Below are positions 1-64,000 of a stretch of 64,000 bases of DNA, in pieces. This DNA is from Promethearchaeota archaeon (GTDB taxonomy: Archaea; Asgardarchaeota; Lokiarchaeia; Sigyniarchaeales; SOKP01). Made by a program: the position numbers and the translations under genes. A model generated the notes under the pieces. The model was not told where the DNA came from and did not search any database. It was given only the letters and a program-made list of their open reading frames with translations. The stretch is from assembly GCA_019058445.1 (NCBI GenBank), contig JAHPZA010000010.1, positions 544,001 to 608,000 on the forward strand. The letters run 5' to 3'. Within the stretch, counting starts at the first letter, position 1. Each line of letters starts with the position of its first letter.

Positions 1-78
1 TTACTTCTTTTCAAAAAACAAAAATTTAAGATAATTGGTAATTTCTCCTTTTTTAACTCTTGGAAAAAGTGGATATCT

Positions 79-978
79 ATGCCCGAATTTATAAAAGCTT
101 TATCAGATGAGTTTGAAAACATCTATTATATTGAGGGAGAACGAAAGGGAGGGTATCCTTATTCAAACTCTATGCTAATAGGGGATTATTTAATTGACAC
201 GGGAATTTCAAGTGGACATATTAGGAAATTAAAAAGACAATTTGAGATTACTAGTGTTATCCTAAGTCACTGGCATGAAGATCATATTGCCGGAAATAGA
301 TTGCTAAAAAATGCTAAATTTTTATGTCATAGTGAAGATAAACATATTGTTGAAGATGTTGATAAAATTTTTCCTTATTATGGTCTAAAACCAGAAGATC
401 TACCTGATTTTGTGGAATTACTTGAAGGATTCAGAATGAATAATACAAAAATAGATAGAACAATTGAACATGAAGAAATCATTGAAATAAATGATATGCG
501 GTTGAAAGTGATTCATACTCCTGGACACACTGCGGGTCATTGTTGCTTTATTGAAGAAAATTCGAGAATTGGTTTCCTAGCAGATATTGATCTGACTAAT
601 TTTGGTCCTTTTTATGGAGGAATCGATTCGAGTGTGATTGATTTTGAAGAATCAATCGAAAAATTGGAGAAATTGAATATGGAAATTGCCATTTCGGGGC
701 ATAAAGGACTATTTCAAGGAGTTAAACTTATAAAAGAAAGCTTGAATAGATATAAATCAAAAATCTACGAATATGACGAGCGAATTTTGTCATATCTCTC
801 CGAAAAGAATCCATTGAACTCGAATGATTTAATAAAAAAGAATATCATTTATAAAAAATATGGACCCTGGAAAGTCTTTGAAATTACCGCTGAAAAAATA
901 ATGATCGAAAAGCATTTTGAGAAATTCCTTATAAATAAAGTAATTGAAAAGAGAGATAATGGCTATATTTTGAGTTAA
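79..978 (+). CDS. MBL-fold metallo-hydrolase
   Basis: SHWHEDHIAG (HxHxDH), HTPGHTAGH, IDTG and SGH motifs. Confidence 0.9.
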   Translation: MPEFIKALSDEFENIYYIEGERKGGYPYSNSMLIGDYLIDTGISSGHIRKLKRQFEITSVILSHWHEDHIAGNRLLKNAKFLCHSEDKHIVEDVDKIFPYYGLKPEDLPDFVELLEGFRMNNTKIDRTIEHEEIIEINDMRLKVIHTPGHTAGHCCFIEENSRIGFLADIDLTNFGPFYGGIDSSVIDFEESIEKLEKLNMEIAISGHKGLFQGVKLIKESLNRYKSKIYEYDERILSYLSEKNPLNSNDLIKKNIIYKKYGPWKVFEITAEKIMIEKHFEKFLINKVIEKRDNGYILS

Positions 979-983
979 TCCCT

Positions 984-2156
984 TTATTTTTTGATGCTAG
1001 TCATCATTTTAGTTACAGCTTCAATGAAACTGTCAGCTGGTTTTACATCACGCACTTTTTTTAAAGCTATAGATTCAGATGGACAATTGGATGCACATAA
1101 TCCACATCCAATGCAAATATCTTCTCTCAATTGTATTTTATCATCAGATTTATCTTCCTTCTCTCCAGTTATATAAGAGATTGCATAAAAAGGACATATT
1201 CTAACACATTTTTTACAATGCTTACATGTCTTCATATTAAAAACTGGCACATAATCAGATTTCTGGAACATACTTGGAAGGTTATATTTCTTTGCAGTAG
1301 ATAGAATACCACAACAACATTCGCAACAATTACATATAAAACCATGCCTGTCTACTGTATTCTGAGAGAGGTGGACTAACCCTTCTTTCTCTGCTTGCCT
1401 TAAAATCTCGAGCGTTTCATCTACATTAATATAATGACCGATTCCTTGTTCAACAGTATATCTTGCAGGTATACCAAAAGTTAAACAATTAGTTACTGTT
1501 CTTTTACATTCTGGATTAGTTTTTAGCATCATCGACATACTACGACAGGTACAGGGTAGTACTGCGATATTATTTTCTAATTTGCCAGCTTCTTTAACAA
1601 TTTTCTCTACATCTTGATAAGTAAAAACTTGAGATTTATCTACTTCTAGTTTTTCTCCAACTTGTATTAATCGTGAGTCAGTACCAGGTTTTAATGTGGG
1701 AATTATTCTAAACACACTGAAATCTGATTTTCTTGATAAAATCCCCGTAAATTCGGGGTCACCATGAAATCGCTCAACAAATTTTCGTCTTTCATCAATA
1801 TTGACATTTGGATTTATAATAAAATACTCAACTAATCCTGGAAACAATGGAGGTATCATATATTTCTTTGTTCCATCCTTTCTGCTGACATAATAAAATA
1901 ACACTCCCCTATGTGCCAATCTTTCAAAAGTCTCCCTTACTAATTCGACCGGTAAATTAGCCTTTTCTGCGTAGTCTTCAATTGTATATCTATCCCTCCC
2001 AATAATTTTGAAGGGCCCTGCCATTAAGACCTTAATATCTTCTGGAGTATACCATATTTTTAAAATATCTATTGAAGACTTGCTTTTAGGCATCATTAAG
2101 ATGTCTCTTAATTTCCTAAAGCCATCCTCGGCTTCTATGTCTGACATATTTCTCAC
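984..2156 (-). CDS. 4Fe-4S dicluster protein with N-terminal HTH-like region and CNCCxCCC motif (start may be ATG at 2147)
   Basis: CTCR, ICNCCECCC, CKHCKKCVRICP and CIGCGLCASNCP. Confidence 0.85.
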   Translation of the reverse strand: MRNMSDIEAEDGFRKLRDILMMPKSKSSIDILKIWYTPEDIKVLMAGPFKIIGRDRYTIEDYAEKANLPVELVRETFERLAHRGVLFYYVSRKDGTKKYMIPPLFPGLVEYFIINPNVNIDERRKFVERFHGDPEFTGILSRKSDFSVFRIIPTLKPGTDSRLIQVGEKLEVDKSQVFTYQDVEKIVKEAGKLENNIAVLPCTCRSMSMMLKTNPECKRTVTNCLTFGIPARYTVEQGIGHYINVDETLEILRQAEKEGLVHLSQNTVDRHGFICNCCECCCGILSTAKKYNLPSMFQKSDYVPVFNMKTCKHCKKCVRICPFYAISYITGEKEDKSDDKIQLREDICIGCGLCASNCPSESIALKKVRDVKPADSFIEAVTKMMTSIKK

Positions 2157-2505
2157 AAAAAAAAATATAATTTACTTTGAAATAAGATAACTTTATATAT
2201 TAAACTAGAGATTAAGATGGAATTAATTAATTACCTAAAAGATTATCATTCAAGAATTTATTATAGTTTTTATTGCTTTTTCAATAATATTAGAATTTCC
2301 TCATAAAGGAGTGTGATAAAACAATGAATGAAAATTTTTTACATATTTAATTTTAACTTAAATCTTAAACTAGTGTGATGATTTGAAATAAGAGATAGAT
2401 AACTGTGATAAAAGTGAAAATATTATCATACTAAATTGAAAGCATAATTAAGAATAAGAAAAATAAAAAAAAAATGAGTATTGGTTAAGTATATTATATT
2501 TTTTT

Positions 2506-3972
2506 TTATTCTGACTTTTCATGTGCCATTCTTTCAAGCTTACTTGGAGGTTTCGTATCGAAAGTTATTTGTTCTGGCCAACCACTAACAACTTTATCTA
2601 AATCAATGCCTCGTCTCTTTAGTACCGCCTTCCTAATCAAATAAACGATGACTCCTATACCTGCATAGGGAAAAACTATTAAAATTATAATGAGTCCTGC
2701 ATCAGGATCAGTAACTAGCAATAAAACAAACGCTATAGAAGAAACCACACCTAATATACTCATGATTTTAATACTCCTTATGGAAGGTTTAAAACCTGAT
2801 TTTTCATGTAATTCTGGAAACTTTTTGTGTAGTCGAATAGCAGCAATACATAATGGAACCTGTAAAATAAGAACCACGACACCAGTAACGGCACTTAATA
2901 ATACTGCAGTTGTTGCGATCCCGAATTGAGGACCAAACAGCGGTATAAAGGTTACTAAGAAAATTATACCCACGATGAGAAGGAGTATCAAGCCAGGGAT
3001 TGGCGTTCTATATTTTGGGTGGAGTTCGGCAAATTTTTTGGGAAATACCTCATCTCTTCCAGCCATTAAGAAATCCCTCGAAAAAGCTAAGTATAAAGGA
3101 TGTAGAGTTGATGCGATCGCGAGAGCAATGAGTATAGTGATTATCACCAAAAAACCAGCAGGAAGAATGCGTTCAGTAAGTATAATTTCTGTTACTGTTC
3201 CTACCGGTTTATTATATGGATGGATTCCTGCAACCATCAATGCTTGTAGTGTATATAATATAACAAGAAGAGGTATACTTATCAAGAGAGCTCGTGGAAT
3301 ATTTTTTTGAGGATTTTTCACTTCACCAGCAACATCGAGTATTAAAGTAAAACCGGTATATGAAAAGAAAAAGATAAGTGCTGCGAATAATACAGGTGAG
3401 ATTCCAAGAGGGAACATAGGTTCAAAATTTCCAGAATTAAAATGAGGGGCTGCTACTACAATAAATATTATCATAACTAAAATGTCTCCGACGATTGTAA
3501 TAATCATTTCTACTAATCCAGATATTTCTACATGTAATATATTTAAAAGGAAAAATGCTATCAATACCGCAATACCGACTCCTACCACAAACCCTAATCT
3601 ACTCTCCTCTGGGATCATAAAAATTTCTGCTATAAATAGCGCAAAAGTAGCAGCTAAAAAGGCTAAAGCCGCACAAACAGCTAATATAATCATCCATACA
3701 ACCATAAAACCGGTAAACTTCCCCATTAATCTACTACTTACCATGTACGATCCTCCTCCAACAGGAATAGCCGAACCTATATATGCACAGCAATAAGCTA
3801 CGAAAATCCCAGGAATTACGGCTAACAAATAAGCAATATATATCGCAGGTCCTGTTCTTGATAAAATAGCTGCGGGTGCTATCCATATAGACGATCCGAT
3901 AACCATACCTACGATAATAAAGATTGCCATCGGTAGCGTAAGACCACGCTTTAATTCTTTATCTTCAGCCAT
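2506..3972 (-). CDS. APC-family amino acid permease
   Basis: About 12 hydrophobic segments; GMVIGSSIW, GGGSY, FSYTGF, GEVKNPQKNIPRA, HPKYRTP. Confidence 0.92.
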   Translation of the reverse strand: MAEDKELKRGLTLPMAIFIIVGMVIGSSIWIAPAAILSRTGPAIYIAYLLAVIPGIFVAYCCAYIGSAIPVGGGSYMVSSRLMGKFTGFMVVWMIILAVCAALAFLAATFALFIAEIFMIPEESRLGFVVGVGIAVLIAFFLLNILHVEISGLVEMIITIVGDILVMIIFIVVAAPHFNSGNFEPMFPLGISPVLFAALIFFFSYTGFTLILDVAGEVKNPQKNIPRALLISIPLLVILYTLQALMVAGIHPYNKPVGTVTEIILTERILPAGFLVIITILIALAIASTLHPLYLAFSRDFLMAGRDEVFPKKFAELHPKYRTPIPGLILLLIVGIIFLVTFIPLFGPQFGIATTAVLLSAVTGVVVLILQVPLCIAAIRLHKKFPELHEKSGFKPSIRSIKIMSILGVVSSIAFVLLLVTDPDAGLIIILIVFPYAGIGVIVYLIRKAVLKRRGIDLDKVVSGWPEQITFDTKPPSKLERMAHEKSE

Positions 3973-4120
3973 AAATTTTCATCTTTTTTACAAATTTTTA
4001 AAGTTTTACTTTTTATTTTTTTTATTTACAAAAGGTATTAATTTTAAATTTAGCCTAATAATTATTTAAATGTTTGAATTTGCAATCATAAGTTAACCTA
4101 ACAAATTTAGCAGATATCAT

Positions 4121-4999
4121 ATGAAAATCGGAACTAAGTATGTAAATACTCCATTGAAAGATTATTCTGTTAAAATACATTGGAGGAATACCATGAATTA
4201 TGCAGCTTCTTTAAATGATAACAATCTAATTTATTTTGATGACGAAAGGAAAGATGGAATCGTCGCTCCACCAATGTACGCAGTTGCAATAACTTGGCCT
4301 GTAATAGAGAACATCCGTGATTTCATGATTGGGAATAAATTCTCAAATAGGATTATGGCTACTATGGTTCATTATAGTGAACATCTCACCTTCCATCGGC
4401 TTATCAAATCAGGTGATGAATTAACAATAAAAGGAAAAATCGCTGCTATCTTGCCACATCGTGCAGGGACACATGTTATTATACGATTGGATGCGTTAGA
4501 CCAGAATGAATCCCCAGTATTTACAGAACATATCGGGGGTATGCTTCGAGGTGTTGAATGTTTAGGTGAGGCAATGGGAGAGGAAAGTCTTCCAAAAACA
4601 CCTCAAGAAAAGGATAATTCAAGTACCCTATGGAAGGAAACTGTAGATATTGATAAACTCCAGACTTTTATCTACGATGGTTGTACAAATATATATTTTC
4701 CAATACATACTTCAAAAAAATTTGCTCATATGGTAGGGCTACCTAACATCATTTTACAAGGTACGGCTACTCTTGCATATGCTGTTAAGGTAATTACAAA
4801 TAAAGAAGCGAAAAGAAATCCATATCATATCAAAGAAATAGCGTGCAATTTTGGAGCTATGATTTTGCCAGGAACAGATATCGAAATCCACTTAAAAAGC
4901 AGAAACAAATTAAAGGGTGATATGAATTTATTTTTTGAGGTTTATAATAATGAGCAGAAAAAGGCAATTCGAAGTGGATATATAAAAATTAAAGAATAA
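4121..4999 (+). CDS. MaoC-family double-hotdog (R)-enoyl-CoA hydratase/dehydratase
   Basis: VAPPMYAV...MVHYSEHLTFHR in the first hotdog; FPIHTSKKFAHMVGLPNIILQG in the second. Confidence 0.8.
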   Translation: MKIGTKYVNTPLKDYSVKIHWRNTMNYAASLNDNNLIYFDDERKDGIVAPPMYAVAITWPVIENIRDFMIGNKFSNRIMATMVHYSEHLTFHRLIKSGDELTIKGKIAAILPHRAGTHVIIRLDALDQNESPVFTEHIGGMLRGVECLGEAMGEESLPKTPQEKDNSSTLWKETVDIDKLQTFIYDGCTNIYFPIHTSKKFAHMVGLPNIILQGTATLAYAVKVITNKEAKRNPYHIKEIACNFGAMILPGTDIEIHLKSRNKLKGDMNLFFEVYNNEQKKAIRSGYIKIKE

Positions 5000-5069
5000 T
5001 ATATCAATTAATTAAGTGATTTTTTTCGAAATAATAAAAAATTATTTTATATTTAAATTTTAAAAGCAG

Positions 5070-6713
5070 GTGATAAAGAGAGAAATGAAATTACCAAAAT
5101 TCAAACTTTTCTGGAAATATCCAGAATATTGGGCAGAAAAAAAACCAGAATTTCCAATTGTAAGATTCAAGAAAAAAGTTATTACAACAAAAGAATTAAA
5201 CAAGATTTCGAATAAGCTAGCTATGGCCTTTTTAGATATGGGAGTAAAAAAAGGGGACACAGTTGTTACCGTTCTTCCGACAATTCCGGAGTATATAATT
5301 ACGTTTATAGCTGCAAGTAAAATAGGCGCAATAACAATCCCCATGGACAAAGAGTATAAGAAAGCAGATTTTAAACTTTTAATTCCACATTCTAATCCAA
5401 AAGTTATAGTTACAATTGATAAGTGGCAAAAGAACAAAATAGCTGATAATTTAATGGAATTAAGTACCGAATTTGGAGATATTCAATATGTAATGGTTGG
5501 AAAACATGCTTTAGGTACTCCATTTGAAGATATAATAGCAAAGGAATATATTCTTGATGAAAAATTAAAAATTGCTAAAGAAAATCAAAGTCCAGAGGAT
5601 TGCACTCTAGTAGTATGGACAGGAGGAACTACAGGATTTCCTAAAGCAGTTGAATTATCTCATACAAATATTATTGAGATGTGTCATATTGAATATAATA
5701 CGCTAATGGATTTTTTCATCAGTAAAGGTTACATGAAAGAAGATGAACACCCCGTATGGTTGATTAATCTACCTTTTAGCCATGTTGGTGGAGCTGTTGA
5801 ATTACTTGGAACGGGCATTATAGGTGGAGCAGAAAATATTCTTCAAGCATCCTGGTCTCCTTGGGATTCATTAAAAGCAATGCAAAAATATAATATTAAA
5901 GTTTTTGGAGGTGTCCCTACCATGTTCAAGATTTATCTTTCTTTGCCTGATCTCGATACTTATGAGCCAAAGAAATATTTAAAGATAGTACTTCTCTCGG
6001 GAGAAAAAGTTCCATTAGATCTATTGAAAGGCATTCATAAACGTCTCTGTGAAAATATCATTATTGGATATGGAAGCACCGAAGCCGGAGCAGAAGCAAC
6101 TTTTACAGAACCAGGAGATGACTTCGAAAAAATTGCAAAAGGTTATGTAGGAAAAGCACTTCCGGGGATGGAAATTAAAATTATAGATGAGGAAGGAAAA
6201 GAGCTTTCTCCCGGAGAAATAGGTGAAGTCCTGACTAATGGCCCCTTAGCTAGCAAATCATATTACAAAATGCCCGAGGAAGATAAAGCAGGATTTACTT
6301 CTGATGGTTATTGTAAAACTGGAGACTTAGGATACCTAGATGAGGAGGGAGGATTATATATTACGGGAAGAATTAAAGAGATTATGCGTGTGGGAGCCTA
6401 TACGGTTCTTCCTGCAGAAATAGAGGATCTTGTTATTTCACACCCCAAAGTGGCAATTGTAGCCGCATTGGGAGCTCCTGATGAAATACACGGAGAAGTT
6501 GTGTGGCTTGTGATAGGACCAGAGCTTGGACAAAATTTTGATGAAAATGATAAAGCAGAAATTATGAAGATATGCGAAGATAATTTAGCTAAATATAAAG
6601 TTCCAAAAAAATTAATAATTTATCCTCTCGATCCCAATGATCTTCCGATTACGAGAATTGGAAAAGTTGATCGTGTAAGGTTGAAAAAGGAACTATTACC
6701 TCCTCCTAAATAA
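5070..6713 (+). CDS. Class I adenylate-forming enzyme (acyl-CoA synthetase)
   Basis: TGGTTGFPKAV, GYGSTE, KTGDLG, GRIKE, GKVDR. Confidence 0.92.
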   Translation: MIKREMKLPKFKLFWKYPEYWAEKKPEFPIVRFKKKVITTKELNKISNKLAMAFLDMGVKKGDTVVTVLPTIPEYIITFIAASKIGAITIPMDKEYKKADFKLLIPHSNPKVIVTIDKWQKNKIADNLMELSTEFGDIQYVMVGKHALGTPFEDIIAKEYILDEKLKIAKENQSPEDCTLVVWTGGTTGFPKAVELSHTNIIEMCHIEYNTLMDFFISKGYMKEDEHPVWLINLPFSHVGGAVELLGTGIIGGAENILQASWSPWDSLKAMQKYNIKVFGGVPTMFKIYLSLPDLDTYEPKKYLKIVLLSGEKVPLDLLKGIHKRLCENIIIGYGSTEAGAEATFTEPGDDFEKIAKGYVGKALPGMEIKIIDEEGKELSPGEIGEVLTNGPLASKSYYKMPEEDKAGFTSDGYCKTGDLGYLDEEGGLYITGRIKEIMRVGAYTVLPAEIEDLVISHPKVAIVAALGAPDEIHGEVVWLVIGPELGQNFDENDKAEIMKICEDNLAKYKVPKKLIIYPLDPNDLPITRIGKVDRVRLKKELLPPPK

Positions 6714-6746
6714 CCTTAATCCCTATTTTTTTTAACAATTTATATT

Positions 6747-7727
6747 CTAATTTTTAGGCAATTTCTTTCTTAAAAGCTTAAAAAACTCTGAAAGGTCAAT
6801 ATTCCCTCCGCTAATTATAACACCTATCTTTGCACCTTTAGTCCATGACGAAATTTCTTCATTATACAGCAATCCTGCCAGAGAAACTGCACCTGAAGGT
6901 TCGACTACTAATTTCATTCTTTCCCAGTAAAATTGCATTGCGTCAACGATTTGTTCTTCAGTAACAGTAATAATTTTATCAACCTTTTCTAAGATCACTT
7001 TAAAGGTATTTTTTCCTAATGATGTACGAAGCCCATCTGCAATAGTATTAGGATTTACAGAGGGATATAATTTTTTATCATAAAACGATCTGAAAGCATC
7101 GTCGGCATTTTTCGGCTCAACAGCAATTACTTTAATATCAGGACACAATCCTTTAGAGGCAATCGAGCTGCCGCTCAATAATCCGCCACCACCTACTGGT
7201 ACAAACAACAAATCTAATTGTCCAACTTCTTCAATTAATTCATAAGCGGCAGTACCTGCTCCTAAAAAGACATTTTTATTATCGTGAGGGTGCACTAATG
7301 TATATCCCTTTTCTTGTACTAAATCATCTGCAAGTTTTTCGCGATCGCTTGGATCATTGCCGCTTATCACGATTTCAGCCCCATAATGGCTTGTTGCTTC
7401 TTTTTTCACTTGTGGCGCATTTTCAGGCATGACGATTACTGATTTCACTCCTAATGATGTGGCTGCCAATGCCACGGCTTGAGCATGATTGCCTGATGAA
7501 TGTGCTATTACTCCCTTTTCTTTTTCCTGCTCGGATAAGCAATTCAAAGCATTATATGCCCCCCTAAACTTAAAAGAACCTGTACGTTGGAAATTCTCAC
7601 ATTTTATATAAACTTTAGCATCGCCTACCAAGGAATTAAGAGTGCGACTTGTCATAACGGGAGTTTTATTAGCACCCTTTTTTACTCTTTCATATACTTC
7701 TTTATATTGTTCGAAAATTTTTACCAA
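6747..7727 (-). CDS. PLP-dependent threonine/serine dehydratase or serine racemase family (no regulatory domain)
   Basis: KCENFQRTGSFKFRGA, SSGNHAQ, PVGGGGL, SGGNID. Confidence 0.9.
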   Translation of the reverse strand: MVKIFEQYKEVYERVKKGANKTPVMTSRTLNSLVGDAKVYIKCENFQRTGSFKFRGAYNALNCLSEQEKEKGVIAHSSGNHAQAVALAATSLGVKSVIVMPENAPQVKKEATSHYGAEIVISGNDPSDREKLADDLVQEKGYTLVHPHDNKNVFLGAGTAAYELIEEVGQLDLLFVPVGGGGLLSGSSIASKGLCPDIKVIAVEPKNADDAFRSFYDKKLYPSVNPNTIADGLRTSLGKNTFKVILEKVDKIITVTEEQIVDAMQFYWERMKLVVEPSGAVSLAGLLYNEEISSWTKGAKIGVIISGGNIDLSEFFKLLRKKLPKN

Positions 7728-7896
7728 CCTTTAAGAAATAATAAGATAACCAATATTAATGTTAAATTTATAAATTGTGTAATCTCAAAAAGGATTTTGA
7801 AATGAATCTAACGAAATCAATTTGGTTTTATAAGGAAAAAACGTTTTTCAACATATTAAAATATTAAAAAATGTAAAACTATTGGAGGTAAACACA

Positions 7897-8664
7897 TTGG
7901 AAAATGTTGTAATATATGAAAAAAAAGGCAACATAGGGAAAATCACACTTAATAAGCCAGATCAGCGAAATTCTTTAGATTTAATCACAGTTCAAAAATT
8001 GATTGAAGCATTTAAGTAAAGCGCTCAAAATGAAGATATATGTGTAATTTTCACAGCTGAAGGGAAACATTTCACTGTAGGTGATGATCTTAAATACACC
8101 TATGAGTTACTCAATGATGTCGAAAAATTACCTGAAGCTATGGTATTTATTGGGTGCTTTCAGGAGTTAACCAGAGTAATGTTAGCTCATCCGGGAGTAA
8201 TAATTGCAGGGCTCCATGGTTGGGTGATTGGAGGGGGTTTGGAAATGCTCTTATCTTGTGATTTAAGGATTGCTGCTACCGATACAAGAATCATGCTACC
8301 CGAGTTAAAAGTCGGACTCTTTTTTTCAAATGGTTCCACAAAATTATTACAAATCATAGTAGGGCAAGGACGTGCGAAAGAACTTATGTTTTTAGGGAAA
8401 GAAATTAACGCAGAACAAGCTTTCAATATTGGATTAGTCGCTGAAATTTGTAAACCAGAAGGATTAAATAGAATCCTTAAGAGAATAGCTAACACTATTT
8501 TACAGAATTCTCATATCGGGGTTCGTATAGCCAAAAAACTGTTAAATGAAAATCTTGATAAAGATATGGAGGGTGTTCTGGATAGCGAAATGCTTGCGTT
8601 AATGGAGACGGGGCAATCTAAAGAAGGGAAGCGAAGAATAGGACAGTTTTTGAAAAATCACTAA
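7897..8664 (+). pseudogene. Enoyl-CoA hydratase/isomerase paralog interrupted by in-frame TAA at 8017-8019
   Basis: GGAGGT SD (7884-7889), TTG start at 7897, reads ENVVIYEKKGNIGKITLNKPDQRNSLD...EAFK*SAQNEDICVIFTAEGKHFTVG in frame with ORF 8140..8664; colinear with the intact paralog at 9396. Confidence 0.88.
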
Positions 8665-8797
8665 GCAGAAGGAAAATTCACTTCAAGACTTAAACATTTT
8701 TTAATTTTTCTTTTTTTAAATATTCAAAACCTCCTAGAAGCTTTTCCAATGTAAATTTTAATATAATTTTAAATAGCGTTATATTTATGAGGTTATT

Positions 8798-9253
8798 ATG
8801 AGACAAGATAAGAGTAAGGAAAGTTTGTTACAATACATCAATATTCTCGTGGACTCTTTTGATGTTAGTTTATCAGATATTTATAATAAATTCTTTCATG
8901 ACTTCAATGATGGTATAGAGATGGATGATGGGCTAACTTTAATAGGTATTAAAGGTCATTTAAAAAGCCATCAAGAGGGAGATATGGTAGTATCTAACAT
9001 GTAGTTTGAGTATTCTATTTTAAAGGAGCCATATTCGGAGCGGGAAGAAGCTCATGAAGTCCAATGGCATTCTATATTAGATAAAGATTTGAGTCATCAA
9101 TGTTCTATTAGACAGTTAGAGAGAAATTTCGATGTTATCAAAAAAAGAATCAATAATTTTTATTTATTTACCCCTAATCTTATATCTCAATTTGCCAATA
9201 TAGAAGTTGATGTTAAAATTGGTTCAAAAGTATTTCATCGATCAATAGAATAA
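8798..9253 (+). pseudogene. Hypothetical protein of about 151 codons interrupted by in-frame TAG at 9002-9004 (or amber readthrough)
   Basis: GAGGT SD before ATG 8798; after the TAG the same frame stays open for 82 codons (FEYSILKEPYSER...FHRSIE) to TAA at 9251-9253. Confidence 0.6.
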
Positions 9254-9395
9254 CCAATATATATATTTAAAAGGCTTATAGAAATTTTGTCTATATTTTT
9301 CTAAATAAAACACTTATAAAAAGAAAATCCTTATTCTGAAATATACTAAACAATAAAAACAATATGATCAATATATAGGAGTGATAGATAAAATT

Positions 9396-10163
9396 ATGGC
9401 AGAAGATGCTGTGTTATATGAAAAAAAGGGTGATATTGGCACCATTACGCTAAATAAACCCGAACAGCGAAATACTTTGGATTTACAAACTAACAATTTA
9501 TTAATAGAAAAATTCAAAGAAAGTGCTGAAAATGGCGATGAATGCGTAATTTATGCCGCAAATGGAAAACATTTTACCGTAGGGGCAGATCTTAAGTATG
9601 GATACGAGTTAGTATGCAATACTGAAAGACTGGCTGAGGGTGTAGAGTTTATGGAATCATGGCAACATATAACGAGAGCCATGTACGCTCATCCAGGAAT
9701 TATTATTGTAGGTTATCATGGCTGGGTCATTGGTGGAGGGTTTGAACATACGCTTGCCAGTGATTTACGTATTGCCGCTACTGATTCTAGGATAATGCTT
9801 CCGGAAGTGGGGGTCGGACTGTTTTTTTCAAATGCTTCAACAAAGATATTGCCACGAATAATAGGAGAAGGTAGGGCTAAAGAGCTGATGCTTTTAGGTA
9901 AAGAAATATCAGCAGAACAGGCTCTCAACATGGGATTAGTGAGTGAGGTCTGTAAGCCTGAATCACTTAAAAGAATACTTAAAAAAACAGCTAATAGTAT
10001 TGTACAAAAAGATCATCTCGCAATCAGACTCACAAAACAATTCATTAATGAAAATCAAGATATCGACGTTGAAGGGGTTTTAGCAAGGGAATCCGTTGCG
10101 ATGATAACAACAGGACAATCTGAGGGGTTAAAAGAAAAATTAAAGAAATTTGTTGAACATTAA
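9396..10163 (+). CDS. Enoyl-CoA hydratase/isomerase (crotonase family)
   Basis: TLNKPEQRN, FTVGADL, GGGFE, LPEVGVG; ATG 9396 follows GGAGTGA (ORF track starts at GTG 9381). Confidence 0.92.
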   Translation: MAEDAVLYEKKGDIGTITLNKPEQRNTLDLQTNNLLIEKFKESAENGDECVIYAANGKHFTVGADLKYGYELVCNTERLAEGVEFMESWQHITRAMYAHPGIIIVGYHGWVIGGGFEHTLASDLRIAATDSRIMLPEVGVGLFFSNASTKILPRIIGEGRAKELMLLGKEISAEQALNMGLVSEVCKPESLKRILKKTANSIVQKDHLAIRLTKQFINENQDIDVEGVLARESVAMITTGQSEGLKEKLKKFVEH

Positions 10164-10341
10164 AATTGAGATCCAAATTAAAGCTAATATCGTCTATTTA
10201 TTATTTCTATTCTTTTTTCTTTATGCATATGTTTTTAAGAGTATTTTTAAGAGATACTTTCTCACAAATTAATAACTAATTTTTAGTTTTAGACATTCTA
10301 ATATTTAATAATGAAAAGTTATGATTTAAAGTGAGAAAAAA

Positions 10342-11535
10342 ATGAGTTTTACTATTAAGGATCCCACAATTTTGGATGAGTTAGGGCCTGAGAGAATTGT
10401 ATTATTACGAGATCCAAATGTAGGTATGACAGGAATCTTTGTAATAGATAATACCGCTATAGGTTGGCCTGCGGGTGGCATCCGAATGGCTCCAGATATT
10501 ACTATCGAAGAGATAGCGAGATTAGCTCGAGCAATGACTTATAAATTTGCTTCTTATCGGCTCAAGGTTGGTGGTGCCAAGGCAGGCATTATGGCAGATC
10601 CCCGTTCAAAAAATAAAGATTTATTAATTGCCAGTTTTGCGGAAGCTATAAAGACTTATATAATAGAGGATCGATATATATGCGGTCCAGACATGGGTAC
10701 TTATGATAGGGATATAGAAAGAATTTTTAGTATTATTGGTAAACCCGGATTAGCCCCTAAACCATTAGGAATGAAAAGAAATGGATTTCCTGTTGAGGAA
10801 TTATTCACTGGATATGGCGTATGTTATTGTATAGAGGCAGTTTTTAATCACTTAAAAAATAGAGGGGTATTTGAACAGGACTACAAACCAAAAATTATCT
10901 TAGAGGGATTTGGAAAAGTCGGAGTAGGTATAGCAATGGGTTTGCAAGAAATAGGATTTAAATTAACGGGGGTTTCAACAATAAATGGAGCGATCTTCAA
11001 TGAAGATGGACTTGACTTGGCAAAATTATTAGAATTAAAACTTCAATATGGAGATGATTTAATTAATCAATATGAGGCTAAAAATCTAATAAAAATTGAA
11101 AAGGAAAAGCTATTTGAACTTTCATCAGAATACTCTACCGACTTTATTATTCCTGGAGCAAGACAGGATGTAATTAATTCAAAAAACATTGATAAGATTG
11201 ATGCTAAAGCAATTGTTCCGGCATCTAATATCCCATATGAAGCGGGAATAACCAAAACTCTTAAAGAAAAAGGCATAATCGATTTTCCAGATTTTGTTGC
11301 GAACGCTGGAGAAATTTTGGCTATTGGTATAAATAAAGTAGCAAAGCATCCAGATGAAATATTTGATTATGTTAAATCACAAATTGATGAAAAAGCCATG
11401 GAAATTGTTAAAGGAGCTTTAGAAAAAGACCTCTCCGCCTACCATTATGCTATTGAAGATGCTCTTAGCTATGTCAAGAAATATTTAAATAGAAGGTCCA
11501 AAAGAATAGAGAAATTAAATAAGAAGTATCAGTAA
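10342..11535 (+). CDS. Glu/Leu/Phe/Val dehydrogenase family protein
   Basis: GGIRM, RAMTYK, GGAKAG, GPDMGT, EGFGKVG, PDFVANAG. Confidence 0.9.
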   Translation: MSFTIKDPTILDELGPERIVLLRDPNVGMTGIFVIDNTAIGWPAGGIRMAPDITIEEIARLARAMTYKFASYRLKVGGAKAGIMADPRSKNKDLLIASFAEAIKTYIIEDRYICGPDMGTYDRDIERIFSIIGKPGLAPKPLGMKRNGFPVEELFTGYGVCYCIEAVFNHLKNRGVFEQDYKPKIILEGFGKVGVGIAMGLQEIGFKLTGVSTINGAIFNEDGLDLAKLLELKLQYGDDLINQYEAKNLIKIEKEKLFELSSEYSTDFIIPGARQDVINSKNIDKIDAKAIVPASNIPYEAGITKTLKEKGIIDFPDFVANAGEILAIGINKVAKHPDEIFDYVKSQIDEKAMEIVKGALEKDLSAYHYAIEDALSYVKKYLNRRSKRIEKLNKKYQ

Positions 11536-11610
11536 GGATTGAAAATTATTATTATTTCTTTTATTTCATTTTTTTTCCCAAAATTAATGTTTTAAGTATT
11601 GGAAAGGATC

Positions 11611-11634
11611 CTTATCCATCATTCTTAGGATAAG
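11611..11634. promoter_or_regulatory. Inverted repeat CTTATCC-N10-GGATAAG (candidate operator or hairpin)
   Basis: Perfect 7-bp arms ending about 35 nt upstream of ATG 11669. Confidence 0.3.
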
Positions 11635-11668
11635 AAATTTTTTTTAATGAGTTACAATTTTATCACCT

Positions 11669-12958
11669 ATGGAAATTAAGGGACCAATTTTATTTGAGGC
11701 ATATCCTAGTCTTAAGAAAAAAATTCCTTGGATGCCTTTACTTACGAATCTACCAACTTCCGTGGATCGTCTAACTGAGTTAGAAAAAGAGCTCAATTTG
11801 AAGAATGGAGAGATCTATATAAAACGAGATGATAAAAATCATCATATTTATGGGGGAAATAAGCTAAGAAAATTCGAGTTTATATTTGCAGAAGCGATGA
11901 GGAAAAAAAAGAAAGGAATGATTACGTTAGGAGGCATAGGAACGAATCATGGGATAGCATGTGCAATTGTAGCTAGGGAACTGGGATTAAAATGTTATTT
12001 ATTTTTATCTCATCAACCATTGACTTGGCATGTCCAGCGTTCATTATTACTTTATGATTATTTTGGCGCAAAGTTGCATCTTAGTAAAAGTTTTGAAGTT
12101 GGGATATTGAAGAGCCTATTCTTCAGACTATTTCATCCGAACTATTATTTAATGTCAATTGGTGGAACACCACTTTTTGGTATAGGAACGTCATTAGGTT
12201 CAATCGGTTTTATTAATGCAATGTTTGAACTAAAAAAACAAATTGACCAAAACATTATTCCTGAGCCAGATGTAATTTTTGTTGCGGGAGGATCTACGGG
12301 AACAGGAGCTGGGTTAATCGCAGGTTGTAAGTTATTAGGATTAACTATAGATGTAAAAATTGTCAATGTTTCCAAGGATATCATCGTTAATAATTCAGCT
12401 GTTATGAAAAACGCGAATAAAGCCATTAAATATATGAGAAAATATGATAAAACTATTCCTGATATCAGTATTACCTCAGACGATTTTGAAATTGTACAGG
12501 GATATGTCGGATCTGATTATGGTGTTAAAACACATAGGGCTCAAAAAGCAGTTGATCTAATAACCGAACTTGAGGCGAAAAATAAGAATTTTAAATTAGA
12601 AACTACATATACAGGCAAAACTATGGCTGCGATGATTGACTTTCTTAAGGAAAAAGAAAATAAATCTAAAAAAGTTCTCTTTTGGAATACTTATAATTCG
12701 AATGATCTGGATAAATACCTCAAAGAAACTCAATTTGATTATAAAAAACTTCCCACTAAGTTTCATAAATTTTACGAAGATACTTCATTCCAATGTTGGC
12801 AAATTGTTGGTTGTCCCAAGGAATTAAGAGAAAAATGTCCCGCGTTTTTAAATCATGAATATAGATTTTGGAAAGTTTCAGAATGCTCTCTTGACTCAGA
12901 AAAAATAAAAAAGGCAAAAGAAGAATTAACTCAAGTTATAGAGTTAGAAGATGCGTAA
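11669..12958 (+). CDS. D-cysteine desulfhydrase/ACC deaminase family PLP enzyme with C-terminal Cys-rich (two-CW-like) domain
   Basis: IKRDD...GGNKLRKFEF, TNHG, YTGKT; C-terminal CWQIVGC...CPAF...FWKVSEC. Confidence 0.88.
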   Translation: MEIKGPILFEAYPSLKKKIPWMPLLTNLPTSVDRLTELEKELNLKNGEIYIKRDDKNHHIYGGNKLRKFEFIFAEAMRKKKKGMITLGGIGTNHGIACAIVARELGLKCYLFLSHQPLTWHVQRSLLLYDYFGAKLHLSKSFEVGILKSLFFRLFHPNYYLMSIGGTPLFGIGTSLGSIGFINAMFELKKQIDQNIIPEPDVIFVAGGSTGTGAGLIAGCKLLGLTIDVKIVNVSKDIIVNNSAVMKNANKAIKYMRKYDKTIPDISITSDDFEIVQGYVGSDYGVKTHRAQKAVDLITELEAKNKNFKLETTYTGKTMAAMIDFLKEKENKSKKVLFWNTYNSNDLDKYLKETQFDYKKLPTKFHKFYEDTSFQCWQIVGCPKELREKCPAFLNHEYRFWKVSECSLDSEKIKKAKEELTQVIELEDA

Positions 12959-13062
12959 TTGAGATACTATGGAAATTTCACGTAGATTAATTATTATAAA
13001 ATCAATATTTTAAAATGCATTTGATTTATAATATTTAATCGATCTCTAAATATAATCTTAAA

Positions 13063-14016
13063 GTGTTTGAAATGAATGATAATAATAATTCTATATCTGA
13101 GTCAAATTTAACTAATGATGAATCAAGAATGCCCTCTCGATATAAATCGGGGATTAAATCACACATCAAAATACTTCCTTTTATATTAATAATTTATATT
13201 ATTTATGGTATTTATTTGTCAACAACTCTTACTTCAACAGAGGAATTAGTACCACTTATCATAGGCAATGCATTCACCGATATGCTGATACTTTACTTTT
13301 TAATACCGCTTTCTTGTTTTTTATTAATAATTATCAGTCCCTTTATAGCATTGATATATTACAAAATCTACATTAGAATTTTTAGAGATTCAAAGCTCTA
13401 TTTTCTGGATATGCGAGTGCAGCTTGGTGAATGGTCAACTGGCAATGTAGTTAAGCGAGCAATTCTTCCGGGATTGATGATTTGTGCGCTATCCCAGATA
13501 TTTGTAAATGCTTTTGGTATTTTATTGTGGGTTCCAGGAGATTTGCGAAATAATTTAGGTCTTGCTTTATTTAACGCTGCTTTTATTGTATTTCCTTTAG
13601 TAATAGTTCTCTTAGTACCTCTCTGGTTATTATTTGATGCGGGGGTTATGAGCAAAACGAAACCAGAGGTAATATATCAGAAACGTACACCTGAAACAAT
13701 TGAACCTGTCGAGCAGTTTTTTCTAACTCGATATCGGGGATTTGGAGGGCTTGCGTTTTTATTAAGCTTTTTTTCAATGATTATACAAATAGGTTTACAA
13801 GCAATTTCTCCATTAACGATATTGTTTATGATTTTCGTGCCTTTTTTAGGTATTGCTTTATTTATCCCAGCACAAGTAATGTATGAAAAGATATTACCCT
13901 TTATGACAAGAATGATTCATAAATCGACTAAACTCCATGATTCTGAGCTCTCTATAGTTACAGCAGAACAATGTCCTGCATGCAATCCAAGGTATAAGAA
14001 GAAAAATTCTAAATAG
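13063..14016 (+). CDS. Hypothetical polytopic membrane protein with C-terminal CxxC
   Basis: About 6 hydrophobic segments; CPAC near the C-terminus. Confidence 0.7.
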   Translation: MFEMNDNNNSISESNLTNDESRMPSRYKSGIKSHIKILPFILIIYIIYGIYLSTTLTSTEELVPLIIGNAFTDMLILYFLIPLSCFLLIIISPFIALIYYKIYIRIFRDSKLYFLDMRVQLGEWSTGNVVKRAILPGLMICALSQIFVNAFGILLWVPGDLRNNLGLALFNAAFIVFPLVIVLLVPLWLLFDAGVMSKTKPEVIYQKRTPETIEPVEQFFLTRYRGFGGLAFLLSFFSMIIQIGLQAISPLTILFMIFVPFLGIALFIPAQVMYEKILPFMTRMIHKSTKLHDSELSIVTAEQCPACNPRYKKKNSK

Positions 14017-14035
14017 TCTTTCTTGTTTATCAAAA

Positions 14036-14881
14036 TCATCTAATTTTTGGCGGTCCTTTTTGTATTAGAGAACGCATTTCTTCGAAAGATCCCCTTAGTC
14101 CATAAATCCCTTCAATCCACCATGTTACTCCCGCTTCCGCAAAAGAAGTAATCAATTCTACTGCTTTCTCTGGATCATCTGGTAAATCAGTGCCAAGACA
14201 TACATCAAAAGAACTGGAAGAAGTTCGATATCCCTCAATATAGCTCATCATATCTTTTACATCCTTATGTGTTAATTGTTTTGGCCAGTCTGCGTGTATT
14301 GGGACTACTCCATCCCATTTTGCTGCTCTCCGAAATGGTGCCTTAGCAGGCCAACCACCTCCAACCCATATAGGAATTCTAGTGCTTTGAATGGGTTTTG
14401 GTAAGAATTTTACTTTTTTTAATTGATAATGTTCTCCTTTATAGCCAAACAAATTACCACTCCAGAGCCCTGTTATGATATCCAATCCCTCATCAAGTTT
14501 TTTCGCAAGTATTTTTGGATCCGGATTTTCTCCAAAAGTCGCATATTCTGTTTTAAAGGGAGCTCCAAGCCCTACACCGAGAATTAGACGCCCGTTAGAT
14601 AAATGATCAAGGGAAATGGTCTCTCGAGCTAATTTCCAAGGCCGACGACGTGGAATAGGAGTAATCATTGTGCCAATTCGTATTTTCTCTGTTTTCATTG
14701 CAACTGCTGCGAGAGCAATCCACGGATCTACCATTTCATAGTTCCCGCTTCTCTCAAATAGCATATGATCCCATAAGAAAAATCCATCCCAACCCGCTCG
14801 CTCCGCTTCAAATGCTAAATCTGCCAATCTTCTTGGATGGAAATAATCACCAAAGTTTGTAATACTTAAAGCAAATTTCAA
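14036..14881 (-). CDS. LLM-class (luciferase-like) flavin/F420-dependent oxidoreductase
   Basis: AERAGWDGFFLWDH, DPWIALAA, LDHLSNGRLILGVGLG, IPIWVGG. Confidence 0.92.
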   Translation of the reverse strand: MKFALSITNFGDYFHPRRLADLAFEAERAGWDGFFLWDHMLFERSGNYEMVDPWIALAAVAMKTEKIRIGTMITPIPRRRPWKLARETISLDHLSNGRLILGVGLGAPFKTEYATFGENPDPKILAKKLDEGLDIITGLWSGNLFGYKGEHYQLKKVKFLPKPIQSTRIPIWVGGGWPAKAPFRRAAKWDGVVPIHADWPKQLTHKDVKDMMSYIEGYRTSSSSFDVCLGTDLPDDPEKAVELITSFAEAGVTWWIEGIYGLRGSFEEMRSLIQKGPPKIR

Positions 14882-14922
14882 GTCTCATCACAGCTCATTC
14901 AATTTCATATTACAATTAGTAG

Positions 14923-15429
14923 TTATTTTATAATTCTAGTTATTTCTCCTAAACTTTTTCTGGGTATTGATTTAGGGATCTTTCCCTTTATATATCCCGC
15001 CGCTAAAACTGTTAAGAGAAAATCATTCTTTCCAAGACCTAATAATTCTTTAGCATATTCTCTATCCATGCTTCCAATCCAGCACATACCGATATTTAGA
15101 GTCCAGGCCATAAGCATCATATTCATAGACGCTAATGAAGTATCTTGGATATACCAATTTGGATTTTCCAGTTTTTTACCTATTATAGCAATGCCCAAGG
15201 GAGCATTTTTAAGAGGTAATCCATAAGCACCTGTTTTAGATATTTTTTGCAAAATCTCTCGATTTTTTATTACAATAAATTCCCATGGTTGCCTATTTGA
15301 AGCACTTGGAGTCCATCTTCCTGCCTCTAAAATCATTTCAATATGTTCTTTAGTGATTGGTTTATCTTGATAATTACGTATGGTTCTCCTTTTTTTTAAA
15401 AACTCTAAAAATTCCTCTGGTTTAGTCAT
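14923..15429 (-). CDS. Nitroreductase family protein
   Basis: RRTIRNY, TPSASNRQPWEF, IGMCWIG. Confidence 0.92.
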   Translation of the reverse strand: MTKPEEFLEFLKKRRTIRNYQDKPITKEHIEMILEAGRWTPSASNRQPWEFIVIKNREILQKISKTGAYGLPLKNAPLGIAIIGKKLENPNWYIQDTSLASMNMMLMAWTLNIGMCWIGSMDREYAKELLGLGKNDFLLTVLAAGYIKGKIPKSIPRKSLGEITRIIK

Positions 15430-15618
15430 GTTATTGCCTCATCCTCATTCTTAACAATTTCATAAAAATTATAGGATATGAATTTCTTAAATCATTTTAG
15501 TTTATTAATTATAATCCTTTTAAAATATTGTTTCTGATTCATTGAAATTTGTAGACTTAAATATTTAAAATAATTCATATTATCTAAATCAAAATTATAA
15601 GAATTAAAGGTAAAAATA

Positions 15619-16785
15619 ATGAATAGTAAACTAAAAGCAATTAAAGACCCCCCAAGTAAACAAGAGCTTTCTAATCGAATAGAAAAAGTTAGAGATTTAA
15701 TGAAACAACAAAATTTGGATTATTATGTTTGCTATGATCCGGTGAATATTTATTATCTGACAAATTTTGCTTTTTATGTTCATGAGAGACCCTTTATTTT
15801 TGTTATACCAAAAGAAGGCCTTCCAAAAATGATCATTCCCCTCCTAGAAAAAGGACATTTTGAACAAAGAGCAAAAATTGATTATGAGATGGCTTTTTAC
15901 TATGAATTTCCTGCTCTTAGTGGTGAAAATTGGTATGACATCTATCATAAAATTATTGATAATGATTCAAAGGTGGGTATAGAATCCGCTATGCCTATGG
16001 GAATTGCCAATAAAACACCGGGAAAGAAAGTGGTAACCGATATTGTTGAGGAAGCTCGTTTAATTAAAACAGATTATGAAATCGGACGTACTATACATGC
16101 ATGTAAAGTAATAAATAAAGGGCATAAAGTATTGCTTAAAATGTGCCGTCCTAAAGTGTTACTATTTGCTCTCTACCGTGAAGTTTCTAATGCTATGACA
16201 TCTAAAATAGTTCAAGATATCCCTAATGCCAACTTTAGAGTTGTTGATACAATGGGAATAGTGTGGCCTCCATCTATTTCTCATGATCCACATTTAATTC
16301 CACATATTTTTGATGAGGTGGAGGAAGGCGGACCCCATGTTTCTATTGTTCAAGCTCAGGTTGATGGATATGGTGTAGAAATTGAGAGAACATTCTTTCT
16401 AGGTCATATTCCTGAAAAAGCTAAAAAACCCTTTGAAACTATGTTCCAAGCGAGGGCAATGGCATATGATTTACTAAAGCCTGGAACTATTATGAGTGAG
16501 ATTGATAAAAAAGTACGTAATTTTATAAAGGATAATGGTTATGGTGATTACATTCTCCACAGGACAGGTCATGGGTTAGGAATCACGGGGCATGAGGCAC
16601 CTTATCTTGCAGAAGGGTATGATCGTGCACTTGAACCAGGAATGATAGTAAGTGTTGAGCCAGGGATCTATATTCCGGGAGTTGGAGGTTTTCGGCACTC
16701 TGATACAGTTTTGATAACTGAAGATGGGTATATGAAATTATCCAAAGCTCCAGAAGAACTCGATGATTTAATAATTTCTATATAA
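15619..16785 (+). CDS. M24 Xaa-Pro peptidase / creatinase-like protein
   Basis: Creatinase-N region; HRTGHGLG..HEAP, EPGIY, FRHSDTV. Confidence 0.88.
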   Translation: MNSKLKAIKDPPSKQELSNRIEKVRDLMKQQNLDYYVCYDPVNIYYLTNFAFYVHERPFIFVIPKEGLPKMIIPLLEKGHFEQRAKIDYEMAFYYEFPALSGENWYDIYHKIIDNDSKVGIESAMPMGIANKTPGKKVVTDIVEEARLIKTDYEIGRTIHACKVINKGHKVLLKMCRPKVLLFALYREVSNAMTSKIVQDIPNANFRVVDTMGIVWPPSISHDPHLIPHIFDEVEEGGPHVSIVQAQVDGYGVEIERTFFLGHIPEKAKKPFETMFQARAMAYDLLKPGTIMSEIDKKVRNFIKDNGYGDYILHRTGHGLGITGHEAPYLAEGYDRALEPGMIVSVEPGIYIPGVGGFRHSDTVLITEDGYMKLSKAPEELDDLIISI

Positions 16786-16832
16786 AAAATATTACTGAGA
16801 ATTAAGATTTTTGAAATAGAGAAAGTGATATC

Positions 16833-18032
16833 ATGACACAAAAAGATAAAGCGTATAAAATTATCCATAAGACGATATCTCAACCCGTAAACCATTCAGA
16901 ACCAGATGGTACAAAATTTACACAGCATATAGACATTCTCATACCTGAAGATGTTCCTGTTGATGCTCCAGTATTTTTTCATTTGGGGAATGAACAACAG
17001 CTCGATGAAGATAAATTAATTTTATTGTATGATGCATATGGTAAAAGAAATGATATAGTTTATCTCCATGCTGAACATAGAGGATACGGTCAAAGTCTAA
17101 CTTTAGACAAAGATCAGTCCATACCCTCATATGTGCGTATAGACCAAACTCTTGCGGATTATCATCATGTCATTCAAGCACTGAAAGAGGAATATACTGG
17201 TCCTTGGATGGGAGCAGGATATAGTTATGGGGGAGGTTTGGTAATAAATTTCGCCTCCGAATACCCTGATGATGTGAATGCCATTTTATCTTCAAGCGGA
17301 GTTGTCGACTGGCCATTCATAATGGATACTTACGACCATCAGATGAGAATAAATTTTAGTGAGAAACTCTATCAAGGTTTTGTCAAACACATCAACAATC
17401 TTGAACCTAAGGAACTATTTGATGAAAATTGGTTGAATAGGGAATTCTTAATTGCATATTGCCATGGGCTCGCTCAAAGAGAGGAACTCAAGAGGGTTCA
17501 AAAATCAATTGAAAATTTAATTACCACACTTCCTACAGAAGAGTTACTTGAAAGATTGCATCAAATTGACAATGAATTAGCAGAAGGAGAAGGCTGGCAA
17601 TATGCTACATCGAACGGTAAATTAACTTTAACCCGAGAGGAAGCATTAACCGCAAAATACACATGGAGGGTATGGCGTTATCAACAATGGTTGGAAACAG
17701 GTATTTTTGAGGTTTCAGAAAAACCAAACGGAGTTTTTACAAGAACATATAAAGATTTTATCGAAGAGGGAATTGCATTATTCGGTGAAGAACCTCCATC
17801 AGCGAAAAATCCCGAATGGTCTCCTCGAAGTATGGTTCAAAATTTAAAAGTTCCATTAGTTTATGTGTGCGGTGGTATGGACCCTTGGAGAGGGCTCTGT
17901 CTAGAACCGGATTACAACATTAAAAATGGACAATATTTCTATTATCCGGAGGGTAGACATTGTCCTGAGAAGGATAAATTACGTCGTGGCAGAGAAGTTA
18001 TGGATTGTTTATTAAATTTTGCTCAGAAGTAA
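16833..18032 (+). CDS. S28/S37-family alpha/beta-hydrolase serine peptidase
   Basis: HAEHRGYGQS, QTLADY, nucleophile elbow GYSYGG, DPW, H in GRHC. Confidence 0.82.
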   Translation: MTQKDKAYKIIHKTISQPVNHSEPDGTKFTQHIDILIPEDVPVDAPVFFHLGNEQQLDEDKLILLYDAYGKRNDIVYLHAEHRGYGQSLTLDKDQSIPSYVRIDQTLADYHHVIQALKEEYTGPWMGAGYSYGGGLVINFASEYPDDVNAILSSSGVVDWPFIMDTYDHQMRINFSEKLYQGFVKHINNLEPKELFDENWLNREFLIAYCHGLAQREELKRVQKSIENLITTLPTEELLERLHQIDNELAEGEGWQYATSNGKLTLTREEALTAKYTWRVWRYQQWLETGIFEVSEKPNGVFTRTYKDFIEEGIALFGEEPPSAKNPEWSPRSMVQNLKVPLVYVCGGMDPWRGLCLEPDYNIKNGQYFYYPEGRHCPEKDKLRRGREVMDCLLNFAQK

Positions 18033-18081
18033 TTCTTAAAATTTCAAAATTTATTTTTATAATTTTTTCTTATTATTATTA

Positions 18082-19491
18082 ATGCCTTTGGCTGATCTAA
18101 AAACAACATTTTCCATTAAAGAGCTTAGGGGTAGCTCTAGCATTGCTTCTGAAAAGCGTGACTTTATGAGAAAATATTACCCCTCTATACGTCACGATCC
18201 TCATGAAGGCTTTCTTTATGGATTTTTATGCTTAATTTATGACGGAGTAAATAAAATTGAGGATTTGAAAAATAAAATGCGCTTATTTTTCATTTCCGCT
18301 TCAAAACAAGTTGTTGTGGAGGATCAAGACGTCGAAGAGTATTTACAATATGCTAGAAAAAAACAACTGATTAAGGAGGATACTGATGGGACTATATACC
18401 TCACGGAAAATGGTGAAAAATTAGTAGAATTGAGCTATTATTCTACTTTACATGCTTCTTATTGGATGAATTTAATATTTAATGAAAACATTATGCTAAT
18501 AACCACGGCTATTTTTTTAATGATATTAGCATCTATGAAGATATTTGTAGGGATGCAATTAGCATCCCAAGGCATGGTATATGAAGGATTTGAAAATCTA
18601 ACCGATCTACTTAAGGTTGCGATAATTTTTTTGGTTGGATTCAAATTGAAGAGGGATAAAGTCGCTAGTATCATAATTATTGGGATAATGATGTTTACAG
18701 GAGTCATTCTAATATGGTCCGGTATTGAAGCTTTACTGAATCCGACGCCGATTATACCAACAGTTCAGGCGTATATGATCTGTTTTTTTTCCGTTATCCT
18801 GAATTTAGCATTAATGTTTCTGAAAAGCTTGGTTGGCCGTACTTCTGGAAATCTTTCATTACTAAGTGATTCTAAAGACTCTGGTTTAAACGTAAAAATA
18901 TCATTGGGAGTGGCAATCGGTCTTACGTTTGCTATCTTTAGAATTTATTTTGTAGATGCTCTTATAGGCATAATAATAGCAATATTAATTTTTAAGGAAG
19001 GAATTGAAGTTTTAAGGGAATTATTGGGGCCTGAAGAGGATTTTGATATCACCGCAATAAAAGTTTTGGCAGATAATATCTATGATGATCGGCTCACAGG
19101 ATATATCTTAGGAAGTATAAGACGAGAAACATTAACAAAAGAAGATATTCTAAGAAATTTTGAAGAAGGCTTATATTTAGGACGCCTTTATTATGGTGGA
19201 TTTGCAGATTTCTTTTATCATAATTTAGGGGCGGAGATTGCGGAAAAACACTTACATAAATTAATAAAAGGTAAACTGATTGAAACATTAGGTGAATCTA
19301 TTATAATAACTTCAAAAGGGTTACAAACATATTATAGAGCGAAAGCGAAGGAATATAACAATCGCGCTAAAAGAGTTTATGTGGGTCCCCGAGTTCCTCG
19401 TGGTTTGATATATTTCATAGCATTTATAATTGCATTCATATTATTGATAATTTTTGCTAATGATATTAATCAATGGTTAATGAGCTTTTAA
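18082..19491 (+). CDS. Cation diffusion facilitator-like TM domain flanked by two winged-helix-like domains
   Basis: 6 TMs with CDF-like SGNLSLLSDS and VDALIGIIIA; wHTH wing motifs IYLTENG (N-terminal) and IIITSKG (C-terminal). Confidence 0.72.
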   Translation: MPLADLKTTFSIKELRGSSSIASEKRDFMRKYYPSIRHDPHEGFLYGFLCLIYDGVNKIEDLKNKMRLFFISASKQVVVEDQDVEEYLQYARKKQLIKEDTDGTIYLTENGEKLVELSYYSTLHASYWMNLIFNENIMLITTAIFLMILASMKIFVGMQLASQGMVYEGFENLTDLLKVAIIFLVGFKLKRDKVASIIIIGIMMFTGVILIWSGIEALLNPTPIIPTVQAYMICFFSVILNLALMFLKSLVGRTSGNLSLLSDSKDSGLNVKISLGVAIGLTFAIFRIYFVDALIGIIIAILIFKEGIEVLRELLGPEEDFDITAIKVLADNIYDDRLTGYILGSIRRETLTKEDILRNFEEGLYLGRLYYGGFADFFYHNLGAEIAEKHLHKLIKGKLIETLGESIIITSKGLQTYYRAKAKEYNNRAKRVYVGPRVPRGLIYFIAFIIAFILLIIFANDINQWLMSF

Positions 19492-20716
19492 AGTAATCTG
19501 AATCAAAGTTAGGATATATTTTTTTTCTACGTCCCTCCTTTTTTATGATGACTAATTTAAGATCAATTAACTTCTTTATATGGTAATGAATAGTTTTATG
19601 ATCTACTTTTTTTCTCTTGGTAATTACGCTATTCCAGATACCTGGCTCTTTTTCAATCATTTCTAATATATCTAAGGTTAATTTACTTTTACTTAATTTT
19701 AAGTCTAAATTTGAGATTGGATTTTTTTGATAGTAGGGGAAATATGCAATATAATTTCCGATTCTCTTTTTTCCAATGACCTTATATGTTTCTAAAATAT
19801 CCAGATGCCATACGAGATTTCCTGGTGCGAGTTCTGACTTACGCAGCAACTCATTAAAGTGAATTCCAGGCTCATCTAATATCAGATCAATAATTTTATT
19901 TCTATTTTCATTTTCTAATACCTCTTCTAGGGTTAACCGATGAGCTCCTTTCTGAATTGAGGTAGATCTTGTTCTTAAATATTGAAAATAATCTTTTTTG
20001 GATATAATAACAACAACTGATAAAATAGCGAAAGCAAGAATAATAGAACTGATAATCAAAATGTATGAAAAATAACTTACTTCATAAATAGTAATATAAT
20101 ACTCTGTATCCTTGTCAAGTTCCGATATTGAGCTTTTTAGATAAATTTCTGAATTATCAGATACCTCTTCTGTTTCCAATAATTCCCAAGAATCATCATC
20201 TTCCTCATATAGAGCAATAGAATATTCAGTATATGTATTCAATCCATATTCTGAATCTTTTTTAAAAGTTATTTTTATTTTATCAATTGAACTGTTTGAT
20301 TTTATGCGATAAATGCATCTATATTCAGATCTTAATTGAATTGATCCTTGTTGTGGAGCATTAGGATTTTTTGAGTATCCAAAATTTTCCATACTTCTTT
20401 CAACTTTTATATCAAGTGAGATTGGATTGTCATTTTTTATATCCATGGAAACCTCACGATTTTCAATTCTTTCATTATATTTAATCTTAAGTTCTGTAAA
20501 GACTTCTGTGTCAATTTCAAAATGAATATTGTTCGAGAAATGATAAGAAACGCTTTCATCTCCCTTTATTTCTGTTTTTTTTGAAAATCCTGAAACGTCT
20601 TTATCTTTTTTAGCAATTCCATAAACTATAAATAAATTAAATTCAAGAAGAAAGAAAATTAAAAGTAATAAGGAAAAATTTCGTCTATTTAGTTTATTAA
20701 GAAATTTATATTTCAA
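19466..20716 (-). CDS. Membrane-anchored transcriptional regulator: signal/anchor, beta-rich ectodomain, TM, two winged-helix domains
   Basis: ENENRNKIIDLILDEPGIHFNEL...LVWHLDILE and ILEMIEKEPGIW...TIHYHIKKL after TM YILIISSIILAFAILSVVVII. Confidence 0.85.
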   Translation of the reverse strand: MKYKFLNKLNRRNFSLLLLIFFLLEFNLFIVYGIAKKDKDVSGFSKKTEIKGDESVSYHFSNNIHFEIDTEVFTELKIKYNERIENREVSMDIKNDNPISLDIKVERSMENFGYSKNPNAPQQGSIQLRSEYRCIYRIKSNSSIDKIKITFKKDSEYGLNTYTEYSIALYEEDDDSWELLETEEVSDNSEIYLKSSISELDKDTEYYITIYEVSYFSYILIISSIILAFAILSVVVIISKKDYFQYLRTRSTSIQKGAHRLTLEEVLENENRNKIIDLILDEPGIHFNELLRKSELAPGNLVWHLDILETYKVIGKKRIGNYIAYFPYYQKNPISNLDLKLSKSKLTLDILEMIEKEPGIWNSVITKRKKVDHKTIHYHIKKLIDLKLVIIKKEGRRKKIYPNFDSDYFKSSLTID

Positions 20717-20789
20717 ATATTTTCAATCTCATTCGTTTTTCATTGAACATTTTAAAAAAAAAAAATTAAAATTATAATTTTATTATTCT

Positions 20790-21488
20790 TTATTTCCTTC
20801 TCTTTATAAATAATATTGCGATTCCTGCTAGAACTATTGCTCCGATTATAGATCCAATAATTAATAATAGAGTATAGTCAAATTCTGGTACTAATATTGT
20901 CCATGTCGAAAAGTGATCTGTTTCACATTCTAAATATCCATTTTTAGATGTGGTTTCAACGGTAACCCATTCTTCATTTTTCTTATCATAATAAGCCCAT
21001 GTGCCTCCTCTGTTTTCTTCATTTTCCTCTATTCTAAGCTTTGCTTCAATATCATCTTCACTAGAATCTATATCTACTACAAATCCTTCTTGATATCTAT
21101 ATCGATTTCGATTTCTTGCTGTATAAATGTTTCCTTTTTGAAGCCCAATACTATTCTGCTCTTCTCTACATTTCATTGTTAAATTTAGTTTATCATCTGA
21201 TTCTATTTCGATTTCAAAATCTTTATCCCCAATTTTTTTAGCATCACAATCAATAGAACAATTAGCTTTTTCATTACTTTCTACTGTTATTCTCGTTCTC
21301 TCCCTAAATCGAAATCTTACTCGTTCATTAGCACGAAGTTGTTCTTGAACATGATCGCTATCATCAATGTTGATTTTTTCATCATCACTAGCAGCATTGA
21401 CGGGAGTAGAGTTGTAGACCATAATCATTGAAAAGAGCATTGATAAAACCAAGAAAGAAAACACGATTTTTTTAGAATTTTTTTTCAT
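20790..21488 (-). CDS. Type I membrane protein with beta-rich ectodomain ending in a GPS/GAIN-like HFS motif
   Basis: AAGGTG SD before ATG 21488; signal peptide ending PVNA|A; WAYYD...W...CETDHFSTWTIL, then TM and KRRK. Confidence 0.75.
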   Translation of the reverse strand: MKKNSKKIVFSFLVLSMLFSMIMVYNSTPVNAASDDEKINIDDSDHVQEQLRANERVRFRFRERTRITVESNEKANCSIDCDAKKIGDKDFEIEIESDDKLNLTMKCREEQNSIGLQKGNIYTARNRNRYRYQEGFVVDIDSSEDDIEAKLRIEENEENRGGTWAYYDKKNEEWVTVETTSKNGYLECETDHFSTWTILVPEFDYTLLLIIGSIIGAIVLAGIAILFIKRRK

Positions 21489-21724
21489 AAATTTTAACAC
21501 CTTAATTAAATAATGAAATAGAATAATATTCATTTAAAAAGGATTAAGGAACACTTTTCCCCATATATTAATCTTTTTATTGAGTGAGAAGAACAATTAA
21601 AACAAACTTTGATTATCAAATCCAAGAAATAAGCTTATGTTTAATTTAACAAATTTATATCATATCTTTTTATAATTTTATTAATTACCTATTTTACTAA
21701 TTTTCACTGATATCATCTCTAAGC

Positions 21725-23149
21725 ATGACAGAAAAGAATTCTAATTTTCATGATAGCATACCCCAAAAAGAACTAAGAATATTATCGACAAGCAAAGCAA
21801 TAATTTATACATTACCAAATATGGGCTTAACTGCATTGTTGGCAATAATTGTATTCTTTACGTTTTTATTTTACATTAATATCATGGGGCAGCCTCCATT
21901 AATCATTGGTGCTATTTTTTCTGCCACTATCTTCGTTTATGCTGTATTCTGTCCGATTTGGGGGGTAGTAGCTGATAAAATAGGAAAGAAAAAGTTACTC
22001 TTATTTTCAGGTCCTATCCTTGCCATAAGTTTTATTTTCATTTGGACTCCGCCTATCCCTACTGGCGCATATGGTGAACTGTATTTACCTCTTATACTCT
22101 GGTTGATATTCTTTGGTTTCACATTTAGAATAATGATCGCGGCATTTCAACCAATAATTTATTCTTTACTTCCAGAATTGAGCACAGAAGAGCAGAACCG
22201 AGTCAAGATCTCAATGATAAATATGATAATGATCATTATAGGAACTGTTATAGGAACGATTGGACCTATAATTTTAATGGGAGATGTTACTAAAAATCTT
22301 TCAAGAGAAGACCCTAAACTTTATTATCCTATTTCCTTAATTGGTAAGATAATATTTACTCAAATATTCTTCTTCGCAACATTAATAAGTATAATATTTT
22401 GTATTTGTCTTATTTTAATGCTATTATTCATAAAAGAGCCCCCCAAACAAACAGTTACGAAGCTTTCATTTAAAGAAATGGTTAATGATTTACTAGGTCC
22501 GTTTAAGGATAAAAATTACGGATTATTTTTGATTGTATTTTATTTATTTTGGATCCCTTTAGTGTCCTTTCAATTTTTAGTTTTAAATTTAGCCACATTT
22601 GTAATCTCCATGAGAGGAAATGAATTTATATTAATGGCTATAGTGGTAATCATGTTTGCAGCAGTGTCATTTATAGCATGGAAGAATCTCTCTGAAAAAT
22701 ATGGTTTGAAAGAAACACTTTCAATTTGTCTTATTTTCTCGATATTTTCTTTTATACTTTTTTCGTTATTGCTAGTACCTATGCCAGGTGAAGTGGGTAT
22801 AATTGTAGGGATTTTATTAATTTCACTAAGTTTTTGCAGTTCTGTAGGAATAATGGTATTTCCTTTTGCAATAATGAGTGATCTTATTGATAACGCCGAA
22901 ATAAAAACAGGAAAAAATTTAAGCGGATCCTATTCAGGTGCTTTTATCATGATGGGATCTTTAGCCTCTGCAAGCTCAGTGTTAATTATTTCAGTAAATC
23001 TCGAATTATATGGACCAGAAGCTGCACTTGGATATATTATAATTTTGTCTATTATTGGTCCCATCCTATTATTTGCCGCTTTACTAATTTTTCAAAAAGT
23101 TCAGGTTAAAGGCACACGTAAATTAGTAAAAAAATCAAATGAATACTAA
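21725..23149 (+). CDS. MFS transporter (GPH/MelB-like)
   Basis: About 12 TMs; GVVADKIGKK, SLLPELSTEEQNR, MSDLID...GSYSG. Confidence 0.88.
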   Translation: MTEKNSNFHDSIPQKELRILSTSKAIIYTLPNMGLTALLAIIVFFTFLFYINIMGQPPLIIGAIFSATIFVYAVFCPIWGVVADKIGKKKLLLFSGPILAISFIFIWTPPIPTGAYGELYLPLILWLIFFGFTFRIMIAAFQPIIYSLLPELSTEEQNRVKISMINMIMIIIGTVIGTIGPIILMGDVTKNLSREDPKLYYPISLIGKIIFTQIFFFATLISIIFCICLILMLLFIKEPPKQTVTKLSFKEMVNDLLGPFKDKNYGLFLIVFYLFWIPLVSFQFLVLNLATFVISMRGNEFILMAIVVIMFAAVSFIAWKNLSEKYGLKETLSICLIFSIFSFILFSLLLVPMPGEVGIIVGILLISLSFCSSVGIMVFPFAIMSDLIDNAEIKTGKNLSGSYSGAFIMMGSLASASSVLIISVNLELYGPEAALGYIIILSIIGPILLFAALLIFQKVQVKGTRKLVKKSNEY

Positions 23150-23313
23150 AAAATTGATTTTATTTTTCTATATGTAAAAGTTTTAAAAGCAAAATCATTA
23201 TAAAAATATTATTAAGTTCTTTAGAACAAAATATTAATAACCCAATTCTTATAAAATTTAATTTGAACTAGACTTCGAATTAATTTTAAAACTAACTATG
23301 GAGTAAAAAGAAT

Positions 23314-25569
23314 ATGTCATTAAAAGAATTCACCAAAGAAGTTTTCACTCGCTATGGCTTAACTGAAGATGATATAAAAGTTTATCTAATGTATTTAAGA
23401 ACTCCTAGAGCGACAATTTCTGAAGCGTATCTCTCGTTTGACGAAGGTGAAATTGAATATACTAGAGTAGAAGAAATAACTAATATGTTAGTAGAGAAAA
23501 ATTTCTTGAAACAGATAGAAGGTATTGTTAATAGATACTTACCTCTAGAACCTTATTTTGAATTATTTACTAACGAGTCAGAATTATTTAGAAATGAAAT
23601 TGCGAAAATTAAGGATAATGTTCTTGCTGATCAATCCAATAGATTTGATAAGCTCGAAGCAATTCAGAATAAAACTATTGAAGAAGTTGAGAATGCCGTT
23701 AGTTCTCAAGTTAAAGAGTTCTTCGAAGATTCTGACAGTAAAAATCAAAGTAAAAAGGAAAGAATTGATAGTGCAACTGCTCGATTTACTGAGACTTCTA
23801 AAGCATTGGAAGCAAATCTTCATAGTATAAATGACAATTTAAATGCAGAGCTAAAAAAAATCTCTCAATCATTTGTAAGCGATAATGAAACTGAAATAAA
23901 TCGGGCAAAGGATGATCTAACGAAATTAATTGCAGAGTTATTGAGTGATTTTTCTAATAGAATAAATGATTTAGAAAAAGAATTGAAAAAAGATTTAGAT
24001 GGTCATGTAGATAGACATCAAACTATCTCAAATGAACTTAAACCAAAAATGGAGCAGATTCTTGAGAAATACCTTGAACGTATGGATAAAGTTATTACCG
24101 ATCTTAAGAAAAGAATTTCGAATTTGCTTACTGAGCACACAAGTCATGTGAAAAGTACGACAGGTAAAGTTGAATCAGATATTCACATACAAGTGGATGA
24201 TAGGCATTTAAAGTTAAGAGAGCAGGTAAATACTTACCGAGATAGAGCATTAACGCTACTTGAGAATTTATTGAGCACATCCAATATGTTTAGCAACTTT
24301 TCCGAAGAAATGGCAAACCAAGGGATATTCTTTTTCAAAGGAAAGAGACAAAAATATGTTGACAGATGGAATCGAATAGAAAAAGAAGTTGCCTCAATAT
24401 CAACACCATTTAAAGATGATTATATTAATGATTGTAATGAATATATTAGAACTACACAAACTACCGTAGATGATTTAAAAACAGATATTACTAATGTTAT
24501 GGCAAAGGAAAATAGTTCACTTGCCACTGAAACTACAGATCTTGATAAAAAGGCACAGGACGAGATTAGCGCAGAATTAGAAGCGTTAGCAACAGATATG
24601 GCAGGTGAAATCGACAACACCTTACAAGGTGGAGTTAAAGATTGTAGTGATACCTCAATAAAATTAAAAGATTCTTTAGAAAATTCCTTAAAACAACATA
24701 ATAGACAATATGATGAGGCAATTAATAGACACAAGGATGACTCGTTAAAATCTTATGATAATTTCGATGGAGAAATTAAAACGAAGAATCAAAATTGGAC
24801 AAGCAATGTCGATGGCAAATTTTCTGAAGGAAAACAAGATAGTTCTGAAAAAATCGATGCTGAAATTACTCTTTGGAATGAAGAATCAGCGGATATGAAC
24901 CAGATGCTAGCAAACATGCTTGAAGATCATAAGAATAAATATAAAACTAATGCTGAAACCCTTCAAAATAGTTTATCAACTACTACTCGGGATAATATTC
25001 AAAACATAAAAGATGCAATTGCCGATTTCACCCTTCAATTTATGAACTCAATTGATGATTCGACGGAATTAGCTGAAACAAACGAAGATAAATTGAAAGA
25101 TATCCATACAGCTTCCAGTGCAATCCCTGAAATTAGTCAAGTCACAACATGGCACACGATAGGGCGAGATGCATTAATTGCCGCAATAAAAGACGCAATA
25201 TACAGAACAAAATCATCAGTTATAATAGTTACCCCCGTTGTAATACCAGAAATTTTGCAGATTTTATCTGAGTTCGCTTACCAAAGAAAAGCTGCTCGAT
25301 TCATGCTCACGAGTCACTGGGATATGCAAGCCTATGGTGATATCGTTAAAAAAATGATGCAATTAGGGAATATACAATTCCGCAATCTGACGTCTGCGGG
25401 AGAATATTTTGCACTTACACGTGACGCCGAGGAAGTCGTTCTTGCACCATATTCAGATAAAGACGCAGAGATTATTAGCATTGTAAGTAATCATCCTGCT
25501 TATGCAAGGTTATACAGTCAATTTATAGGGCCGATTTTTCAAGCGAATAGTCGCCCAATAAAGCTTTAG
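23314..25569 (+). CDS. TrmB-like wHTH, long coiled-coil insert, TrmB effector/PLD-like C-terminal domain
   Basis: N-terminal GLTEDDIKVYL...RYLPLEP; C-terminal WHTIGRDALIAAIKDAIYRTKSSVIIVTP; acidic helical segment of about 520 aa between. Confidence 0.75.
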   Translation: MSLKEFTKEVFTRYGLTEDDIKVYLMYLRTPRATISEAYLSFDEGEIEYTRVEEITNMLVEKNFLKQIEGIVNRYLPLEPYFELFTNESELFRNEIAKIKDNVLADQSNRFDKLEAIQNKTIEEVENAVSSQVKEFFEDSDSKNQSKKERIDSATARFTETSKALEANLHSINDNLNAELKKISQSFVSDNETEINRAKDDLTKLIAELLSDFSNRINDLEKELKKDLDGHVDRHQTISNELKPKMEQILEKYLERMDKVITDLKKRISNLLTEHTSHVKSTTGKVESDIHIQVDDRHLKLREQVNTYRDRALTLLENLLSTSNMFSNFSEEMANQGIFFFKGKRQKYVDRWNRIEKEVASISTPFKDDYINDCNEYIRTTQTTVDDLKTDITNVMAKENSSLATETTDLDKKAQDEISAELEALATDMAGEIDNTLQGGVKDCSDTSIKLKDSLENSLKQHNRQYDEAINRHKDDSLKSYDNFDGEIKTKNQNWTSNVDGKFSEGKQDSSEKIDAEITLWNEESADMNQMLANMLEDHKNKYKTNAETLQNSLSTTTRDNIQNIKDAIADFTLQFMNSIDDSTELAETNEDKLKDIHTASSAIPEISQVTTWHTIGRDALIAAIKDAIYRTKSSVIIVTPVVIPEILQILSEFAYQRKAARFMLTSHWDMQAYGDIVKKMMQLGNIQFRNLTSAGEYFALTRDAEEVVLAPYSDKDAEIISIVSNHPAYARLYSQFIGPIFQANSRPIKL

Positions 25570-25703
25570 AAGATTTTTTTTATAAACTAGAGTTTTTTTA
25601 TTTCTTTCTTTAATTTTTTAATGGAAATTAATCAAATTAAAATATACTCCAAAATATTCTGTTAAAATTTAAAACAAATAGAAAAAAAGAAATTTTAATT
25701 AAA

Positions 25704-26990
25704 TTAATCCCACTTTGGGCCTCCACTTTTTTCAATAGAATTATCGTCATCCTCAGTGTGAATTCTCTTTAAGTCGATATCTGCATATCCAGGCAAGGAA
25801 TTTAACAATAATCTCATAGCATTCTCTATATCTTTCGAGGATGTGATAAATCTACCCACAATGAGGATATCTGCTCCCATATCAAGCGCATATTTAGCAG
25901 AACGGTGGTCTATCCCACCTGCAACAGCTACCAATACACGATCTCGCCCTGAAGCTAATTTTTTATCTTTATATAACTCTTTAATTTTTGGGATATTTTG
26001 CCAAGCTAGCTTTTGTACATCATCTGTTCCTGAGGCTGCGGATTCAGCGTCGATTGCTCTATGAAGGATTACTACATTAGGAATTTGTTTTAACTTACTC
26101 AATTTCTCAACAGGATTATCTAATTCCATAGTATCTACAAATCCATAAATCCCCATTCGTTGGGCTTCCAATAAAAATTTATCAATTGAGGAAATAGAAG
26201 CAAGACCACTTGCAACTGCAGCATCTGCGGTTGCATCAAACGCGAAATCAACCTCCAATTTCCCTACATCAAGTGTTTTTAAATCGGCAACAATAAACTT
26301 TTCGGGTGCAAGTTCTCGAATTTTTTTGATTGCTTCTACACCATATTTCTTCAAGAATGGAGTACCAATTTCTAAAATGATTCTATCGCTTTTTGGAAGC
26401 TGTTTAACAACTTTCATATGGTGAGACAATTCAGGATGATCCAAAGCAACTTGAATATAAGGAGGTCTCCATAACCTCGGAATTCTCATACCCGCTACAG
26501 GGTGTTTTGCTCTATCTTTATCATAAAAGATTTTTTCGATTGGAGGATAACTCTTTAATGCCCTTGTAAGAGCTAATTTAACAGCACCATAGTTATACTG
26601 ATAGATTTTTCGATAATCGCTTGCTTCAGGGTGGATGAATACACTTACAATGACAAGCCAATCATCCAATTTATTCATAGGGATGATACCTTCTTCCACG
26701 GCATCTGCAATTCCCTTCGCAACGGCAGCTTGTGCAGGTCCAAAAATCTTATTAGCATCTTCCATCTTGGCGACTGTTACTTTCGGAATAATAAGAGTAT
26801 ACGGTTTAGGTACAAGATTAGGTCGTATACATGCTAAAAGACCTCCATGTCCCATGCTAGGTGAACTAATTGCGTTAGCAAAGGAAACCCCTATAGGTCC
26901 GTCCTTGGAACCTATTACTAAATCTAAGTGAGCAAGGTTTGGAGCCTCACCGATAAGTGCCTCACCCACATAATACTCTGCTTTCGCCAT
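25704..26990 (-). CDS. fae-hps: Bifunctional formaldehyde-activating enzyme / 3-hexulose-6-phosphate synthase
   Basis: VGEALIG..AHLDLVIG, FGPAQAAVAK, VSVFIHP (Fae); QVALD, EIGTP, VADLKTLD, HRAIDAE, VAGGI (Hps). Confidence 0.93.
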   Translation of the reverse strand: MAKAEYYVGEALIGEAPNLAHLDLVIGSKDGPIGVSFANAISSPSMGHGGLLACIRPNLVPKPYTLIIPKVTVAKMEDANKIFGPAQAAVAKGIADAVEEGIIPMNKLDDWLVIVSVFIHPEASDYRKIYQYNYGAVKLALTRALKSYPPIEKIFYDKDRAKHPVAGMRIPRLWRPPYIQVALDHPELSHHMKVVKQLPKSDRIILEIGTPFLKKYGVEAIKKIRELAPEKFIVADLKTLDVGKLEVDFAFDATADAAVASGLASISSIDKFLLEAQRMGIYGFVDTMELDNPVEKLSKLKQIPNVVILHRAIDAESAASGTDDVQKLAWQNIPKIKELYKDKKLASGRDRVLVAVAGGIDHRSAKYALDMGADILIVGRFITSSKDIENAMRLLLNSLPGYADIDLKRIHTEDDDNSIEKSGGPKWD

Positions 26991-27206
26991 TTTTAATCTT
27001 GTTTTTATTTTATTTTCTATAATTTAATTAATTCTTGTGGTATTTCATATTTTTTAATGCTTATATTTTGCAGATAATATTTTAAAAACTCTTTCTACAT
27101 GTAATTAAAGAAAATACTCATTATTAAAATTACCATACAATATATTAATTTCCTGTTATTAATAAAGGAGATCTTCAAAATAAGAAAGAAAATTTATTAA
27201 ATTCTT

Positions 27207-28043
27207 TTAGGCGTCTTTTTGATCTTGAATTAAATTTTGGTTTTTTACTTCTTCTGGTAAGTCTTCAGGTATCTTAAAAGCAGATTCCACATTAGATATA
27301 TCTCTGGCTTTAGCGAACCTCTCATCTGAAAATATCGGAATCTTTAACTTAAGGATTGGAATTTTAGCTTTATCCTTTTCATGGATATATAATTCAATTC
27401 CTTGAATTTGTCTATCATTAATAATTATTCGTGTAGAATAATCATAATCACTAAAAAAAGTAAAACCCCTATTGAGAATGCCCATCTTTACAGGTTTTTT
27501 GACAGTCTTTTCTTCTTGAACAAATGATTCTACGAAATCTTCTTCAGTATATACATTTCCGCTAATTAAAAAGAATTTACGTTCATAGTTCTCTGGAGGT
27601 GGAATGTCGTTAATATAATCAATCGCTTTATTAATATCAATATTAGTGGCGACAGTTATATCTAATCTCGCGCTGGAACCATACGTTTGCTCCATAAAAT
27701 CCTTTTTGTCAAATGGTTTTGCAATGCCCCCTCCTAATGATTTTTCCATTGCACCTTGGTATTTTTTATCTTCTTTAGAATAAGCATTTAAGGATTGTAC
27801 TCGGTAAAATAGTCGAAGTTGCTGTCTCATCTTTCTTGCTAAGATTCCCCCATAAATTTGCAATTTAAAAGAACTCTTTTGGCCATTCCATATAAAGATA
27901 GTTTTAGAATCGTGATCAATAGCTAAGAAGACTTTGTCTTTATTATCACTATTTAGAATGTCTTTTACAATTTCTCCCTCTACAATTTCCTCAATAGCCA
28001 TATGAGGAAATTCTTTTAATTCAAGAACTTCGAATACTTGCAT
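27207..28043 (-). CDS. Asgard gelsolin-like protein (single gelsolin domain plus C-terminal domain, 1DGelX-like)
   Basis: LNSDNKDKVFLAIDHDSKTIFIWNGQKSS followed by a long helix resembles the gelsolin LNSxDxFILD..IxxWxG repeat. Confidence 0.62.
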   Translation of the reverse strand: MQVFEVLELKEFPHMAIEEIVEGEIVKDILNSDNKDKVFLAIDHDSKTIFIWNGQKSSFKLQIYGGILARKMRQQLRLFYRVQSLNAYSKEDKKYQGAMEKSLGGGIAKPFDKKDFMEQTYGSSARLDITVATNIDINKAIDYINDIPPPENYERKFFLISGNVYTEEDFVESFVQEEKTVKKPVKMGILNRGFTFFSDYDYSTRIIINDRQIQGIELYIHEKDKAKIPILKLKIPIFSDERFAKARDISNVESAFKIPEDLPEEVKNQNLIQDQKDA

Positions 28044-28206
28044 AGCTTTGTCGGTAACTTATATATAATTTTATTTATTAATTTTCTCTAAAATAAATTT
28101 TGCCATTTTTTTTATATTTATTCCGTAGAAAAGGAAAAAAGTATTCAAGATCGATAAAATATTTAAGTTTTAAGACATTTAATATCTCAATTTTCCTTTT
28201 GTAAAT

Positions 28207-28623
28207 TTGATAAACATGAGTTCTGAGAAAAGAATATACAAGTTGAATATATCTGGAGGCACCTCTGGACCGGGAAAGGGCTTGTCTAAACTCATAGAGA
28301 TTGATGAGAAGAAATTTCGCTTCGAAGGTATGAAAATAGGTGATATGATAAAAGGAGGGCTTATAGGATTTCCAAATTACGAATTCCAAATTACCGGTGG
28401 GAGTGATTCGTCTGGATTTCCAATGCGCAAGGATGTTCATGGTCCCGTTAAGAAAAAGATACTGGTATCAAAAAGGGGAATTGGATATAAGCCAACGAGA
28501 AAAGGGCAGAAAAGGCGTAAAACGGTTAGAGGAAATGAAGTAACCTATGATATGACCTTGATTAACCTTTTAGTTACTAAATATGGAGAAGTTGAGCTCT
28601 TTAAAACGAAAGAGGAAGGGTAA
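28207..28623 (+). CDS. rps6e: 30S ribosomal protein S6e (eS6); start may be ATG 28216
   Basis: YEFQITGGSDSSGFPMRKDV, RRKTVRG. Confidence 0.96.
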   Translation: MINMSSEKRIYKLNISGGTSGPGKGLSKLIEIDEKKFRFEGMKIGDMIKGGLIGFPNYEFQITGGSDSSGFPMRKDVHGPVKKKILVSKRGIGYKPTRKGQKRRKTVRGNEVTYDMTLINLLVTKYGEVELFKTKEEG

Positions 28624-28674
28624 AATTAGAAATCAACAATTAATAAATAATTGACTCAAACAGGTGATTATTCG

Positions 28675-28857
28675 ATGGTAAAAGTGAAAAAATGTAGTTT
28701 CTGTGGATATGATATACCAATTGGACGTGGTCTTATGTTTGTAAGGAGAGACGGAACTATTTTTAATTTCTGTACAAATAAATGTAGAAAAGCGATGTTA
28801 AAATATAAAAAGAATCCAAGAAAAACTCGTTGGACTACGTTTTATGGTAAAGAATAA
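28675..28857 (+). CDS. rpl24e: 50S ribosomal protein L24e (eL24)
   Basis: CSFCGYDIPIGRGLMFVRRDG..FCTNKC, NPRKTRWT; AGGTGA SD before ATG 28675. Confidence 0.96.
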   Translation: MVKVKKCSFCGYDIPIGRGLMFVRRDGTIFNFCTNKCRKAMLKYKKNPRKTRWTTFYGKE

Positions 28858-28934
28858 TATAATCTAATTTTATGATAAGTTAATCTAAGAGAAAATAATT
28901 ATACGTTAGTTTTATTTCGTTCAAAGCTCTTTTG

Positions 28935-29465
28935 TTATTCTGTTTCTCGGGGTAATTGTAATCCTTTTATACAAGCCCCAATTATTGATAAGGAGGATCC
29001 TAATATTATTCCAATAACTCCAAATCCAAAAGTGTTATACGCCCAAAATCTATATGTTGTAGTAGTGGTAGTTCTTAATGATTCATCTTTCTCAATAGTA
29101 GTTATAGAATATGTTATTAAATAATGAATTGAAAACGCCCAAAAGACGATTACCACAATTATTAAAAATCCCATTAGAAACCATATTCTTTCAACAAACT
29201 CGATTTCATTTTCAGAGCGTCTAAAGTTTAGTGCGGTTATAATAATTCTTAAGGCACAAAGCGAGATTACTATTGTACAAATAATTGAAATAATTAGTGC
29301 TGTGATATTGCTCATTAAAGAGAATGAACCATGAAAAGATAAACCCCATATCCAAATAGTTTCTGTATCTTTTAGAGGTACTGACGCAGGTGTTAAAAAG
29401 GAGATAAAAATTAAAAATCCTCCTATAAGAGGAAATAGCCAAGAAGATTCCTTTAATTTACTGAT
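28935..29465 (-). CDS. Hypothetical 4-TM membrane protein, extended 50 codons upstream of the ORF-track ATG to an ATC codon
   Basis: Frame open from ATC 29465 (ISKLKESSWLFPLIGGFLIFISFLTPAS...IWIWGL) into ATG 29315; GAGGT immediately upstream. Confidence 0.6.
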   Translation of the reverse strand: MSKLKESSWLFPLIGGFLIFISFLTPASVPLKDTETIWIWGLSFHGSFSLMSNITALIISIICTIVISLCALRIIITALNFRRSENEIEFVERIWFLMGFLIIVVIVFWAFSIHYLITYSITTIEKDESLRTTTTTTYRFWAYNTFGFGVIGIILGSSLSIIGACIKGLQLPRETE

Positions 29466-29534
29466 CTAACCTCAACTCAAAATGTTTTTAAATTATTATA
29501 ATTTTATTAAAAACTAAGAAGATACACGGAATTA

Positions 29535-29735
29535 TTATTGTAGTCGAGGAAATTTAAGTAGATCATCAATCAAATCAACATGACTAACAATCATTCTCTT
29601 ACAACAGAACCTTTCAATTCCTAGGCTTTTAAACGCATCTTCAGCACTTTCCCCCTTTTCAATTGCTTCCAAGTAGGGTTTATATATATGTGCAATCAAT
29701 TTCCCGCACGAAAAACATCTTATCGGTATGATCAT
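29535..29735 (-). CDS. rpoN: DNA-directed RNA polymerase subunit N (Rpo10)
   Basis: MIIPIRCFSCGK...RFCCKRM. Confidence 0.97.
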   Translation of the reverse strand: MIIPIRCFSCGKLIAHIYKPYLEAIEKGESAEDAFKSLGIERFCCKRMIVSHVDLIDDLLKFPRLQ

Positions 29736-29975
29736 CTATATTTCTCCTCTTTTTGGTAAATATTTTTTATTAAATCTATTTTTTAGCTATTTTTTAACGA
29801 GATAAAATATAAAGATTAGAATTTAAATAATAAAAACATGCAAACTAAAAAAATTTTTAGGTTTTAAACTATACAAAGCAAAAATTTTATTTGAAATCCT
29901 TTACTTATTTTCTCATTAAAAATCGATGATTAATGATAATATATTTGAATAAAATATATGGAATGAGAAAAAAAA

Positions 29976-30347
29976 ATGAGTTATATTAAATATAAAGTAC
30001 CAGATAAATTAAAAGACCAAATCAAAACCGCGCTAACCACAATAGCAGAAACTAAGGATAGCAAAATTCGTAGAGGTATGAATGAAGTAACAAAATCAAT
30101 TGAGAGAGTTCAAGCAAAGCTTGTTATAATGGCTGAAGATGTATCCCCGCCAGAGATTTTATATCATGTGCCTTTACTTTGTGAAGAAAAAAATGTTCCG
30201 TATGCGTACCTTTCGACGAAAAAGAATTTAGGAAAAGCAGTGAATATTAATGTAGGTTCCTCTTCAATAGCAGTTGAAACTGTTGGGTCCGGAAACGAAA
30301 ATATATTGGCTGATATTTTAAAACAAATTGCGGCATTGAAAAAATAA
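29976..30347 (+). CDS. rpl7ae: 50S ribosomal protein L7Ae (eL8)
   Basis: [37 protein letters not shown]. Confidence 0.96.
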
Positions 30348-30360
30348 TGAGGTGTTTTCT

Positions 30361-30600
30361 TTGGTAAAAATTGAGAAGGGTAAAGGTATTGATATTGAGG
30401 ATATGTCAATACCAGCTGAAGTAATTGACATTATTGGGCGTACAGGACTTACTGGTGAGATTAGTCAGGTAAAAGTTCGTGTTCTAGAGGGAAGAGACAA
30501 AAACAGGATTCTTACCAGGAACTTAAAGGGACCTGTAAGACTTGGAGATATCATCATTCTCAGAGAAGTAGAACGTGAAGCTCGAAAGATTCGAAGATAA
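30361..30600 (+). CDS. rps28e: 30S ribosomal protein S28e (eS28)
   Basis: [22 protein letters not shown]...[12 protein letters not shown]; TTG 30361 after GAGGTG (start uncertain). Confidence 0.95.
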
Positions 30601-30688
30601 TTTCGAACTAAATCCTCCCATAACAAAGTAAAAGTGAAACATAACTATTACAGTTAATTAAAAAAATCAATTTAGAATAAAAGTGGTT

Positions 30689-30895
30689 TTATTCTTCTTT
30701 TTCGAAAAAACCTAATAAATCCAAATTAGTATTATATTCGTCATGAAGAAATTCTCGAAGCGCAGTTCTAATTGCTTCAGATCGAGACGGAATTAATTTT
30801 CTTTTTATAAGCCATTGAATTCTTTTATCATAGAGATCTGGAATATTAATTGTGATGTTTTTCATTGGTATTTTTTTTTTATTATCCTCGTTCAT
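30689..30895 (-). CDS. Ribbon-helix-helix (CopG/Arc/MetJ) DNA-binding protein
   Basis: MKNITINIPD...SRSEAIRTALREFL; GGAG before ATG 30895. Confidence 0.88.
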   Translation of the reverse strand: MNEDNKKKIPMKNITINIPDLYDKRIQWLIKRKLIPSRSEAIRTALREFLHDEYNTNLDLLGFFEKEE

Positions 30896-31209
30896 TTTAA
30901 ATACTCCATTTAGAATACTTATCAAAAGGGAACTCGTTGAGTATATCTAAAGTGCACTAGAACTACAGAGGTTGCCCTGTAATATATTCTTTAATTTTTC
31001 AAATATGATAATAATAATAAGTCGAGCTTATTATTAAATCTAATCTAAGTGTACATTATTTTAATTGTATTTGAATGTAATTGAACGATATCTTTTCATA
31101 TTTATAATTTTACTAAACAAATTTTATTATTAATTAAAATCCATTTCGAGTTGGTAAGATTTTCTCTTAAAATTAAAAATAACGTAAATTCTTAGGAATC
31201 AAGGAAGCG

Positions 31210-31905
31210 TTATAGTCTTTCCTCTTTTTTAATATATCTTCCTCGAGTTTCGATGACAGATATGTTCTTTATTATTGCTTTACACTCATCTGGATTAGCA
31301 TCCAAATAACCATTCTGATAACCCTCAAGAAATGCATTAAAACATAACTTCCAATCTGTACCATGGGATGAGATTAAGACTCTTTTTAGCAAATGCAGAT
31401 CAACACTCTTATCTTCAATTGAATCCGAATACTCATGAAGACCAAAATCAATAAGGAAGATCTCTTCATAATCCGTGATAATAATATTGCTGGTAGTGAT
31501 ATCTCCATGGATATGACCATTTTTATGTAAAAAAGCTATAAAACATCCAATTGTTTCAAAATACTGATGTTTTCTTATATCATCCAGTTCATTTAAAAGA
31601 CCTTTTAACTTTTTTCCATTAATATATTTCATTATTATAGTTGAGCTTGAAATATCTATTTCATAAACTTGAGGTACATTGACTCCGTAATCTTTAACTT
31701 TGATTAGTGCTTTAGCTTCGTTCAGTGTTCGTGCTCTTCGAATGGTTTTATCTAAATCTTCAATACGGTATTTTTTAGGAATACGACATTTAAAAATAAC
31801 CTCTTTACCAAACCAGTGTCCGTAATGAAGGTTTGCTTCAGCGCCTTTACGGATAACTTTTTCTTTTACAATATCAGAACTCATTTTTTTGCTTAAGACC
31901 TCCAT
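31210..31905 (-). CDS. bud32: KEOPS kinase Bud32 (start may be ATG 31884)
   Basis: KGAEA, KCRIPKKYR, RTLNEA, HGDITTSN, IDFGL; adjacent to kae1. Confidence 0.95.
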   Translation of the reverse strand: MEVLSKKMSSDIVKEKVIRKGAEANLHYGHWFGKEVIFKCRIPKKYRIEDLDKTIRRARTLNEAKALIKVKDYGVNVPQVYEIDISSSTIIMKYINGKKLKGLLNELDDIRKHQYFETIGCFIAFLHKNGHIHGDITTSNIIITDYEEIFLIDFGLHEYSDSIEDKSVDLHLLKRVLISSHGTDWKLCFNAFLEGYQNGYLDANPDECKAIIKNISVIETRGRYIKKEERL

Positions 31906-32906
31906 GGGATTGTAATCTGATCCATTCTTTCTTTCGGTTTGATATTAGTTTCAGAGATCTCATGTCCTCCTTCCAATTTATATCTTAAAATTCCCGTCCA
32001 ACCTATCATTGCCCCATTATCTCCGGCAAATTTCAATGGAACTGCAGCAAACTTAGCATTATGTTCATTACTGATATATTCAATCATTTCCTGTAAACGT
32101 TTATTGGCAGCAACCCCTCCCGTTAATAAAACTTCTGTTTTTTCCGTATGTGCTAAAGCACGTTCAGTAACTTCAGTTAACATTGCAAAACACGTTTCTT
32201 GTACTGAATTAGAAACATCATTTAAGCTATATTTGACTCCAAAATCTTTAGATTCAATCAATTTCTTTGCTGCAGTGTAAAGACCGGAAAAAGACAAATC
32301 CATCCCTTTTACTACATAGGGTAAAGAGAGATATTTCGTTGAGGTTAGGGCTAATTTCTCGATCTTAGGGCCTCCTGGATGAGATAACCCCGCATCACGA
32401 GCAAAAGAATCGATCATATTTCCAATTGGTAGATCCAAGGTTTCTCCAAAAATTTGATATCTGCTAGATTCAAAAGCGCTAACAATTGTATTCCCTCCAG
32501 ACACATATAAAGTGAGGGGATCCTCAACATTACACATCAAACGACCAATTTCAATATGGGCAACACAATGATTTACTCCAACAATCGGAATTTTTAATAT
32601 TTGACTAATCATTCGGGCAACTAATGCCCCGATTTTTAGCACAGGTCCTAAACCGGGGCTTTGACTAAAAGCAATTAAATCTATATCCCTAATTGAAAAG
32701 TTCGCCTCTGATAATGCCTTTTCAATTACTTCATAAAAATGATTTACATGTTGCTCTTTTACCTGAACAGGATGCAGACCTCCTTTTTCGGGAACGTATA
32801 TATCATTAACAATACTATAAACCTTCCCCTCAAAATCAACAATCCCAACTCCAAAAGTATGGGCAGTACTTTCTATTCCAAGGCAGATTTTTTTATTGAA
32901 TTTCAT
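31893..32906 (-). CDS. kae1: KEOPS tRNA t6A synthase Kae1
   Basis: LGIESTAHT, VNHCVAHIEIG, LYVSGGNT, GETLD, GGVAAN, DNGAMI. Confidence 0.97.
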   Translation of the reverse strand: MKFNKKICLGIESTAHTFGVGIVDFEGKVYSIVNDIYVPEKGGLHPVQVKEQHVNHFYEVIEKALSEANFSIRDIDLIAFSQSPGLGPVLKIGALVARMISQILKIPIVGVNHCVAHIEIGRLMCNVEDPLTLYVSGGNTIVSAFESSRYQIFGETLDLPIGNMIDSFARDAGLSHPGGPKIEKLALTSTKYLSLPYVVKGMDLSFSGLYTAAKKLIESKDFGVKYSLNDVSNSVQETCFAMLTEVTERALAHTEKTEVLLTGGVAANKRLQEMIEYISNEHNAKFAAVPLKFAGDNGAMIGWTGILRYKLEGGHEISETNIKPKERMDQITIPWRS

Positions 32907-33016
32907 ATGTTTTCTCAGTTTAGATAAGTAAAGAGGATTTTTATTTTTAGAAGGAGAATGAGATTACTTATAGAGAAATAAAAGAAATATAAATTTACAC
33001 TCGTATTCTTCAGAGC

Positions 33017-33247
33017 CTACATTGATTTAGTGCGCTTTCGGGGTGTTCTCTTTTTAGCACCCCTAGGCCCTGAGGCACCAGCACCTTTCTTTCCCTTTCT
33101 TTTGAATACAGTGTAGCCACATTTTCCACAAGACGATCTATCATAATGGTTTGCAAGAAAATATCCGACACCGCATTTCGGACATGTCCTATGGGTTCTT
33201 ATTAATTTATCTCCCTCAATGGTATAATATTTTGAAGCATCAGTCAT
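33017..33247 (-). CDS. rps27ae: 30S ribosomal protein S27ae (eS31) with basic C-terminal extension
   Basis: [20 protein letters not shown]. Confidence 0.95.
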
Positions 33248-33276
33248 AAAATATCATCAAATATGAATTTATTTTT

Positions 33277-33630
33277 TTATTCATTAAAAAGATGTTTATA
33301 GGCTTCTTTCTTCCTTTTTAAGTTATATATCTCAGTTCGCTTATCTTTAGGTAGATTTCTGACTCTAATGTGGAAGGGCTCAAAAAATTCAAGATCTTTT
33401 TGATTATTATATATATAAACTTTGCCTATATCTTCAGTAGCACCAAAATGGGTCTTGATTTTTTTAATGATGGTAAGATTTTCATCTGAGGTTTTCAACC
33501 CGGCAACTTTCTTTTTAAGATCAAGTCGATTAGGGGTCCCCTTTCCAAAATGATTAATTTTGATTTGTAACTCAAGTCGATCTATCAATGGATTCTTTTT
33601 TTCTTGTAAAATTTCAATATCGAAAGACAT
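33277..33630 (-). CDS. rps24e: 30S ribosomal protein S24e (eS24)
   Basis: KKNPLIDR, GTPNR, IKTHFG; canonical synteny. Confidence 0.93.
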   Translation of the reverse strand: MSFDIEILQEKKNPLIDRLELQIKINHFGKGTPNRLDLKKKVAGLKTSDENLTIIKKIKTHFGATEDIGKVYIYNNQKDLEFFEPFHIRVRNLPKDKRTEIYNLKRKKEAYKHLFNE

Positions 33631-33716
33631 CGTAAACCTATAAAATTTTAATTACACTTATCTAAATTAAAGGAAGATTCAAAATAAAATTTTGCTTTTT
33701 AGATTCATACTTTAGT

Positions 33717-34313
33717 CTACGATTTTTCCATTAACTCAATGTATTTTTTAACGCCCTGTTGTATAGTCTTATTAACTCTTACCATTACTATTCCTTCTGG
33801 AATCGTATGTTTTGAATCTGTTATTGGAGGTTGCCCATAAAACACAAAATTTTTTATGTTTTTCTCAGGTGAAATTTCTAATACAAGGGGAAGAACTAAG
33901 AGATCCTCTTCACCTTCTGTTATTTTAAGCACCGTTCTTTTGTTAGACAACACAATTTTACGTAATAGGGTCCAACTTTCTTTAGGTATGCTCCCTGTCG
34001 GGCTTTGAAACTCAATAATCTCTTCAAAAAAATCCTCATATTCAAGATTAATGCGATTTCTTTGCGTTTTTTCATCTATAATACACAGTTTAATAAAAGG
34101 CTTTAAGAAAGAGTTTGCCAAGAAATCTTGAGTTACGATATCTCCTACTAAATAAACATTGATTAGAGAGCTTTTTCTTACGAGAGCTTTAAAATAGGTT
34201 TCAATTTCTAATATTGTGTCCTCTCTTTTACCGGCAATTAATTTGCCTAGTGGTTGAGAGAATTCATGTCTCTTGTTCTCTGGAAGGCTTAGATTATCAT
34301 CCATGTTTTCCAA
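33717..34313 (-). CDS. DUF359 / GTP-dependent dephospho-CoA kinase
   Basis: VGDIVT, IIDEKTQR, GEEDLLVLP, YGQP; canonical position between spt4 and rps24e. Confidence 0.9.
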   Translation of the reverse strand: MENMDDNLSLPENKRHEFSQPLGKLIAGKREDTILEIETYFKALVRKSSLINVYLVGDIVTQDFLANSFLKPFIKLCIIDEKTQRNRINLEYEDFFEEIIEFQSPTGSIPKESWTLLRKIVLSNKRTVLKITEGEEDLLVLPLVLEISPEKNIKNFVFYGQPPITDSKHTIPEGIVMVRVNKTIQQGVKKYIELMEKS

Positions 34314-34339
34314 TATTAGGATATATCTTTAAAAATAAA

Positions 34340-34531
34340 TTAACGAACTCGTAGTGCATATTTTCCTGGGACTCCAACCTTTAGATATTCTGCAATCTTT
34401 GACATCTGAGGTTTGAGGATAATAACTTCACCGTGGTAATCATCACTTAAAGTATGAGTTTTACACTTGGGGCAGATAGTATCGTTTTTCGTAATAATAT
34501 GGCAGGTTTTACATGCTTTTTCCTTTGTCAC
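34340..34531 (-). CDS. spt4: Transcription elongation factor Spt4 (RpoE'')
   Basis: KACKTC...CPKC...SKIA..PGKYALRVR. Confidence 0.95.
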   Translation of the reverse strand: MTKEKACKTCHIITKNDTICPKCKTHTLSDDYHGEVIILKPQMSKIAEYLKVGVPGKYALRVR

Positions 34532-34554
34532 TTAACTCACCTCTGAATTTTAAT

Positions 34555-35154
34555 TTAGCTTTTCTTCTTACTATCCTTTTTTGTGGTATCATCATCTTCA
34601 TCAGCTGATAAATCATCTTCAAGATCTTGTTCAATCCAATCATATTTTCCCAAAAATTTCTGCCTCATTGTCAATCCAAGCTTACCGCTACGACCAGTTC
34701 CTAATGACACAGCTATTACTCTTGCTCTTACAAGATCATTTACCTCGAGAATTTTTCCTGTCTCTTTTCCAATAAACCTATTCCCTACAGCCTCATAGGC
34801 AATATAGTCATCACAAATCTGAGAAACGTGAACCAATCCATCCAGTGGACCAAGACGGATGAATGCGCCGAAATCAACTATTTCCACAATATCACCCTCT
34901 ATCACTTCAGAAATTGACGGTTTGAAAGCAAGAATTGTAAATTCACAATTATGGAATGTATTGGCATTCCCAGGAATGATCACACCAGGTCCAACGTCAA
35001 GAACATCAACCACAGCTATGATAAATCCATATTCCTTAGTGATAATCCCCTCATAATCTTCAGCTAATATTATCCTAGCGCTTACGGTCTTAGGCTGATC
35101 AAATAAGAAAGGCGGGATTTCAATACGTCCTTCGATGGTTATCAGCTTAAACAT
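34555..35154 (-). CDS. rpoE1: DNA-directed RNA polymerase subunit E' (Rpo7)
   Basis: IPP, S1 domain FGAFIRLGPLDGLVHVSQI, LGLTMRQ..LGK. Confidence 0.96.
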   Translation of the reverse strand: MFKLITIEGRIEIPPFLFDQPKTVSARIILAEDYEGIITKEYGFIIAVVDVLDVGPGVIIPGNANTFHNCEFTILAFKPSISEVIEGDIVEIVDFGAFIRLGPLDGLVHVSQICDDYIAYEAVGNRFIGKETGKILEVNDLVRARVIAVSLGTGRSGKLGLTMRQKFLGKYDWIEQDLEDDLSADEDDDTTKKDSKKKS

Positions 35155-35309
35155 TTTATATCAGTTCCTTGTTCTGAGCGTTTTACTCAAAATTTACTTA
35201 TTTAATTTAAATCTAATAGAATTTAAAATTTAGATATAGTTGAAAATGCATAATAGAATTAATATTTTGTGGTTTTTCTAATTACTTTAAGTCAAAAAGG
35301 GAGGATAAC

Positions 35310-35678
35310 TTAAATTAATTTTGCTATTTTTTCACAAGTCCTTTTACAATCTAAGAATATCAGACCGAGTCTCACATCCTTTGTAGTTGAAACTGTTAAA
35401 ACTGCATTTTGACCTGCTGATAAAACAAGTAAATACCCATTAGATCCTCTTACATATACTTGTTCAAATTCTCCTTTACTCATCTCGAGTGCAGCCCTTT
35501 CTGCTAAACTTAGAAGCGCAGCAGTCATGGCAGCTATTCTGGTTTCATCAACATCTTGGGGTAATGCTGAAGCAATGGGTAAGCCTTCCACAGATACAAT
35601 TGCGGCAGCTTTTACTTCTGGAATTGCAGCTAATAATTTTTTAAGAATAGTATCTAAAGACTCGGGAGTTGACTCCAT
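35310..35678 (-). CDS. Roadblock/LC7 (MglB-like) protein
   Basis: AAAIVSVEGLPIASALP..VDETRIAAMTAALLSLAER...EQVYVRG..LGLIFLD. Confidence 0.93.
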   Translation of the reverse strand: MESTPESLDTILKKLLAAIPEVKAAAIVSVEGLPIASALPQDVDETRIAAMTAALLSLAERAALEMSKGEFEQVYVRGSNGYLLVLSAGQNAVLTVSTTKDVRLGLIFLDCKRTCEKIAKLI

Positions 35679-35857
35679 AGTAAGGTCTTACTCACAAATT
35701 AATTTGGGATAGTAAATATATTTTTTTATTGTTTATAATACTTTTAATTTTTTACCTTTTATTTAATTAATTCTAAAATTAATCATATTTAATTTTTTAG
35801 CTTTTTTATTTTAAAGTTTTTATTGATGATTTAACAATAATCATAATCTAATCATAG

Positions 35858-36976
35858 CTACTTTTTATGTTTATTTTTATGGGGTTTCATCATTTCTTCG
35901 CCAGTAGTATCTGGTAAATCTTCTACAGCTTCAATATCAACTTCTGCTTTCTTATATGATATCGAGGGTTTTGATTCATCAAAAGGTGCATTACACACCC
36001 AACAAGCATTTTCTAAGTTTGTTAACGCCTCCACACATTTTTTACAATAGCGTACATCACATTTAGAACAAGTAAATATATTAAACCTAGTTAATTTTCC
36101 TTTACAAACAATGCAAATTCTCTGTTCGCGAAATAGTAATATTTCTTCGGGGCTAATTTCCAATGGCCTAGATTTGGATAACGTCTCAATAAATGAAATT
36201 CGAGCATCCATATCCCTAAGTTTCACTCTTTGTTCTCTTTTAAATTTAATTTCTTCTCTTTCTGATACTTCTTCTTCTTTTAATCCGATATACCATAACC
36301 AAAAACAGATAATTAAGGTAAATCGAATTATAACCAATGCAATGTGCAAAGAAATATACGTTTCTAAAACAAAACAGGTAACATAAGTGAGGTATCCTAT
36401 TGATAGTAATAAGAATTTTCTCCGGATCATTCCAGTTGATTGAATACTTTTGAATAAATATCCAAGACCATTGAAAATTAACAATGAGAAAAGAAAAATA
36501 ATTGATATTAAAAATAGTGGGGTTCCATAATTCACTTGGGTATCGATTACATCTTCACCAGGTTTATCGGGATAAGTAAAAGTAAAAGAACTCATGGGGC
36601 CTAAGAAGAGGAGTATTTCCCATAAAACTCCTAAAACTATAAACACCGAAACGAGATACCATTTTTTTTTGGGGATCAAAAGTTCTGCTCCTACATATAG
36701 TCCAAAGATGGTAGCTGGAGCCGCACTAAAACCACTTAATTTCCCAACTAAAGCATAACGATTATCTAAATTTCTGCCAGTTAGAATAATACTTAAGAAA
36801 TCACAACATGGTCCCAAAATAAGAAGTCCTGCAAAAAATATCGTTAATCCCATGTGTGTTAGGAGCGGAGCTTTCAATTTTCGAGATCTATAAACAATTA
36901 TTAGTCCAAAAGAACAACCAAAAATCGTATATCCTAAAGCACTCATGCCATTTAGCCAACCTGAAAAAGACAACAA
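35858..36976 (-). CDS. 7TM membrane protein with C-terminal C4C4 RING-like zinc finger
   Basis: Seven hydrophobic segments, then CIVC-x11-CSKC-x4-CKKC-x10-CWVC. Confidence 0.78.
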   Translation of the reverse strand: MLSFSGWLNGMSALGYTIFGCSFGLIIVYRSRKLKAPLLTHMGLTIFFAGLLILGPCCDFLSIILTGRNLDNRYALVGKLSGFSAAPATIFGLYVGAELLIPKKKWYLVSVFIVLGVLWEILLFLGPMSSFTFTYPDKPGEDVIDTQVNYGTPLFLISIIFLFSLLIFNGLGYLFKSIQSTGMIRRKFLLLSIGYLTYVTCFVLETYISLHIALVIIRFTLIICFWLWYIGLKEEEVSEREEIKFKREQRVKLRDMDARISFIETLSKSRPLEISPEEILLFREQRICIVCKGKLTRFNIFTCSKCDVRYCKKCVEALTNLENACWVCNAPFDESKPSISYKKAEVDIEAVEDLPDTTGEEMMKPHKNKHKK

Positions 36977-37258
36977 TTAAAATTCACGTCTAATTGGATA
37001 AATTTGTAAAATTTCGCCTTAATGAATTATAGTACTAAATATATTTTATAATTATGATCAAGACAATTTTAGTTAATTAATACATAATTCCTACATATAA
37101 ATGTATTTAGTGATCTTTTAAAAGACTTAAATTCTATAACATGTCATTAATACCTAACCAATGAGTAGTTATTTGATAAAATTTAATATTTATCGATATT
37201 TTTCAAAAGAAATAAAATAACTATAGATTCGGTAATAACAATCACATATTTCGAGTTT

Positions 37259-38395
37259 TTGATTTTTTTTTATGATTTGATTTTTACACTTTTTTTCTTT
37301 ATCCTAGCTTTTTGTATGTTTTTTATAGGATTCAAAGGTCATAAGGTCCAAAATCATTATGGTGGTATATCTACAATTATTTGTGGAATCTTACTTATTT
37401 TGATGGGATTATATCATCATTTTTTTGGATTATTTTTATATCCCTACATTGGCTTTACTGTATGGTGGATTGGAATAATACTTAGCCTCAATTTAATTTT
37501 TGGATTCATTGTTAGAGGGGAATTAAAAAAAATGGAGGTTAAAAATCAAAAAGAAGATAATGGAGAAACCCAAGCTACTCGAAAAACATCGTTACAGAAA
37601 TTTATTGTAATGATGACTCAGGAAAATCCCTATCAAGATAATATTTCTCTTAAAATGGAAGCTGTTAGAAAAAGCTTTCATTTATGGGGTATTTTATTTA
37701 TACTCGCTTATTTTGGATTCTTTTTTATACTCCCATTAGCTGATATGACTAATCGAAATGTAATTGATTTTATTAAAGAAACTGAATGGCTCTATAACAT
37801 AATATGGGGAGATATAGATCAATATCCTTATACAAAAAAAGATTTTCAAGCAGTTATTGATATTACTATGTGGGCTTTAGTGAGTGCCTTATTTTTCACT
37901 ATTATTCCAGACATAATTCGAGTGGTATGGGGGCCAGAATATTCATTTTTAAATTTTGTAACAAAGCCAGTTCTAAGAAATAAAGAACATAATTCAATTG
38001 GTCCTCAGATCTTTTTACTTATAGGAGTTTCATTTTCATATATGCTCTATATCATGGGACTCGTCAATGTCTTAGTGGTATTTACCGGAATATTAATTGC
38101 CTGTTTTTCAGATGCATTAGCAGCAATAGCGGGGAGGTTTTATGGAAATCATAAGGTGAAATGTATTGGCGGGGATATCAAATCGGTTGAAGGTTTTATA
38201 GCAGGCACTTTTAGTGCTTTTTTAATTGGCTTGATTTTAGTGGGTCCTATCTATGCTCTATTAGCAGCCCTTATTTTTTTCTTATTGGATTTCTTTCCTA
38301 CTTATATTGCAGATAATATTTTAAATCCTATTATAATAGTGTTGGCCATTCATTTTGGGATTTTATTATTGGGAATTCCTATTGGATGGCACTAA
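37259..38395 (+). CDS. CTP-dependent polyprenol/diacylglycerol kinase family (SEC59/DGK1/VTE5-like)
   Basis: RKSFH, SDALAAIAGRFYG, KSVEGF, DNILNP; polytopic. Confidence 0.85.
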   Translation: MIFFYDLIFTLFFFILAFCMFFIGFKGHKVQNHYGGISTIICGILLILMGLYHHFFGLFLYPYIGFTVWWIGIILSLNLIFGFIVRGELKKMEVKNQKEDNGETQATRKTSLQKFIVMMTQENPYQDNISLKMEAVRKSFHLWGILFILAYFGFFFILPLADMTNRNVIDFIKETEWLYNIIWGDIDQYPYTKKDFQAVIDITMWALVSALFFTIIPDIIRVVWGPEYSFLNFVTKPVLRNKEHNSIGPQIFLLIGVSFSYMLYIMGLVNVLVVFTGILIACFSDALAAIAGRFYGNHKVKCIGGDIKSVEGFIAGTFSAFLIGLILVGPIYALLAALIFFLLDFFPTYIADNILNPIIIVLAIHFGILLLGIPIGWH

Positions 38396-38461
38396 ATCAC
38401 TATTAAAATATAACTTAAGATAATACAAAAAGATATATATTATATCTTCAAAAGTTGTATT

Positions 38462-39589
38462 ATGGCGAATAATAATTCTGATCAATCACCTACAATCCCT
38501 CCAGAACTCTTGTGGATGGAAAATTGGTGGGCAAATGATCACAAGATGCAGAGGTTTCCAATTCCCTATCCCAAAAAGGAAGTATTTCGATGGTTTATTA
38601 ATCATATATTTGGTCCCTCAAAAAGACGTAAAAAAAAATATAGTTTCATACCATATAAATCCACTTTAAATGAAATATCGACAGTCAATTATAGGATTGG
38701 TTTTGTGGGTGATATTATGAAAATGTTTCAATATGACCTTATATTCGACCAACCGGTAATAGATTTTTTTAAACCAGTTGATTTACTTGTAGGAAATTTA
38801 GAAGGAATAATAACATTACAACCAGGATTCATTGCTGCCCAAAGACATAACAAAGAAATAATTCAACAATTAGAAACGGTAAAACCCGCTAATAAATGGC
38901 TTTTATGCTTGAGTAATAATCATAGTGGTGATTTTGGTCTTGCAGATTTTGTATTACATTTAGATCGATTGCGACTTAACGGTTTTAATGTATTTGGACG
39001 AAAAGATAAGCCAAATTATATCCATGAAAATAGATTAAATTTTGTCTCTGGAACGATGTGGACAAATCAGAATGGTTGTAAATATGTTGCTTGTTTTGAA
39101 GAGATAGAAGACCACTATCTTAACAATCCTGGTGTGTTTAACATTTTATATCCACATTGGTATTATGAATATGAGCTATATCCTCGAATAAAAATTAAAA
39201 ATGGAGCAGAAAAGCTCCTTGAAACATGGGATTTAATTTGTGGACACCATCCTCATGTGGTACAGCCCATAACAAAAGTAAAGAAAGCAAATATCAATAA
39301 GTTATTGGCGTATTCGGCTGGTAATTTTGCTGCGGGTCTTGAAGTGAATGCCCATAAATATGGGTTGATAATGAAATGTGAAATTGGACCATTACAATCA
39401 GATTCTTCAAAATTAGCTGTTGGAAAAGTTGAGTGGAAGTTTACTTTTAATGATAATGATATTGATGAAAATAAAGAAAAATATGTAAAGTTCAAAAAAA
39501 ACATGCCTAAACCTGAAGAAGGCCCCGTTATGTTAGTGAAGATTGTAGAGGAAAATGAATTTTTTCCACATATAAATTTTATGGATTAA
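38462..39589 (+). CDS. CapA-family metallophosphoesterase
   Basis: VGDIM, GNLEG, NNHSGDFG, HW..EY, GHHPHVVQP, YSAGNF. Confidence 0.88.
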   Translation: MANNNSDQSPTIPPELLWMENWWANDHKMQRFPIPYPKKEVFRWFINHIFGPSKRRKKKYSFIPYKSTLNEISTVNYRIGFVGDIMKMFQYDLIFDQPVIDFFKPVDLLVGNLEGIITLQPGFIAAQRHNKEIIQQLETVKPANKWLLCLSNNHSGDFGLADFVLHLDRLRLNGFNVFGRKDKPNYIHENRLNFVSGTMWTNQNGCKYVACFEEIEDHYLNNPGVFNILYPHWYYEYELYPRIKIKNGAEKLLETWDLICGHHPHVVQPITKVKKANINKLLAYSAGNFAAGLEVNAHKYGLIMKCEIGPLQSDSSKLAVGKVEWKFTFNDNDIDENKEKYVKFKKNMPKPEEGPVMLVKIVEENEFFPHINFMD

Positions 39590-39678
39590 ATCATCCTTTA
39601 TTTTATTTCTTATTTAACATTTTAGCGCATCCTTGAAAACTAAAGCAATAAAAACCATTCTTTATTACTTTATACAAG

Positions 39679-40527
39679 ATGAGAGAATTAATCGATGAAT
39701 TAAAGAATATTAAACTAGCAATTTTTGATTTAGATGGAGTAATTTATCGTGGTCAAAGTTTAATTCCAAATGTTGATTTGATTTTAGAAGAGCTGAGAGA
39801 TTTATCGATTAAAGTAGTATTTAATTCCAACAATTCTACCATTACACGTGAAATGTACGTAGAAAGATTGAAAAACTTCAATATCCCCAGTAAATATTCA
39901 GACTTTTACACGAGTGCTTCTATTACTTCATCAGAAATTACGAAAATAAAAAAGAATGCCAATATTTTCGTGATTGGTGAAATTGGTTTAAGAGAAGAAT
40001 TGAAATCAGAAGGGCACACGATATTGACTAATCCTTCCAACTGTGATGACGTTGATTTTGTAATTGTAGGACTTGATAGAGATTTTAAATATGATAATTT
40101 AGCTATTGCTCAAAGGTGTATTTTAGAGGGAAACGCCCGATTTTATGCGACGAATACAGACCCAACTTTACCTGTTGCAAGAGGCTTCTTACCAGGCGCG
40201 GGAGTCATGGTCAATGCTTTAGAGACTTGCACTTCAAAAAAACCAATTAAAATCTTTGGAAAACCCCACCCTCATGGTATAAACATGATATTAAATGATT
40301 TAAACATTCCCGCTAAGCAAGCATGTATTTTTGGTGATAGATTAAACACCGACATTTTGGCTGGTAATCGTGCGGGAATATTTACTGTTGCGGTTTTAAC
40401 TGGAGTCACTTCAAAAGAGTATATTGAAGAGTCAAAGAAAAAAGCTAATAATTTGGATTGCAATGATAATGATTTAATACCAGACTTAGTCCTTAATTCC
40501 CTAGATGAAATTTTCAAAGAAAATTGA
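39679..40527 (+). CDS. HAD-IIA (NagD-like) phosphatase
   Basis: FDLDGVIY, SNNS, ATNTD, GKP, GDRLNTDI. Confidence 0.93.
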   Translation: MRELIDELKNIKLAIFDLDGVIYRGQSLIPNVDLILEELRDLSIKVVFNSNNSTITREMYVERLKNFNIPSKYSDFYTSASITSSEITKIKKNANIFVIGEIGLREELKSEGHTILTNPSNCDDVDFVIVGLDRDFKYDNLAIAQRCILEGNARFYATNTDPTLPVARGFLPGAGVMVNALETCTSKKPIKIFGKPHPHGINMILNDLNIPAKQACIFGDRLNTDILAGNRAGIFTVAVLTGVTSKEYIEESKKKANNLDCNDNDLIPDLVLNSLDEIFKEN

Positions 40528-40615
40528 TAAAGGAAATTTCGGGGATAATCTTATCTTATTCTATTATTCTTACTATAAATTACGACATACTTAGATATTT
40601 TAACCTTGCTGTTAA

Positions 40616-41827
40616 TTAACTATTGGACAAATCTACCAGAAATTTATCAATATCATTAATTTCGAATGAATCTAATATCTCAGGATTGATTTTATAAAGG
40701 TGTTGAAGAATTTTTTTTAATTTTGAATTGTCAAGTCCATGATAATGTGTGTTATAGAACCCATTGCAAATAGCAATAAAGTTCTTTTTATTTATAATAT
40801 CAAAACCTTTACCAATTATACTTGCTAAAAGTTTAGAAATTTCGATATAAGAGAAATTTATTGAAATTAGTGATGATAATATACTGTAATCAAATCTCCC
40901 ATTTGAAAATTCATTACGTAAGAGGAATCCTAATCTTTTTAGGTTAATGATTGAATTATCTATTAAATACTTAAATGCTTCAGCTAATACTGGCTTAGCA
41001 TTATTCTTTATAATTAAATTAATTATATGAAAAATGGATTTACTTTCATATAAGTAGTTTGAAATAATAATTGATAACCCAGTAGCCTGATCACTTATGT
41101 AAGTTGGATCAGTTAGGAATTTTAAATCAGGGTATTTTAAATTTAAAATTTTTTCATAAATAATTTTTCCAACATTAGAAGAAGAAAGTGCTCTATTAGT
41201 ACCAATCATTATCTCTGAGATTTGTTTAATATTTAAATTTAAAGCAGAACTTATGGACTGAATCAGTTCTATAACCACGGTAACTTTTAGTATATTGAAT
41301 TCTATTAATATTCCTAAAAATCTTCCAACTCTCACGTAACTGGCATAACTATGCAATATAATTTTTTGCAATATATTCTCTATGTCTTGCATACCAATGA
41401 GAGCGTTTTCTAAAAGATAATCAATAACTCCAGAAAGTTGATAACTCATATCTCCCTCATGATCAAGTTGAAGAAAACCACCAATTATTTTTTCTATCTC
41501 AAATTTCCTTTCCTTCAATTTAGATAACGATAAAGCTGGCAAAATCACATAATTTCTTTCGTATTCTTCACTCCCGTAATGTTCAAGAGCTCTTAAACCA
41601 AAGACTTCCATAAAAAAAATAGAGATTAATCGTGAATTAAGATCATGAAATTCCTGTGTGATGAAGGAAGAGAAACATTCGACAAAAGCTTCAATTTCGT
41701 ATTGCGATGAGATTTTTTGAAAAAAGTTTATTACCATTTCTAATTTTTCTTCAATAGACTGATTTAAATCTAATATTTCGTTTAATTCATTATCATCCTC
41801 ATTGCTGAGAAAATCCTTCCATACCAT
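40616..41827 (-). CDS. Hypothetical, probably all-alpha protein
   Basis: 403-codon ORF with Leu/Ile-rich amphipathic helices; no motif recognised. Confidence 0.65.
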   Translation of the reverse strand: MVWKDFLSNEDDNELNEILDLNQSIEEKLEMVINFFQKISSQYEIEAFVECFSSFITQEFHDLNSRLISIFFMEVFGLRALEHYGSEEYERNYVILPALSLSKLKERKFEIEKIIGGFLQLDHEGDMSYQLSGVIDYLLENALIGMQDIENILQKIILHSYASYVRVGRFLGILIEFNILKVTVVIELIQSISSALNLNIKQISEIMIGTNRALSSSNVGKIIYEKILNLKYPDLKFLTDPTYISDQATGLSIIISNYLYESKSIFHIINLIIKNNAKPVLAEAFKYLIDNSIINLKRLGFLLRNEFSNGRFDYSILSSLISINFSYIEISKLLASIIGKGFDIINKKNFIAICNGFYNTHYHGLDNSKLKKILQHLYKINPEILDSFEINDIDKFLVDLSNS

Positions 41828-41966
41828 AAGCTCGAATTTTTTTGTTATTAATTACAAAAATTCTCAATTACTTAATTAAAAGCTAATAAATTTTAATATT
41901 TTCAACATTATATATGTAAGTGTTAAGACATTTATAGTTAAAAATATACTAAGACTTCAAAGAAAA

Positions 41967-44816
41967 ATGGAAGACTTACTTAAATCGCTGATAAATAATT
42001 ATATAAGACATTCAAAAAATATTTTAGGTGTAATAATTAGTGATAGAAACGGAAACATAATTGTTACAAAAATAAAAGATGAAATCACTCAAGAATCTTT
42101 ATTAGATTTTATATCAAACTCGCTTTACAAGAAACTGGATGAATTTATTATCAAATACAAAGCTGAAAATTCATTTTTTAAAATCAAGGCAACACCCGAT
42201 ATAAAATATTCTGTTTGTTCATTCGGTAAATGCTTACTTATTACAATTGCAAAAAATTCTATTTCTGATACCGAATTAAAAATTTATTCTATAAATATTA
42301 CAGAAAAAGTAGAATTGATATATGAAGGTCAAAAGGAAATATCTTTAGAGATCCCCGAAGTTATGAAGATTTTTTCTAAGACAAAAGATAAAAGATTCCC
42401 TCAGGGAGAACATTCGATTAAGATTATTGTGGTTGGGGATTTTAAAGCTGGTAAGTCCTCTGTTATAAAAAGAATAATAGAAGACAAATATATTGAAGCT
42501 CATAATCCGACTGTCGGATTTCATATTTCAAAGAAAATTCTTACGATTGAAGATACTAACATTCGATTTAGTATCTGGGACACTGGTGGTCTGGTTAGTC
42601 AAATATCTCCCACAAAAGATAAAATTTATAATCATGCTGATGCAGCCTTAATAATTGTTGATAGAACTAGACCTACCAATATAAAAAGCATTAAAAAATG
42701 GTATAATGATATTAATAACTCTGTTTCAAAAAAAATACCAATCATTATTATAGGTACTAAAATTGATAAAACCTCCGACATCAAACTAAGGGAAGAAGAT
42801 ATAAAAACCCTAGCAAAAGAATATGAAATCCCTTTTATCCCTACGTCTGCTAAAACAGGGAAAAACATCAATCGGGCCTTTATTAATCTCACTTATAGAA
42901 TCATTGATGAGTTAACAAAATTAGAACCCTATGAACTCAAAAGTAAATACAAAAGCTATTACTTAAGTTCTGAAGAAACTAAAGCACTAGAGGATTTAGA
43001 GAATTTAATAGTAGAAAATGCAGATAAATCTTTCAATATAACATTTCGTTATGATTTAAAAAGGCTAAAAGTTAGAGGTTTTCCATTTATCCATGAGATA
43101 AGTGAAACTTCGTATGGGATTGAAATCCAAAATGGAAGTATCGTTGGAATTGGTCTGTTTAATTGTGGATTAACAAGACTTCCAGATTCTTTTAGTATTT
43201 TTAAGTCACTTAAAAGATTATCTTTAAGATCTAATCCTCTTAAATCATTTCCAGAACCAATTTGTAAATTAAAAAATCTTGAAATATTAGATCTTTCACT
43301 CACAAATTTGAGTCAAGTACCATCTATCATTGGTAACCTACATAATCTCAAGGAACTTCATTTGGAAAATAATTGGCTAAGAACTCTTCCTGAATCATTT
43401 GGTCAGCTAAATTCGCTTAGAATATTAAACTTGGAGAATAATCCAATTGATCATTTACCTAAATCTTTTGGAAATTTGAAATCTCTTAAAAAATTGTTGT
43501 TAGAGTCATCTCCCTTTGAGCAAAGCGGATATATGATAAATCTACCTAAAAATTTTGGTAATCTGCAATTTCTTCAAGAATTAGATTTAAGTTCTCATAA
43601 ATTAAAGATACTTCCAGAATCATTTGGAGATCTAAAGTCATTAAAGATCCTTGATTTGTTCAATAATAGATTTAAAACGCTTCCCAATTACTTTGGAAAT
43701 CTACAAGCACTTGAGGAATTAAATTTGGAAAGAAATTTAATACAATTTTTTCCAAAAGCTTTTGGTAATTTGTCAAGTTTAAAATCTGTTAATTTAAAAA
43801 ATAATATTATCACAAAAAAGGAAGCATCTAAAAGATTTAAAGCACTCGCTTTTAAGTCTATTGGAAATGATTATGATAGATGGATAAAAATCGCGGGGTC
43901 AATGGAAAACCACGAAGATCAGATGCAAATAATTAGACCGGATCTAAAAGAGAATATGATTTTAAAAAATATAATCACTCCGTTTATTTATGCGTGTTCC
44001 ATTGCTTTTATCGGATTGGTTACATTCCTCACTACAGATATAGAATCTTTAAAGCTCAATGTTAGCATTATATGGATCCTTTTCTTAGGAGCCTTAATAA
44101 TAAACCTTCTCATTGGTACATCAATTATATCAACAATTTCGACATATTTTAAATTTTCAATCTCAACGTTTGGGATTACGGCTCAAAAAACGGTTCTTAA
44201 ATTTTTTGATGTCCTTGTAGCAGTATTATTAGTTTGGGCCATAAGAGCTGCTGTTTTAGCTGCTATACGAATCGAATTGATTCCTGCGGTTAATTTTTTC
44301 TTTGATTTTTCAATTCCACAATGGATTTTAAATATACTGGTACTTTTCGGATATAATATAGATTTAACATTCTTGGAAAACATTGACCTTTTTTTAGGGC
44401 ATTTTTACTTAAAATTATTTAGTGCCGCATTAGTTTTTTGGGCTTTATATCGAAATGGCTTAAGTTATATTAAAAAAACTGCCTTTGATGAGACTGAGAA
44501 TAAAAATATATGGGCATTTTTAGTGATAGGATTATTTGGAGCGTTTTGGCTTGCGATTATGGATTATAGCAATCTAAAACCAATGTTGAGCATAGGTTAT
44601 TATATAGGGGTGTCTTTAGGTGCATTTGTCTTTATATGGGAAAAAAATAAAGAAAATAAAGTCATATTTTATCTCTATTGCTTCATTTTTGGGCTCGGAA
44701 TTTTAACAGTATGGTTGCTTTCTCTATGGAATTTAATGATTTCATTCTTAATGGGAATTATATTTATTATTCTATTTTTTATATTACGATGGAAATCCCA
44801 TAACATTCCACTATAA
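41967..44816 (+). CDS. Multidomain fusion: Roadblock-like, Rab-like small GTPase, LRR solenoid, about 8-9 TM domain
   Basis: ILGVIISDRNG; GDFKAGKS, PTVG, WDTGG, TKID, SAK; nine mostly 23-aa LPxSFGxLxxLxxLxLxxN repeats; hydrophobic C-terminal 280 aa. Confidence 0.88.
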   Translation: MEDLLKSLINNYIRHSKNILGVIISDRNGNIIVTKIKDEITQESLLDFISNSLYKKLDEFIIKYKAENSFFKIKATPDIKYSVCSFGKCLLITIAKNSISDTELKIYSINITEKVELIYEGQKEISLEIPEVMKIFSKTKDKRFPQGEHSIKIIVVGDFKAGKSSVIKRIIEDKYIEAHNPTVGFHISKKILTIEDTNIRFSIWDTGGLVSQISPTKDKIYNHADAALIIVDRTRPTNIKSIKKWYNDINNSVSKKIPIIIIGTKIDKTSDIKLREEDIKTLAKEYEIPFIPTSAKTGKNINRAFINLTYRIIDELTKLEPYELKSKYKSYYLSSEETKALEDLENLIVENADKSFNITFRYDLKRLKVRGFPFIHEISETSYGIEIQNGSIVGIGLFNCGLTRLPDSFSIFKSLKRLSLRSNPLKSFPEPICKLKNLEILDLSLTNLSQVPSIIGNLHNLKELHLENNWLRTLPESFGQLNSLRILNLENNPIDHLPKSFGNLKSLKKLLLESSPFEQSGYMINLPKNFGNLQFLQELDLSSHKLKILPESFGDLKSLKILDLFNNRFKTLPNYFGNLQALEELNLERNLIQFFPKAFGNLSSLKSVNLKNNIITKKEASKRFKALAFKSIGNDYDRWIKIAGSMENHEDQMQIIRPDLKENMILKNIITPFIYACSIAFIGLVTFLTTDIESLKLNVSIIWILFLGALIINLLIGTSIISTISTYFKFSISTFGITAQKTVLKFFDVLVAVLLVWAIRAAVLAAIRIELIPAVNFFFDFSIPQWILNILVLFGYNIDLTFLENIDLFLGHFYLKLFSAALVFWALYRNGLSYIKKTAFDETENKNIWAFLVIGLFGAFWLAIMDYSNLKPMLSIGYYIGVSLGAFVFIWEKNKENKVIFYLYCFIFGLGILTVWLLSLWNLMISFLMGIIFIILFFILRWKSHNIPL
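43179..43810 (+). repeat. Leucine-rich repeat array (about 9 units, mostly 69 nt) inside the GTPase fusion
   Basis: Units starting LPDSF, FPEPI, VPSII, LPESF, LPKSF, LPKNF, LPESF, LPNYF, FPKAF. Confidence 0.9.
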
Positions 44817-45665
44817 GGAATTTTCCTTCTTTTTTCAGTAAGAAGAGAGAAATTTTTAATCCATAAATATTTGTGGATTTAACTTTAAAATCTTTTTTAG
44901 AAACATTCTTACAAAGTGTGATGTTGGAACCATATCTAATTCTTCTTAAGTCATCTATAACGTATAAATTAGTTGCATCTAACTTAACTAATAAATAAAT
45001 GTTTTACATATTTCACAATTTTATTTAATACTCCTTGATGTAGTCCAAAATTATTGTTCAATTGAATACACTCACTGATATTAGATTATTCATTTAGAGG
45101 GATAAGAATTATTTGTATGAACAAGATTATTGAACAAGTTTTATGAGCTTGGGTATTAAATGAAATATTTTTTTCCAATATATTCCCACCAATTTCCCAT
45201 TATTAAGCAGTTAACATGCTTTATTACCCCATTGATAGACTGATTTTATAAAGTAACAATCATATTTGTTCTAGATCTCACTTTTCAATCGAATTTATAA
45301 AGCGTTTAACTTCTTATTTATACAGCTTGTATTAAAGAGGATTCAAAACTATCGCAAATAGGTTGAAATGAAATATTGGTGAACTAGATCTCTGTTAAAT
45401 CGCCGACAAATTATGGCTTTCTTCTTTGCATTCAAGCTTTGTTTTTTGAAATGCTCACTAAGAAAGAGTTTGAAATTCTAATTATAAACTATAAACTCTA
45501 TTCTTATAAATAAGAATTAGATTTTTGAGAGGAATAAATCAATAAAATCTTTGTTTCTATCCATAAAATTCATTAATAGATTTGCGAAAATACATATTAA
45601 TCCATATTAAGAGATTAATAAAGATAAAAAAATGCTTAAAAAAAGGATAAAAAGAGAGAAACTAA

Positions 45666-46202
45666 CTACTTTAAATATTGTGCTATTTCTAACATTCTCT
45701 CCGAAATGCCCTTAAATAATTCTTCTATATTTTCTCCTGTTTTAGAAGAACATTCAATAAACTCATAAAAATTATATTTTTTTGCCATTTCATTTCCTTC
45801 TTCAGTCGAAATTACCCGTTTTTCTTCTAAATCCTTTTTTCCTCCTACCATAATAAGAGGTATATCAATAAACCTACTTTCGAAACTCTTCTTAAAAACT
45901 TCTAGCCATTTTTCCATATTTTCTATGCTTGAATGTCGAGTAATATCGTACATAAAGATCCCTCCAGAAGAACCTGAAGCATATGTCGGAAGCAAAAATC
46001 GAAACTTGTCTTCACCCGCGAAGTCCCAAATCTGCAATGTTATTGCTTTATCGCCTATATCCAGCTTTTTAATATAGAAATCTGCACCAATCGTTATTTT
46101 ATAGTCACCTTTGAACGTTCCAGTGAGATAACGATTCACCAATGTGGTTTTACCAACACCTCCATCCCCAAATACGCAGACTTTAAATTTTGCATATGGC
46201 AT
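45666..46202 (-). CDS. Rab-like small GTPase (tandem copy 4)
   Basis: GDGGVGKT, TIG, WDFAGED, GGKKD, CSSK; GAGG before ATG 46202 (ORF track starts at 46247). Confidence 0.93.
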   Translation of the reverse strand: MPYAKFKVCVFGDGGVGKTTLVNRYLTGTFKGDYKITIGADFYIKKLDIGDKAITLQIWDFAGEDKFRFLLPTYASGSSGGIFMYDITRHSSIENMEKWLEVFKKSFESRFIDIPLIMVGGKKDLEEKRVISTEEGNEMAKKYNFYEFIECSSKTGENIEELFKGISERMLEIAQYLK

Positions 46203-46317
46203 AATTATTTCCTCAGCATCTATAATCTTAACATAAATTTCTCCCAATTAATAAGCTTAATATCATGAATTTTATTTAAATTTTTTAATTTTTGGATCAA
46301 AAAAATAGTATCCGTAC

Positions 46318-46854
46318 TTAAAGGATATTTTGTCTTTTCATCATCAATTCAGCAAGTTTTTCAAAGGTTAAAAGAACATTTTCGCCCGTTTTGGCGGAAC
46401 ATTCGATATATTCAAAAATTCCATCATAAGACTCAACTATCGCTCTGGCATCTTCGTAGGAAACTGCTCTTTTATAATCTAGATCTTTTTTGCTCCCGAC
46501 CATTAAGAGAGGAATCTGAACTTCATTTCTTTTACTCCCTTCCTCAAAAACTTCCATCCAACTATTAAAATTTCTGAAGCTGGAAAATCTGGTGATGTCA
46601 TACATAAAAATTGCGCCAGAAGCACCAAGTAAATAGCTCGGTAGGATGAAACGGAATCTATCCTCTCCCGCGAAGTCCCATATCTGTAAAGTCACAATCC
46701 CTCCTTCGAAATCAAGCTTTTTAACATAGAAATTCACACCTATAGTAATTTTTAGATGATCCTTAAAAACACCAGTCAAGTAGCGATTAACTAGAGTTGT
46801 TTTACCTACTCCCCCGTCACCGAGAATACAGATCTTATAAATCGTTTGTGTCAT
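46318..46854 (-). CDS. Rab-like small GTPase (tandem copy 3)
   Basis: GDGGVGKT, TIG, WDFAGED, GSKKD, CSAK. Confidence 0.93.
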   Translation of the reverse strand: MTQTIYKICILGDGGVGKTTLVNRYLTGVFKDHLKITIGVNFYVKKLDFEGGIVTLQIWDFAGEDRFRFILPSYLLGASGAIFMYDITRFSSFRNFNSWMEVFEEGSKRNEVQIPLLMVGSKKDLDYKRAVSYEDARAIVESYDGIFEYIECSAKTGENVLLTFEKLAELMMKRQNIL

Positions 46855-46894
46855 TTATGAGTGCCTAACTTAAAAAAAAATGCTTCATTCTTTA

Positions 46895-46924
46895 AAATCT
46901 AATAAACTGATTACTTATAATTTT
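46895..46924 (-). promoter_or_regulatory. Candidate BRE/TATA promoter of GTPase 46318..46854; 26/30 identical to 47573-47602
   Basis: Minus strand: A-rich run, TTATAA, then shared downstream sequence. Confidence 0.55.
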
Positions 46925-47009
46925 TTTTGATTGATATTCTTTAAATACTAATATGATTAAAAAATTTTTAAATTCGTCAGAACAACCTTAGAATATTATA
47001 AAAATAAGT

Positions 47010-47543
47010 TCATTCAAAATTTATATTTTCCAGCATTATTTTAGTAATGCTCTCGAAAATTTCATTTATATTTTCTCCTGTTTTAGATGAGCATTCCACG
47101 TAATGAGAAAAATTATGTTTTTTAGAAAATTCAATTGCATGTTCACTCATGACAGATCGTTTATGATCTAAGTCTAATTTTCCTCCAACCATTATTAATG
47201 GAATTTCTTTATCATAATTTTTTGTTCCTTTGTGAAATACTTCCATCCAATCGGTCAAATTTTTAATACTTGAATATCTAGTAAGATCAAACATAAATAT
47301 ACAGCCTGAACTTCCTATTATATAACTAGGTAAAATAAATTTGAAACGATCTTCTCCAGCAAAATCCCAAATTTGTAAGGTTACTGTTGATCCATTTATA
47401 TTTATTCTCTTCACAAAAAAATCTGCCCCGATAGTTATCTTATAATGCTCCTGAAATACACCAGTGAGATATCGGTTCACAAGAGATGTTTTTCCAACCC
47501 CGCCATCCCCAAATATGCAGATTTTAAACTTTTCCGGCTTCAT
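47010..47543 (-). CDS. Rab-like small GTPase (tandem copy 2)
   Basis: GDGGVGKT, TIG, WDFAGED, GGKLD, CSSK. Confidence 0.93.
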   Translation of the reverse strand: MKPEKFKICIFGDGGVGKTSLVNRYLTGVFQEHYKITIGADFFVKRININGSTVTLQIWDFAGEDRFKFILPSYIIGSSGCIFMFDLTRYSSIKNLTDWMEVFHKGTKNYDKEIPLIMVGGKLDLDHKRSVMSEHAIEFSKKHNFSHYVECSSKTGENINEIFESITKIMLENINFE

Positions 47544-47572
47544 TTTGAGATTTAATACTTTTAGTCATTTGA

Positions 47573-47602
47573 AATTCTAATAGACTTATTATTTATAATT
47601 TT
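47573..47602 (-). promoter_or_regulatory. Candidate BRE/TATA promoter of GTPase 47010..47543; duplicate of 46895-46924
   Basis: + strand aattctaatagacttattatttataatttt vs aaatctaataaactgattacttataatttt. Confidence 0.55.
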
Positions 47603-47712
47603 ATTTTTTCCGAAAGTCTAATACTAAATATTCTACAAAAAGCTATATAAAAAAATACAAATTTCTATTTTTTCCAAATGAGAGTTTTATTTTTCCCCAA
47701 AATTTTAGAAAG

Positions 47713-48246
47713 TTAGATAAGATTGACCCGTTTGCTTAGTTCTAATGCCAATTTATAGAAAATTAATTCTACATTTTCACCTGTTTTTGCAGAGCATTCA
47801 ATATAATCTAAAAGTTCATACTGTTTTGCCAGATCAACAGCATCTTTACTATATACTGATCTTCTGTCGTGTAAATCTAATTTTCCTCCAACCATAATTA
47901 TAGGTACGTCAATATTCATATCTACTGTTCCTTGCTTAAATATTTCAAGCCAATCGCCAAAGTTTCGTAAACTTGTGCGCCTCGTGATATCAAACATAAA
48001 TACTCCGCCAGAGGCACCTTTAACATAACCTGGGAGTAGAAATCTAAAGCGATCTTCTCCAGCAAAATCCCATATCTGCAAAGATACTCGTTTAGCATGA
48101 AATTCAAATTTTTTCATATGAAAATCCACACCAAGCGTCATGCTAGAATCTCCAGTAAATAATCCAGTAAGGTACCTCTTAACAAGAGAAGTCTTACCTA
48201 CACCTCCATCTCCGAAAATGCATACTTTAAAAAGTGCATCCTGCAT
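47713..48246 (-). CDS. Rab-like small GTPase (tandem copy 1)
   Basis: GDGGVGKT, TLG, WDFAGED, GGKLD, CSAK. Confidence 0.93.
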   Translation of the reverse strand: MQDALFKVCIFGDGGVGKTSLVKRYLTGLFTGDSSMTLGVDFHMKKFEFHAKRVSLQIWDFAGEDRFRFLLPGYVKGASGGVFMFDITRRTSLRNFGDWLEIFKQGTVDMNIDVPIIMVGGKLDLHDRRSVYSKDAVDLAKQYELLDYIECSAKTGENVELIFYKLALELSKRVNLI

Positions 48247-48434
48247 TGTATTCTCCCATGGAACTTTGCTTATGTTTAGAAATTTATTATAAGATATTTA
48301 TTTATATTACCTTAATAAATTATTTATGAATCTCACTTAATTATAAATATTTTTTTATTTAATATTTTTAGTTGGAGATATTAATGAGAGAATTTTGAAC
48401 AATAAGGATAATGGGGCAAATAGGATTAAAAATG

Positions 48435-49490
48435 CTATATAAGATAAAAAGTCTCATTTTTCTTTTCTAAGTTTCCAACCGTTTTTAATACTTTATCCAC
48501 TATACGCCTTTGTTTTAAATTTATCTCAGGGAGTTCATACCCAAATGATAAATTATACTCGTCCTTAATTACAATCCAGTGAAAGTGTTCAAATAACTTT
48601 AAAATACTTAATTTTAAATCCTTTTTAGATGCAAATTTTCTTAAATTTTCGATAAAGGAATTTATCCATTCTAAGGCAGAAACTTCATTCTTAAAATCTA
48701 CAATTATATCCTTATTCTTTGACAAGAAAATCCATAGATGCTTTGTTTTATCGTTGATCATATTGTAATGATTAAAAAATTTCTCCATATTTTCATGAAC
48801 AAGATTTCTGATATCTTTTTTGTTAATTTCTTTTGTTGCGAATAGCGGAGTAGTTTCGAATATCATTTTAACTTCTTTTTCTTCTAATCCTTCGAAAAGA
48901 TCTGAATTAATTAGCTTTAAACCCATAACACTTGCTCCAATTACTAAACCCTTTGTTTGTTCATAGTGGATATTACGATAATGCCCATTATATTCTATTA
49001 TGAATTTATTATTCTCAATTTTGACCTTGAATTTGCTTATTAAATTATTTTTAATGAGAATTGTATGAAATCTCTTAGAGAGCTCTATTAAACCGGATTC
49101 TTTTAGTTTCGATTCCTTGATAATAAATTCACGATATTTTTGATAAGAATCCAATAGAAAATCAAGATTATCGAAGTTATACTTATTTAATTCTACTGCC
49201 TGCTCAAAAAGTGGAATAAATGCTTTAAAGGTATGAGTCTCATAAAATTTTGATATTTTAGCATCAACAAAATTTTCTAAATCATCTAGACCTTTACCAG
49301 ATCTAAAAATCTCCATATTTTTTTCCATAACAAAATTATAAAAAGCAGATATGCTTTTGAATCTCTGATCTTTAGGATTTTTTCTCGCTTCTAATTTTAT
49401 ATATCTATTTATCCAATCTTTAAGATAAGGAGAAATTGATATATTTTGAGTAGCAGTCTTTTTTTTTGACAGATTTCTACTGGACAACAT
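48435..49490 (-). CDS. Hypothetical protein with possible N-terminal ribbon-helix-helix domain
   Basis: TQNISISPYLKDWI...FKSISAFYNFVM resembles the RHH strand-helix-helix pattern; remainder unassigned. Confidence 0.6.
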   Translation of the reverse strand: MLSSRNLSKKKTATQNISISPYLKDWINRYIKLEARKNPKDQRFKSISAFYNFVMEKNMEIFRSGKGLDDLENFVDAKISKFYETHTFKAFIPLFEQAVELNKYNFDNLDFLLDSYQKYREFIIKESKLKESGLIELSKRFHTILIKNNLISKFKVKIENNKFIIEYNGHYRNIHYEQTKGLVIGASVMGLKLINSDLFEGLEEKEVKMIFETTPLFATKEINKKDIRNLVHENMEKFFNHYNMINDKTKHLWIFLSKNKDIIVDFKNEVSALEWINSFIENLRKFASKKDLKLSILKLFEHFHWIVIKDEYNLSFGYELPEINLKQRRIVDKVLKTVGNLEKKNETFYLI

Positions 49491-49922
49491 AGTATAAACT
49501 ATATTAGTTTGTATTAAAATATTGTCATATTTGATCTTTTTTTATAAAGCTAAATAACCAAAAAACTTCTATATAATTGATCATATTAGTATAATTCTAA
49601 GTGTTAAAATAATGATTTTGGCAAGATTGGCTTAAATTTCTATTTTAATTGTTATTGAAAGGAAATTTTACCCTACATGAGAGAAGAATAAATTTTCAAA
49701 AAAGTATATAAATAAACTAATAAAAATAATAAAGGAGAAATTTAGAGTCTCACTTACTATCAACAAAGCAGAGAATTAAACTCCAACATCACTTCTGAAA
49801 AAAATTTTTTTAGGGGAAGGAGTGATAGAATCGGTATGCAAGAATAAAGATGCGTTTAATTTTTAAACTTTTGAAAAAATTTGTGGTGAAATCTGATATT
49901 GGATGAGTAGGGTAATTATTCC

Positions 49923-51341
49923 CTACTTTTTATTATTTTCTTCTTCTAACATATCATAATAGTTGGTTAAAAAATAGTAATTTGATAATCTCGTATTGAG
50001 AATTGAATCTATTTGAACAAATTCATTTGGAGCATGAGCAAACCCCCCAATGCCTAATCCTCCAACAATAAAATTCAATCCTAATTCTTTTTGAATTTTA
50101 CTCAATGGTGCTGCCGCTGCACTTAAAGGCCAAACTTCTGTGTGAACATTAAGAAGATCAAAGCTTTTTATTAAACTTTTCACTAAAAATGAATCTTTAT
50201 TAACTCTGGATCCCTCATAACCGAGATTTTTCGTCAACTCAATATGCGCTTTAGATTGCTGAGTAAAATTTTCTATTTTTTCTTCGATTTCTTTAAGAAT
50301 TTTTTCAGTTGAGATGTTATGAGCAAATCTAATATCAATATTACATAGAGCCTGATTGGCAACCATATTTTTTGTTCCCTTCTCTAGAAAGCCAGATTTG
50401 AGGGTTGAAATATTAAAAGTTGGTTTAAATAAATAATTGATAAACGCTTTTTTCGGGTCATCCTCAATTGTTTCAATTATACCTGCTTTTTTTTTAATTT
50501 GTTCAATATTTAATTGTTTTATCAAATTAATTATGATATCTTGTTCTTCCGTTGTTAATTTATAGGGTTCTTTCAAACAATTGAGCTGAAATTCATTATT
50601 AGAATATAATGTACTAAGAAGTGAAATTAATTCTGTAGCTGGATTTGGAATCATTGCACTAAATGCGGAGTGTGTTTCTTTATTTTTTGTAAAAATTTTA
50701 AGTGTCAGTGAAACGATCCCTTTATAACCTAATTTTAGAACGGAAGTTCCACTAATATCTTGTTTAATTGAGGGATAAAACGCATTGCCACATAACTTAA
50801 GAGGTTTTTTTTGAGTTTCCAGAAAATTTATTAAAGTGGGAGAGCCGATTTCTTCCTCTCCATCAAATAAAAGATATAAAGATAAAGGGAGGGAATTATA
50901 TTCTTTCATTAGGTTTACAATATTTAAAAAGCACATTAAGGGTGTTTTTGAATTGTATGCGCCTCTTGCAATAATACATTTTCCAAGGGAATCTAATGGG
51001 GGTAAAAGCGTCTTTTCTTCAGCTTCAAAAGGATCACTTATCCATAACTCATTTTTATTAACCGGTTGAGTATCATACATCATATAAATGAGTAATGACT
51101 CCTTAGAAACTCCTTTAATCGTAGCCAAGAGTAAAGGGTTTATTTCCCCCTTAATTTCTTTAAGTTCATCACAAAATCCTGAAAGATATGATTTAATAAA
51201 GTCTACAGCTGTTTCAATTCCTTCTTTATTAAGGGTATTGCTTGGAATCCTTAAAAAGGGTTTCAACTCATTCTCAATGAATTCTGCATTTGTCTGTTTA
51301 ATGATATCCTTCATGTTAGATATTGAATTTTCATGAGACAT
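49923..51341 (-). CDS. M20/M25/M40 metallopeptidase (dipeptidase-like) with variant metal ligands
   Basis: YMMYDTQP, RGAYNSK, DGEEEIGS, AHAPNE. Confidence 0.85.
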   Translation of the reverse strand: MSHENSISNMKDIIKQTNAEFIENELKPFLRIPSNTLNKEGIETAVDFIKSYLSGFCDELKEIKGEINPLLLATIKGVSKESLLIYMMYDTQPVNKNELWISDPFEAEEKTLLPPLDSLGKCIIARGAYNSKTPLMCFLNIVNLMKEYNSLPLSLYLLFDGEEEIGSPTLINFLETQKKPLKLCGNAFYPSIKQDISGTSVLKLGYKGIVSLTLKIFTKNKETHSAFSAMIPNPATELISLLSTLYSNNEFQLNCLKEPYKLTTEEQDIIINLIKQLNIEQIKKKAGIIETIEDDPKKAFINYLFKPTFNISTLKSGFLEKGTKNMVANQALCNIDIRFAHNISTEKILKEIEEKIENFTQQSKAHIELTKNLGYEGSRVNKDSFLVKSLIKSFDLLNVHTEVWPLSAAAAPLSKIQKELGLNFIVGGLGIGGFAHAPNEFVQIDSILNTRLSNYYFLTNYYDMLEEENNKK

Positions 51342-51412
51342 ATATAGATATAATAGTTAAATTGAATTAATTAATTATCATAATTATCCTAAATTATCAT
51401 ATTATAACAAAA

Positions 51413-51805
51413 ATGAATCAGGAATCATCTTCAAGTTCTAGAAATCCGGGCCAAATAAATGAAATATTGAATGAAATCAAATTAGAAGGCAACCTTAAAG
51501 GAGTAGTACTTGCAAACCGTAATGGAGATCTTATAGCAGAAAATATTGCATTAGATAATTTTGATGGTACAACCTTTGCTGCGATGTGTGCTTCTGTTTT
51601 AGAGAGTGCGGATGGGCTGAGAAAAAACTTAGGGTCTAAAAAAGTTTTTAAAATTATTACAGAATTAGAAAGCGGTAAAATAATAATAATCATTGAACTG
51701 GATAAAAAGAGATTCTATTCTTTTATATTGGGCAAGGAATCTAAGATGGATTCTATATTAAATAATCTAGACCAATATAATCAAAAATTATCTGAAGCCT
51801 GTTAA
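51413..51805 (+). CDS. Roadblock/LC7 domain protein
   Basis: GVVLANRNGDLIA...TFAAMCASVLESA. Confidence 0.85.
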   Translation: MNQESSSSSRNPGQINEILNEIKLEGNLKGVVLANRNGDLIAENIALDNFDGTTFAAMCASVLESADGLRKNLGSKKVFKIITELESGKIIIIIELDKKRFYSFILGKESKMDSILNNLDQYNQKLSEAC

Positions 51806-51826
51806 AGATCAAAAAAAAAGAGGAAT

Positions 51827-53095
51827 TTATTGAGATTTATCAATATATTTTAGATATTCTAAGCAGATATGCAAGACTTGTCCTAACGCTTCTTTTTCAA
51901 CAACTTCTGGTGTGTCTAATCTTGTATGATAAGAAGGAGCTAATTCTTCTTTTAAATTAAGACCTCCAATTGAGGTAGCAGAAATATTTTCTTTGCTAAA
52001 AGCTGCTCCATCTGTTGCACCAAAGGGAAGTGCAGATATTTTTATTCCAATATTCAAATTATTTGCAATTTTGAATAAACGTTCATAGATGTCCGGATCG
52101 TGGTTTGCTCCAATTCCAGATTCCTTATTATGAATAATTAACTGATCTTTTTTGGATATACCATCCATATTTACAACTTTAGTTTGAGCTTCTACTAATT
52201 CATTATAATGTGCTTCTACATATCGTTTAGCACCTCTAAGTCCAGACTCTTCTCCGGCAAAAGAAATTAGATAAATTTTTGTATGAGTCGGATACACTTC
52301 CTTATTACTTTTATTTTCAGCTAAGTATTTTCCAATACCTAAAACTACTGATACTCCTGATAAATTGTCCATTGCTCCTGGAACTGGTTTATAACTATGA
52401 AAAAACATATAAATTATTATAATTGGGACAAATACTAAAAAGATAATTCCAAACACAATAAAAAGAATTACAAATTCAATTGAAAGGAGGTAGAAGATAA
52501 GTTTTAATAAAATCCCAATTAGAACTATCCCAACTCCTAAATATCCTAGATTAATAATAATTTGTCCAAATCGTTTCAAGTAATAAAAAGTATTGAACTC
52601 AAAAGCAGAATCATGATGCGCCGAGAAGATAAGAGTATTTTTTACGTCACTTGAAGGATTTAAAGTTCCAATTATATTTTTTGACATCTTTTTTGGGAAT
52701 AGAAAATCAAATACTTCATGATATTTCATTACTTCTAAGATAAAATAGCTTACTGTAATTAAGATCAGAATAATTGCTATTAGTAAGAAAATTAGGCTGA
52801 AGAAGGCCTCTACTTGGATCATTTTAAGGTCAATCAATAGCGTAATCCAATAAAATATAATTGCAACAAATACAAGAAAGGATCCAAATCTTATACCCCC
52901 TAGAAATGCATGTGGACTACTTATATATTCTTCTTGATGTGTTTCATCGCAGAATTTTTTTAATTCTTCTTCAATTCGATTACCGCACTGTATTTCTTGG
53001 TCTGTTCCAGATTCTCGTGGCCCTATCTCATTGCATATCTCTTCAATAAATTTATGCATATAACTTTCTAAGTTCTTATCAACCATTATGCCCAT
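51827..53095 (-). CDS. Membrane-inserted M28 peptidase
   Basis: GPRESG, AHHDS, GAMDNLSG, GEESG, TDG, YHT; four internal TMs. Confidence 0.88.
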   Translation of the reverse strand: MGIMVDKNLESYMHKFIEEICNEIGPRESGTDQEIQCGNRIEEELKKFCDETHQEEYISSPHAFLGGIRFGSFLVFVAIIFYWITLLIDLKMIQVEAFFSLIFLLIAIILILITVSYFILEVMKYHEVFDFLFPKKMSKNIIGTLNPSSDVKNTLIFSAHHDSAFEFNTFYYLKRFGQIIINLGYLGVGIVLIGILLKLIFYLLSIEFVILFIVFGIIFLVFVPIIIIYMFFHSYKPVPGAMDNLSGVSVVLGIGKYLAENKSNKEVYPTHTKIYLISFAGEESGLRGAKRYVEAHYNELVEAQTKVVNMDGISKKDQLIIHNKESGIGANHDPDIYERLFKIANNLNIGIKISALPFGATDGAAFSKENISATSIGGLNLKEELAPSYHTRLDTPEVVEKEALGQVLHICLEYLKYIDKSQ

Positions 53096-53250
53096 TTTTG
53101 TTTTTTAGATTTTACAAATTTAGTGTTATTTGAGCAAAATCTGGGATACCATAATAATTCTTTTAATGGTTAAAATTGCTCTTAGATGGTCTAATAGAGA
53201 TAGGTTTAATGAGAAAATAAAAAAAAATTTAAAAAATAATAGTTACATAA

Positions 53251-54447
53251 TTATTTCTGGCTATCGACTAATTCTACAAAATGCAGGGCGATTTTCGTAG
53301 CTTTTGCAATAGATTCTCCTGAAAGATTTTCTGGAATATCGTTTACCGTATGCCAATCAGTCGGGGTTCCCTTCTTTGAAATACCAAACATAGTTGCGGC
53401 ATGAAGCCCTTTTCGTGAGAAATTTGCTGCGTCACTACCAGCAAATTTTAAAGGACCAATTTCGACTGGAACTTCTAAGTCGTCCGCTGCTTTTTTAGCT
53501 ATTTGGATCACTTTAGTTGAATGTTTTGCTAAAAACATTGTTTCTGCTGTAGCTAATAAAAAAGAATCTGCACTTAGACACTCCAAATTAAACAACATAG
53601 CTTCGCGATCACTAAGTTCTTGTTTATATTTTGATACAAATCGTTTTGACCCTCTCATATGCTCTTCGCCGGCAAAACTTACAATCCATAATTCCGTTTC
53701 TTTTAGTTTGTTATTGGCAAAATACTTACCACATTCAAGTGCAGCTGCCACAGCTGTTAAATTATCGTTAGCACCCATAACAACTGTATTTGAACGTAAA
53801 AATTTTGCTAAAATTAGTATTAATACACTTCCAATCGCAAATAGTATATATTGAAAGAGATCTATTGACAAAAGCATGCTCTGGGAAAATCCAATAATAA
53901 CAAAGACAGTTTTAACTATTCCCAATATGATATTCAATAAAGCAATAATCAAAACCAGAATTATTAAAATCGCAGATTTGCTACCAAGCTTACTCAATAT
54001 GGGGAATGTGTAAGCTGAATCATGATGACCTGCCAGTAAAACTAAATTTTTGGGAGTTGTTTGGGGTTTAATTTTTCCAATAACATGAAATGACTTTTTT
54101 TTTGGAAAAAGAAAATCAACTACTTCCATTAACAGAATTTGTTGGATAAAAAAGATAGCAATTCCTAAAAATATTAAAACACTCGAAAGAAGAGGAATAA
54201 AAAAGTAGCTTATTACCCCTAAAATATATAATACTGCGGTTACCCAGATCCAATCTAAAAATCCTCCAGGGTGGCATTCAAACTCAAGTCTTTCTACACC
54301 ATCACAAAATGTAGCCATTGTGTCAAAAATAATGTTTCCTGCTTTACTTTCAGCTTCAGAACCTCCTATTCTTGGACCTGCTTCATCACAAATCATTTGA
54401 ATGAACTTCAACATGTCTTTTCCTGATGGATCAATCTTTTCTACCAT
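53251..54447 (-). CDS. Membrane-inserted M28 peptidase (tandem paralog)
   Basis: GPRIGG, GHHDS, GANDNL, GEEH, GSD, WHT; four internal TMs. Confidence 0.88.
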   Translation of the reverse strand: MVEKIDPSGKDMLKFIQMICDEAGPRIGGSEAESKAGNIIFDTMATFCDGVERLEFECHPGGFLDWIWVTAVLYILGVISYFFIPLLSSVLIFLGIAIFFIQQILLMEVVDFLFPKKKSFHVIGKIKPQTTPKNLVLLAGHHDSAYTFPILSKLGSKSAILIILVLIIALLNIILGIVKTVFVIIGFSQSMLLSIDLFQYILFAIGSVLILILAKFLRSNTVVMGANDNLTAVAAALECGKYFANNKLKETELWIVSFAGEEHMRGSKRFVSKYKQELSDREAMLFNLECLSADSFLLATAETMFLAKHSTKVIQIAKKAADDLEVPVEIGPLKFAGSDAANFSRKGLHAATMFGISKKGTPTDWHTVNDIPENLSGESIAKATKIALHFVELVDSQK

Positions 54448-54550
54448 ATTCTTTATCTCATTTTATAATATTATTTTTAATAAAATTATAATTATGACAC
54501 ATTTTAGATTGTTATTGATGATAAAAAATCTTTTTTTTTTCTTTTTGAAT

Positions 54551-55990
54551 TTAACCATTATGTATAACTCTACGTTCAAGCAGATTATTAAGATAATTTT
54601 CTAACAATTCCTGGAGCACAGAATTATAAGAAGGTTCTTTTACAAGATTAGTTAATTCATTAGGATCTTCTTTTAGATCATATAACTCTGAAGGTCTGCG
54701 ATTATTGGATTTTACTGCCAATTTATAACGTTTGGTACGAACCATAGAAAACCCGTGAACTTCACTAAATATGGCATCTTTTCCTCTTTGAACATCATGT
54801 CCATTAGGGCCCTCCTCAATTTGAGGAATAAGAGTACGACCATCACTTTTATTTAAAGTTTTAGCTCCAGCGATATCGATGAGAGATGCTGCGATATCAA
54901 GGTGATCAGTTAGTATATTACATTTCCAGCCTTTAATACCTCCGGGAGGTCGGAAAATACATGGAATACGTAATGCTCCTTCATAGAAGACTATTTTATG
55001 ACTCATCATATGGTCACCAAGCATTTCCCCATGATCCGAATTATAAATTATCCATGTATTATCAAGTAAACCCTTTTCTTCCAAACTTTTCATAATTTTT
55101 CCAATATATTCATCAATTAAAGTGATTTTAGCATAGTAAAAAGTTTTAAGAAGCTGATTTTGGGCTGGTGTCATTCCTTTCAGTCCACTCCATTTAAGTA
55201 CCATTCTACTATTGGAAGGAATAGGTTTTTGTGGCCATTCTAAAATTCCTACCGGCATATCTTCAGGGTTATAGAGGGCTCTATATTTTGCTGGAGAATC
55301 AAATGGATCATGTGGTCCAGGAAATAATATTTGAAGATAAAATGGTTTTTTACTATTATAATTTTGGATCCATTCCACGGCTTTTCTCCCAGTATAGCTA
55401 TCTAGATGATCCTCAGCAGGTAACGGACATGGTGGTTCCTCCCAAGGCTTAGCTTGCCCCCGAGACCATTGAGTAAAATAATTAATCATGTATTTTCTAT
55501 GGGTTCTTAATAATCCCTTTTCTTTTAGATAATCAGTATAAGGTGAATCATTCACAATGGTTGCGATAGGTCCGGTCAACTCATGTGTATCTACAAAACC
55601 CCAATCTTCTAATATTCCGATTTTATCTTTAGTGTGTCGTGAATTTTGACGCCTTTCCCCCCTTTCTCCATGGACCCAAAGATGAGTTTTGCCAATAAGA
55701 GCCGTATGATATCCTGCATCACGAATATTGCGCACATGACTAGGTCCACAAGGATTCGCTTCAAGAAAATTCGTCCATACTCCGTGTTCATTGACATATT
55801 TTCCAGTCATCATGGATGCTCTGGCAGGCATACAAAGAGGAGAATTAGTACAACATCGAGTAAAATTAACTCCTTCAGAAGCTAATTTATCCAAATTTGG
55901 AGTTATAACTGCAGGATGTCCTACTGAACCTAAAGTGTCGCCGCGATGCTGATCTGAAAAAATATAAATGATATTTGGTTTTTCTGCCAT
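54551..55990 (-). CDS. Cys-type sulfatase (choline-sulfatase-like)
   Basis: KPNIIYIFSDQ, CMPARAS (CxPxR), GKTH, PHDP, SDHGE, LYDLKEDP. Confidence 0.93.
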   Translation of the reverse strand: MAEKPNIIYIFSDQHRGDTLGSVGHPAVITPNLDKLASEGVNFTRCCTNSPLCMPARASMMTGKYVNEHGVWTNFLEANPCGPSHVRNIRDAGYHTALIGKTHLWVHGERGERRQNSRHTKDKIGILEDWGFVDTHELTGPIATIVNDSPYTDYLKEKGLLRTHRKYMINYFTQWSRGQAKPWEEPPCPLPAEDHLDSYTGRKAVEWIQNYNSKKPFYLQILFPGPHDPFDSPAKYRALYNPEDMPVGILEWPQKPIPSNSRMVLKWSGLKGMTPAQNQLLKTFYYAKITLIDEYIGKIMKSLEEKGLLDNTWIIYNSDHGEMLGDHMMSHKIVFYEGALRIPCIFRPPGGIKGWKCNILTDHLDIAASLIDIAGAKTLNKSDGRTLIPQIEEGPNGHDVQRGKDAIFSEVHGFSMVRTKRYKLAVKSNNRRPSELYDLKEDPNELTNLVKEPSYNSVLQELLENYLNNLLERRVIHNG

Positions 55991-56207
55991 AATTTATCAA
56001 ACGTTGTACAATATTTTTTTGCACTAAGTAAATTAAAATTACAGTATATTTTGAATTAATGAATTAAGAAAGATAAAAAAGAATTTAGCACTCAAAGGGT
56101 TAAAAGAATCTCATGACATCTATTTATAATACAATCCAACTCTAAAATAATAGTAAACACATATACTGATTTTTAAAGTAGAAAAAATACGTAATATCTC
56201 ATTTTTA

Positions 56208-59132
56208 TCAAAAAGAGATTTCAAAAGAACAGATTTCAAATTTTCCAATTTCAAAGGTTAAAATACCGCTACTTTGATTCCAATCAAGATTATCTTCAAT
56301 TTTCCTTTCTAATAAATCAATCGCTTTAATTTTAGATATTTTATTTGAATAGTTTTCATTAAATTTCACTTTAACGTTTGAAGAAACTCCAGAAACTTCA
56401 ATAAATCTAGCAATGATAGTTTCATTTTTGTCCCATTCGTTCTTTTTTAATGCCCCTAAAAACACATTTGGAGTTAAGATTTCTAAAATTGGGTTACTTG
56501 AATTTATGTTACTCTTCTGGTTTTCATTTGTGTTTTTTCCAGGAATGATCATAACTGGTTTGTTAAATTCTTCGGCTTTTTTTTTAACACTTAAGTTAGG
56601 AGTTCCATCTGAATTTACTAATGCTCCTCCATGATGTGGGAATAGGGCATAACGGCATTTAAACGGTCCAAGACCACTATATTCGGGAACTTTATGGTTA
56701 AATAATCTTTCATTTTCAGTTCTTTCTAAATTTACCCATGCTTCTGGTGCGGGAAGGGGATATCGACAAGCACGCAACATGGTAAGCCTCATATCACCGC
56801 CATTTACATCAAAGGCATATTTACCCTCATTGAGTAATGCTAAACCCCATTTGTTATCAGGAGTACTAATATCAAAATACTTATGGCAGATTTTTTCATA
56901 ACGCGCCTTATCACATGGAATCTCTGGATTAGTTTTAAATTGAATGGCACAATACATGCCATCAGCAGTAGCAATTTCTGCGTTTACAGAAGTGCTATAT
57001 AATATCTTTAGCATAATATCTTTTTGTTTCCAATCTGTTATGTATTCTAAGAAAATTTCTTTACAATCCTTAAATAATGTTATTTTTTGGACAACGGGGC
57101 TAATACCTAATGTCCTAGAAATCTCTAAAGTGCAAAATATAGGGCCTACTTCAGAAATCATTATTTTAACATTTTTCTCATTTGAGAGATCTATTGGATG
57201 TTCCCAATATTGAGGAAATAAATTCCAGGCATGACGCGTAATATGTTCATTATCAAGATAACCAAATGTTAGATTTGAGAATTCACCTTTAAATAAGTTT
57301 CTTCCATTATTTATGCTCTTAGTGATTAGTTTGATGATAGCTCCGGTTTTTGGATTGAGTTCAATGGTAATATTCTGATTTGACATCGAGTGCTTCGAAA
57401 CGGTAAAAGGATTCTTAATCTCTAGTTCCTTGCTTGATGTATCGGATAAAATCGTTAATTTTGCCTTCGTTAAACTTAAAGGCTTCAACTTAATTATAGT
57501 CCACCATCCTGCAGGTATTTGGTCGATTGACTCTTTTTGTTCGGCAGCAATTGGTTGGCAAATATATTCATTAGATTCACCATTTAATATTTTTAATCTG
57601 GCATAATTTGGTTTGCCATCTTTGCTCCTTATGAGGTTTTCTTTAAAAACACTAATAGGAATAAAGACTTTTGATTTTCTTTCCCATGAAACCGGATTAA
57701 AAAGATAAATCTCCACAGTATTTTGGACACGTTCAGAAGGAGGATTTGCTACTAAATGTTCTCCAATATTATCTATTATACTTTCGATAATTTTTTCTTG
57801 CTCATTCCAATCATCCCACACCTCATCATATACCTCAGGAATAGAACTACCAGGTAAAACATCGTGAAATTGATTTTTAAGAGTTATTTTCCATAATGAT
57901 TCTAATTTATTTAATGGATATTTATATTTCGGATTTAGTAAGGATGTTAAAACCGAGAGACTTTCTAGGGAAACAATAATATTTTCATACTTTCGATTAA
58001 GTCTTTTTACTTCTGCATGATTTGAAAAACACCCTCTATGAGTTTCTAAATAAAGCTCATCATTCCAAACAGGAAAGTCTTTTGAGCATTTTTCAAGTTC
58101 TTCGAAAAACTCCTTTACTGTACTCCATTTAAACACAGGATGTTTGGCAAATTCATTAGCAGTTGCTACTTCTTTATGAGTAGGACCGTGTCCTCCATCA
58201 CTTAACCCCAAAAAACATCCTACATGTGGACAAATTTCATCTGATACATGGTCCTCTAATTTACTATAATCTTTAGTATAATCCCAAACTTTTCTTCCAT
58301 TTTTTGTAAGTAAATGTCTTCCAATTTGGTATTTTTCCCATGTTTCAAGGACTAGTAAAATTATTTGACAATAATCGAAATTCGAAGAAATTATTTGTGT
58401 TCCATCTGGTCCCTGCCACCAAAAGTTTACAAATGGAAAGACAGTGATTTGATTCCAAGTAAGCTTAGTTGTCCAGAAAAATTTCGCTCCAGATTTTACT
58501 AAAATCTGTGGTAATCCATAGTTGTAACCAAAAGAATCCAAGAACCATTCTACTGAAGGTAGTTTTCCAAAGTTATCTCGATAAAATCGCATACCATATA
58601 GCCGTTGTCTTATCATGGCTTCTCCAGAAGGCATCAGGCAATCGGGTTCAACATAAGATCCACCAACGAGTTCGATATTGCCCTTCTTAACTAATTCTTT
58701 AATTTGGTTAAATAACTCGGGATTATCTAGTTTAATCCATTCCAAAAGTAACGGTTCACTTAGGGCAAAATGAAAATCATCAGGGAACATTTTGGAGTGT
58801 AAAACTGCCTTAGCAAACGTCACTTGTGCTTTTTTTCTTGTTTGTTCAAATCTCCACATCCATGCACAATCAATATGGGATTGCCCTATTATATGAACTT
58901 GAATTTTATTAGGATCAGTGGTTTTTGAAATTTTACTTAAATAACGATTCAGCTTTTTATCTATTCTAATCTCCCTTTTTCCGCCAAGCCACTTTTCTAA
59001 AGTCTTTTCATTATCAAATTTAGGTTCTTCTAAGCCTGAGGTATCTAATCTTCTATTTCCTGAATAATGTCCAATTTTGTCGATAAAGTTATAGTCCATT
59101 TTCACCATTACTCCTAGATAATTTTTAGACAA
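56208..59132 (-). CDS. GH38 alpha-mannosidase
   Basis: SHIDCAWMW, WFLDSFG, DGGHGPT, ELYLETHRG, NQFHDVLPGS. Confidence 0.93.
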   Translation of the reverse strand: MSKNYLGVMVKMDYNFIDKIGHYSGNRRLDTSGLEEPKFDNEKTLEKWLGGKREIRIDKKLNRYLSKISKTTDPNKIQVHIIGQSHIDCAWMWRFEQTRKKAQVTFAKAVLHSKMFPDDFHFALSEPLLLEWIKLDNPELFNQIKELVKKGNIELVGGSYVEPDCLMPSGEAMIRQRLYGMRFYRDNFGKLPSVEWFLDSFGYNYGLPQILVKSGAKFFWTTKLTWNQITVFPFVNFWWQGPDGTQIISSNFDYCQIILLVLETWEKYQIGRHLLTKNGRKVWDYTKDYSKLEDHVSDEICPHVGCFLGLSDGGHGPTHKEVATANEFAKHPVFKWSTVKEFFEELEKCSKDFPVWNDELYLETHRGCFSNHAEVKRLNRKYENIIVSLESLSVLTSLLNPKYKYPLNKLESLWKITLKNQFHDVLPGSSIPEVYDEVWDDWNEQEKIIESIIDNIGEHLVANPPSERVQNTVEIYLFNPVSWERKSKVFIPISVFKENLIRSKDGKPNYARLKILNGESNEYICQPIAAEQKESIDQIPAGWWTIIKLKPLSLTKAKLTILSDTSSKELEIKNPFTVSKHSMSNQNITIELNPKTGAIIKLITKSINNGRNLFKGEFSNLTFGYLDNEHITRHAWNLFPQYWEHPIDLSNEKNVKIMISEVGPIFCTLEISRTLGISPVVQKITLFKDCKEIFLEYITDWKQKDIMLKILYSTSVNAEIATADGMYCAIQFKTNPEIPCDKARYEKICHKYFDISTPDNKWGLALLNEGKYAFDVNGGDMRLTMLRACRYPLPAPEAWVNLERTENERLFNHKVPEYSGLGPFKCRYALFPHHGGALVNSDGTPNLSVKKKAEEFNKPVMIIPGKNTNENQKSNINSSNPILEILTPNVFLGALKKNEWDKNETIIARFIEVSGVSSNVKVKFNENYSNKISKIKAIDLLERKIEDNLDWNQSSGILTFEIGKFEICSFEISF

Positions 59133-59332
59133 TAAATTGTTTCTTTTTATTATATTCTAAAAATTAAAATTAAGGAAATAAATTAAAAATTAAGCATTTA
59201 AGCATTTAATAAAAATCAATCTTTTAAAATGAAATAAGATTATACAATATCCTTATTAAAAATAAAGAGGATTGTTATAGAATATTGAAAAAGTGAAAAA
59301 TAAAATAACACCTTTAATTTATTAAAACTTGA

Positions 59333-60799
59333 ATGAGCATGTCGACTAAGGAAAAAATCATTAATCAGTTAAGAAAGGGATATTCCCCTATTGAGGCAGG
59401 TCCTAAGGAAAATATAAATAAAATTTATAAGAACTTTTTCAAGCCACGTGTCGATAAAAAGGATTTGGACTTTTTTTTCGAACTTTTTGATACTAATGAA
59501 TCAATTTTGAGAGCATGGGGTTTTTTGGGTATTCAAAACATACTAAAAGATTCGATCGTTTACGATGACGAAAAAAAAATGAAAGTTAAGAACGCTATTA
59601 TAGACTTGTTGAATGATAGAAGTGAAATTGATTATTTTGGGGGCTCAACTGAAATTCATACACCATTAAGAGAACATCATGTAAGAAGACTTTGTGAATT
59701 AGACCCCACTTTAATTTTTGAGCCTGTGTATGAGTATGTTCAATCGACAAAAGGTAAAATGGATGTCGTTATTGGAGATTTGCTGGAAAGAGTATTAGCA
59801 AAGGTTCCAAACTCACGAGTAGAGTCCTTGCTTTTAGAACAAACTAAAAATATAGATCGGAAAGATTTTGCATTAAAATCTACTATAATTAACGCTTTTG
59901 AAAATCTAGGTGAAACTCAACCAATTAAAAATAAGGAGGCAGTATTAACCATAATTAAAACCTACTTAAAAGATATTGAAGAAGAAATATTACAAGAAGG
60001 GAACAGCGAAGAAAAGAGAAAATTAGAAAAACTTCGGGAGAATTTTTTTAAAGTTGCTGCTGTATTAGACCTTAATTTAGAAAAAGAAACATTAGAGTTT
60101 TTAGATACTTTAACTCATCCTTATGCAGATCTGCCTATAATCGTTACTAAGTATAAAAATAATGATAAAATTAAATCAATCCTTTTAAATAAATTAAGCA
60201 ATACAAAAAATCCTAATTTTGTTAAAGATATTCTCTTATCAATTCTCGTCATAAAAGAAAAGATTGAGAATTGGAAAGATCTCGTTATAGATAGCATAAA
60301 TAAATATCAAATTATTGATGGGGATCTGATTGTAGAGATGGAAAAGGTTGATATCTATAATGAGGATATGTTAATTGAGTTCTTGAATAAAGGAGATAAA
60401 TGGCAGCTTGAATTTATTAGGGAATTTCTTGTGAATAATCCAGAAAAGCTTGATAATTGGTCAAAATTTCGTAATGAATTTATTTCTGTGCTAAAAACAT
60501 TTAAGGACCCTGAAGAAAGTTGGAGTATATATCCTAACCTCAAAGAGAAAAAGGAATTAGCCTTAAAAGTTCTTATTGATTTAGAGAAAAGAGATTTGAT
60601 TGAATATAGCCTCGAAAACTTTAAAAATCTAGAGGATGACAAATTAAGAAAACTCGCTTTATTTACGATTATAAAATTTGGTAAAGATGATGTCTTACTC
60701 CAATTGAAAAAATATTTAGAAACTGATAAAGAATCCTCTGATTTTTTTAAAAAGTTTTGGAGAAGTTTAGAAATCCGCGATATGCAATTCTACTATTAA
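59333..60799 (+). CDS. Hypothetical alpha-solenoid (HEAT-like) protein
   Basis: 488-codon helical ORF with HEAT-like segments (NESILRAWG, DDKLRKLALFTI). Confidence 0.6.
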   Translation: MSMSTKEKIINQLRKGYSPIEAGPKENINKIYKNFFKPRVDKKDLDFFFELFDTNESILRAWGFLGIQNILKDSIVYDDEKKMKVKNAIIDLLNDRSEIDYFGGSTEIHTPLREHHVRRLCELDPTLIFEPVYEYVQSTKGKMDVVIGDLLERVLAKVPNSRVESLLLEQTKNIDRKDFALKSTIINAFENLGETQPIKNKEAVLTIIKTYLKDIEEEILQEGNSEEKRKLEKLRENFFKVAAVLDLNLEKETLEFLDTLTHPYADLPIIVTKYKNNDKIKSILLNKLSNTKNPNFVKDILLSILVIKEKIENWKDLVIDSINKYQIIDGDLIVEMEKVDIYNEDMLIEFLNKGDKWQLEFIREFLVNNPEKLDNWSKFRNEFISVLKTFKDPEESWSIYPNLKEKKELALKVLIDLEKRDLIEYSLENFKNLEDDKLRKLALFTIIKFGKDDVLLQLKKYLETDKESSDFFKKFWRSLEIRDMQFYY

Positions 60800-60822
60800 A
60801 GCCAGATATTTTTTCTTAATTA

Positions 60823-61932
60823 TTGAAAATTATGAAATCTTTCAGAGATTTAATTAAAGAGGTTCATCAAAAAGGGATTTGTCAACAATGTGGAGGATGT
60901 GTAAGTTTTTGCAATTCTATTGAGCATGAAGTTATAGGATTTAAAAACCCTAACAAGCCTCCAGTTTATTTAAATAAGAATAAATGCCTTAGATGCGCAT
61001 TATGTTATTTAATTTGTCCACAAACTCATGCATTAGAAGCGGAAATCAATAAAACTTATAAATTTTCAAACTTTACGACAATGCCTTTAGGATCTTTCTT
61101 TAATTTATACTCTTGCCAATCTACAGATAAAGATTTTCTGCAATATGGCACTGATGGAGGAGTAGTAAACACAATAATCTATTATTTATTAGAAAAAGAA
61201 GTGATTGATGGTGCAATTGTTGCGAGGACGTTAGGCCCCTTTTCCAGAGAAGCTATAATTGCAGAAAATAAAGAAGATTTAATAAAAGCCTCCAGAATAA
61301 AATTAGATATATCCCCCCAGTTGGAAGAAATTCAAAAATTCCATACCTATACAAATTCACTTCCCAAATTGAATCAATATCGATTTAAAAAATTAGCTGT
61401 AGTTGGCACTCCGTGCCAAATTTATACTATTAGATGTATGCAGAACTTAGGAATTATGCCTTCTGAAAATATTGAGTTTTGTTTAGGACTTTTCTGTTAT
61501 GAAAACTTTTTTTTTGATAAAGCCCAAGTAGAGAATTTTGAAAAGGCTTTTAATGTGAAATTTAGGGATATTGAAAAAATAAACATCAAGGAAGATTTAA
61601 TTCTCAGTATAAAAGATACAGATTCTAGGAGTAGAAGTATCCATATTCCTTTTAATCAGCTAAATAAATATATGCGTGTAGCTTGCAATGCGTGTAATGA
61701 TTTTACTAATATATATGCAGATATATCCTTTGGGGGATTAGGTTCTCCCGATAAATATACTACAATCCTAACTCGATCTGAAAAAGGGAGAAGCATCATA
61801 TTAAAAGCGATAAAAGCAAAAAAAATAAAGTGTACTCATTTAAAGACTTCTGTCAAAGATAATGTGAAAGAACTAATTACTAAATATTCTATAAAAAAAG
61901 TTAAAAGAAGGGAGAATTTTTTTAAGTATTAA
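60823..61932 (+). CDS. Coenzyme F420 hydrogenase/dehydrogenase beta subunit (FrhB family)
   Basis: CQQCGGCVSFC, CLRCALCYLICP, DGGVV, VGTPCQ, GLFC, CNACNDF..ADISFG. Confidence 0.9.
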   Translation: MKIMKSFRDLIKEVHQKGICQQCGGCVSFCNSIEHEVIGFKNPNKPPVYLNKNKCLRCALCYLICPQTHALEAEINKTYKFSNFTTMPLGSFFNLYSCQSTDKDFLQYGTDGGVVNTIIYYLLEKEVIDGAIVARTLGPFSREAIIAENKEDLIKASRIKLDISPQLEEIQKFHTYTNSLPKLNQYRFKKLAVVGTPCQIYTIRCMQNLGIMPSENIEFCLGLFCYENFFFDKAQVENFEKAFNVKFRDIEKINIKEDLILSIKDTDSRSRSIHIPFNQLNKYMRVACNACNDFTNIYADISFGGLGSPDKYTTILTRSEKGRSIILKAIKAKKIKCTHLKTSVKDNVKELITKYSIKKVKRRENFFKY

Positions 61933-61982
61933 AATCAGAGAGAAAAGATTACCATTAAAAATAAGATCGAAGAAGTTTTGTT

Positions 61983-62981
61983 ATGGTTCAATCAAAATTT
62001 AAGTTTTTTAATTGGAGAAAAAAAAACCAAAGTAAATTAAAAATTATCTTTCTAATTATAATCATTATAATTGGAACATCTATTGGGATATTGCTCATAT
62101 TATATTATTTAATTAATTATAAAAGACCTGAATTTGAGTTAGCCGATGAAAAAATTGATGACTTTGCTTATTGGATTGATGAAATTGATAAAAAACAGAT
62201 TAAAGACTCCAAATATGATTTAATTATTATTGACTATTCCGCAGATGGTTCTGAAGATGAAGAGTTTTCTGAAGATGATGTACAGTATATGAAATCCTCA
62301 GGAGATAAAAAAAAGTTGCTTTTATCATATATCAGTATAGGTGAAGCAGAGGATTATAGATTTTATTGGGAAGATTCATGGGATAATGATGAAGATGGTG
62401 AACCAGATAGCGGTGCTCCTGCTTGGTTAGATGAAGAAAATCCTGATTGGGGAGGGAATTATAAAGTAAAGTATTGGATGCAAGGCTGGCAAGACATTAT
62501 TTATGATTATTTAGATCGTATTATTGACGCCGAATTTGATGGAATATATATGGATCTTATTGATGCATATGAATATTATGAGGATGATTTTCCGAATTCC
62601 GATTGGTTAATGATTGACTTAGTTAGGAACATTTCTGATTATATTAAGTCATATCAAGGTAAAGATCTCTTGGTATTTGTGCAGAATGGTGAAAATTTGT
62701 TAAAAAACTCAATATATTTAGATCATATTGATGGAATTGGACGTGAGGATTTATTTTATGACGATGATGATATAACAGAAGAGGATGATCGTGAAGATTG
62801 TATTAAAAATCTAAATAAAGCTTTAAAGGAAGACAAAACAGTACTTATTATTGATTATCCAACTAATTGGATATACATTTATGATTTCTATCAAAATTGT
62901 GTTAATAATGGTTTTTTAGGTTATGCCACAAATAGGGAATTAGATAGCTTATATGAACATTGGTGTTTCCCCGCAACATAA
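61983..62981 (+). CDS. Membrane-anchored GH114-like (MJ1477/TM1410) endo-alpha-1,4-polygalactosaminidase
   Basis: N-terminal TM; YISIGEAEDYRFYW, ENPDW.GNY, FDGIYMD, QNG, EDLFY. Confidence 0.88.
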   Translation: MVQSKFKFFNWRKKNQSKLKIIFLIIIIIIGTSIGILLILYYLINYKRPEFELADEKIDDFAYWIDEIDKKQIKDSKYDLIIIDYSADGSEDEEFSEDDVQYMKSSGDKKKLLLSYISIGEAEDYRFYWEDSWDNDEDGEPDSGAPAWLDEENPDWGGNYKVKYWMQGWQDIIYDYLDRIIDAEFDGIYMDLIDAYEYYEDDFPNSDWLMIDLVRNISDYIKSYQGKDLLVFVQNGENLLKNSIYLDHIDGIGREDLFYDDDDITEEDDREDCIKNLNKALKEDKTVLIIDYPTNWIYIYDFYQNCVNNGFLGYATNRELDSLYEHWCFPAT

Positions 62982-63023
62982 CATAACCTCAAGGTTTAGA
63001 TATTTATTTGATAAATGAAGTTT

Positions 63024-63161
63024 TTATATAGCTATTTGAACCGCATATTGATGGATTTCTTTTTCTTCATTTAGATCCTTATCCTCATCAATAACATCAT
63101 AATCCATAAAATAACTTATTGGAACAAAAATAATATTCCTTATTATATCAAACAATAACAT
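63024..63161 (-). CDS. Small 45-aa ORF (hydrophobic N-terminus, acidic C-terminus)
   Basis: AAGGAGGG SD 6 nt before ATG 63161; MLLFDIIRNIIFVPISYFMDYDVIDEDKDLNEEKEIHQYAVQIAI*. Confidence 0.45.
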   Translation of the reverse strand: MLLFDIIRNIIFVPISYFMDYDVIDEDKDLNEEKEIHQYAVQIAI

Positions 63162-63320
63162 TTCTTTCCCTCCTTGACTATTTTTTTGAATTTTAATATA
63201 ATTTAAAATTAAGTTTGATTTATTTACCTAAGATATAGCAAATGAGTAAAAAAAGCAGATTAATTCCTAATTAATAAAAAATTGTTATTTTCTTATGTTA
63301 TTAAACATATTATAAATATA

Positions 63321-64000
63321 ATGATAAATTCGGACAGGATTAAAGAGATTTTAACAAAAAAAGGAGCAGATCTTTGTGGCATAGCTCCTGTAGCTAGGTT
63401 TAAAGACGCTCCTAGTGGTTTTCACCCCCTTGATGTCTTTCCTGATTGCAAATCTGTCATCGTTTTCGCTTCATATTTTCCTTTAAGTACCCTTCAAGCT
63501 AAAACTAATTCACCTTATACTTTTATAAGAAATATGATGGTAGATAAATTAGACAAAATTTCTTTCCAATTATCTATAGAATTAGAAAAAGAAGGTGTTA
63601 TAGCAATTCCCATCCCATCCTCGGAACCTTACGATTATTGGGATTATGAGCGACAACATGGGAGGGGAATTATCTCCTTAAAACATGCAGGATTTCTCGC
63701 AGGACTTGGAATACTTGGCAAAAATACTCTTCTGATAAATGATGAATACGGAACTATGATATGGTTAGGAGCTAATCTTGTATCTATTGATCTTGAACCT
63801 GATCTTATCGCAACCTATCAGGCTTGTGTTTCTAAATGTACTTTATGCATTGATTCATGCCCTCAAAATGCGCTTGATGGATTAACTATTAATCAAAAAG
63901 CTTGTAGAGAAAAAATGTTTACATATTCTGAAGGTGGTGGTTTGGTTCTTTCATGCAATATCTGCAGAAAAGTATGTCCCCATCATGCGGGGCTCTACAA
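63321..64000 (+). CDS. QueG/reductive-dehalogenase-like 4Fe-4S protein, truncated at the window end and absent from the ORF track
   Basis: GADLCGIA, SLKHAGFLAGLGILGKNTLL, CVSKCTLCIDSCP, CNICRKVCP. Confidence 0.85.
   Translation, partial: MINSDRIKEILTKKGADLCGIAPVARFKDAPSGFHPLDVFPDCKSVIVFASYFPLSTLQAKTNSPYTFIRNMMVDKLDKISFQLSIELEKEGVIAIPIPSSEPYDYWDYERQHGRGIISLKHAGFLAGLGILGKNTLLINDEYGTMIWLGANLVSIDLEPDLIATYQACVSKCTLCIDSCPQNALDGLTINQKACREKMFTYSEGGGLVLSCNICRKVCPHHAGLY

Follow-up and report, generated by a model that had tools for sequence, protein, structure and literature searches.

A MAIN-type surface protein and a paralogous membrane-tethered winged-helix regulator form a candidate signalling pair in an Asgard archaeon

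Two adjacent genes in a 64,000-nucleotide stretch of Promethearchaeota DNA (the window) may well form a single transmembrane signalling unit, in which a MAIN-type sensor (gene A) is wired to an autoregulated transcription factor (gene B); we put the probability of this reading at roughly 0.55. MAIN stands for Microbial Autoproteolysis INducing domain, a GAIN_B-like sandwich that is cut between the F and S of HFS and whose cut fragments remain associated (Brogan & Rudner, bioRxiv 10.64898/2026.05.12.724683). For this unit we infer self-cleavage of A, contact between A and B, binding of B to a promoter box, and a stimulus. A first-pass annotation of the same DNA had described a self-cleaving surface protein paired with a non-cleaving, membrane-tethered transcription factor, with a sensing logic like that of adhesion GPCRs or Notch. 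Its overall interpretation is partly supported by the results below, and the two co-oriented genes that it described are indeed two minus-strand open reading frames. The features of the first gene are as follows.

20790..21488, minus strand: gene A, ORF of 232 aa; signal peptide, MAIN/GAIN_B-like domain, TM helix and KRRK
21393..21488, minus strand: predicted signal peptide of gene A, residues 1-32; predicted cleavage after VNA (VNA-AS)
20880..21383, minus strand: ectodomain of gene A, residues 36-203; predicted all-beta sandwich of MAIN/GAIN_B type, 168 aa
20907..20915, minus strand: H192-F193-S194, predicted autoproteolysis site (between F and S), at the turn joining the final two strands
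20805..20873, minus strand: predicted TM helix of gene A, residues ~206-228, followed by KRRK; hydrophobic stretch and model helix 205-231

The signal peptide, ectodomain, TM helix and KRRK of the earlier description can all be read in the 232-aa sequence, and the codons of H192-F193-S194 lie at 20907-20915, where it had placed an HFS motif. The start codon of gene A (ATG at 21488) is supported by homologs, and the length agrees with that of 96 homologs of ~225-235 aa. By sequence, the signal peptide has a K-rich n-region (MKK), a hydrophobic core and A-x-A; in the AF2 model (pLDDT 84.9) a helix spans residues 5-25 and is followed by a low-confidence linker. With a predicted signal peptide and a C-terminal TM helix, gene A is predicted to be secreted and anchored to the surface C-terminally of its domain, the single TM helix being followed by four residues. 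Towards its C-terminus the ectodomain reads W164..W174..C188-ETD-H192-F193-S194-TWTILVPE. A large N-terminal adhesion or enzymatic passenger is absent from gene A, as sequence and model leave ~12 residues between the signal peptide and the sandwich.

Gene B lies downstream of gene A and encodes a regulator that is predicted to span the membrane.

19466..20716, minus strand: gene B, ORF of 416 aa; membrane-tethered double winged-helix regulator with an ectodomain paralogous to that of A
20612..20677, minus strand: N-terminal hydrophobic helix of gene B, residues 14-35, from sequence (model helix 2-35); signal anchor or signal peptide
20078..20611, minus strand: ectodomain of gene B, residues 36-213; predicted MAIN/GAIN_B-like sandwich without His-x-Ser
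20000..20071, minus strand: predicted TM helix of gene B, residues 216-239; sequence and model helix 216-249
19733..19924, minus strand: winged helix 1, residues 265-328; PF24266 HTH_HVO_0163_N, E 6.7e-16
19502..19684, minus strand: winged helix 2, residues 345-405; PF13412 HTH_24, E 4.5e-9

The TTG start at 20716 directly follows an in-frame TGA and gives 416 aa, compared with homologs of 416-418 aa; B has 539 homologs in all, and the AF2 model has a pLDDT of 87.2. The first-pass annotation had described an ectodomain without HFS, a TM helix and two winged helices, and each is present: PF24266 scores 58.6 bits (curated cut-off 31) and PF13412 36.2 (cut-off 21.9), each family matching two stretches, which places the tail with HVO_0163-type or ArsR-MarR-like winged-helix regulators, and the columns of winged helix 1 are nearly invariant over 77 homologs. 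The turn equivalent to HFS reads L-D-K-D-T-E-Y-Y-I-T, with L-(Q/D/E)-(A/K)-D-T-E-Y as the family pattern. Y206 and T209 at this turn are invariant over the 77 homologs, among which no conserved His, and hence no H-x-S/T catalytic motif, is found at this place. The two ectodomains had previously been aligned by eye. BLASTP returned the same alignment, with 20% identity and an E-value (0.099) that is not significant alone, while comparison of the A-family and B-family profiles by hhalign gave a probability of 95.5% and an E-value of 1.6e-8 over 142 columns. Cross-matches in other genomes had E-values of 1e-8 to 5e-7 (A to B genes) and 3e-9 to 8e-6 (B to A genes). The ectodomain of B has a GAIN_B-like fold and homology to A yet lacks the catalytic motif, and is therefore a degenerate relative.

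A and B are kept together across genomes. Among 68 genomes of the window's family, A occurs in 60 and B in the same 60, and the same 8 genomes lack both. In 59 of the 60, A directly precedes B on the same strand, in keeping with the linkage that the first-pass annotation had expected, and this adjacency holds down to ~40% protein identity. A pair is also present in a 67%-GC Promethearchaeota genome and at a distant high-GC locus, where both genes carry HFS. Three protein clusters contain the A ectodomain and the B tail fused in one gene; at the one such locus examined, no separate B lies downstream. The intergenic and upstream DNA holds three further features.

21541..21564, minus strand: 24-nt promoter box ATGGGGAAAAGTGTTCCTTAATCC with a GGAA-N5-TTCC inverted core; candidate operator
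21532..21540, minus strand: TATA-like element TTTTTAAAT; adjoins the box on its 3' side, ~45 nt ahead of the A start codon
20754..20765, minus strand: T12 tract in the A-B intergenic region; oligo-T runs of at least 7 occupy this place in 11/11 loci compared

The 24-nt box was found at the same position in 11/11 orthologous loci (34 bits). It is unique in the 4.6-Mb genome, where its leave-one-out score was 30.4 and the runner-up site scored 20.3; if B binds the box, the only evident direct target is thus the A-B module itself, and a feedback loop fits better than a broad response. The box also lies upstream of the fused A/B gene (29.2), and a related box lies upstream of paralogous B-type operons (19.6-23.7). 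Because the first gene of these operons is unrelated to A, the box tracks the B-type regulator. A TTTTTAWAT-like element adjoins the box in all loci compared, and its sequence suggests that TTTTTAAAT is a TATA box. The T12 tract may terminate or attenuate transcription, as archaeal oligo-T signals do, or may belong to a promoter of B's own.

The adjacency of the two genes could also reflect shared ancestry and transcription only. A and B would then have arisen by tandem duplication and would work independently, A as a self-cleaving surface protein that can be shed and B as a one-component membrane regulator with a ligand of its own. We consider this unlikely, though worth weighing seriously, since the role published for MAIN domains is one of release and no signalling has been associated with them (bioRxiv 10.64898/2026.05.12.724683). 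Some genomes have extra B-type paralogs without an A-type neighbour, so that B-type regulators are not strictly dependent on a MAIN partner, and the conserved T-tract could end the A transcript. However, two independent genes would hardly be expected to remain adjacent in all but one of 60 genomes while the genes flanking them changed, or to be lost jointly in 8, and natural fusions of the A ectodomain to the B tail also argue against independence, as does an A protein that has no passenger domain to release. In front of the paralogous B-type regulators, too, there is always a gene for a small extracytoplasmic membrane protein, with the related promoter box ahead of it.

Both ectodomain models matched GAIN subdomain B and ZU5/FIIND domains first, in agreement with the relationship proposed from the letters. 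In an unbiased structure search of 48,161 chains with the gene A model, ranks 1-3 were the GAIN domains of CELSR1, CD97 and BAI3, with 127-131 residues aligned; CARD8 FIIND (Z 5.9) and ankyrin ZU5 (Z 5.5) came next, and pdb_via agreed with this outcome. Z-scores were 7.0 for CELSR1 (129 aligned, rmsd 3.4), 6.8 for CD97, 6.2-6.7 for BAI3 and 6.3 for BAI2, and, among FIIND and ZU5 domains, 6.3 for rat NLRP1, 5.9 for CARD8 and 5.5-6.0 for ankyrin ZU5, a Z of 6-7 being middling by the tool's own scale and both folds being AF2 predictions. The top four Foldseek matches of the gene A model were likewise GAIN domains, with E-values of 0.03 or worse. For the gene B model, BAI3 GAIN ranked first (Z 6.3), and ankyrin ZU5 (5.7), CELSR1 (5.4) and CD97 (5.2) were also matched. 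No SEA or SEAL structure was among the matches listed for the two models, both of which are all-beta, and neither has a helical GAIN_A subdomain between its signal or anchor helix and its TM helix. Against four cleaved chains, those of GPR56 (..382), GPR110 (..566), GPR97 (..249) and NLRP1 (..1212), the last aligned residue of the gene A model was F193. We take the ends of these chains to be the P1 residue, that is, the residue before the cut. As the Z-scores are only middling, the fold assignment is based on which domains fill the top ranks, on the F193 register and on the sequence link rather than on Z alone, and our confidence in a GAIN_B-like fold for the modelled gene A sandwich is fair, not strong.

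The sequence link leads to bacterial proteins. When the A profile was run against 1.84 billion proteins by hmmsearch, it matched the large SLH-anchored surface proteins P0334 and P0337 (E-values against the whole library of 1.4e-4 and 2.3e-4, respectively), and hhalign of the A family with P0337 gave a probability of 95.2% and an E-value of 2.7e-8, with HFS on HFS. The HMM of the YfkN family matched gene A residues 112-200 with an E-value of 0.012; B. subtilis YfkN and the S. agalactiae IgA Fc receptor are examples of MAIN proteins (bioRxiv 10.64898/2026.05.12.724683). The precise family of gene A is thus the microbial MAIN domain, in a minimal archaeal form, and not the animal-type GAIN/GPS; the subdomain B found in adhesion-GPCR GAIN domains has its prokaryotic relative in MAIN. 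Gene A shares with MAIN the GAIN_B-like sandwich, the HFS at the turn into the last strand, the W..W..HFS-x-aromatic strand signature, predicted secretion and a surface anchor immediately C-terminal of the domain. Unlike gene A, the described MAIN proteins, which average 158 kDa (bioRxiv 10.64898/2026.05.12.724683), nearly all have an N-terminal adhesion or enzyme passenger, and their usual anchor is sortase or SLH rather than a TM helix. Gene A also differs in adjoining, and in some lineages being fused to, a cytoplasmic double winged-helix regulator, and in its lineage, the main text of the MAIN paper making no mention of Asgard archaea (bioRxiv 10.64898/2026.05.12.724683).

Conservation of the HFS motif had been named earlier as a check on the cleavage claim, and the motif is kept in 76 of 87 gene A homologs; S194, W196 and T197 are invariant (Ser in 87/87). 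In the model, DSSP strands 185-190 and 195-201 bracket residues 191-194. A subfamily of 11 of the 87 has NVLS or NFLS in place of HFS, so cleavage is not universal in the A family. C188, the sole Cys near the site, is found in only 41/87. Conceivably, HFS is structural and non-cleaving, as in the ZU5 domains of ankyrin and UNC5 and in non-cleaving GAIN domains, with A and B forming an uncleaved heteromeric receptor of two beta-sandwich ectodomains. Ankyrin ZU5 is, after all, among the best structural matches, and one subfamily has VL for HF with the rest of the strand kept, indicating that the fold tolerates loss of the His. We nevertheless judge this quite improbable, because few positions are as conserved as H, F and S, the motif occupies the turn that leads into the last strand, precisely its place in GAIN and MAIN domains that cleave, and the bacterial MAIN domains with the same HFS that were assayed were, all but one, cleaved in vitro (bioRxiv 10.64898/2026.05.12.724683).

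In the sensor-regulator unit that we favour, A would, after export, be anchored to the outside of the membrane through its one C-terminal helix. It would most likely cleave its own chain between F193 and S194 by an N-to-O acyl shift, His192 serving as the base and Ser194 as the nucleophile. The 160-aa N-terminal fragment would remain bound non-covalently, as S194-E202 forms the last strand of the sandwich. B, whose ectodomain is a paralog of the A sandwich from which the catalytic His and Ser have been lost and is joined by a TM helix to the two winged helices, would read the state of A, either intact or with its N-terminal fragment shed by force or ligand, via ectodomain or membrane contact. 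It would thereby set transcription from the 24-nt box adjoining the TATA box of the A-B promoter, and B acting at this box would make the unit autoregulated. The Notch-like release of B that the first-pass annotation envisaged found no support: no protease or release site was identified, and a ToxR-like B that stays in the membrane is thus equally possible as a released B. There is a slim chance that the unit works in trans, as adhesion GPCRs do in one of their modes. The N-terminal fragment of A would then be shed constitutively as a diffusible or contact signal, the B that receives it could belong to the same cell or to a neighbouring one, and B would be either released by intramembrane proteolysis, as in Notch or RsgI, or retained in the membrane. 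The modelled architecture permits this, since the fragment would form a 160-aa domain by itself after detachment of the last strand, and trans release has been proposed as the ancestral MAIN mode (bioRxiv 10.64898/2026.05.12.724683), but no protease gene is linked to the A-B pair at the loci examined, and this version is a sub-variant of our main explanation, not exclusive of it.

Tentatively, and short of even odds, the A-B pair and its fused forms could represent the first MAIN/GAIN-type self-cleaving domain with an intracellular output, a prokaryotic mechano- or contact-sensor resembling adhesion receptors or Notch, in which loss of the N-terminal fragment of A is read by a cleavage-dead paralog and leads to transcription from a dedicated operator. 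If true, this would be the first link between a microbial MAIN domain and signalling into the cell, and the sensor would belong to Asgard archaea; no other prokaryotes are as closely related to the lineage in which GAIN- and ZU5-based signalling later arose.

Four known systems share parts of this design. GAIN/GPS domains, of adhesion GPCRs and of the polycystin-1-like type, are the best structural matches for A and B, and their cleavage-site residue aligns with F193; like them, gene A has two conserved Trp before an H-hydrophobic-S/T site that lies ~10 residues ahead of the TM helix, leaving a tethered beta-strand peptide. The earlier GPS/GAIN-like label therefore holds for the GAIN_B-like fold, the Trp pair and HFS, but fails for the rest: gene A has no helical GAIN_A, none of the conserved GPS cysteines (C..W..W..C..CxC-HL-T/S), HFS instead of HL(T/S), and a single TM helix where those proteins have 7TM or 11TM, and the pair would signal through a DNA-binding protein, either separate or fused, instead of a G protein. 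The ZU5/FIIND domains (NLRP1, CARD8 and PIDD1; uncleaved in ankyrin and UNC5) share with gene A a beta-sandwich and a site of the (H/S)F-S type, and F193 aligns with NLRP1 F1212. Their scores (Z 4.5-6.3 for the FIINDs of NLRP1 and CARD8, 5.2-6.0 for ankyrin ZU5) are comparable to those of GAIN but no better, without a sequence-level match; they are cytosolic and followed by UPA and CARD or death domains, whereas gene A is extracytoplasmic with a TM helix directly after the domain.

Like the pair, RsgI/SEAL proteins (SigI/RsgI of Bacillota) combine an extracytoplasmic self-cleaving domain, fragments that stay together and a single-pass protein controlling transcription, with force-driven dissociation as the proposed trigger (bioRxiv 10.64898/2026.05.12.724683). 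Unlike the pair, RsgI has a SEA-like fold, acts through release of a sigma factor after intramembrane proteolysis, and is one polypeptide rather than a cleaving-type and a non-cleaving protein. Finally, gene B combines a winged helix, one TM helix and an extracytoplasmic sensor, as do ToxR/CadC regulators and archaeal HVO_0163-type HTH proteins (PF24266), but its sensor is a dead MAIN/GAIN_B-like sandwich, and it has two tandem winged helices and a dedicated partner gene that is always found upstream.

Genes A and B lie on the minus strand with a spacing of 73 nt, in a locus of 27-31% GC within a genome of 4.6 Mb (10 contigs, 92.6% complete). Homolog searches group both proteins with proteins of 'Promethearchaeota' and Lokiarchaeota MAGs. 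The coordinates of the first-pass annotation proved correct, including those of the HFS codons at 20907-20915, and the features discussed here are as follows.

21541-21564, minus strand: ATGGGGAAAAGTGTTCCTTAATCC, a 24-nt element upstream of A, found by alignment in 11/11 loci
20790-21488, minus strand: gene A, 232 aa (ORF; length supported by homologs)
Within gene A: Sec-type signal peptide, predicted to be cut after VNA32 and followed by a short acidic linker
20754-20765: T12 tract between A and B; an oligo-T tract is present there in all loci
19466-20716, minus strand: gene B, 416 aa, with a TTG start directly 3' of an in-frame TGA

The ectodomain of A is all-beta and its end reads W164..W174..C-E-T-D-H192-F193-S194-T-W-T-I-L-V-P-E, followed by a TM helix and KRRK. 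Pfam and NCBIfam searches with A gave no match above the cut-offs. A longer reading frame for A, from 21533, is unsupported: homologs have ~225-235 aa, and that ATG falls within a TATA-like element. B is built of an N-terminal hydrophobic helix, the ectodomain, a TM helix and two winged helices. The two cytoplasmic winged helices proposed for it were borne out by PF24266 and PF13412, which both exceed the Pfam cut-offs, and a TIGR04213 match that would have placed a PGF-pre-PGF domain in B (E 0.32) was too weak for use.

The relationship of the two ectodomains had been proposed from an alignment by eye, which is the same as the BLASTP alignment of A with B (E 0.099, not significant by itself). 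Comparison of the A profile (87 sequences) with the B profile (77 sequences) by hhalign is significant, covering 142 columns with a probability of 95.5% and an E-value of 1.6e-8, and single A or B sequences cross-match the partner gene in other genomes (per-genome E 3e-9 to 8e-6). The profile alignment ends before the last hairpin, the region where the two families diverge. There, the A homologs keep (D/N)-H-F-S-x-W-T, with HFS in 76/87 and S194, W196 and T197 invariant. The turn of B reads L-x-x-D-T-E-Y-Y-I-T-x-Y-E, with Y206 and T209 invariant and no conserved His across the 77 homologs, in agreement with the earlier remark that B has no HFS at this position. The cytoplasmic tail of B is almost invariant among homologs and its ectodomain only about 40% identical. 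A separate A-type subfamily (clusters P0083-P0096, ~295-373 aa, e.g. G077:C41:5562-6485), encoded at loci apart from the A-B pair, contains repeats of the form CxCxC / C-x-C-x-C-E-C in a long insertion that splits the sandwich halves; it is probably non-cleaving, because most members read NVLS or NFLS in place of DHFS.

AF2 models built with family alignments were confident, with a pLDDT of 84.9 (A) and 87.2 (B, modelled as residues 1-250), and in both a beta-sandwich separates a leading helix from the TM helix. The model of A places HFS in a four-residue turn flanked by the last two strands (185-190 and 195-201). Foldseek found no PDB match to this model at E 0.001 or better; its best four were GAIN domains (CD97, BAI3 twice and BAI2), with ankyrin ZU5 close behind. 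VIA-align against 48,161 chains ranked the GAIN domains of CELSR1 (Z 7.0), CD97 (6.8) and BAI3 (6.2) best for A, together with CARD8 FIIND (5.9), ankyrin ZU5 (5.5), GPR110 (5.1) and NLRP1 (4.7) and with lower GAIN scores for GPR56 (4.5), GPR97 (4.3) and Gpr126 (4.2); a second comparison gave BAI3 (6.7), rat NLRP1 (6.3) and BAI2 (6.3). For B, the BAI3 GAIN domain came first among all chains (Z 6.3), with ankyrin ZU5 at 5.7, CELSR1 at 5.4 and CD97 at 5.2.

GAIN subdomain B and ZU5 are thus among the best structural matches of both ectodomains (by VIA-align, and for A also by Foldseek), as anticipated from the sequence, with Z only 4.2-7.0; because Z < 8 may reflect a common arrangement, we do not rest the fold argument on Z alone. 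The fold class suggested by the models rests on the make-up of the top ranks and on agreement in register. The top ranks for both models are the two structural families with H/S-hydrophobic↓S/T self-cleavage, GAIN and ZU5/FIIND. The last aligned residue of A is 193 in GPR56 (to 382), GPR110 (566), GPR97 (249) and NLRP1 (1212), chain ends that we take to be the P1 residue of the cleavage site. With uncut CD97 the alignment stops at A 203 / CD97 540, nine residues beyond S194 and S531, the latter presumably the cleavage-site Ser of CD97. An hmmsearch of PDB sequences with the A profile found nothing, even at E 10. Four axonemal 96-nm-repeat subunits, from Chlamydomonas, bovine sperm, Leishmania and human (8glv_AE, 9fqr_Hn, 9y6s_9f and 8j07_k3), align with the A model over ~130 residues at Z 4.8-5.2 and may hold a GAIN/ZU5-like sandwich.

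GAIN_B-like domains with a conserved HFS, named MAIN (Microbial Autoproteolysis INducing) domains, occur widely among bacteria and archaea (Brogan & Rudner, May 2026, bioRxiv 10.64898/2026.05.12.724683). Edman sequencing placed the cut in YfkN between F and S; replacement of S1346 by Ala abolished it and Thr at this position restored it, and MAIN fragments remain associated after cleavage (Brogan & Rudner, 2026). As a rule, MAIN proteins are very large; they carry adhesion or enzyme passengers and are anchored through sortase or SLH. The domains were presented as release devices for surface proteins; the authors state that no signalling has been linked to them, raise the question of an effect of the anchored 'tethered peptide' on the physiology of the cell, and mention neither Asgard archaea nor helix-turn-helix outputs in the main text (Brogan & Rudner, 2026).

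An hmmsearch of 1.84 billion representative proteins with the A ectodomain profile gave 134 matches, most of them small archaeal proteins with a signal peptide, the domain, HFS-x-W-T and a TM helix. Some are large bacterial proteins that read ...YYYDE..W......(V/E)-(D/E)-H-F-(S/T)-x-(Y/F)... and bear SLH anchors and adhesion domains. By hhalign, the A profile matched a segment of one such protein, P0337, with HFS aligned to HFS (probability 95.2%, E 2.7e-8), and a second bacterial segment, P0334, with a probability of 75.8%. The NCBIfam YfkN-family model (positions 1242-1332), compared via the family HMM, matches A residues 112-200 at E 0.012. Judged from its sequence, A is a MAIN-type domain. 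The first-pass annotation had called A GPS/GAIN-like, which holds for the GAIN_B-like fold and the HFS; the hallmarks of animal GAIN/GPS proteins (helical subdomain A, GPS cysteines and 7TM) are absent, and the family is MAIN. Unlike typical MAIN proteins, A is minimal, lacks a passenger domain and is TM-anchored. The A profile found no further MAIN-type domain in the window's genome, a literature search on Asgard, GAIN and autoproteolysis, and on HVO_0163, yielded nothing useful, and an ESM Atlas feature search returned only Promethearchaeota clusters and weak leads. Several archaeal proteins (P0218-P0221, P0269, P0275, P0296 and P0313) carry two or three MAIN-type domains in tandem, each with HFS-x-W-T, followed at the C-terminal end by either a TM helix or a PGF-like tail; cleavage at every site would turn them into several pieces held in a non-covalent chain.

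In our main reading, to which we give a probability of about 0.75, A folds outside the membrane and would cut itself between F193 and S194, and the 160-aa N-terminal fragment would remain attached, since S194-E202 supplies the final strand of the sandwich. The pairing of such a predicted self-cleaving surface protein with a putatively non-cleaving, membrane-tethered regulator, as the first-pass annotation proposed, recurs in other genomes. Among 301 genomes sampled from the phylum, 69 have A and 65 have the B ectodomain, nearly all of them in the window's own order; of the 68 genomes in the window's family, 60 carry both genes and the other 8 carry neither. The two genes are adjacent in 59 of these 60, on one contig and one strand, A first, with a gap of roughly 60-150 nt, and B is at a contig end in the remaining genome. 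These genomes are kin, so adjacency reflects co-inheritance and not 59 independent events. The pair persists down to about 40% identity while the flanking genes differ. The gene converging on B in the window (18082-19491, plus strand) encodes a multi-TM protein and is not kept beside the pair in other genomes. At G273:C206:2950-3671, the B beside an intact A is broken by one TAG and one TAA stop, which reflects either decay to a pseudogene or a fault in the assembly.

In three clusters (P0040, P0041 and P0043) an HFS-bearing A-type ectodomain is joined via a TM helix to a B-type tail, and no separate B gene follows P0040 in its locus, the one fusion locus looked at. A distant high-GC metagenomic locus encodes the A-type P0268 (NHFSTYAIL) and then the B-type P0278, whose ectodomain reads SHFSTFTLL; motif loss in B looks secondary, because P0278, a B-type gene, still has HFS. 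A homolog search started from P0278 yielded no protein besides P0278. A 67%-GC Promethearchaeota genome also encodes the pair, and there only A carries HFS. Complex prediction for the A and B ectodomains gave a score of 0.00, which is below the tool's mark and counts neither for nor against binding. A further A-type protein, P0265 (HFSTYAV; L027/L028, 4001-4711), has no B-type gene alongside; around it lie genes for N6/N4 DNA methyltransferases and for a DUF87 ATPase as well as numerous small uncharacterised ORFs, and the locus may be a mobile element or virus.

Alignment of the region upstream of A in the window and ten other genomes of the family (eleven loci) placed the 24-nt box immediately upstream of a TATA element (TTTTTAWAT-like) and about 50-75 nt ahead of the start codon; elsewhere the spacer is not conserved. 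The box carries 34 bits and has an inverted core, GGAA-N5-TTCC. With a matrix that leaves out its own site, the window site scores 30.4 bits and the next best site on both strands of the 4.6-Mb genome 20.3. The box also precedes the fused gene (29.2 bits), and the pair with HFS in both proteins has a GC-shifted version upstream, TGGGAGAGGTGTACCCCAATCC then CTTTTATAC. At L029-L035 (e.g. L031:1958-2524, minus strand), in other genomes of the family, every second B-type regulator gene follows a gene for a protein of ~190-200 aa with an N-terminal anchor (MASKK...) and neither HFS nor a C-terminal TM helix; homology of this partner protein to A or B was not detectable by hhalign (probability < 1%). 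A T-tract separates the partner gene from the B-type paralog, and a related box lies ahead of 4/8 B-type paralog loci (19.6-23.7 bits in 2.9-kb loci), with two more at 10-13 bits. By sequence, partner and regulator make up a parallel module. We infer that the box tracks the B-type regulator and not the MAIN protein, because a related box precedes B-type paralogs whose partner is unrelated to A; the box is thus a candidate operator of B, as expected if B binds its own operator. The T tract between A and B may attenuate read-through and so yield A in excess of B, or may belong to a separate B promoter.

Under the proposed mechanism B would sense whether A is intact and control transcription from the box, and in the one-gene fused forms the same event would act on the regulator directly. 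Feedback on the A-B module itself would be the simplest circuit, because the box is unique in the genome. B may stay in the membrane, as ToxR does, or be released in the manner of RsgI or Notch; no protease gene is linked to the pair in the loci compared. Speaking against the pair as a sensor, A lacks a passenger that could bind a ligand or take up force, the His is lost in one A subfamily, and B-type regulators are able to work with unrelated partners.

The MAIN domain class is already known, but only since 2026. New here are its minimal, passenger-less, TM-anchored form, its obligate association, as a neighbouring or a fused gene, with a double winged-helix regulator tethered to the membrane, a paralog predicted to be cleavage-dead (B), the dedicated promoter box and the Asgard setting. 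The archaeal module offers a compact two-gene test case for signalling by MAIN domains, with natural controls in the cleavage-dead paralog, the one-gene fusions and the distant lineage with HFS in both proteins, and with the candidate operator as a read-out. Should the cleavage state of A control B, prokaryotes, and among them the archaeal group closest to eukaryotes, would share with adhesion GPCRs the use of a self-cleaving ectodomain to sense force or contact, here with transcription as the output. Otherwise, the pair would remain a clear instance of a minimal MAIN protein without a passenger, and the role of that protein would have to be explained differently.

Six more ORFs of 224-309 aa in the window's own genome (G000) match the double winged-helix tail of B only, with E-values of 3e-12 to 2e-7 (C6:373298-373750, C10:640340-640981, C4:207115-207567, C3:197753-198181, C4:394437-394889 and C9:322667-323032). 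These matches point to a family of small B-type regulators without a MAIN-like ectodomain.

Follow-up and report, generated by a model that had tools for sequence, protein, structure and literature searches.

Asgard genomes encode dozens of Ras-superfamily GTPases, no prenylation machinery has been found in them, and since 2016 it has been asked whether, and in what way, these GTPases act at membranes (PMC4917890); when Asgard GTPases were produced in human cells, they showed no membrane localization (PMC10933270). The locus described here raises this question in a direct form. An initial annotation of the window (the whole 64,000-nucleotide stretch of Promethearchaeota archaeon DNA that was analysed) had read one of its genes as a fusion of a Roadblock-like domain, a GTPase, leucine-rich repeats (LRRs), and a polytopic transmembrane (TM) part. 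Is such a protein real, where do its parts come from, and what might its switch control?

A four-domain gene and its two cassettes

The whole gene lies at 41967..44816 on the plus strand as a single uninterrupted open reading frame (ORF) of 949 aa plus stop, in agreement with the initial annotation, and looks monocistronic, the upstream gene being divergent and 139 bp away. The four domains and their order also proved real, as judged by Pfam, hhalign, AF2, Foldseek, hydropathy, and the orthologue alignment. That the locus is instead an artefact (a chimeric assembly, a frameshift-joined gene pair, or a decaying pseudogene) has next to no chance of being correct. Instability could be suspected from the forms without the Roadblock domain and from one in-frame stop apiece in a few GTDB loci, and nothing else points that way. 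Against it, about 34 orthologues (43 to 80% identity) were found on independent contigs from NCBI, JGI, ENA, and Logan, which rules out chimeric assembly; the same four-domain order recurs at full length in 19 aligned proteins from differing samples and pipelines, with conserved junction sequences; and composition is uniform along the gene, whose 949 codons remain open although stops are frequent at the genome's 30% G+C. The artefact reading is thus already refuted as far as sequence data allow.

Alignment-based comparison shows the protein to be a fusion of two older two-domain cassettes, A (aa 1-315) and B (aa about 316-949). Over its full length, the stretch aa 1-314 can be aligned with the C-terminal halves of G-RB-G proteins (38% identity, E 1e-68); the linker motif SLEIPxIxKxxSK is conserved in these paralogues too, and so travels with the Roadblock-G cassette, of which this genome holds at least seven further full-length examples. 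For cassette B, searching with a TM-module profile brought up proteins of the forms LRR-TM, LRR-TM-LRR, TM-LRR, and bare TM, all without a G domain; these relatives have hydrophilic N termini and no signal peptide. Cassette B, consisting of the LRR arm and the eight-TM module, is the conserved functional core.

Asgard archaea are already known to contain Roadblock-GTPase fusions as such (PMC4917890, citing Klinger 2016; PMC10933270). In the sections of these papers drawn on here, the fusions of Lokiarchaeum and MK-D1 (Tran et al. 2024) comprise soluble R-G, G-R, L-G, and "G + ?" architectures (PMC4917890, PMC10933270), and Tran et al. grouped most fusions with Rag- or Arf-like GTPases (PMC10933270). 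Our protein resembles them in placing a Roadblock domain N-terminally of a Ras/Rab-like G domain, within the homologous aa 1-314 (38% identity); those sections describe no fusion that combines an LRR arm with a polytopic membrane module. The literature searched contained no description of a Roadblock-GTPase-LRR-polytopic membrane architecture; the initial annotation had likewise known of none.

A GTPase without its catalytic glutamine and a dispensable Roadblock domain

The Rab-like G domain (aa 149-315; 42411..42911, plus strand) follows a conserved linker (aa 121-148; 42327..42410, plus strand) that reads SLEIPxIxKxFSK in the alignments, with Pro130 and Ser137 invariant. It matches Pfam Ras (PF00071) at aa 152-312 with an E value of 4.6e-33 (114.5 bits against a cut-off of 21.6), and its best PDB sequence matches are Ypt51/Rab5, Rab2, Rab4, Rab14, and Rab1. 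All motifs that the initial annotation had listed for a complete G domain are present: GDFKAGKS (G1, aa 157-164), PTVG (aa 181-184, with Thr182 as G2), WDTGGL (aa 204-209, with WDTGG as G3), TKID (G4, aa 264-267), and SAK (G5, aa 294-296). Residues K163, T182, G208, K265, D267, and S294 are invariant among the aligned orthologues and, judged from these motifs, nucleotide binding appears to be kept. P-loop positions 159 and 160 are variable; a role for Lys160 as a GBP/atlastin-like cis finger was considered and dropped, since position 160 may be K, E, Q, or R.

The switch II motif WDTGGLVSQ (42576..42602, plus strand) carries Leu209 (codon 42591-42593) at the position of Ras Gln61, which in the alignment is occupied by the catalytic Gln in Rab5/Ypt51, Rab2, and other Rabs. 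The Leu that had been pointed out after DxxG turned out to be fixed in kind throughout the family: each of the 31 aligned orthologues has either Leu or Phe at position 209, and the catalytic Gln is absent. Switch II contains GQ (GGQ or AGQ) in four of the five Roadblock-G paralogues examined, which thus mostly keep the catalytic Gln in contrast to the present family, and other Asgard Roadblock-linker-G proteins keep GGQ, a 327-aa Roadblock-G protein of the genome studied here (G000:C9:428185-429135) being one example; Leu/Phe is therefore a derived, family-wide change, and this comparison shows the loss of Gln to have occurred within the family. The missing residue makes impaired GTP hydrolysis a reasonable expectation. 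The nearly invariant Ser211-Gln212, at the second and third positions after Leu209, could stand in for the lost Gln, and hydrolysis could then be normal. Small GTPases naturally lacking the catalytic Gln include Rap (Thr61), Rnd/RhoE, kappaB-Ras, and LRRK2 (Arg1398); they are GTP-locked or depend on a GAP that supplies the missing group. As in these proteins, a residue other than Gln at Ras position 61 is a fixed family trait here and not a mutation; the present family differs in that an archaeal Rab-like domain carries Leu or Phe there, with the conserved Ser-Gln pair two and three residues on. A C-terminal Cys prenylation motif is absent, the G domain being internal and the protein ending in ...RWKSHNIPL, and membrane attachment would occur through the predicted TM helices and not through such a motif.

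The N terminus (aa 1-120; 41967..42326, plus strand), which the initial annotation had called Roadblock-like, is a Roadblock/LC7 fold according to profile and structure-model comparisons, despite the lack of a Pfam match in this region even at E 10. When aligned by hhalign with 12 Robl_LC7 proteins of the same genome, it scored a probability of 90% (E 1.5e-6 over 108 columns). The AF2 model (pLDDT 85) has the topology alpha-beta-beta-alpha-beta-beta-beta-alpha, and all its top Foldseek matches in the PDB are MglB, dynein Roadblock, LAMTOR, or Asgard Roadblock proteins (probability 1.0, TM 0.6-0.69). A PDB profile search gave consistent weak matches to dynein Roadblock (E 0.1-1.4), and homologous domains in proteins P0041 and P0044 have weak Pfam matches to Robl_LC7 or MAPKK1_Int. 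Cys84-Ser85 and an ELKxYS motif in helix 3 are invariant.

The distribution of this domain among orthologues shows that it is dispensable. It is absent from 12 of the 31 aligned orthologues, and its presence and absence on the tree require at least six state changes, with losses numbering at least about five. In a syntenic orthologue of the same genus (76% identity) that lacks the domain, the upstream space measures only 148 bp and holds no relic, and tblastn of 19 Roadblock domains against six loci of short forms likewise found none. That the short forms might have their Roadblock domain encoded by a separate gene upstream was also rejected, on this tblastn result and on the 95-aa ORF upstream of P0031 being unrelated. 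The initial description of a self-contained platform that includes the Roadblock domain thus needs revision, as the domain is not integral to the protein. A complex prediction for Roadblock plus linker (aa 1-140) and the G domain (aa 141-325) with GTP and Mg scored 0.00, which speaks neither for nor against contact. The fold and its best structural matches (MglB, LAMTOR, and Asgard Roadblock proteins) recall the MglA-MglB and Rag-Ragulator systems; unlike in those, the Roadblock domain here is fused in cis and missing from many orthologues. MglB acts by positioning the Gln and Arg of MglA itself, and the present G domain lacks the Gln that MglB positions.

The LRR arm and the membrane module

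Downstream of the G domain, a helical connector and LRR N-cap (aa 316-391; 42912..43139, plus strand) belong, by alignment, to the LRR-TM cassette, as the GTPase-less LRR-TM relatives begin at their N terminus with a similar motif. Ten LRRs of about 23 aa each follow (aa 392-628; 43140..43850, plus strand). Several Pfam LRR families, LRR_14 and LRR_8 among them, match over about aa 400-620, and the register was set by hand; the N-cap and the repeat array were as first annotated, and the count of about nine repeats becomes ten. Concave positions 5 and 7 are conserved as acidic or polar residues (Asp, Asn, Glu, or Ser), and such a conserved face would be more in keeping with a partner that stays the same than with one that diversifies.

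A Ras-like G domain and SHOC2/LRRK2-type 23-residue LRRs in one chain are also found in Roco proteins (LRR-Roc-COR), which appear as distant matches through both domains, and Pfam Roc matches the G domain at 3e-22. In contrast to Roco proteins, the G domain here precedes the LRRs, the protein is membrane integral, and Ras/Rab score higher than Roc. True Roco matches carry PF16095; neither the whole protein nor aa 315-400 matched Pfam COR-A/COR-B (PF16095, PF25497), and no other Pfam family matched the connector region (aa 315-400). With its G-then-LRR order and no COR detected, the protein is not a Roco protein, as had been supposed.

A charged, K/R-rich juxtamembrane segment (aa 629-667; 43851..43967, plus strand), cytoplasmic according to topology analysis, leads into a polytopic membrane module of an uncharacterised family (aa 668-949; 43968..44813, plus strand). 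Hydropathy and the positive-inside rule, applied to 31 orthologues, predict eight TM helices with both ends inside and one hydrophobic, acidic, K/R-free segment, close to the eight or nine helices counted initially. K and R are enriched in the loops predicted to lie inside, whereas aa 769-807 average 0.3 K+R against 5.6 D+E. This stretch belongs to a signature segment (aa 769-812; 44271..44402, plus strand), ELIP..NF..P.W...GYN..LTFLEN.DLF.GH, for which an outer-face or re-entrant position is predicted. Across the wider TM family, R760, P784, and Y796 are invariant and E770, N805, and D807 nearly so; the present protein has the signature ELIP..NF..P.W...GYN..L.FLEN.DLF together with R760, D748, W825, and G831, next to LRRs.

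Neither Pfam searches with the TM module alone and with 17 diverse members, up to E 5, nor a PDB profile search returned anything consistent. An AF2 model of the module (aa 640-949, 31-row alignment) reached a pLDDT of 57, and the helix count therefore rests on topology prediction. When this low-confidence model was compared with the PDB by VIA-align, matches were confined to the C-terminal helical hairpin (Z at most 7.6), and an ESM Atlas shape search gave TM scores of at most 0.31; an ESM Atlas feature search gave no usable match. The module profile found only 31 representatives among 1.84 billion proteins, almost all LRR linked; every scanned representative of at least 500 residues carries LRRs, and the named sources are labelled Promethearchaeota/Lokiarchaeota or Helarchaeota, with one subsurface metagenome; no match is labelled with a cultured strain. 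By domain, conservation was 0.70 for the TM module and 0.69 for the LRRs, as opposed to 0.60 for the G domain and 0.52 for the Roadblock domain. As the LRR and TM parts are the most conserved, the TM module does more than anchor the protein: the earlier idea that TM helices merely replace lipidation does not hold for the most conserved region, one that also exists, with the LRRs, as an older unit without a GTPase.

The gene is single copy and present in 14 of the 68 genomes sampled from one GTDB family, with none in 232 other genomes sampled from the phylum; this patchy spread shows that it is not a core cell-biology component. Conserved gene neighborhood is confined to the genus, orthologues from farther away having unrelated neighbors, so that context gives no functional lead. 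A functional link to four adjacent small GTPase genes was considered as well and is not supported, the synteny being limited to close relatives and absent in distant orthologues.

A candidate nucleotide-gated scaffold at the membrane

We propose that the gene product is a membrane-integral, nucleotide-gated scaffold that arose from the two fused cassettes, a reading that we consider evenly poised between right and wrong. The whole N-terminal part is predicted to be cytoplasmic, with both ends of the membrane module inside and the conserved acidic segment toward the outside. The acidic concave face of the LRR arm would hold, right beside the membrane module, a cytoplasmic partner that is itself conserved. 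The G domain would bind GTP and, without the catalytic Gln, might be a slow, long-lived switch or one dependent on a trans-acting factor. Its state may control engagement of the LRR arm or of the membrane module, comparable to the repositioning of the LRR by Roc in Roco proteins. Where present, the Roadblock domain could be an optional cis regulator or a dimerization platform of the MglB/Ragulator type.

An unlikely competitor follows the logic of FeoB: the eight-TM module would be the effector, acting as a transporter, channel, or membrane enzyme on a small molecule, ion, lipid, or glycan, with the G domain as its gate and the LRRs as spacer or regulator. FeoB is an existing prokaryotic precedent for a G domain joined to a polytopic permease, and it shares with our protein a small N-terminal cytoplasmic G domain covalently linked to a multihelix membrane domain. 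The TM module is the most conserved part, the polar or charged residues D748, R760, E770, N776, N805, and D807, in or beside the membrane, are invariant or nearly so, and the signature segment is acidic and predicted to face outward or be re-entrant, all of which would suit such an effector. The G domain also has a weak, subthreshold match to Pfam FeoB_N (E 0.011; 15.7 bits against a cut-off of 27). However, FeoB_C and Gate did not match the TM part, in which Pfam, PDB, and ESM Atlas searches revealed no similarity to FeoB or to any family of transporters or enzymes; FeoB has neither LRRs nor a Roadblock domain; the near-obligate link to LRRs, on either or both sides of the TM module, is not a transporter feature; and the wider TM family does not conserve His812.

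A conflict or immune sensor of the Roco/NLR type is very unlikely. Such a protein would sense an invader protein through its LRRs, switch through its GTPase, and damage membranes through its membrane module; the combination of LRRs, NTPase switch, and membrane domain recalls sensor-switch-effector layouts, and the patchy, lineage-restricted spread with repeated domain loss would be in keeping with this. Nevertheless, the LRR concave face is conserved and not hypervariable, the gene is single copy, and Pfam detected neither COR nor NACHT/NB-ARC domains. A PADLOC match of the G domain to LeoA is weak (E 7e-5) and confined to P-loop residues of this dynamin-like GTPase model, and neither the window neighbors tested with PADLOC nor the Pfam-annotated genes beside orthologues look defence related.

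A further reading is that of a "receptor GTPase", in which the conserved outward acidic segment of the eight-TM module would sense an extracellular or membrane signal and pass it via the LRR arm to a slow-cycling, covalently attached Rab-like switch. We rate this reading as quite unlikely. If true, it would represent a prokaryotic transmembrane signaling device built from eukaryote-type parts, and a direct example of how Asgard small GTPases, which lack prenylation, may be committed to the membrane.

Relative to the initial annotation, the two-cassette origin, the dispensability of the Roadblock domain, and the LRR and TM parts as the most conserved ones are new. The narrow, patchy spread limits what may be concluded about eukaryogenesis in general. 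The LRR fold is overrepresented and functionally unexplained in Asgard archaea (bioRxiv 10.64898/2026.10.28.762692), and our analysis delimits an LRR-linked membrane module that had no name before. Natural experiments are offered by orthologues that either have or lack the Roadblock domain and by paralogous cassettes with Gln as opposed to Leu/Phe. The family provides a concrete, testable case of a Rab-like switch inside an integral membrane protein, in a group whose GTPases lack lipid anchors.

Domain architecture and origin of the fusion

The gene at 41967-44816 (+) is a single unbroken ORF of 949 aa, in a region of about 28-30% G+C with no shift in composition along the gene. Pfam assigned aa 152-312 to a Ras-family G domain (E 4.6e-33; also Roc, 3e-22, and Arf, 1e-14) and about aa 400-620 to several LRR families, with no match in aa 1-145 or aa 620-949. 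The uninterrupted reading frame and each of the G-domain motifs read in the initial annotation were found: GDFKAGKS (aa 157-164), PTVG (aa 181-184), WDTGGL (aa 204-209), TKID (aa 264-267), and SAK (aa 294-296).

Querying 5.8 billion proteins through a word index returned about 34 orthologues (43-80% identity) from NCBI, JGI, ENA, and Logan assemblies. Few of these are named; those that are have no label beyond "GTP-binding protein" and come from Promethearchaeota/Lokiarchaeota, Hermodarchaeota, or Hodarchaeota MAGs. Chimeric assembly, an early concern, is excluded by a 31-sequence orthologue alignment that is co-linear across every domain junction, and we consider an artefact extremely improbable. 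When 301 sampled genomes of the phylum were searched with a TM-module profile, the family turned up, always in single copy, in 14 of the 68 others that share the window's GTDB family and in none of 232 from 29 other families, and it is thus lineage-restricted and patchy. In four genomes of one genus, g3 (loci L024, L025, and those of G019/G117), the orthologue has one in-frame stop (TGA or TAA) in the TM-module match, which may point to recent pseudogenisation or to errors in sequencing.

Despite the silence of Pfam, four agreeing lines of evidence identify the N-terminus as a Roadblock domain, as had been proposed. A 19-sequence profile aligned in hhalign with 12 bona fide Robl_LC7 proteins from the window's genome (probability 90%, E 1.5e-6, 108 columns) and gave a weak, co-linear run of dynein Roadblock light chain matches in the PDB. 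The AF2 model (pLDDT 85, pTM 0.79) has the element order H-E-E-H-E-E-E-H, and nearly all of its top 50 Foldseek PDB matches belong to the Roadblock superfamily (probability 1.0, TM up to 0.69), including MglB, dynein Roadblock/LC7, LAMTOR/Ragulator subunits with yeast Ego3, and solved Prometheoarchaeum Roadblock proteins.

Judged from sequence, the protein is a fusion of a Roadblock-linker-G cassette and an LRR-TM cassette, since each is seen separately elsewhere. Residues 1-314 align end-to-end (38% identity, E 1e-68) with the C-terminal half of Asgard proteins that measure 577-658 aa and have G(Arf-like)-Roadblock-G(Ras-like) architecture. The linker SLEIPxIxKxxSK is shared with these proteins, whose Roadblock domains score weakly against Robl_LC7 or MAPKK1_Int in Pfam. 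At least seven additional full-length Roadblock-G cassettes occur in the window's own genome (G000), some stand-alone at about 325 aa and others within open frames of 530-897 aa; examples are at C9 (428185-429135 and 472754-473710), C1 (128706-129692), and C3 (43336-44310, 78343-79284, 253701-254591, and 261573-262451). This genome also has 18 Robl_LC7 and about 55 Ras-like G-domain matches, and two Robl genes lie in the window, at about 35388-35645 (-) and 51458-51691 (+). Roadblock-GTPase fusions have already been reported for Asgard archaea in PMC4917890, relaying Klinger et al. 2016, and described for MK-D1 in PMC10933270. For the second cassette, an exhaustive HMMER search of 1.84 billion representatives with the TM-module profile found only 31 proteins; those outside the G-LRR-TM family lack a GTPase and are LRR-TM, LRR-TM-LRR, TM-LRR, or bare-TM proteins, and the few named matches carry Asgard labels. 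The GTPase-less relatives have hydrophilic N-termini with no signal peptide, similar to the helical connector (aa 316-391).

The nucleotide switch and its optional Roadblock domain

In alignments with Rab5/Ypt51, Rab2, Rab4, Rab14, and Rab1, the nearest solved relatives by sequence in the PDB, Leu209 lies opposite the catalytic Gln. The Leu-for-Gln exchange after DxxG in the initial annotation is borne out across the family: 31 of 31 orthologues have Leu or Phe at position 209, the x-Ser-Gln that comes next is almost invariant, and the nucleotide- and Mg-binding residues K163, T182, G208, K265, D267, and S294 are invariant, with D205 kept in at least 90%. Because the paralogous Roadblock-G cassettes mostly keep Gln (WDIGGQ, WDIAGQ, or WDLAGQ; GGK in one), it was replaced on the branch to the LRR-TM-fused family, making its absence a derived, fixed trait. 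The natural expectation from Leu or Phe at this position is that intrinsic GTP hydrolysis would be slow or absent; Gln212 is a candidate substitute.

The switch had been described as part of a self-contained platform, a view that does not hold for the Roadblock domain, which is optional: in 12 of 31 orthologues the G domain is the very start of the protein. The same-genus syntenic orthologue (811 aa, 76% identity, only 148 bp upstream) lies in the order PGA_cap, HAD hydrolase, 408-aa unknown on the opposite strand, gene, and four small GTPase genes, and retains the initial Met-Glu-Asp, as if aa ~4-146 had been cleanly excised. No Roadblock relic was found near any short form looked at. One short form, P0004, may have been truncated by a contig end; the remainder lie on contigs of 6.5-117 kb, and an ML tree of the shared part requires at least six changes of Roadblock state. 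Directly 3' of one Roadblock-less member lies a 448-aa soluble HEAT-plus-LRR protein (L013:8420-9766, -).

LRR arm and membrane module

The predicted LRR array stood, with the count revised from about nine to ten repeats in correct register. Concave positions 5 and 7 carry conserved Asp/Asn/His and Glu/Ser (e.g., D442, E467, E513, D540, D563, N586, and E588), which indicates a fixed, probably basic partner rather than a diversifying target. Hydropathy places TM segments at about aa 668-690, 697-722, 745-768, 808-829, 846-866, 872-892, 898-920, and 922-944, in agreement with the eight to nine expected; the additional stretch, aa 769-807, is moderately hydrophobic, with family means of 0.3 K+R versus 5.6 D+E. 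As the GTPase must be cytoplasmic and K+R on average cluster in the C-terminus, in the juxtamembrane segment, and in loops 723-744, 830-845, and 893-897, the predicted topology is N-in, eight TM helices, C-in, with the acidic signature segment outward or re-entrant; an even helix number is compatible with the LRR-TM-LRR relatives. Conservation, taken as how frequent the most common residue of each column is on average, is 0.70 for TM, 0.69 for LRR, 0.60 for G, and 0.52 for Roadblock. The TM module has no relative in Pfam, PDB, or Atlas; its AF2 model was poor, and fold searches gave no informative match.

Gene neighbourhood and proposed function

Gene context is kept only within the genus and differs at more distant orthologues, so the four adjacent GTPase genes are no evidence of shared function, and a functional link with them is unsupported. 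These tandem Ras-family genes (45666-48246, -; 193, 178, 177, and 177 aa) share WDFAGE, which puts Glu where the catalytic Gln would be. All four read G[GS]KxD instead of NKxD and lack a C-terminal Cys; the array is kept in the close relatives L015 and L032 and missing beside more distant orthologues. Within an 850-bp ORF-free gap 3' of the gene, about 435 bp (44993-45427; 27% G+C, stops in six frames, no Rfam match) show 68-76% nucleotide identity in two syntenic relatives; candidate identities are a regulatory region, a non-coding RNA, and a gene that has decayed. The divergent 403-aa protein (40616-41827, -) has no Pfam or PADLOC match; its counterpart in the same-genus relative L015 is 408 aa at the same position, which in L032 is taken up by two ORFs, both shorter (299 and 77 aa) and unannotated.

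We favour, with roughly even confidence, a membrane-integral scaffold in which a conserved LRR-TM core would have gained a Rab-like, hydrolysis-impaired nucleotide switch, with Roadblock, where present, acting as a regulator or dimeriser. FeoB is a precedent for a G domain joined to a permease, and a transporter or enzyme gated in this way by the G domain would overlap with the scaffold; we find this distinctly less probable, and the protein fails FeoB membership tests. It likewise fails those for Roco, from which it differs by its reversed domain order, as had been pointed out, and by the lack of a detectable COR. A role as a conflict sensor seems improbable; PADLOC gave one weak match, to the P-loop only.

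The component parts of the protein are already known: Roadblock-GTPase fusions occur in Asgard archaea, the N-terminal fold is that of MglB/Ragulator, the LRRs are of SHOC2/Roco type, and FeoB is the precedent for a G domain on a permease. The four-domain architecture was unfamiliar at the outset, and the full-text literature searched describes no Roadblock-G-LRR-TM or G-LRR-TM protein, nor the TM module. The protein's function is one we infer, and its distribution is narrow. How Asgard GTPases without prenylation meet membranes is treated as an open question in PMC4917890, and PMC10933270 reports no membrane targeting of Asgard GTPases in HeLa cells. The family bears on how such prenylation-less GTPases reach membranes, and it offers natural comparison sets, with and without Roadblock and with Gln versus Leu.
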